13,080 bases of DNA, from IMG/VR virus record IMGVR_UViG_2563366976_000005. One strand, 5' to 3'. Numbering within the stretch: position 1 is the first letter of the stretch; each line of letters starts with the position of its first letter. The stretch comes from a virus (Duplodnaviria; Heunggongvirae; Uroviricota; Caudoviricetes). Below, one piece after another: positions 1 through 13,080 of this stretch. The notes beneath the pieces are model-generated. The model made no database searches. It was given only the letters and a program-made list of their open reading frames with translations, and was not told the origin of the DNA. The position numbers were made by a program, and so were the translations under genes.

Positions 1-1284
1 TTACTTCTTCGCCTCTGCAACCACTTTACTACCCACGCCGCGGTTATTGTATTCCCACATGCGGTTGTAGTTAGTGTCATTCAGATTGCGCTGTATTTCG
101 TCGTTATCATCTACGCTGCCGGTATTACCCGCAAACGGACGATTAGAGATCACCGCATCGGCCCACGGTTTAGCCGTGTTAAAACCTTCGTTGATGGCGC
201 TATCACGGATCACCACCTGACCGTTGGTATTGGCATCAACATCCAGCGAGCGGCCCAGTTGCGCCACACCATCACCGAAAGCATTGAAACGGCTGTTTAC
301 GGCGAGGAAACCGTAGTAAATGTTGGACAGCGTAGCCGGTGCAAACACATACGCTTCTTGCTGAGTACGTGAGTTCACCACGCGGAATTCGGTGTTATCG
401 AACACCACTGCGCCGCGACCAGAAACGATATCCACATCCCCTTCAATGTAGCTGTTGGTCACCAGCGTACGCGGCTGACGATTCGTTTCCAGACGGTTCT
501 GCACACCGCTGTTGGTGACAAAGAAGGTGTTCTGACGACCGAGAATGTTAACGTTGTTAATCTGTACCTGGTCACCATCAGTACGCAGTGCCACCGCCGG
601 ATGGTTACCTGCATCTACGCTATCGCCCAGCGTGTTTTCGATGGTCAGATTTTGCAGTTGCAGGCCATTGTTTTGTGACCAGAAGACCGCAGAGCAGAGA
701 ACACCGATACTGTCGCTGCGTTTGCTCTGGCAGCTATCGTACATATACCACGCTGGTTTACCTGGCATATATTTGCCGCGCGGGTTGACGTCGTGACGCC
801 AGTCGGCAGGGCTCATGCCACCATCAAGGGAAAGCCCAATCTTCACATCAATCGGTTTTTCACCTGTACCGTACAGAGTAATTCCACCCGGAGCGGCAGG
901 GACATATACCGTTCCCTGATACTCACCAGGCATCACGGCAATATACTGGCGCTTGTTGGTACGCTTGATAATTGCCGCATCTACCGCCGCCTGAATCGTG
1001 GTATGCGTTACACCTTGAGTGCCCGCCGGGCCGACAACAAAGTCAGGTTGCGCAGGCAGGGTAATCGGGGAAGGATTCCACGCTGCAGCACCTGGTGTCA
1101 GGGATGCAAAATAGTGTTGAGCATCGAAATTCTGCGCTTCTTTTGCCGACAGAATCGGGCGAGAAGAGGTACCAGGCGCGGTTTGATCAGAAGGACGTTG
1201 ATCGGGCGGGGTTGAGCTACAGGCGGTCAGCGTCACGCCAAAAGCCAATGCCAGCGCCAGACGGGAAACTGAAAATGTGTTCAC
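1..1284 (-). CDS. ybhC: Host outer-membrane lipoprotein YbhC (pectinesterase-like / acyl-CoA thioesterase family), complete, GTG start
   Basis: 427-aa ORF with signal peptide and lipobox (LTAC); the sequence matches E. coli YbhC as I remember it; it lies immediately outside the phage att core, as at the chromosomal lambda attB locus. GTG start read at 1284-1282. Confidence 0.85.
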   Translation of the reverse strand: MNTFSVSRLALALAFGVTLTACSSTPPDQRPSDQTAPGTSSRPILSAKEAQNFDAQHYFASLTPGAAAWNPSPITLPAQPDFVVGPAGTQGVTHTTIQAAVDAAIIKRTNKRQYIAVMPGEYQGTVYVPAAPGGITLYGTGEKPIDVKIGLSLDGGMSPADWRHDVNPRGKYMPGKPAWYMYDSCQSKRSDSIGVLCSAVFWSQNNGLQLQNLTIENTLGDSVDAGNHPAVALRTDGDQVQINNVNILGRQNTFFVTNSGVQNRLETNRQPRTLVTNSYIEGDVDIVSGRGAVVFDNTEFRVVNSRTQQEAYVFAPATLSNIYYGFLAVNSRFNAFGDGVAQLGRSLDVDANTNGQVVIRDSAINEGFNTAKPWADAVISNRPFAGNTGSVDDNDEIQRNLNDTNYNRMWEYNNRGVGSKVVAEAKK

Positions 1285-1317
1285 AGGTTGCTCCGGGCTA
1301 TGAAATAGAAAAATGAA

Positions 1318-1417
1318 TCCGTTGAAGCCTGCTTTTTATACTAAGTTGGCATTATAAAAAAGCATTGCTTATCAATTTGTTGCAACGAACAGGTCACTAT
1401 CAGTCAAAATAAAATCA
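1318..1417. other. attL (B-O-P') junction of a lambda-type integration: host arm, core, phage P' arm with Int arm-type and IHF sites
   Basis: Core-like gctttttatactaa at 1331-1344, preceded by host-type ttgaagcctg and followed by the lambda P' arm (aagttggcattataaaaaagcattgcttatcaatttgttgcaacgaacaggtcactatcagtcaaaat). Arm-type motif gtcactat and IHF-like tatcaatttgttg are visible. The int stop lies directly downstream. Confidence 0.85.
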
Positions 1418-2488
1418 TTATTTGATTTCAATTTTGTCCCACTCCCTGCCTCTGTCATCACGATACTGTGATGCCATGGTGTCCGACTTATGCCCGAGAA
1501 GATGTTGAGCAAACTTATCGCTTATCTGCTTCTCATAGAGTCTTGCAGACAAACTGCGCAACTCGTGAAAGGTAGGCGGATCCCCTTCGAAGGAAAGACC
1601 TGATGCTTTTCGTGCGCGCATAAAATACCTTGATACTGTGCCGGATGAAAGCGGTTCGCGACGAGTAGATGCAATTATGGTTTCTCCGCCAAGAATCTCT
1701 TTGCATTTATCAAGTGTTTCCTTCATTGATATTCCGAGAGCATCAACATGCAATGCTGTTGGGATGGCAATTTTTACGCCTGTTTTGCTTTGCTCGACAT
1801 AAAGATATCCATCTACGATATCAGACCACTTCATTTCGCATAAATCACCAACTCGTTGCCCGGTAACAACAGCCAGTTCCATTGCAAGTCTGAGCCAACA
1901 TGGTGATGATTCTGCTGCTTGATAAATTTTCAGGTATTCGTCAGCCGTAAGTCTTGATCTCCTTACCTCTGATTTTGCTGCGCGAGTGGCAGCGACAGGG
2001 TTTGTTGTTATATGGCCTTCAGCTATTGCCTCTCGGAATGCATCGCTCAGTGTTGATCTGATTAACTTGGCTGACGCCGCCTTGCCCTCGTCTATGTATC
2101 CATTGAGCATTGCCGCAATTTCTTTTGTGGTGATGTCTTCAAGTGGAGCATCAGGCAGACCCCTCCTTATTGCTTTAATTTTGCTCATGTAATTTATGAG
2201 TGTCTTCTGCTTGATTCCTCTGCTGGCCAGGATTTTTTCGTAGCGATCAAGCCATGAATGTAACGTAACGGAATTATCACTGTTGATTCTCGCTGTCAGA
2301 GGCTTGTGTTTGTGTCCTGAAAATAACTCAATGTTGGCCTGTATAGCTTCAGTGATTGCGATTCGCCTGTCTCGGCCTAATCCAAACTCTTTACCCGTCC
2401 TTGGGTCCCTGTAGCAGTAATATCCATTGTTTCTTATATAAAGGTTAGGGGGTAAATCCCGGCGCTCATGACTTCGCCTTCTTCCCAT
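1418..2488 (-). CDS. int: Tyrosine integrase, lambda Int type (356 aa)
   Basis: 356-aa ORF beginning MGRRRSHERRDLPPNLYIRNNGYYCYRDPRTGKEF, matching lambda Int in sequence and length as I remember it; its 3' end lies in the P' arm of att; it overlaps xis as in lambda. Confidence 0.96.
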   Translation of the reverse strand: MGRRRSHERRDLPPNLYIRNNGYYCYRDPRTGKEFGLGRDRRIAITEAIQANIELFSGHKHKPLTARINSDNSVTLHSWLDRYEKILASRGIKQKTLINYMSKIKAIRRGLPDAPLEDITTKEIAAMLNGYIDEGKAASAKLIRSTLSDAFREAIAEGHITTNPVAATRAAKSEVRRSRLTADEYLKIYQAAESSPCWLRLAMELAVVTGQRVGDLCEMKWSDIVDGYLYVEQSKTGVKIAIPTALHVDALGISMKETLDKCKEILGGETIIASTRREPLSSGTVSRYFMRARKASGLSFEGDPPTFHELRSLSARLYEKQISDKFAQHLLGHKSDTMASQYRDDRGREWDKIEIK

Positions 2489-2684
2489 TTCTGATCCTCT
2501 TCAAAAGGCTACCTGTTACTGGTCGATTTAAGTCAACCTTTACCGCTGATTCGTGGAACAGATATTCTCTTCCATCCTTAACCGGAGGAGGGAATATCCT
2601 GCATTCGCGCACCCATCGACGAACTGTTTCAAGGCTTCTTGGGCGTCGCTGGCGAGCGTTCCACTCCTGAAGTGTCAAGTACAT
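2466..2684 (-). CDS. xis: Excisionase, lambda Xis type (72 aa)
   Basis: 72-aa ORF MYLTLQEWNARQRRPRSLETVRRWVRECRIFPPPVKDGREYLFHESAVKVDL..., overlapping the int start by 23 bp as in lambda. Confidence 0.94.
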   Translation of the reverse strand: MYLTLQEWNARQRRPRSLETVRRWVRECRIFPPPVKDGREYLFHESAVKVDLNRPVTGSLLKRIRNGKKAKS

Positions 2685-2708
2685 CGCAAAGTCTCCGCAA
2701 TTACACGC

Positions 2709-2731
2709 AAGAAAAAACCGCCATCAGGCGG
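2709..2731 (-). terminator. Candidate intrinsic terminator for leftward transcription, just upstream of xis
   Basis: Stem ccgcc(2718-2722)/ggcgg(2727-2731) with a 4-nt loop; on the - strand the hairpin is followed by UUUUUUC (complement of gaaaaaa, 2711-2717). Confidence 0.4.
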
Positions 2732-2900
2732 CTTGGTGTTCTTTCAGTTCTTCAATTCGAATATTGGTTACGTCTGCATGTGCTATCTGCGCCCACAGCA
2801 TCCAGTGGTTATAGCAGTCGCTGATGTTCTCGGCTTCGATAACTCTGTTGAATGGTTCTCCATTCCATTCACCTGTAACTCGGAAGTGCATTTATCATCG

Positions 2901-2960
2901 CCATAAAACAAAACTCGCCGTAGCGAGTTCAGATAAAAGAAAACCCGCACTCGGCGGGTT
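2901..2960 (-). terminator. Tandem pair of candidate intrinsic terminators for leftward transcription
   Basis: Hairpin A: aacccgc(2942-2948)/gcgggtt(2954-2960), followed on the - strand by UUUCUUUUAUCU. Hairpin B: aactcgc(2912-2918)/gcgagtt(2923-2929), followed on the - strand by UUGUUUUAUGG. Both are 7-bp perfect stems. Confidence 0.5.
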
Positions 2961-3239
2961 CGCATTCGTTCAAATTGCGTTTACTTCTTGGCGTTCTGTT
3001 CATCCATATCGATATACCATGGGTTGCTTCCCTTGGGCATGTTTAACGACTGCTCGCGATAGTATCTGATGCGCTCCATGAAATACTCGCGTGAGTGCTC
3101 AGGTTGCTCTCATGATACCTGCTCAGTGATAACAGGTATGTTAAGGCGCTCTCTGTACTCCATGCCTGATGCTGCAAGGTCAACGTTTACCTTGTTCTGT
3201 TTTTCTTTCGATTTCTCGGCGATGTTATGCCTGACATTG

Positions 3240-3524
3240 TCAACCCGCCTCCTTCTGAACATAACGGTTATAAATCAGTCCCTGAGGGCCATAAGGAAGC
3301 GGGATGTGCAACTCCTCTGGTTCAGAAACTATCCATTCCCCGGCCATCTCCGCTGGAGAGGTAATGATAAGTTGTTTGCTAATAAAAGGACCACTCCTCT
3401 CAACAACAAGCTTACCATCTTCATTAATAAAAGCTTGGATGTCAGGTGTGCTTCCACACTTGGTGATGCAGCGTTTGAACATTTTGTGTCCCCCCATTTT
3501 ATGGACGGGGTAATTATAACACAT
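3240..3524 (-). CDS. Small protein in the ea8.5 position (Ea8.5-like by synteny); start uncertain (ATG at 3524, or ATG at 3482 behind a GGGGGGA Shine-Dalgarno giving 80 aa)
   Basis: 94-aa ORF between xis and the accessory block, similar in size to lambda Ea8.5 (93 aa from memory). Called by position and length only; I cannot confirm sequence identity. Confidence 0.5.
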   Translation of the reverse strand: MCYNYPVHKMGGHKMFKRCITKCGSTPDIQAFINEDGKLVVERSGPFISKQLIITSPAEMAGEWIVSEPEELHIPLPYGPQGLIYNRYVQKEAG

Positions 3525-3608
3525 TGAAATATAGTAATATTTGACGTAGATTTCTTTTGATCTATAAGCGATTTTTTAATGCTTTTAAGTTATAAATACT
3601 TGTTTTCA

Positions 3609-4184
3609 TCACCCATCTTGCTGCGGTGCTACTATTGAAAAGTACTCACACCCTTTAGCCCAAATAGTTTTGATAGTTGTCCAACTGACTGGAACCTTGA
3701 TTTCGATTCTTCCGCTGCCGTCACAAGTTTCGCAATCATCATCACCAAAGCATTCCGGGCAGCTTATAAACGTAGTTTCTGAAAATTCACCGGATAGCAC
3801 ACCCTTAGCGCCGTTCTCAGCGGTTAGTTTCTTCGGCACTATAACCCAACCATCCGGAGTTACCGGAGAATTGCCATTTATATCGAAGTTTGGCTCTGCG
3901 TCCTGAACCAGGAGGATGTAACCATTCTTGGCAGTATCAAGTTCTAACGCCTCGGTGACGGTACCGAAATAGCGATTACCTAAATCCGCATCACAAGTGC
4001 TTACATCAATGGAAACCTCCATGCCTTCGATTAATTCTGGCAAGTTGTAAGTTTGGCTTACAGGTTCTGCTCCCAGTGATGCCAGTGCAATTCGTGCCAG
4101 TTCCATTTGTTCGCCACGAGTAAGCCCGTTTTCAAGCGGATTTTTAATGAACAATTCAATACGTTCTTTGGTAATAGTGGTCAT
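3609..4184 (-). CDS. Hypothetical acidic protein with a C-terminal CxxC-x5-CxxC zinc-ribbon-like cluster (191 aa)
   Basis: ATG at 4184-4182 behind AAGGA; starts 10 bp after the stop of the TGT/DpdA-like gene; rich in Asp/Glu; CPECFGDDDCETCDGSGR resembles a CxxCxGxG zinc-finger unit. No family recognised. Confidence 0.75.
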   Translation of the reverse strand: MTTITKERIELFIKNPLENGLTRGEQMELARIALASLGAEPVSQTYNLPELIEGMEVSIDVSTCDADLGNRYFGTVTEALELDTAKNGYILLVQDAEPNFDINGNSPVTPDGWVIVPKKLTAENGAKGVLSGEFSETTFISCPECFGDDDCETCDGSGRIEIKVPVSWTTIKTIWAKGCEYFSIVAPQQDG

Positions 4185-4194
4185 TTGTTAGTCC

Positions 4195-4950
4195 TTAAAC
4201 TGCTAGTTGCAATTGCATTTCAAAGCGGTCGCGTTGTTCACAATACGCAAGAGAACCAGGGCTATTGTGTGCCTCAATCCGTTCTACCATTAATGCTGCG
4301 CGTGTCTCTTTACTTGCAGGTGCATAAGCCCCAGACCAGGCTTTATCAATACCGATGTTTCGAGCGACGTTCGTACTATCTGCGCTGGCTAAGGGTAATT
4401 TTGTGAATATCAGCGGATTTAACATGCGCAATCCATGTAGTTTCGTAACCGGCTGACCATGCCCATCAACAATGTGACGAATCAGGTCTTTCATTCTGGC
4501 TACCGCAAGAGTTGGGCGCTTTACGTCATAGTCGCCACAACTACCGATAGCCACTCGCGGAAACTCATTGCACAAATGAATAAATCGCTCGTCACTTTCA
4601 TTCATGTGCCACACTGGAACGCCAGCTAGTTTTCCGTGAGGCCACTCATTCAGAAGCGCATCATTTTCCTCCTCTCCGCCATCAATAACATCCGGGATAA
4701 TGGCAAAATCGAATCCTGGGTGATTCTTCCAGCGAGCAACAAACTCGTAGTAATCGCTCCAGTCGATTTTGTTTTTGCCAGCTGCTTTCCAGGCGGTGAA
4801 TGCACCGTTGTCCAGCGCGAACGACTGACAGTATTCAGCCGCGAGATTGATCTGGCCTGAATGCGCAAAACTGATAAACGCATGTCGCCCTTTCCATGCT
4901 CTCATTGCGCACGTATCAGGAGTAATAGGCCCACCGTGGTAGTGAATCAT
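4195..4950 (-). CDS. tRNA-guanine transglycosylase (TGT)-superfamily protein lacking the C-terminal zinc subdomain; DpdA-like candidate 7-deazaguanine DNA transglycosylase (251 aa)
   Basis: Start chosen at ATG 4950-4948 (AAGGAG Shine-Dalgarno, 1 nt after the upstream stop) rather than the ORF-track start at 4992. Motifs line up with bacterial Tgt as I remember it: FALDNGAF vs TDSGGFQ, DFAIIPDVIDG vs DIVMIFDEC, KLHGLR...ASADSTNVARNIG vs YLMGVG...DMFDCVMPTRNARNG, with all three catalytic Asp positions retained. No CxCxxC...H zinc site. Confidence 0.7.
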   Translation of the reverse strand: MIHYHGGPITPDTCAMRAWKGRHAFISFAHSGQINLAAEYCQSFALDNGAFTAWKAAGKNKIDWSDYYEFVARWKNHPGFDFAIIPDVIDGGEEENDALLNEWPHGKLAGVPVWHMNESDERFIHLCNEFPRVAIGSCGDYDVKRPTLAVARMKDLIRHIVDGHGQPVTKLHGLRMLNPLIFTKLPLASADSTNVARNIGIDKAWSGAYAPASKETRAALMVERIEAHNSPGSLAYCEQRDRFEMQLQLAV

Positions 4951-4951
4951 C

Positions 4952-5359
4952 TCACTCTCCTTTGATGCGAATGCCAGTAGCGCGGATTGCATCGATGACT
5001 TCAGAAACTTTGTATGCCATTACCGTTTGGTAATCATCGTGAAAATCTGTTCGATGAAGCATGCTGCTACGTTCCGGGAGCAGTATTTCCCGCGCTTCCA
5101 GTTCTGCAATGCGCTTTTTTGCTGCTTCCAGTTCATCCAGTAATTCCAGCACGGTAGCCGGATTAGCCTTGGCAACAAAATCCCGGACTGGCTTACAATC
5201 AATCTCCGCAATGGGTTGATACGATGTGTAGCCATGCTGTCTTGTATAACTACCGTGACGAATAACGAAAAAATCACCATTTATTTTTTTAGCCTGCCAC
5301 TTATCTTCACCGGCTTTCTCTGCCGCTTCACGCAGTGCCTGAGAGTTAATTTCGCTCAC
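4952..5359 (-). CDS. Ea22-like (Ead/Ea22 family) protein, 135 aa, GTG start
   Basis: N-terminus MSEINSQALREAAEKA and C-terminus ...GIRIKGE resemble the conserved ends of Ead/Ea22-family proteins as I recall them. GTG start (5359-5357) overlaps the upstream TGA in a GTGA arrangement. Family assignment is from memory. Confidence 0.55.
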   Translation of the reverse strand: MSEINSQALREAAEKAGEDKWQAKKINGDFFVIRHGSYTRQHGYTSYQPIAEIDCKPVRDFVAKANPATVLELLDELEAAKKRIAELEAREILLPERSSMLHRTDFHDDYQTVMAYKVSEVIDAIRATGIRIKGE

Positions 5360-5577
5360 GTCGAACCTCTCTGTTTACTGATAAGCTCCAGATCTTGCTG
5401 GCAACTGGCACAAGTCCGACAACCCTGAACGGCCAGTCGTCTTCGTTCATCTATCGGATCGCCACACTCACAACAATGAGTGGCAGATATAGCCTGGTGG
5501 TTCAGGCGGCGCATTTTTATTGCTGTGTTGCGCTGTAATTCTTCAATTTCTGATGCTGAATCAATTATGTCTGCCAT
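5356..5577 (-). CDS. TraR/DksA-family C4 zinc-finger protein (73 aa)
   Basis: 73 aa with CCECGDPIDERRRLAVQGCRTCASCQ: two CxxC pairs spaced as in F-plasmid TraR / DksA C-terminal zinc fingers; the length equals TraR. Confidence 0.8.
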   Translation of the reverse strand: MADIIDSASEIEELQRNTAIKMRRLNHQAISATHCCECGDPIDERRRLAVQGCRTCASCQQDLELISKQRGST

Positions 5578-5624
5578 CTTTCATTAATCCCTGAATTGTT
5601 GGTTAATACGCTTGAGGGTGAATG

Positions 5625-5653
5625 CGAATAATAAAAAAGGAGCCTGTAGCTCC
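5625..5653 (-). terminator. Candidate intrinsic terminator (leftward) between the 93-aa ORF and the TraR-like gene
   Basis: Stem ggagc(5639-5643)/gctcc(5649-5653), loop ctgta; on the - strand followed by UUUUUUAUUAUU. Confidence 0.35.
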
Positions 5654-5675
5654 CTGATGATTTTGCTTTTCATGT

Positions 5676-5957
5676 TCACCGTTCCTTAAAGACGCCGTTC
5701 AACATGCCGATCGCCAGGCTTAAATGAGTCGGTGTGAATCCCATCAGCGTTACCGTTTCGCGGTGCTTCTTTAGTACGCTACGGCAAATGTAATCGACGT
5801 TTTTATCCGGAAACTGCTGTCTGGCTTTTTTGATTTCAGAATTAGCCTGACGGGCAATGCTGCGAAGGGCGTTTTCTTGCTGAGGTGTCATTGAACAAGC
5901 CCCATGTCGGCAAGCATAAGCACACAGAATATGAAGCCCGCTGCCAGAAAAATGCAT
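5676..5957 (-). CDS. Hypothetical protein occupying the lambda orf61 position (93 aa from ATG 5957, or 71 aa from ATG 5891)
   Basis: ORF directly downstream of the orf63-like gene but without the overlap I remember for lambda orf61; no recognisable domain. Confidence 0.45.
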   Translation of the reverse strand: MHFSGSGLHILCAYACRHGACSMTPQQENALRSIARQANSEIKKARQQFPDKNVDYICRSVLKKHRETVTLMGFTPTHLSLAIGMLNGVFKER

Positions 5958-5967
5958 TCAGTGGTTG

Positions 5968-6159
5968 TCATACCTGGTCTCTCTCATCTGCTTCTGCTTT
6001 CGCCACCATCATTTCCAGCTTTTGTGAAAGGGATGCGGCTAACGTATGAAATTCTTCGTCTGTTTCTACTGATATTGGCACAAACCTGACTCCAATTTGA
6101 GCGAGGCTATGTGCCATCTCGATACTCGTTCTTAACTCAACGGGAGATGCTTTGTGCAT
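5968..6159 (-). CDS. Lambda orf63-like small protein (63 aa)
   Basis: 63 aa; overlaps the orf60a-like gene by 28 bp, the same length and overlap I remember for lambda orf63. Confidence 0.55.
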   Translation of the reverse strand: MHKASPVELRTSIEMAHSLAQIGVRFVPISVETDEEFHTLAASLSQKLEMMVAKAEADERDQV

Positions 6160-6314
6160 ACAGCTCCCCGTTTATTATTTATCTCCTCAGCCAGCCGCTG
6201 TGCTTTCAGGGGATTTCTGATAACAGAAAGGCCGGGAAATACCCAGCCTCGCTTTGTAATGGAGTAGACGAAAGTGATCGCGCCCACCCGGATATTATCG
6301 TGAGGATGCGTCAT
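6132..6314 (-). CDS. Lambda orf60a-like small protein (60 aa from ATG 6314-6312)
   Basis: ATGA overlap with the exo stop; 60 aa, as remembered for lambda orf60a. The ORF track extends it 2 codons upstream to 6320. Confidence 0.55.
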
Positions 6315-6991
6315 CGCCATTGCTCCCCAAATACAAAACCAATTTCAGCCAGTGCCTCGTCCATTTTTTCGATGAACTCCGGCACCATCTCGTCAAAACT
6401 CGCCATGTACTTTTCATCCCGCTCAACCACGACATAATGCAGGCCTTCACGCTTCATACGCGGGTCATAGTTGGCAAAGTACCAGGCATCTTTTCGCGTC
6501 ACCCACATGCTGTACTGCACCTGGGCCATGTAAGCCGACTTTATGGCCTCGAAACCACCGAGCCGGAACTTCATGAAATCCCGGGAGGTAAACGGGCATT
6601 TCAGCTCAAGGCCATTGCCGTCACTGCATAAACCATCGGGAGAGCAGGCGGTACGCATACTTTCGTCGCGATAGATGATCGGGGATTCAGTAACATTCAC
6701 GCCGGAAGTGAATTCAAACAGAGTTCTGGCGTCGTTCTCGTACTGTTTTCCCCATGCCAGCGCCTTAGCATTAACTTCCGGAGCCACACCGGTGCAAACC
6801 TCAGCCAGCAGGGTGTGGAAGTAGGACATTTTCATGTCAGGCCACTTTTTTCCGGAGCGGGGTTTTGCTATCACATTGTGAACTTCTGAAGCGGTGATGA
6901 CGCCGAGCCGTAATTTGTGCCACGCATCATCCCCCTGTTCGACAGCTCTCACGTCGATTCCGGTACGCTGCAGGATAATGTCCGGTGTCAT
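6311..6991 (-). CDS. exo: Lambda exonuclease (Red-alpha), 226 aa
   Basis: 226-aa [68 protein letters not shown]..., matching lambda Exo in sequence and length as I remember it; overlaps the bet stop by 4 bp. Confidence 0.96.
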
Positions 6992-7773
6992 GCAGCCACC
7001 TTCTGCTCAGTGGCTTTCTGTTTCAGGAATCCAAGAGCTTTCACTGCTTCGGCCTGTGTCAGTTCTGACGATGCGCGAATGTCGCGGCGAAATATCTGGG
7101 AACAGAGCGGCAATAAGTCGTCATCCCATGTTTTATCCAGGGCAATCAGCAGAGTGTTAATCTCCTGCATGGTTTCATCGTTAACCGGAGTGATGTCGCG
7201 TTCCGGCTGACGTTCTGCAGTGTATGCGGTATTTTCGACAATGCGCTCGGCTTCATCCTTGTCATAGATACCCGCAAATCCGAAGGCCAGACGGGCACAC
7301 TGAATCATGGCTTTATGCCGTAACATCCGTTTGGGATGCGACTGCCACGGCCCCGTAATTTCTCTGCCTTCGCGGGTTTTGAATGGTTCGCGGCGGCATT
7401 CATCCATCCACTCGGTAACGCAGATCGGATGATTACGGTCCTTGCGGTAAATCCGGCATGTACAGGATTCATTGTCCTGCTCAAAGTCCATGCCATCAAA
7501 CTGCTGGTTTTCATTGATGATGCGGGACCAGCCATCAACGCCCACCACCGGAACGATGCCATTCTGCTTATCAGGAAAGGTGTAAATTTCTTTCGTCCAC
7601 GGATTAAGGCCGTACTGGTTGGCAACGATCAGTAATGCGATGAACTGCGCATCGCTGGCATCACCTTTAAATGCCGTCTGGCGAAGAGTGGTGATCAGTT
7701 CCTGTGGGTCGACAGAATCCATGCCGACACGTTCAGCCAGCTTCCCAGCCAGCGTTGCGAGTGCTGTACTCAT
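6988..7773 (-). CDS. bet: Bet (Red-beta) single-strand annealing protein, 261 aa
   Basis: 261-aa [67 protein letters not shown]..., matching lambda Bet as I remember it. Confidence 0.96.
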
Positions 7774-7778
7774 CCGTT

Positions 7779-13080: not shown

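Follow-up and report, generated by a model that had tools for sequence, protein, structure and literature searches.

Modules of lambdoid phages are known to recombine at conserved linkers, as laid out in the work of Hendrix, Casjens and Clark. In lambda and Stx phages, the region between exo and xis has a conserved orf60a–orf63–orf61–orf73–ea22 core, which is followed by variable downstream genes (PMC8614690). One product of this core, the lambda Orf73, binds RNA polymerase as a secondary-channel regulator and inhibits rRNA promoters (PMC9239242).

DpdA proteins belong to the TGT superfamily, and a “singleton DpdA” clade has been described in phages of γ-proteobacteria; in one of them, phage 7-11, 0.02% of G is present as dADG (PMC6884629). 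In phage MED16, which is described as lytic, dADG accounts for 0.13% of G and the restriction enzymes tested were unaffected (PMC8306585). The bacterial DpdA of S. Montevideo uses the catalytic residues D95 (acid/base), D130 and H181 (base recognition) and D256 (nucleophile), and carries a structural Zn site, CXCX2CX22H (PMC10164549).

The exo–xis segment of the prophage

The window, i.e., the whole stretch of 13,080 nucleotides that we have analyzed, is a lambda-like E. coli prophage located at the lambda attachment site, adjoining ybhC. Comparison with lambda by blastn revealed that positions 1333–2946 correspond to lambda 27727–29340 (98.6% identity) and that positions 5318–8157 are collinear with lambda 30354–33193 (97.5%). 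The core order orf60a–orf63–orf61–orf73–ea22 is kept in the same place as in lambda and Stx phages (exo to xis, minus strand, pL operon), with the core domains matched in Pfam (DUF1317, DUF1382, zf-dskA_traR and Ead_Ea22) and a core DNA that is 97–98% identical to that of lambda. The first-pass annotation had described int/xis, orf60a and orf63 as lambda-like, which agreed with their Pfam assignments (Exc, DUF1317 and DUF1382) and DNA identity (97–98%). Its estimate of the exo-stop to xis-start distance (3.6 vs. 2.3 kb) was equally accurate, the measured values being 3,626 nt (2685–6310) for the prophage and 2,269 nt (29079–31347) for lambda, and the alignment with lambda supported its picture of a conserved lambda backbone bearing a longer non-lambda insert between ea22 and xis. 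The non-lambda segment spans positions 2947–5317 (2.37 kb) and its lambda counterpart 1.01 kb. The features of the region are the following:

5637..5655, minus strand: terminator-like hairpin and U-tract upstream of orf73/TraR (−10.2 kcal/mol, z −3.9)
5356..5577, minus strand: orf73, TraR/DksA-family C4 zinc-finger protein, 73 aa (PF01258, 36.4 bits, cutoff 24.9; phrog_54)
4952..5359, minus strand: Ead/Ea22-like protein, 135 aa (PF13935, 64.1 bits, gathering score 27; phrog_1667, E 2e-56)
5318..5359, minus strand: first 14 codons of ea22, with the GTG start and the GTGA overlap with orf73, as in lambda (blastn, junction alignment)
4947..4977, minus strand: conserved linker, ea22 3' end plus TGAGAT(G), a recombination joint in hundreds of prophages
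4195..4950, minus strand: dpdA, singleton DpdA-type (TGT-superfamily) DNA guanine transglycosylase homologue, 251 aa (phrog_887, E 2e-103)
4185..4194, minus strand: 10-nt linker GGACTAACAA from dpdA to the next gene, also in IAI1 and in an O121 prophage
3609..4184, minus strand: acidic mosaic protein of the Ea22/EaA group, 191 aa, pI 4.2 (phrog_60, E 1e-41)
3525..3608, minus strand: AT-rich gap of 84 nt, the sole interruption of the tight packing
3240..3524, minus strand: orf94 (phrog_9613), in the non-lambda segment, identical in IAI1
2981..3262, minus strand: DNA polymerase III theta (HolE)-like ORF with an in-frame TGA, in the non-lambda segment (translation)
2941..2961, minus strand: terminator hairpin private to the variable segment (−12.0 kcal/mol, z −2.0), with the left junction in its T-tract
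2911..2930, minus strand: second terminator hairpin, common to lambda (backbone; −11.9 kcal/mol, z −4.2)
2724..2891, minus strand: orf55 (lambdap35 homologue), backbone (95% aa identity to lambda; phrog_676)

Both crossovers were placed by blastn and base-by-base junction alignment. The right one lies at 5317/5318, within ea22 after codon 14, and the left one at 2946/2947, in the terminator T-tract, and hence the replaced segment is 2947–5317. It begins inside ea22, passes through the four-gene block originally reported at 3609–5577 and two more ORFs, and ends at the private terminator. Those limits had omitted orf94 and the theta-like pseudogene, both of which lie in the replaced segment, and had taken the TraR-like gene as part of the swapped DNA. 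By sequence, this gene is the lambda Orf73 orthologue and belongs to the backbone: it lies within the 5318–8157 homology, and its product is 97% identical in amino acids to the lambda orf73 reading frame. It displays a C4 zinc finger (CxxC-17-CxxC) and an N-terminal DxxDxA motif in MADIIDSA (D3, D6, A8), and its 97% identity to lambda Orf73 suggests that it would likewise damp host rRNA transcription.

The Ea22-like gene matches lambda ea22 in DNA over the first 14 and the last ~8 codons only, and the proteins are just 58% identical across 31 aa. A 29-nt island at the ea22 3' end is identical to lambda 29844–29872. The GTGA orf73/ea22 overlap and the upstream terminator are both shared with lambda, and a variable gene set follows ea22, as described for Φ24B and 933W relative to lambda. 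Where lambda has its ea22 body and ea8.5, this prophage has an Ea22 variant, dpdA, the zinc-knuckle mosaic protein, orf94 and the theta-like pseudogene, a downstream set that is absent among the phages discussed in the cited exo–xis literature.

The gene packing was as first described, with all genes on the minus strand. The TraR-like (5356–5577) and Ea22-like (4952–5359) genes have GTGA in common, 1 nt separates the Ea22-like stop from the DpdA-like ATG at 4950 (…GGAGAGTGAGATG…), and 10 nt (GGACTAACAA) separate the DpdA-like stop (4195) from the zinc-finger ATG (4184). An alternative upstream ATG for dpdA is found at 4992, but every homologue begins MIHYHGG. Such tight packing is normal in phage early operons and is no statistical anomaly in itself. 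A search for a promoter-like match on the minus strand of the 84-nt gap (3525..3608) found none. Comparison of GC, GC3 and GC-skew revealed no shift in composition at either edge of the block, and the composition check proposed with the first description left the block unmarked (GC3 of 0.39–0.45 in the block genes, 0.41 in int and 0.41 in orf63).

The block had also been described as bracketed by candidate terminators. Scanning positions 2400–6400 for a hairpin with a T-tract returned 12 sites, against 4.4±2.3 in shuffles, and hairpins are indeed predicted on both sides. They give no support to the proposed limits of the block: the upstream one is lambda-identical, with positions 5620–5665 matching lambda 30656–30701 at 100%, and the variable segment extends past the block. 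By sequence identity, the 5637..5655 hairpin is lambda backbone and no cassette boundary; at the place of the 2941..2961 hairpin, lambda bears another one. Lambda pL transcription is N-antiterminated and, therefore, these sites need not delimit the transcript. By analogy with lambda, induction or infection would be followed by transcription of the genes from pL under antitermination. The prophage differs from lambda in its N/antitermination region.

The DpdA-like protein

The identification of a DpdA-like protein was correct. Its hhalign comparison with the validated Iggy DpdA (probability 98.9%, E 3e-17, 151 columns) aligned the motifs LD(N/S)GAF, H-G and (A/C)DS, and tblastn searches matched MED16 (E 2e-34), 7-11 (E 2e-24) and Iggy (E 1e-5). 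An AF2 model built from 61 diverse sequences reached a pLDDT of 92, and an earlier AlphaFold model on 18 close homologues (pLDDT 57) was set aside. The protein has a TGT-like (β/α)8 barrel fold. Its BFVD matches are phage “queuine tRNA-ribosyltransferases,” and Foldseek against the PDB returned generic TIM barrels only. Searches of PDB sequences with phmmer and hmmsearch, in which the queries were the protein and two profiles derived from it, as well as Iggy DpdA, gave nothing relevant and reached no solved TGT/DpdA. The Pfam, NCBIfam and PADLOC scans were without match, Pfam TGT included; the Pfam result is uninformative, because validated phage DpdAs give none either. On these sequence comparisons, the protein is a genuine TGT/DpdA superfamily member within the known singleton clade of γ-proteobacterial phages.

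The putative active site comprises D47, D87, H115, G136, H172 and D191–S192, with equivalence to the residues of 7UI4 taken from motif and strand position. All 61 diverse homologues compared retain D47, H172, D191 and S192, and D47, H115, H172 and D191–S192 are also kept relative to Iggy and Vid5 DpdA. A second Asp is conserved as D87, three residues ahead of the base-recognition Asp of DpdA1 (D90-equivalent). The protein resembles the validated DpdA1 enzymes (9g, CAjan, Iggy) and the bacterial DpdA (S. Montevideo, PDB 7UI4) in its TIM-barrel TGT fold, in the putative acid/base D47 in LDNGAF, the putative base-reading H115, G136 in the Gly-rich β6 loop and the putative nucleophile D191 in ADS. 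It differs from DpdA1 in being shorter, lacking the N-terminal ~45 residues and the C-terminal helices of the latter, and from the bacterial DpdA in lacking its insertions, its Zn site and a DpdB partner; D87 in place of the D90-equivalent and the lack of a linked folE/queCDE cluster set it apart from the validated DpdAs in general. The family has no conserved cysteines, and the protein lacks the structural Zn site. This site is also absent from phage Iggy and Vid5, and therefore marks bDpdA/TGT rather than phage DpdA.

The closest described relatives are the singleton DpdAs of Salmonella phages 7-11, SEN1 and SW9 and of Pantoea phage MED16, which form the DpdA1-related “DpdA/TGT_1” cluster. 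They share with the protein studied here a size of ~250 aa, the TGT fold, a queuosine-proficient γ-proteobacterial host, the lack of preQ0-synthesis genes in the phage, and 36–38% identity with common motifs. Neither the window nor the surroundings of the homologues inspected contained folE, queD, queE or queC, which fits the published singleton group, assumed to rely on host preQ0 (PMC6884629). Unlike those relatives, the protein belongs to a very large and highly conserved subfamily of its own, comprising >7,800 clusters at 90% identity and still 65% identical to Vibrio and Aeromonas homologues. Members of this subfamily occur in Enterobacterales, Vibrio and Aeromonas, where they are encoded by lambdoid, P22-like and P2-like prophages, i.e., by temperate elements, whereas MED16 is described as lytic. 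In the open-access literature, we have found no paper joining DpdA and “lambdoid.”

What the DpdA-type enzyme may do

This stand-alone phage enzyme probably puts 7-deazaguanine into DNA. It would draw 7-deazaguanine precursors from the host queuosine pathway (FolE, QueD, QueE and QueC of E. coli) and swap a small fraction of the phage-DNA guanines for preQ0 or its amide ADG, with Asp191 as the proposed nucleophile and Asp47 as the proposed acid/base. The analogy would be with the singleton DpdAs of 7-11 and MED16, which are linked to low-level modification of the same kind (0.02–0.13% of G as dADG).

Against this reading, the closest DpdAs from phages whose DNA chemistry has been determined are just 36–38% identical to it; their modification is at trace level, and the restriction enzymes tested were unaffected. 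A job other than bulk phage-DNA modification for this TGT-fold enzyme is a further possibility, although we regard it as unlikely. It could act like Cap10, the TGT-like protein of type IV CBASS (PDB 9NTN), binding or transferring an amide-linked 7-deazaguanine on protein, or it could act on host tRNA. The protein has no detectable sequence similarity to Cap10, and its context also differs, being a phage early operon and no defence operon, with no Cap9/QueC-like gene, CD-NTase or effector near. As a third option, the prophage enzyme could serve in defence, removing or exchanging deazaguanines in superinfecting phage DNA. In this regard, PADLOC gave no match, and a preprint on DNA-glycosylase defence contained no TGT-like proteins.

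A similarly unlikely variant is that this DpdA subfamily may install 7-amido-7-deazaguanine directly, either at rare and specific sites in DNA or on some other kind of target, and may not be an anti-restriction bulk modifier. Such an activity would explain why relatives yield just trace dADG, without blocking the restriction enzymes tested for MED16, why the fold is closest to that of Cap10, which binds amide-linked deazaguanine, and why the base-recognition Asp is shifted. A stand-alone DpdA-type transglycosylase is now flagged in a genetically tractable, lambda-like E. coli prophage. The lambda-like background and the queuosine-proficient host would make a convenient system to study the role of singleton DpdAs.

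Gene distribution and the mosaic

We have surveyed 5,426 complete E. coli genomes for the genes and joints of the segment. The dpdA allele was present in 201 of them (~4%), the full zinc-finger gene in 40 and the whole four-gene block in 29, IAI1 among them. The joint between the ea22 3' end and dpdA was found in 131 genomes and that between dpdA and the following N-terminal module in 166, whereas the linker GGACTAACAA with this N-terminal module occurred in 1,246. The Ea22 3' end itself was present in 818 genomes; it is followed by dpdA in the 131 just mentioned and by other genes in ~690 more. In a prophage of strain p11B without dpdA, the ea22 stop is joined directly, by TGAG-ATG, to the N-terminal-module gene, and therefore dpdA with its 10-nt spacer represents a clean single-ORF insertion. 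The dpdA gene was also found in P22-like, SfI-like and P2-like phages, amid other genes:

BTP1: Ea22-like–dpdA–eaA/DUF550
SfI: orf60a–dpdA, with neither Ea22 nor a zinc-finger gene
O121 prophage (different attachment site): TraR–Ea22–DpdA together, then DUF550–ea8.5-like
Yersinia: DUF550–dpdA–xis
P2-like prophages: TraR–dpdA–gpA

Altogether, we favor, with a probability of roughly 70%, the view that the distal part of the exo–xis region is here a lambdoid mosaic of independently assorting modules, with a DpdA-type enzyme putatively modifying phage DNA. The distal part, 2947–5317, has been exchanged relative to lambda, and its modules are an alternative Ea22 body, the single-ORF dpdA, a shuffled Ea22/EaA protein with a zinc knuckle, orf94, the theta-like pseudogene and the segment's own terminator. 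The modules would be exchanged through recombination, both in the short conserved linkers found where genes end and, within genes, at domain borders. Three such joints are visible, the first behind codon 14 of ea22, the second where ea22 ends (…GGAGAGTGAGATG) and the third at GGACTAACAA-ATG, with the common N-terminal module. The tight spacing would then be a by-product of the conserved linkers and no mark of a functional cassette. Crossovers at gene ends and domain borders, and short identical stretches common to many otherwise different phages, are what modular lambdoid evolution displays; nothing here departs from it qualitatively, and the locus is a clean example. The finding is ordinary lambdoid mosaicism in a known “conserved core plus variable tail” region. 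As a structural observation it is textbook and changes nothing by itself; its practical value lies in crossovers mapped to the base and in telling apart the “block” genes of lambda-backbone origin.

The first-pass annotation had instead read the TraR-like, Ea22-like, DpdA-like and zinc-ribbon genes as a cargo cassette swapped into the backbone; taken as a rival explanation, this would mean one co-inherited, co-functional, terminator-bounded unit replacing ea22. The four genes are tightly coupled, the identical string recurs in the 29 complete E. coli genomes (e.g., IAI1), TraR, Ea22 and DpdA are also joined in the O121 prophage at another attachment site, and a TraR homologue directly adjoins dpdA in P2-like prophages. 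However, canonical lambda sequence accounts for TraR, the GTGA overlap, the start of ea22 and the terminator upstream, and the crossovers fall inside ea22 and 660 nt past the 3' end of the block. Nor are the genes co-inherited: dpdA occurs in 201 genomes and the block in just 29, DUF550 or other genes replace the fourth gene elsewhere, and the SfI dpdA has neither Ea22 nor the zinc-finger gene beside it. We consider the single cassette improbable, and the junction mapping had already largely refuted it.

Least probable of all, and discarded on co-occurrence, is that DpdA has a dedicated partner in the zinc-ribbon protein, which would give in trans the missing structural Zn subdomain: the two genes are just 10 nt apart and the DpdA-like family lacks the cysteines of the bacterial CXCX2CX22H, but the zinc-knuckle C-terminus stands beside dpdA in at most 40 of the 201 E. 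coli genomes and not in the BTP1, SfI, O121, Yersinia, Aeromonas or Pectobacterium prophages, the same knuckle part is fused to Ead/Ea22 domains irrespective of dpdA, and validated phage DpdA1 enzymes, also without a Zn site, work alone.

The zinc-knuckle protein (3609..4184) is itself composite, with the common N-terminal ~40-aa module, a middle part that elsewhere is joined to Ead/Ea22 or DUF551 proteins, and a C-terminal CPEC-x5-CETCDGSG knuckle. The Pfam, NCBIfam and PADLOC scans gave no match for it, and in homologues its pieces occur fused to PF13935 (Ead/Ea22), DUF550 or DUF551. The RefSeq name “DnaJ chaperone” is an over-annotation: DnaJ is defined by a J domain and four CXXCXGXG repeats, whereas this protein has the single CPEC-x5-CETCDGSG element and no match at all in Pfam or NCBIfam, and its similarity to the PDB DnaJ Cys-rich domain is weak (E 7.3). 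In IAI1, the theta-like ORF is annotated as “DNA polymerase III subunit theta, internal stop,” in agreement with the in-frame TGA.

Gene layout and junctions with lambda

The genes of the 3609–5577 block and the features around them are as follows.

Left end of the window: ybhC fragment
1418–2488, minus strand: int
2466–2684, minus strand: xis
After xis, minus strand: orf55, small genes, orf63 (DUF1382), orf60a (DUF1317), exo, bet and gam
2981–3262, minus strand: DNA-polymerase-III-theta (HolE)-like ORF with an in-frame TGA
3240–3524: orf94 (phrog_9613)
3609–4184, minus strand: 191-aa zinc-finger gene
From 4950, minus strand: DpdA-like gene (dpdA)
4952–5359, minus strand: Ea22-like gene
5356–5577, minus strand: TraR-like gene (orf73)

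ORF listing and family scans, which gave the order from ybhC to gam, also revealed, to the right, an immunity and replication region of a different kind. Since a prophage adjoining ybhC in E. coli IAI1 has the same layout, almost base for base, the window can be identified as a lambda-like prophage occupying the lambda attachment site, with the block inside the exo–xis region of the literature.

The tight spacing described in the first-pass annotation was borne out at each junction. Read on the minus strand, the TraR-like and Ea22-like genes share a GTGA overlap, one base lies between the Ea22-like stop and the dpdA ATG, and the dpdA stop is followed, after 10 bases (GGACTAACAA), by the zinc-finger gene, whose ATG is at 4184. 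A longer dpdA ORF from 4992 was rejected, as all homologues start with MIHYHGG. The candidate terminators proposed around the block were also found, as hairpins with T-tracts at 5655–5637, 2961–2941 and 2930–2911 (folding energies of −10 to −12 kcal/mol), and the distance from the exo stop to the xis start, estimated at about 3.6 kb against 2.3 kb in lambda, is 3,626 vs. 2,269 nt. The sole loose spacing among these genes is the very AT-rich gap of 84 nt between the zinc-finger gene and orf94 (3525–3608), where a simple scan gave no match to a minus-strand promoter.

By blastn, window 1333–2946 matched lambda 27727–29340 (98.6%) and window 5318–8157 matched lambda 30354–33193 (97.5%), with a 29-nt island (window 4949–4977, lambda 29844–29872) that comprises the last eight ea22 codons and TGAGAT. 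Base-level inspection placed the right crossover after ea22 codon 14, where both sequences read GTGAGCGAAATTAACTCTCAGGCACTGCGTGAAGCGGCAGAG and then diverge. The left crossover lies inside the T-tract of a terminator hairpin whose sequence differs between the window and lambda; a second hairpin beyond it is common to both. A longer, non-lambda segment is thus present, as had been proposed, but its edges are 2947–5317 (2,371 bp vs. 1,013 bp in lambda) and not those of the block, and it also contains orf94 and the theta-like ORF, both outside the block coordinates. The upstream terminator matches lambda 30656–30701 with 100% identity, and the translated lambda orf73 frame shares 97% identity with the TraR-like protein. 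Hence, the alignment and the crossover positions assign the upstream terminator, TraR/orf73 with its GTGA overlap, and the beginning of ea22 to the lambda backbone by sequence, and neither TraR nor this terminator can be counted as part or edge of a cassette. Base composition, suggested as a further check against the flanking genes, left the segment unmarked in both GC and GC3: GC3 is 0.39–0.45 in the block genes and no different in int and orf63, and higher values are found only in exo, bet and gam (0.56–0.61).

In relatives, insertion sequences have entered this region more than once (window ~2946; L002, 7146–8266; L019, 4343–5556; NZ_CP120568). In IAI1, ISSen4 sits exactly at the left mosaic junction; strain 582 has IS2 within the block, and in the O121 prophage TraR is split by an IS3-family element. 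In the IAI1 annotation the theta-like ORF appears as theta with an internal stop; this ORF could be a pseudogene or a candidate for read-through or recoding. A 93-aa ORF (5676–5957, minus strand; phrog_303) corresponds to lambda 30839–31024 (orf61), where the sequences matching its N-terminal and C-terminal halves are in separate frames. Orf61 as annotated in lambda therefore seems to be a frameshifted or shortened form of this gene; PGAP calls a 71-aa ORF for the IAI1 counterpart.

Family and possible role of the DpdA-like protein

The DpdA-like protein had no match in Pfam, NCBIfam or PADLOC and corresponded to phrog_887, "queuine tRNA-ribosyltransferase" (E 2e-103). Its family, of ~250 aa, comprises more than 7,800 clusters at 90% identity (1,519 representatives at 50%) and still shows 65% identity in Vibrio, Aeromonas and Shewanella. 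The tblastn search against phage genomes returned BTP1/SPN3UB (93% identity), SfI (68%), and the DpdAs of Pantoea phage MED16 (38%, E 2e-34), Salmonella phage 7-11 (36%, E 2e-24) and Pseudomonas phage Iggy (26%, E 1e-5). A profile of 61 diverse members aligned with Iggy DpdA by hhalign with a probability of 98.9% (E 3e-17), pairing LDNGAF/LDSGAF, VWH/CFH, KLHGLR/KVHGFG and SADST/SCDSS. In the 61-sequence alignment D47, H172, D191 and S192 are invariant and D87, H115 and G136 at least 90% conserved; D47, H115, G136, H172 and D191–S192 are still invariant when the validated DpdA1 enzymes are compared, but the second Asp aligns three residues before theirs. Going by motif and strand position, these residues appear to fit the catalytic set of S. 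Montevideo DpdA (Asp95 as acid/base, Asp130 and His181 in base recognition, a Gly-rich loop and Asp256 as nucleophile), as well as the Asp/His pair of Cap10. Like Iggy and Vid5 DpdA, the protein lacks the structural Zn site known from bacterial DpdA and TGT. Together, the phage DpdA matches, the Iggy alignment and the conserved residues uphold the DpdA-like call and argue for placement in the phage DpdA family, specifically in the group from γ-proteobacterial phages that Hutinet et al. (2019) defined as "singleton DpdA" and, in the scheme of the MED16 paper, in the "DpdA/TGT_1" cluster.

A role outside DNA, or one like that of Cap10, is unlikely, although Cap10 was the top structural match, the form made by relatives is the amide, and the second Asp is displaced. 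No Cap9/QueC-like or CD-NTase partner lies nearby, and sequence homology points toward the phage DpdAs.

As a phage DpdA, the enzyme would replace DNA guanine with a 7-deazaguanine through the TGT/DpdA double-displacement mechanism. Since the phage has no precursor genes belonging to such an enzyme, the precursor would come from the queuosine pathway of the host. This pathway is generally present in hosts of singleton-DpdA phages, and E. coli does produce preQ0. The modification level is probably low. In 7-11 it is 0.02% of G (dADG), and in MED16 it is 0.13%, which gave no measurable protection against the restriction enzymes that were tried. The whole stretch would be transcribed early from pL, as in lambda. 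Of the neighbouring products, Orf73 would, like its lambda counterpart, bind RNA polymerase and switch off the promoters of rRNA and ribosomal-protein genes, raising phage yield, and Ea22 proteins are reported in PMC10834534 as favouring lysogeny.

We found no paper on DpdA in lambdoid phages in the open-access literature. The enzyme belongs to a known clade, and RefSeq already names the BTP1 and SfI homologues "queuine tRNA-ribosyltransferase".

Separate distribution of the block genes

The first-pass annotation had read the four genes as one cargo cassette swapped into a conserved backbone. Counts over 5,426 complete E. coli genomes, together with the junction map, contradicted this.

Occurrence among 5,426 complete E. 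coli genomes
Whole 1,969-bp block (≥80% coverage): 29
dpdA allele: 201
Joint of ea22 3' end and dpdA 5' end: 131
Joint of dpdA 3' end and first ~120 nt of the next gene: 166
Complete zinc-finger gene: 40
Ea22 3' end with TGAGATG linker, total: 818
10-nt linker with N-terminal ~40-codon module, total: 1,246

In most cases dpdA does not accompany the last two elements; DUF551, DUF550 or other genes then come after the Ea22 end, and the N-terminal module runs into DUF551, DUF550/dATP-dGTP pyrophosphohydrolase or other C-termini. The four genes therefore do not travel together, and what the architecture shows is ordinary lambdoid mosaicism, in a region whose variability has been described before. 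Strain p11B has the ea22 stop linked via TGAG-ATG straight to a gene with the N-terminal module (…GGAGAGTGAGATGAACGCTATAACCAAAGAACGT…), and the dpdA ORF and 10-nt spacer of the window sit exactly between the two points joined there. This shows dpdA to be a clean single-ORF module, which was confirmed by its differing neighbours elsewhere.

Neighbours of dpdA in other phages and prophages
Salmonella phage BTP1: eaE–Ea22-like–dpdA–(10 nt)–eaA/DUF550
Phage SfI: orf60a–dpdA–orf61-like…DksA-like, no Ea22
O121:H19 prophage at torS: TraR–Ea22–dpdA–DUF550–ea8.5-like–orf55–xis–int
Yersinia prophage: DUF550–dpdA–orf–xis–int
P2-like prophages of Pectobacterium and Aeromonas: dpdA adjoins gpA
Pectobacterium (L014–L016, 2780–3750): TraR/DksA zinc-finger gene overlapping the dpdA homologue start, then replication gene gpA
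Aeromonas (L013): gpA, then dpdA

The zinc-finger gene is shuffled too: the C-terminal ~165 residues of its product occur fused to Ead/Ea22 domains and the N-terminal ~155 residues to DUF550 or DUF551 domains. A dedicated partnership of this protein with DpdA is contradicted by the pattern of their co-occurrence. Its RefSeq name in many genomes, "molecular chaperone DnaJ", was set aside as over-annotation: the protein has only a single CXXC…CXXCXGXG element and lacks a J domain.

The main value of these results lies in the precise junction map and in drawing attention to a tractable system in which to study the biology of singleton DpdA.

Proximity of TraR and dpdA is seen across unrelated phage types, including SfI and phage Eeyore. 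A DUF550/dATP-dGTP pyrophosphohydrolase gene lies directly beside dpdA in three different prophage backgrounds (Yersinia, L010, 2504–3756; BTP1, L003, 3501–5232; E. coli O121, L019, 2193–3756); a nucleotide-pool enzyme next to a guanine transglycosylase may be meaningful or may be no more than a consequence of the shared hypervariable region. A low-GC island (~0.37–0.40) that separates the recombination genes from the repressor encodes, at 8838–9218 (minus strand), a predicted 126-aa lipoprotein (MRKILIAAMMASVLAGC…). The lipoprotein gene has the appearance of a moron and has no counterpart in lambda, and the IAI1 relative has other genes there (DUF4411/ImmA).

What the first reader, a model, noticed from the sequence alone, without database searches (positions are those of the whole stretch)
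4195..4950. TGT-fold, DpdA-like transglycosylase in the exo-xis accessory region of a lambdoid prophage
The 251-aa protein lines up motif by motif with the catalytic core of tRNA-guanine transglycosylase (LDNGAF, IIPDVID, LHGL...ADSTNVARN) and keeps the three catalytic aspartate positions, but lacks the C-terminal CxCxxC...H zinc subdomain. That combination is the hallmark of DpdA-type enzymes, which insert 7-deazaguanine derivatives into DNA. No preQ0-synthesis genes are nearby, so the enzyme would have to use the host queuosine-pathway intermediate (queC/D/E, folE). The prophage may therefore modify its own DNA as an anti-restriction strategy. A DNA-modification gene in this position, tightly coupled to Ea22-like and TraR-like genes, is not part of the canonical lambda map.
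Basis: partly seen in the sequence, partly recalled or inferred. Interest (0 to 1): 0.85.

Follow-up and report, generated by a model that had tools for sequence, protein, structure and literature searches.

The report
Prophage DpdA-type DNA guanine transglycosylase
This E. coli lambda-like prophage carries a small enzyme of the phage DpdA family, which swaps guanines in DNA for 7-deazaguanine bases, but this "stand-alone DpdA" group of temperate phages was catalogued in 2019, so the gene is an ordinary member whose real activity is still untested.

Summary
The ORF is real: 4195-4950, minus strand, 251 aa, with a good Shine-Dalgarno site. It is packed tightly behind TraR-like and Ea22-like genes, between exo and xis, in a lambdoid prophage at attB-lambda (ybhC/ybhB).

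It belongs to the phage DpdA family:
- PHROG 887 matches at E = 2e-103.
- BLASTP to the Iggy-type DpdA gives E = 2e-12.
- hhalign to experimentally validated DpdA1 enzymes gives 98% probability.
- Asp47, Asp87 and Asp191, plus His115 and His172, are near-invariant across about 100 diverse relatives.
- More distant relatives lie next to queC-queE-queD-folE2, or are fused to QueD or to a Dam methylase.

No preQ0 synthesis genes occur in the whole prophage.

None of this is new. The 93%-identical SPN3UB gp54, and HK106 gp29 in the same exo-xis position, are listed as "DpdA-only" phages in Hutinet et al. 2019, which also proposed use of host preQ0. The only DpdA-only phages tested carried trace modification (7-11) or none (Orion), so an anti-restriction role remains unproven.

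Interest is low to moderate.

The parts
4195..4950 (-). CDS, 251 aa. Short-form phage DpdA-family guanine transglycosylase (a 'DpdA-only'/singleton type); WP_000582234.1.
4810..4812 (-). Codon for Asp47 (LDNGAF). Predicted general acid/base, equivalent to Asp95 of bacterial DpdA and Asp102 of Z. mobilis TGT.
   Evidence: Invariant with validated DpdA1 and present in 102/105 sequences (query plus 104 diverse relatives). Role inferred from PMC10164549. The Asp-x-Gly-x-Phe/Tyr spacing is as in bDpdA D95...F99.
4690..4692 (-). Codon for Asp87 (IIPDVID). Predicted base-recognition aspartate.
   Evidence: Present in 103/105 sequences (query plus 104 relatives). Aligned to the DpdA1 Asp by MAFFT and hhalign. 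BLASTP shifts this stretch by one residue relative to Asp90, so the assignment is by conservation: D87 is near-invariant and D90 is not.
4378..4380 (-). Codon for Asp191 (SADSTN). Predicted catalytic nucleophile, equivalent to Asp256 of bDpdA and Asp280 of TGT.
   Evidence: Invariant with Ser192 in the 89-sequence alignment that includes DpdA1; present in 94/105. Lies at the end of predicted strand 189-192.
4435..4437 (-). Codon for His172 (KLHGL). Matches the conserved His of phage DpdA1 (His196 of 9g), which is absent from DpdA2.
   Evidence: Aligned His-Gly; present in 95/105. Literature statement on His196.
4606..4608 (-). Codon for His115 (PVWHxxE). Second conserved His, shared with DpdA1.
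   Evidence: Invariant in A2; present in 102/105.
4957..4961 (-). Shine-Dalgarno AGGAG, 6 nt upstream of the ATG at 4950.
   Evidence: Read directly from the sequence.
4952..5359 (-). Upstream Ea22/Ead-like gene (135 aa). Its stop is 1 nt from the DpdA start.
   Evidence: PF13935 at E = 2.6e-17; RefSeq annotation.
5356..5577 (-). TraR/DksA-type zinc-finger gene (73 aa). First gene of the tightly packed block; its stop overlaps the Ea22-like start (GTGA).
   Evidence: PF01258 at E = 5e-9; TIGR02419 at E = 6e-15; PHROG 54; coordinates.
3609..4184 (-). Downstream 191-aa ORF with a CxxC...CxxCxGxG-like zinc finger. It starts 10 nt after the DpdA stop. Function unknown, and no evidence that it partners with DpdA.
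   Evidence: PHROG 60 at E = 1.4e-41. PGAP names part of it 'molecular chaperone DnaJ'. Junction sequence.
5637..5655 (-). Terminator-like hairpin just upstream of the TraR-Ea22-DpdA-191aa block. No sigma-70-like promoter lies between it and the block, so the block should be read by antiterminated pL transcription.
   Evidence: Consensus scan only. That transcription comes from pL is inferred from lambda biology.

Best explanation
The gene encodes a minimal (beta/alpha)8-barrel guanine transglycosylase of the phage DpdA family. It belongs to the 'DpdA-only' clade of temperate gamma-proteobacterial phages.

It lies in the leftward early operon, between exo/bet/gam and xis/int. It should therefore be made after induction or infection, not in the repressed lysogen (inferred).

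By analogy with TGT, bacterial DpdA and phage DpdA1 (inferred):
- The enzyme binds duplex DNA and flips out a guanine.
- Asp191 attacks C1' and displaces the guanine, with Asp47 acting as general acid.
- Asp47 then acts as general base to install a free 7-deazaguanine base.

The prophage has no folE, queD, queE or queC, so the base, most likely preQ0, must come from the E. coli queuosine pathway. With only the host pool available, modification is expected to be sparse: about 0.01-1% of G, as seen when 9g DpdA, nt-1 DpdA2 or VH7D DpdA2 are expressed alone in E. coli. Any protective effect would then need a narrow target motif.

Shown here: family membership, fold, conservation of the active site, absence of precursor genes, and linkage of relatives to preQ0 genes. 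Inferred: substrate, DNA as the target, timing of expression, and biological benefit.
For: Family membership:
- PHROG 887 'queuine tRNA-ribosyltransferase' matches at E = 2.3e-103.
- The protein is 93% identical to SPN3UB gp54. That protein is listed as a singleton DpdA in Hutinet 2019, Supplementary Data 1, together with HK106, SfI, SEN1, SE131 and BTP1.
- BLASTP to Knedl DpdA gives E = 2e-12. Knedl DpdA is 99.4% identical to validated Iggy DpdA, 67.6% to 9g DpdA and 72% to Seurat DpdA.
- hhalign of the family against validated DpdA1 gives probability 98% and E = 2.5e-13 over residues 41-195.

Fold:
- The AF2 model has pLDDT 87 and pTM 0.86, with eight strands.
- In BFVD, 27 hits reach E <= 1e-3, and nearly all named ones are phage 'queuine tRNA-ribosyltransferase'.

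Active site:
- D47, D87, H115, G136, H172, D191 and S192 are near-invariant in the query plus 104 representatives at 32-55% identity.
- The same residues are conserved with DpdA1.

Linkage to preQ0 and to DNA modification:
- Relative P0175 is followed by QueC, QueE, QueD and FolE2, all above NCBIfam cut-offs.
- Relative P0131 (45% identity) is followed by QueC and QueE in three contigs.
- P0260 is a QueD-DpdA fusion and P0239 is a Dam-DpdA fusion.

Host supply:
- DpdA1 or DpdA2 expressed alone in E. coli insert host-made preQ0 or preQ1 into plasmid DNA, at 84-3666 per 10^6 nt.
Against: - No member of this short-form clade has been assayed.
- The only gamma-proteobacterial DpdA-only phage analysed (7-11, about 36% identity) had 50 dADG per 10^6 nt and no dPreQ0. 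Orion had nothing.
- The protein lacks the roughly 70-aa C-terminal helical extension of DpdA1 and the Zn-bearing Ins8 of bDpdA. Its DNA-binding surface is therefore unknown.
- No Pfam, NCBIfam, PADLOC or PDB sequence hit was found.
- The residue after the catalytic Asp is Asn, not the Ser of TGT, DpdA1 and Cap10.
- Bacterial DpdA needs the DpdB ATPase for activity, and no such partner is present here.
Confidence: 0.6

Rival explanations
1. The enzyme is catalytically competent but biologically near-silent. In a phage without its own preQ0 pathway it makes only trace, non-protective modification. It would persist as a mobile accessory gene, a stripped remnant of a full dpdA-que module.
For: Phage 7-11 (DpdA only) has 0.02% of G modified and Orion has none. 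Relatives with full que clusters exist, so loss of the pathway is a plausible history. The gene sits in the mosaic exo-xis and nin regions, in different positions in different phages.
Against: Active-site residues are near-invariant across 1,533 clusters at 50% identity. The gene is intact and at least 99% identical in about 190 of the 204 E. coli genomes that carry it. That pattern argues for selection on activity.
Confidence: 0.17
2. It acts on RNA like a true TGT. It would exchange a base in host or phage tRNA to retune translation during lytic growth.
For: Database names call it 'queuine tRNA-ribosyltransferase'. bTGT and arcTGT are among the best fold matches.
Against: The names are inherited, not tested. 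It lacks the zinc and dimerisation subdomain and the tRNA-binding insertions of TGTs. Its sequence-detectable relatives are the DNA-modifying DpdA1 enzymes. One relative is fused to a DNA adenine methyltransferase.
Confidence: 0.06
3. It is a Cap10-like enzyme that handles a 7-deazaguanine attached to a protein or another acceptor, rather than inserting it into DNA.
Confidence: 0.04
4. It works as a glycosylase only. It would excise guanine or a modified base from DNA without re-insertion, for example to damage host DNA or to erase a host or competitor mark.
For: The first half-reaction of TGT and DpdA is base excision through a covalent Asp intermediate. No precursor genes are present.
Against: Relatives are linked or fused to preQ0 synthesis genes, which only makes sense if a 7-deazaguanine is inserted. 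A trapped covalent intermediate would be toxic.
Confidence: 0.04

Closest known systems
'DpdA-only' (singleton) DpdA of temperate gamma-proteobacterial phages: Salmonella phage SPN3UB gp54 (YP_007011024) and phage HK106 gp29 (YP_007151699); group 3 of Hutinet et al. 2019, Nat Commun 10:5442
   Same: 93% identical to SPN3UB gp54 and 36% to HK106 gp29. Both are listed as DpdA in phages with no preQ0 genes. HK106 gp29 sits in the same place, between the recombination genes and xis-int. The published hypothesis, use of host preQ0, is the same.
   Different: Essentially nothing. This is a chromosomal prophage copy in E. coli, present in 204 of 5,426 complete genomes and 99.2% identical in an Stx1a phage. 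In SPN3UB the gene is in the nin region rather than exo-xis.
Phage DpdA1 of Queuovirinae and relatives (9g, CAjan/Seurat, Iggy, Rosebush): experimentally shown to insert preQ0 into DNA
   Same: Detectable homology (BLASTP E = 2e-12; hhalign 98%). Shared Asp47/Asp87/Asp191 and His115/His172 equivalents. No zinc motif.
   Different: Only 18-22% identity. Shorter by about 60 aa or more (251 aa against 306-385). It lacks the N-terminal roughly 40 aa and the C-terminal helical extension. It has Asp-Asn instead of Asp-Ser at the catalytic Asp. DpdA1 genes sit inside folE-queD-queE-queC clusters, and this one does not.
Bacterial DpdA of the Dpd restriction-modification system (Salmonella Montevideo; PDB 7UI4; Pfam PF23859)
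   Different: No PF23859 or PADLOC hit. bDpdA is 413 aa, has four insertions including a 128-residue Zn-binding Ins8, and needs DpdB and ATP. No dpdB-K genes are present here.
tRNA-guanine transglycosylase (Tgt; Pfam PF01702)
   Different: No statistical sequence similarity here. No CxCxxC...H zinc subdomain. About 125 aa shorter.
Cap10 of type IV CBASS (PDB 9NTN)
   Different: 10-11% identity. No Cap9, CD-NTase or effector neighbours. Cap10 binds a nucleobase-protein conjugate, not DNA.

Membership tests
Phage DpdA family (DpdA1-related, including the 'DpdA-only' clade) | Significant sequence homology to experimentally validated phage DpdA | tested here: met
   BLASTP to Knedl DpdA (99.4% identical to Iggy DpdA) gives E = 2e-12. 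hhalign against an alignment of Iggy-type, 9g, Seurat, Rosebush and MS1 gives probability 98% and E = 2.5e-13.
Phage DpdA family (DpdA1-related, including the 'DpdA-only' clade) | Conserved catalytic Asp pair, base-binding Asp and the DpdA1 histidine (His196 of 9g) | tested here: met
   D47, D191 and S192 are invariant; D87, H115, G136 and H172 are at least 90% conserved in an 89-sequence alignment with DpdA1. In the query plus 104 relatives the counts are 102, 103, 102, 95 and 94 of 105 for D47, D87, H115, H172 and D191.
Phage DpdA family (DpdA1-related, including the 'DpdA-only' clade) | Genomic linkage to 7-deazaguanine (preQ0) synthesis genes | tested here: not met
   There are none in the window or in the whole prophage. 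This is the defining trait of the published 'DpdA-only' group 3, so it does not exclude the family. Relatives at 40-45% identity are linked or fused to QueC, QueE, QueD and FolE2.
Phage DpdA family (DpdA1-related, including the 'DpdA-only' clade) | 7-deazaguanine nucleosides in phage or plasmid DNA that depend on the gene | not testable with these tools
   Needs LC-MS/MS. Published data for DpdA-only phages: 7-11 has 50 dADG per 10^6 nt and Orion has none.
'DpdA-only' gamma-proteobacterial phage group (Hutinet 2019, group 3) | Orthology to a listed member | tested here: met
   93.2% identity over 100% of the length to SPN3UB gp54, YP_007011024. That protein is listed in Supplementary Data 1 of PMC6884629.
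tRNA-guanine transglycosylase superfamily (fold level) | (beta/alpha)8 barrel most similar to TGT-family structures | tested here: met
tRNA-guanine transglycosylase (Tgt proper, PF01702) | Match to the Pfam TGT model or to Tgt sequences | tested here: not met
   No Pfam hit at E <= 1. No PDB sequence or profile hits. hhalign to E. coli Tgt gives probability 1-2%. Validated DpdA1 enzymes also fail this test, so it excludes Tgt proper, not DpdA.
tRNA-guanine transglycosylase (Tgt proper, PF01702) | C-terminal CxCxxC...H zinc subdomain | tested here: not met
   The protein has no CxCxxC motif and ends 60 residues after the nucleophile Asp. E. coli Tgt has CDCYTC at residue 302.
tRNA-guanine transglycosylase superfamily (fold level) | Three Asp residues superimposable on Asp102/156/280 of Z. 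mobilis TGT | tested here: inconclusive
Bacterial DpdA / Dpd system | PF23859 or PADLOC DpdA match, DpdB partner and dpdC-K cluster, Zn-binding insertion | tested here: not met
Cap10 (type IV CBASS) | Operon with a Cap9 QueC-like enzyme, a CD-NTase with an N-terminal Gly-rich tail, and an effector | tested here: not met

The most novel reading that the evidence does not exclude
The short-form, DpdA-only enzymes of lambdoid phages, including Stx-converting phages, may be highly site-specific. Fed only by the host queuosine pathway, they would place a sparse but complete 7-deazaguanine mark at a rare motif in phage DNA, and during induction in host DNA too. That would be an unrecognised epigenetic mark in the best-studied family of temperate phages. 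It could protect against one particular defence, for example by mimicking the self-mark of Dpd-type restriction systems, or it could expose the phage to 7-deazaguanine-sensing glycosylases such as Dag1.
Probability: 0.15. Interest if true: 0.6.

Novelty: already known. Interest (0 to 1): 0.27.

Why it matters
If active, the gene means that some lambdoid prophages of E. coli carry 7-deazaguanine in their DNA using nothing but the host's queuosine precursors. It is present in about 4% of complete E. coli genomes, including STEC strains, and in an Stx1a-converting phage. Such DNA could change the phages' sensitivity to restriction enzymes, Cas9-type nucleases, Dpd systems and the recently described 7-deazaguanine-specific defence glycosylases.

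The practical points are modest:
- The function of 'DpdA-only' enzymes has been an open, easily testable question since 2019.
- Current annotation resources miss the family. Pfam, NCBIfam and PADLOC have no model that detects it, and PGAP calls it 'hypothetical protein'. PHROGs and phage records mislabel it as a tRNA enzyme.

The extra evidence gathered here ties the short-form clade to 7-deazaguanine DNA modification more firmly than the 2019 similarity network did. That evidence is relatives next to queC-queE-queD-folE2, and fusions to QueD and to Dam.

Tried and rejected
Searches that gave nothing:
- Pfam, NCBIfam and PADLOC scans of the protein gave no hit.
- A Pfam scan of 89 family members gave none to TGT. 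The single weak PF23859 hit (E = 0.0011) came from the Dp-1-like phage MS1.
- Validated DpdA1 enzymes also get no Pfam hit, so these negatives are uninformative rather than contrary.
- PDB sequence search with the protein, with a 70-sequence profile, with an 89-sequence profile, with a DpdA1 profile and with MS1 DpdA found no TGT, DpdA or Cap10 hit.
- hhalign of the family profiles against the single E. coli Tgt sequence gave probability 1-2%. A deep TGT profile was not built, because it would have cost a full database search for a point already covered by fold and literature.
- An Rfam scan of the window found nothing.

Results too weak to use alone:
- The 'VUT family' (YhhQ-like preQ0 transporter) annotation of the gene next to the homologue in phage Opt-719 could not be confirmed with Pfam or NCBIfam. 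I dropped it as evidence.
- The QueD-like neighbour in Caulobacter phage DMCA is only marginal (22.5 bits against a cut-off of 22.4).
- Isoelectric point does not separate this protein from validated DpdAs.

Ideas considered and rejected:
- The longer 265-aa start at 4992. It has no Shine-Dalgarno site and overlaps the Ea22-like gene.
- An independent 'moron' promoter for the gene. No sigma-70-like site lies upstream on the minus strand, and GC content is unremarkable.
- The idea that the Asp-Asn variant marks a different substrate. It is weakened because relatives adjacent to QueC and QueE also have Asp-Asn.
Full report
**What the window is.** The 13-kb window is the left arm and immunity/replication region of a lambdoid prophage. 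It is inserted at the lambda attachment site next to ybhC. It is identical to a locus in E. coli M15 and about 30 other complete genomes. Read leftward on the minus strand, the order is: cI-like repressor, a BamE-like lipoprotein gene, kil, gam, bet, exo, several small ORFs, a TraR/DksA-like gene, an Ea22-like gene, the ORF in question, a 191-aa zinc-finger ORF, more small ORFs, xis and int. The finding therefore does lie in the 'exo-xis' accessory region.

- The ORF 4195-4950 (-) encodes 251 aa, and RefSeq annotates exactly these coordinates as WP_000582234.1, 'hypothetical protein'.
- An AGGAG sits 6 nt upstream of the ATG.
- The four genes from 5577 down to 3609 are packed with a 4-nt overlap, a 1-nt gap and a 10-nt gap.
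- The quoted motifs are at residues 46-51, 84-90, 171-174 and 190-198.
- There is no CxCxxC motif, whereas E. coli Tgt has CDCYTC at residue 302.
- No folE, queC, queD, queE or yhhQ gene occurs in the window or anywhere in the ybhC-to-ybhB prophage of strain M15.

**Standard models miss the protein, but they also miss proven DpdAs.** Pfam, NCBIfam, PADLOC and PDB sequence or profile searches return nothing for this protein. hhalign against E. coli Tgt is empty. The experimentally proven phage DpdA enzymes (9g, Iggy-type, Seurat) are equally invisible to Pfam, and none of 81 short-form relatives hits any TGT or DpdA model. PHROGs, which is built by remote-homology clustering, places the protein in PHROG 887, 'queuine tRNA-ribosyltransferase', at E = 2e-103.

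**Homology to validated DpdA.** tblastn finds the gene in 108 phage genomes. These include an Stx1a-converting phage (99.2% identity), Salmonella phage SPN3UB (93%), HK106 (36%) and 7-11-like phages (about 36%). The weakest hit, Pseudomonas phage Knedl, is an Iggyvirus whose DpdA lies next to FolE, QueD, QueC and QueE. That DpdA is 99.4% identical to Iggy DpdA, 67.6% to 9g DpdA and 72% to Seurat DpdA. Direct BLASTP of the window protein against it gives E = 2e-12 over 178 residues. hhalign of a 70-sequence family alignment against five DpdA1 enzymes gives 98% probability and E = 2.5e-13 over residues 41-195.

**Shared residues.** In the joint alignments, Asp47, Asp191 and Ser192 are invariant. 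Asp87, His115, Gly136 and His172 are at least 90% conserved. His172 corresponds to the histidine (His196 of 9g) that distinguishes DpdA1 from DpdA2.

**Is the active site under selection?** An exhaustive profile search finds 1,533 clusters at 50% identity (581 at E <= 1e-10). Most of the best 150 are 215-270 aa long. In the query plus 104 near-full-length representatives at 32-55% identity, the counts out of 105 are: Asp47 102, Asn48 94, Phe/Tyr51 99, Asp87 103, His115 102, Glu118 99, Gly136 98, His172 95, Asp191 94 and Ser192 93. This is the pattern of an active enzyme, not a decayed one.

**Is the short form tied to 7-deazaguanine and to DNA?** Yes, through relatives.
- P0175 (E = 7e-53 to the family profile) is followed directly by QueC, QueE, QueD and FolE2, then an integrase. 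All four pass NCBIfam cut-offs.
- P0131 (45% identity) is followed by QueC and QueE on three independent marine contigs.
- P0260 is a QueD-DpdA-like fusion, 40% identical across the barrel.
- P0239 is a fusion of a Dam-type DNA adenine methyltransferase to the barrel, in a P2/186-like prophage. A TraR-like gene lies just upstream, as in the window.
- These relatives also carry Asp-Asn rather than the Asp-Ser of TGT and DpdA1. The Asn is therefore a clade feature compatible with a preQ0 pathway, not a mark of singletons.
- Two other contexts had no que genes.

**Most likely mechanism.** By homology, the enzyme should exchange guanine in duplex DNA for a free 7-deazaguanine base through a covalent Asp191-deoxyribose intermediate, with Asp47 as acid/base. 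This was shown for bacterial DpdA by mutagenesis (PMC10164549). The base must come from the host. E. coli makes preQ0 and preQ1. Phage DpdA1 or DpdA2 expressed alone in E. coli insert host-derived preQ0 or preQ1 into plasmids at 84-3666 per 10^6 nt (PMC6884629 and PMC10516641). No promoter-like site precedes the gene block, and a terminator-like hairpin lies upstream of it. Expression is therefore probably from antiterminated pL transcription during lytic growth, which is an inference.

**Comparison with what is known.** This is not new.
- Hutinet et al. 2019 catalogued 76 phages that 'encode DpdA but no G+ or preQ0 biosynthesis protein homologs'. They proposed reliance on host preQ0 or on uptake.
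- They noted that singleton DpdAs of gamma-proteobacterial phages form their own cluster, which may have diverged functionally.
- Their Supplementary Data 1 lists SPN3UB YP_007011024 (93% identical to this protein), HK106 YP_007151699, SfI, SEN1, SE131 and BTP1.
- HK106 gp29 sits in the same exo-xis position. In SPN3UB the gene is in the nin region.
- Of the DpdA-only phages tested, 7-11 had 50 dADG per 10^6 nt (0.02% of G) and Orion had none.
- I found no later paper that tests a lambdoid singleton.

Lack of the zinc subdomain is not a general DpdA hallmark. Bacterial DpdA conserves the structural Zn site within a large insertion, whereas phage DpdA has lost zinc ligands (no CxCxxC in any phage DpdA examined). 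The anti-restriction role is plausible but unsupported for this clade, and host-limited precursor supply predicts sparse modification. The interest score of 0.85 is too high.

**Verdict.** The ORF is a genuine, well-conserved member of the published 'DpdA-only' phage transglycosylase group. It is present in 204 of 5,426 complete E. coli genomes and is always annotated 'hypothetical protein'. The identification is secure (about 0.95). Insertion of a host-derived 7-deazaguanine into DNA is likely (about 0.6). A protective role is uncertain. What this analysis adds is the linkage of the short-form clade to que clusters and to QueD and Dam fusions, and the demonstration that Pfam, NCBIfam and PADLOC have no model for it.

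Noticed in passing
L021:494-3931 (JGI marine contig); L022:531-2471, L023, L024: Short-form DpdA relatives (P0175, P0131) lie immediately upstream of QueC-QueE-QueD-FolE2 or QueC-QueE in temperate-phage-like contigs. The 'singleton' clade therefore has close cousins with full or partial preQ0 modules.
   Followed up: yes
L014:2840-3847 (P0260); L015:8001-9266 (P0239): There are two fusion proteins. One is QueD (PTPS) fused to the DpdA-like barrel. The other is a Dam-type N6-adenine DNA methyltransferase fused to a barrel that lacks its first 38 residues, in a P2/186-like prophage with a TraR-like gene just upstream. Either could be a real fusion or a deletion hybrid.
   Followed up: partly
window 8838-9218 (-), hairpin 8811-8830 (-): A BamE/SmpA-like lipoprotein gene (signal peptide with an LAGC lipobox) lies between kil and the cI-like repressor and is followed by a strong terminator-like hairpin. 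It looks like a lysogenic-conversion moron. PGAP annotates no N-like antiterminator gene in this prophage.
   Followed up: no
window ~2982-3263 (-): A DNA polymerase III theta (HolE/HOT-like) gene is annotated by PGAP as a pseudogene with an internal stop, between the exo-xis block and xis.
   Followed up: no
window 3609-4184 (-): This 191-aa ORF directly downstream of dpdA has a DnaJ-like CxxC...CxxCxGxG zinc finger (PHROG 60). PGAP splits it into a 'DnaJ' CDS and a pseudogene fragment, although the window ORF is intact. A protein with a weak DnaJ_CXXCXGXG hit also lies on the QueD-DpdA fusion contig (L014:16-729).
   Followed up: partly
window 4195-4950; E. coli genome collection: There is an annotation gap. 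No Pfam, NCBIfam or PADLOC model detects either this short-form family (0 of 81) or the validated DpdA1 enzymes of 9g, Iggy-type and Seurat. PGAP labels the gene 'hypothetical protein' in all listed records among the 204 E. coli genomes that carry it. Phage records call it a tRNA enzyme.
   Followed up: yes
phage record LC744180.1 (hit H1); E. coli hits: A 99.2%-identical copy is present in Stx1a-converting phage Stx1a_EH2115 and in several STEC, O111 and O157:H16 genomes. Five matches are on plasmids.
   Followed up: no
L008 (rest of the prophage in E. coli M15): In strain M15 the prophage carries several IS3-family insertions that interrupt the J/tail-tip gene and tail-fibre genes, so that copy is probably defective. 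Its nin region encodes YbcN, annotated as a 'DNA base-flipping protein'.
   Followed up: no
window 10542-11081 (+): A YdaT toxin-domain protein occupies the position downstream of the cro-like gene where lambda has cII.
   Followed up: no
L004:4522-4998 (phage Opt-719): The gene just upstream of the DpdA homologue is deposited as 'VUT family protein', the family of the YhhQ preQ0 transporter. Neither Pfam nor NCBIfam confirmed this. By contrast, the Dp-1-like phage MS1 has an annotated Vut_1 membrane protein directly upstream of its DpdA (L012).
   Followed up: partly

Follow-up and report, generated by a model that had tools for sequence, protein, structure and literature searches.

The window, that is, the whole stretch of 13,080 nucleotides of caudoviral DNA analysed here (IMG/VR record IMGVR_UViG_2563366976_000005), matches the chromosome of Escherichia coli strain 23CRST038 at 100% and is a lambdoid prophage located beside ybhC, at the lambda attachment site. 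Leftward from the immunity region, the minus strand carries kil, gam, bet, exo (6311..6991), orf60a/DUF1317 (6132..6314), orf63/DUF1382 (5968..6159), an orf61-like gene (5676..5891), orf73 (5356..5577), an Ea22-like gene (4952..5359), several accessory genes, xis and int, which is the gene order of the lambda pL operon. A putative pL was assigned from sequence to 8635..8683 on the same strand, where TTGACG and TTAAAT, separated by 17 nt (8663..8635), are overlapped by operator-like repeats. Copies of these repeats in the opposite orientation lie at 10171..10211, in the interval that separates the cI-like gene from the cro-like one, and the inverted repeats at the putative pL, termed I1, I2 and I4, reach at best 19 nt at 95%; a consensus promoter scan did not call the putative pL. 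The placement of orf73 in an early-left operon, which had been proposed by the first-pass annotation, is supported by the lambda-like order from gam to ea22, with all genes on the minus strand and downstream of this operator-flanked promoter-like site. As for the surrounding genes, a downstream TGT/DpdA-like protein of 251 aa, whose gene is also carried by phages such as SPN3UB and Stx1a_EH2115, had no relatives among solved structures by sequence, the PADLOC defence models matched neither orf73 nor its neighbours, and nothing specific on DpdA in lambdoid phages came out of the literature.

The orf73 coding sequence occupies 5356..5577 on the minus strand exactly as first annotated, running from the ATG at 5577, which is the first start codon past the upstream in-frame stop, to the TGA at 5358..5356. 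Its 73-aa translation (MADIIDSASEIEELQRNTAIKMRRLNHQAISATHCCECGDPIDERRRLAVQGCRTCASCQQDLELISKQRGST) is assigned, on the basis of the ORF, its homology, PF01258, phrog_54 and RefSeq, as a putative TraR-family RNA-polymerase secondary-channel factor and the ortholog of lambda Orf73. A chance ORF or a gene on the opposite strand was rejected because it is the minus-strand ORF that has family, fold and conservation support, the plus-strand ORFs at 5216..5428 and 5395..5538 being mechanical only. Pairwise dN/dS came to about 0.13 in the comparison with lambda and to 0.22 in that with phage PhiR26_1, which indicates that orf73 is under purifying selection. A possible Shine-Dalgarno sequence, AGGGA, is situated at 5588..5592 on the minus strand, 10 nt 5' of the orf73 ATG, and is identical in lambda and mEp332.

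At the other end of the gene, the TGA stop was said to overlap the GTG start (5359..5357) of the Ea22-like gene, and the two indeed have four bases in common, GTGA (5356..5359, minus strand), an arrangement which is also present in lambda. The Ea22-like gene encodes 135 aa and was identified by PF13935 Ead_Ea22 (E 2.6e-17), phrog_1667 (E 1.7e-56) and the PGAP annotation. From the GTGA overlap alone we infer that translation of the Ea22-like gene may be coupled to that of orf73; the downstream gene has a Shine-Dalgarno-like run of its own, GAGAGG, at 5366..5371 on the minus strand, which falls in the 3' end of the orf73 coding sequence, precedes the GTG by 6 nt and may serve that start. In mEp332 and PhiR26_1, orf73 is present without an Ea22 gene after it.

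Judged from sequence and position, the orf73 gene here and orf73 of bacteriophage lambda are orthologs. Both products are 73 aa long and the same in 70 of their residues (96%), the DxxDxA motif, all six cysteines and ExxRL being common to both, and the changes from lambda to the protein here, V49A, E61Q and K73T, all fall at positions that vary in the clade: A49 is the majority state (73 of 89 relatives), and at position 61 E occurs in 30 of them and Q in 23. The lambda locus has the same layout of orf61, terminator-like hairpin, orf73, GTGA overlap and ea22, with flanks that align base for base; the 100 nt upstream of orf73 are near-identical, with one mismatch, and the hairpin and its T-run are identical. 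The marks of the lambda Orf73 orthologous group, high identity and a conserved location in the exo-xis block with orf61 on one side and ea22 on the other, are both present. The lambda record NC_001416 contains the same 222-nt ORF between orf61 and ea22, where it is unannotated. The downstream genes differ, since lambda Ea22 has 182 aa and the 135-aa Ea22 here is a shorter mosaic. The gene is also widespread: 182 phage records, most of them from lambda-like and Stx-converting phages, contain orf73 DNA at 90-99% identity, as do 3307 of the 5426 complete E. coli genomes (about 61%), which have up to six copies each.

Family assignment and conserved residues

The family criterion is provided by Pfam PF01258 (zf-dskA_traR), which matched residues 33-64 at 36.4 bits against a gathering cutoff of 24.9 (E 5.1e-9). 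The NCBIfam model of the phage and conjugal plasmid TraR family, TIGR02419 C4_traR_proteo, aligned residues 3-64 to positions 1-64 of its 64 with an E-value of 5.7e-15 and 55.6 bits, slightly under its cutoff of 59.7, while phrog_54, 'DksA-like zinc-finger protein', covered residues 1-71 (E 1.7e-25). The exact product exists in RefSeq as WP_000763366.1, named 'TraR/DksA family transcriptional regulator'. The F-TraR equivalog model scored far under its cutoff, and so did the model for YbiI-type zinc fingers (NF008243, 39.7 bits where 96 is required), by which that type was rejected; both results are as would be expected of a different ortholog group.

A search of solved structures with the single sequence placed the zinc finger of E. 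coli YbiI first (1.2e-5, residues 29-65), ahead of full-length TraR (7.8e-5). This order, together with the score below the TIGR02419 cutoff, would favour a main role other than RNA polymerase reprogramming, for instance as a pro-lysogenic factor or in inhibiting the initiation of host replication through a different partner, in the manner of the uncharacterised YbiI-type zinc fingers. Such a role is hardly credible. The likeness to YbiI (PDB 2KGO) is confined to the zinc finger and leaves the N-terminal helix that bears the DxxDxA motif outside the match, whereas TraR matches over its full length and takes first place in searches with a clade profile or with the fold: the profile, made from 88 clade members and run against the PDB, gave TraR 5w1s and 6n57 as best matches (9.5e-10, residues 5-69).

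The same assignment is suggested by an AlphaFold model of the orf73 product built on the clade alignment, with a mean pLDDT of 84.6 and values of 93-96 over residues 31-70. The model predicts a long N-terminal helix (residues 5-27), a short helix (44-49) and a C-terminal helix (57-70), with a zinc knuckle between the first and the last of these. The two top Foldseek matches in the PDB were TraR chains in RNA polymerase complexes, 6n57_M (TM 0.57) and 5w1s_M (TM 0.53), both with probability 1.00, followed by YbiI and DksA; the small size of the protein makes the E-values weak (1.4e-3), and bound TraR superposes with an RMSD of 4.7 A. The predicted architecture of 73 aa, with a single N-terminal helix in place of the DksA coiled coil, a zinc-bearing globular domain and a C-terminal helix, is that of the TraR subfamily. 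DksA proper was rejected, the product having 73 aa and no coiled coil and DksA chains being partial fold matches with a target-normalised TM of about 0.3; DksA itself is 151 aa long. What E. coli DksA (PDB 1TJL, 5VSW, 7KHI) has in common with the product is PF01258, the acidic-tip logic of DxxDxA and the site on RNA polymerase, and it differs in carrying the acidic tip on a coiled coil and in needing ppGpp as a cofactor, in contrast to the single N-terminal helix modelled here and the ppGpp independence of the lambda ortholog. The alignment check that accompanied the first claim of TraR/DksA-like identity has now been run, and sequence, profile and predicted fold together support a place for the orf73 product in the DksA/TraR family, on its TraR branch.

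Within the protein, the DxxDxA motif is formed by codons 3-8 (D3 I I D6 S A8; 5554..5571, minus strand) and, by homology, would be the N-terminal tip that reaches the active site of RNA polymerase. A globular region predicted from the translation, profile match and conservation to bind zinc spans codons 35-59 (5401..5475, minus strand) and contains C35, C38, C56 and C59, the extra cysteines C36 and C53, and E44, R46 and R47, which are the counterparts of TraR E46, R48 and R49. The ligand cysteines are spaced as CxxC-17-CxxC (C35-x2-C38-x17-C56-x2-C59) and align with C37, C40, C58 and C61 of F TraR, so that the TraR-like spacing reported at first was found again. The description as a C4 zinc finger is correct as to the four ligand cysteines and too simple as to the total, for there are six, with C36 and C53 present in lambda Orf73 as well. 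C53 occurs in 82 of 89 relatives and gives a CxxCxxC run, C53-C56-C59, by the zinc site.

Conservation was counted over 89 full-length relatives aligned. A8 and C35 are invariant (89/89), D3, D6, R46 and R47 are each kept in 87, and the remaining ligand positions in 86 (C38), 85 (C56) and 84 (C59); E64, aligned to TraR E66, is likewise found in 87. The absence of the acidic tip residues or zinc ligands had been named beforehand as grounds for giving up the TraR assignment, and all of them are present and nearly invariant. Among the globular-domain residues with which TraR touches the rim helices and beta-prime Si3, namely E46, R48, R49 and K50, the first three have conserved counterparts in E44, R46 and R47, and the position of K50 is taken by L48, with K in none of the 89 relatives.

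F TraR (PDB 5W1S, 6N57/6N58; PMC6970531) hence stands as the best match by fold and profile, with the same 73 aa and the same three-part architecture: an N-terminal helix with D3, D6 and A8, a CxxC-17-CxxC domain with the E/R/R residues, and a Glu in the C-terminal helix (E66; E64 here). The two are set apart by an identity of only about 30%, by K50 versus L48 and by the two extra cysteines of the product here. They also differ in origin, since TraR comes from a conjugation operon, whereas Orf73 is encoded by a phage and belongs to the lytic early phase.

Putative leftward transcription of orf73

Two terminator-like sites of hairpin and T-run type were found by scan on the minus strand upstream of orf73. 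The one in orf60a (6228..6250; fold -17.6 kcal/mol, z -4.2) is the predicted 't1' of lambda and phi24B and lies at the position of lambda tL3. The other, between orf61 and orf73 (5627..5655; fold -10.2 kcal/mol, z -3.5), consists of the hairpin GGGAGCTACAGGCTCC at 5655..5637 and the T-rich run TTTTTTATTATT, is located about 50 nt before the orf73 ATG, is identical in lambda and mEp332, and corresponds to the predicted 't2' of lambda and phi24B, which is overlapped by a predicted promoter, p1. In lambda, N would take transcription through leftward terminators. Unlike lambda, the prophage here has another immunity region and no recognisable N: the search for an N-like ORF of the leftward operon yielded nothing except a stretch rich in arginine, VKRTRERRCDQLK, that precedes kil in the same frame, and the ORF bearing it was rejected as N, having no Pfam match and no BLASTP similarity to lambda N. 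No boxA was found on the leftward strand, the leftward region had no similarity to HK022 nun/put and contained no put-like element, Rfam returned no family at its gathering threshold over the whole window, and the leader folded no better than its shuffles (z -0.53). In phage PhiR26_1, Q is the sole gene annotated as an antiterminator.

If leftward transcription stopped at these two hairpins, with no N in this immunity type to carry it on, orf73 would be intact but effectively silent. The t1 and t2 sites and the promoter overlapping t2 were predicted by Bloch et al. in 2014 (PMC4195576), who also observed that the lambda mRNAs of orf73, ea22 and ea8.5 are lower than those of the upstream genes, which would suit a silent gene, as would the IS3-family transposase directly after gene P, since the prophage may be defective. 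Nevertheless, silence is distinctly improbable: int and xis, further downstream on the same strand, need leftward transcription, the dN/dS values indicate selection, and the plaque-forming phage PhiR26_1 has the same immunity and pL-kil region and an orf73 homolog. Moreover, orf73 mRNA is high in phi24B, most of all after H2O2, despite the identical hairpin and with the overlapping promoter predicted (PMC4195576). Oxidative stress is the condition of strongest expression of orf73 together with ea22 in that phage. The two hairpins and the negative searches for N, boxA and a put-like element make expression in this prophage uncertain, and transcription of orf73 from pL is a tentative reading.

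Probable inhibition of rRNA and ribosomal-protein promoters

What the near-identical lambda protein does is already known, and its TraR-family identity, documented for years, was established biochemically in 2022. According to Gopalkrishnan et al. (mBio 2022, PMC9239242), purified lambda Orf73 and DksA compete for RNA polymerase, Orf73 binding at the DksA/TraR site, and Orf73 inhibits rrnB P1 without ppGpp with an IC50 of about 50 nM, the same as TraR; rpsT P2 is also inhibited without ppGpp, and the D3N, D6N and D3A/D6A variants are crippled (PMC9239242). When driven by pL, lambda Orf73 lowered pre-rRNA synthesis more than 3-fold and slowed host growth, and after mitomycin C the lysogens with intact orf73 yielded 3-4 fold more phage than D3A/D6A or deletion mutants (PMC9239242). 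Four small phage homologs of TraR, namely P2 Orf82, VHML Orf8, VP882 Orf61 and Gp34 of X. bovienii, also bind RNA polymerase and inhibit rrnB P1, although they are less potent on the E. coli enzyme (IC50 250-800 nM versus about 50 nM for lambda Orf73), and in some of them the DxxDxA motif, intact in the product here, is imperfect (PMC9239242).

The structural side was provided by TraR, for which cryo-EM placed the N-terminal helix in the secondary channel and at the active site, the globular domain on the rim helices and beta-prime Si3, and the C-terminal helix on the beta lobe/Si1 (PMC6970531); Orf73 was modelled on TraR/RNA polymerase in 2021 (PMC8614690). By homology, the N-terminal helix of the protein here would enter the secondary channel of RNA polymerase, with D3 and D6 of DxxDxA placed by the active site, the zinc-bound globular domain would rest on the beta-prime rim helices, and the C-terminal helix would contact the beta lobe/Si1. 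Once bound, Orf73 would destabilise, without ppGpp, the open complexes at intrinsically short-lived promoters, and after induction the rRNA and ribosomal-protein promoters would be shut, host growth slowed and phage yield raised. Since we infer that the product would behave as the 96%-identical lambda protein does, the orf73 product is very probably a functional Orf73, that is, an inhibitor that needs no ppGpp and acts via the secondary channel on rRNA and ribosomal-protein promoters in lytic growth.

Reports from another group describe orf73 as pro-lysogenic, with a lower yield on infection (summarised in PMC8614690 and PMC9239242), and the orf73-ea22-ea8.5-orf55 block has been connected with the blocking of host replication. 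These accounts would again speak for a main role outside RNA polymerase, but direct biochemistry on the lambda protein stands against it, its effect on dnaA transcription is weak (PMC9239242), and phenotypes of replication and lysogeny can follow from rRNA promoter inhibition. The disagreement in the literature between a pro-lytic role, with more yield after induction, and a pro-lysogenic one remains.

The first-pass annotation further likened the protein to TraR as a mimic of DksA plus ppGpp and suggested that it could shift host transcription, for example at rRNA versus amino-acid promoters, which, taken fully, would mean that it inhibits rRNA promoters and activates amino-acid biosynthesis promoters like F TraR. 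The inhibiting half agrees with rrnB P1 and rpsT P2 inhibition by lambda Orf73 in the absence of ppGpp, and both F TraR and lambda Orf73 act on RNA polymerase without that cofactor. The activating half is doubtful, and a full mimic is unlikely. In its favour, over-expression of lambda Orf73 restores amino-acid-independent growth to a dksA deletion (PMC9239242), and E44 and R47 are retained as counterparts of two of the three TraR residues, E46, R49 and K50, whose beta-prime Si3 interface contributes to activation (PMC6970531). Unlike TraR, however, lambda Orf73 does not activate the TraR-activated promoters: with the purified protein, activation of thrABC, argI and rpoH P3 was weak, if any, and the lambda lytic promoters tested were unaffected (PMC9239242). 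TraR K50A retains inhibition and loses about half of activation (PMC6970531), and because L48 stands at the counterpart of K50, through which full activation via beta-prime Si3 is reached, the product here, judged from its residues, is probably biased towards inhibition.

It is conceivable, though very much a long shot, that the clade-conserved C53 and the absent K50 counterpart make the Orf73 clade a redox-sensitive, inhibition-only regulator rather than a plain copy of TraR, and that the promoter overlapping the upstream hairpin may also drive orf73 on its own in an N-less prophage, instead of read-through from pL. If this were true, a redox-sensitive metal site would link the activity of the Orf73 clade to oxidative stress. 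The more immediate use of the assignment is correct annotation of orf73, since the lambda reference NC_001416 is still without it.

The distal early-left operon

Directly downstream of the Ea22-like gene lies a 251-codon gene (window 4195..4950, minus strand), whose ATG starts one base past the Ea22-like stop, with no gene between them. The encoded protein, labelled as hypothetical in RefSeq, was matched by the PHROG profile phrog_887, termed "queuine tRNA-ribosyltransferase", with an E value of 2.3e-103, and zero matches were obtained in Pfam, NCBIfam, PADLOC and PDB sequences. Homologues were detected by tblastn in 108 phage records, including an Stx1a phage, Salmonella phage SPN3UB, HK106, many Vibrio phages and Pantoea phage MED16, and in some of these records the homologue adjoins a DksA-like zinc-finger gene. 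The protein looks like a stand-alone DpdA-type 7-deazaguanine DNA transglycosylase that this lambdoid prophage carries in its early-left operon.

A continuous ORF of 191 codons (window 3609..4184, minus strand) harbors a DnaJ-like cysteine cluster of the CxxCxGxG type (CPECFGDDDCETCDGSGRIE). RefSeq annotates two separate features here, a gene at 3609..4022 named "molecular chaperone DnaJ" and, at 4047..4184, a partial pseudogene. The match to phrog_60 spans residues 1-190 of the undivided ORF. Between the accessory genes and xis, RefSeq places a pseudogene of DNA polymerase III theta (HolE-like; window 2981..3262, minus strand), which contains an internal stop.

Immunity region, antitermination and prophage integrity

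The immunity region (window 9448..11081) differs from that of lambda and encodes a 229-residue S24-peptidase/HTH repressor, a Cro of the YdaS type (PF15943) and, as its "CII-like" protein, a YdaT-domain protein (PF06254, phrog_163), an arrangement that resembles the racR-ydaS-ydaT region of the Rac prophage. Between the repressor gene and putative pL, a SEN1984-family lipoprotein gene is found (window 8838..9218, minus strand), the product of which gave a weak BamE-like match under the Pfam cutoff. The gene is followed 3' by a strong terminator-like hairpin of its own (window 8830..8811, minus strand). Because it occupies the place where lambda has rexAB, it may be a lysogenic-conversion gene.

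No N-like antiterminator gene was found between putative pL and kil (window 8358..8663, minus strand), nor did the leftward transcript yield a boxA. The rightward transcript has a boxA that fits the rrn type exactly (GCTCTTTAACAA), just 3' of the cro-like gene (window 10486..10497, plus strand). In PhiR26_1, a plaque-forming phage with the same immunity and pL-kil region, Q is the sole annotated antiterminator. The KilR-like FtsZ inhibitor, assigned 68 aa by PGAP (8151..8357), is enclosed in a mechanical ORF (window 8151..8561, minus strand) that stays open in frame for 68 codons upstream of the PGAP start; Kil is annotated at 125 aa in PhiR26_1. This extension contains an arginine-rich stretch, VKRTRERRCDQLK, bearing a loose resemblance to the arginine-rich motif of N proteins; similarity to lambda N was not detected.

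An IS3-family transposase gene (window 12823..13080, plus strand) directly follows the replication gene P; this prophage copy is therefore interrupted by an IS3-family element and may be defective. IS elements are present elsewhere within the same prophage in related genomes.

Additional cysteines of Orf73 and the lambda record

In the zinc-binding region of Orf73, the TraR-family product (codons 35-59, window 5401..5475, minus strand), C53 is present in 82 of the 89 full-length relatives, giving C53-x2-C56-x2-C59, while C36 is retained in just 33; these are the two "extra" cysteines noted in lambda Orf73. A lysine at the counterpart of TraR K50 occurs in none of the relatives. The lambda RefSeq record NC_001416 carries no CDS for orf73, although the ORF is intact at 30392..30613 (2893..3114 of L001, our lambda stretch) and its product has been characterised in experiments.
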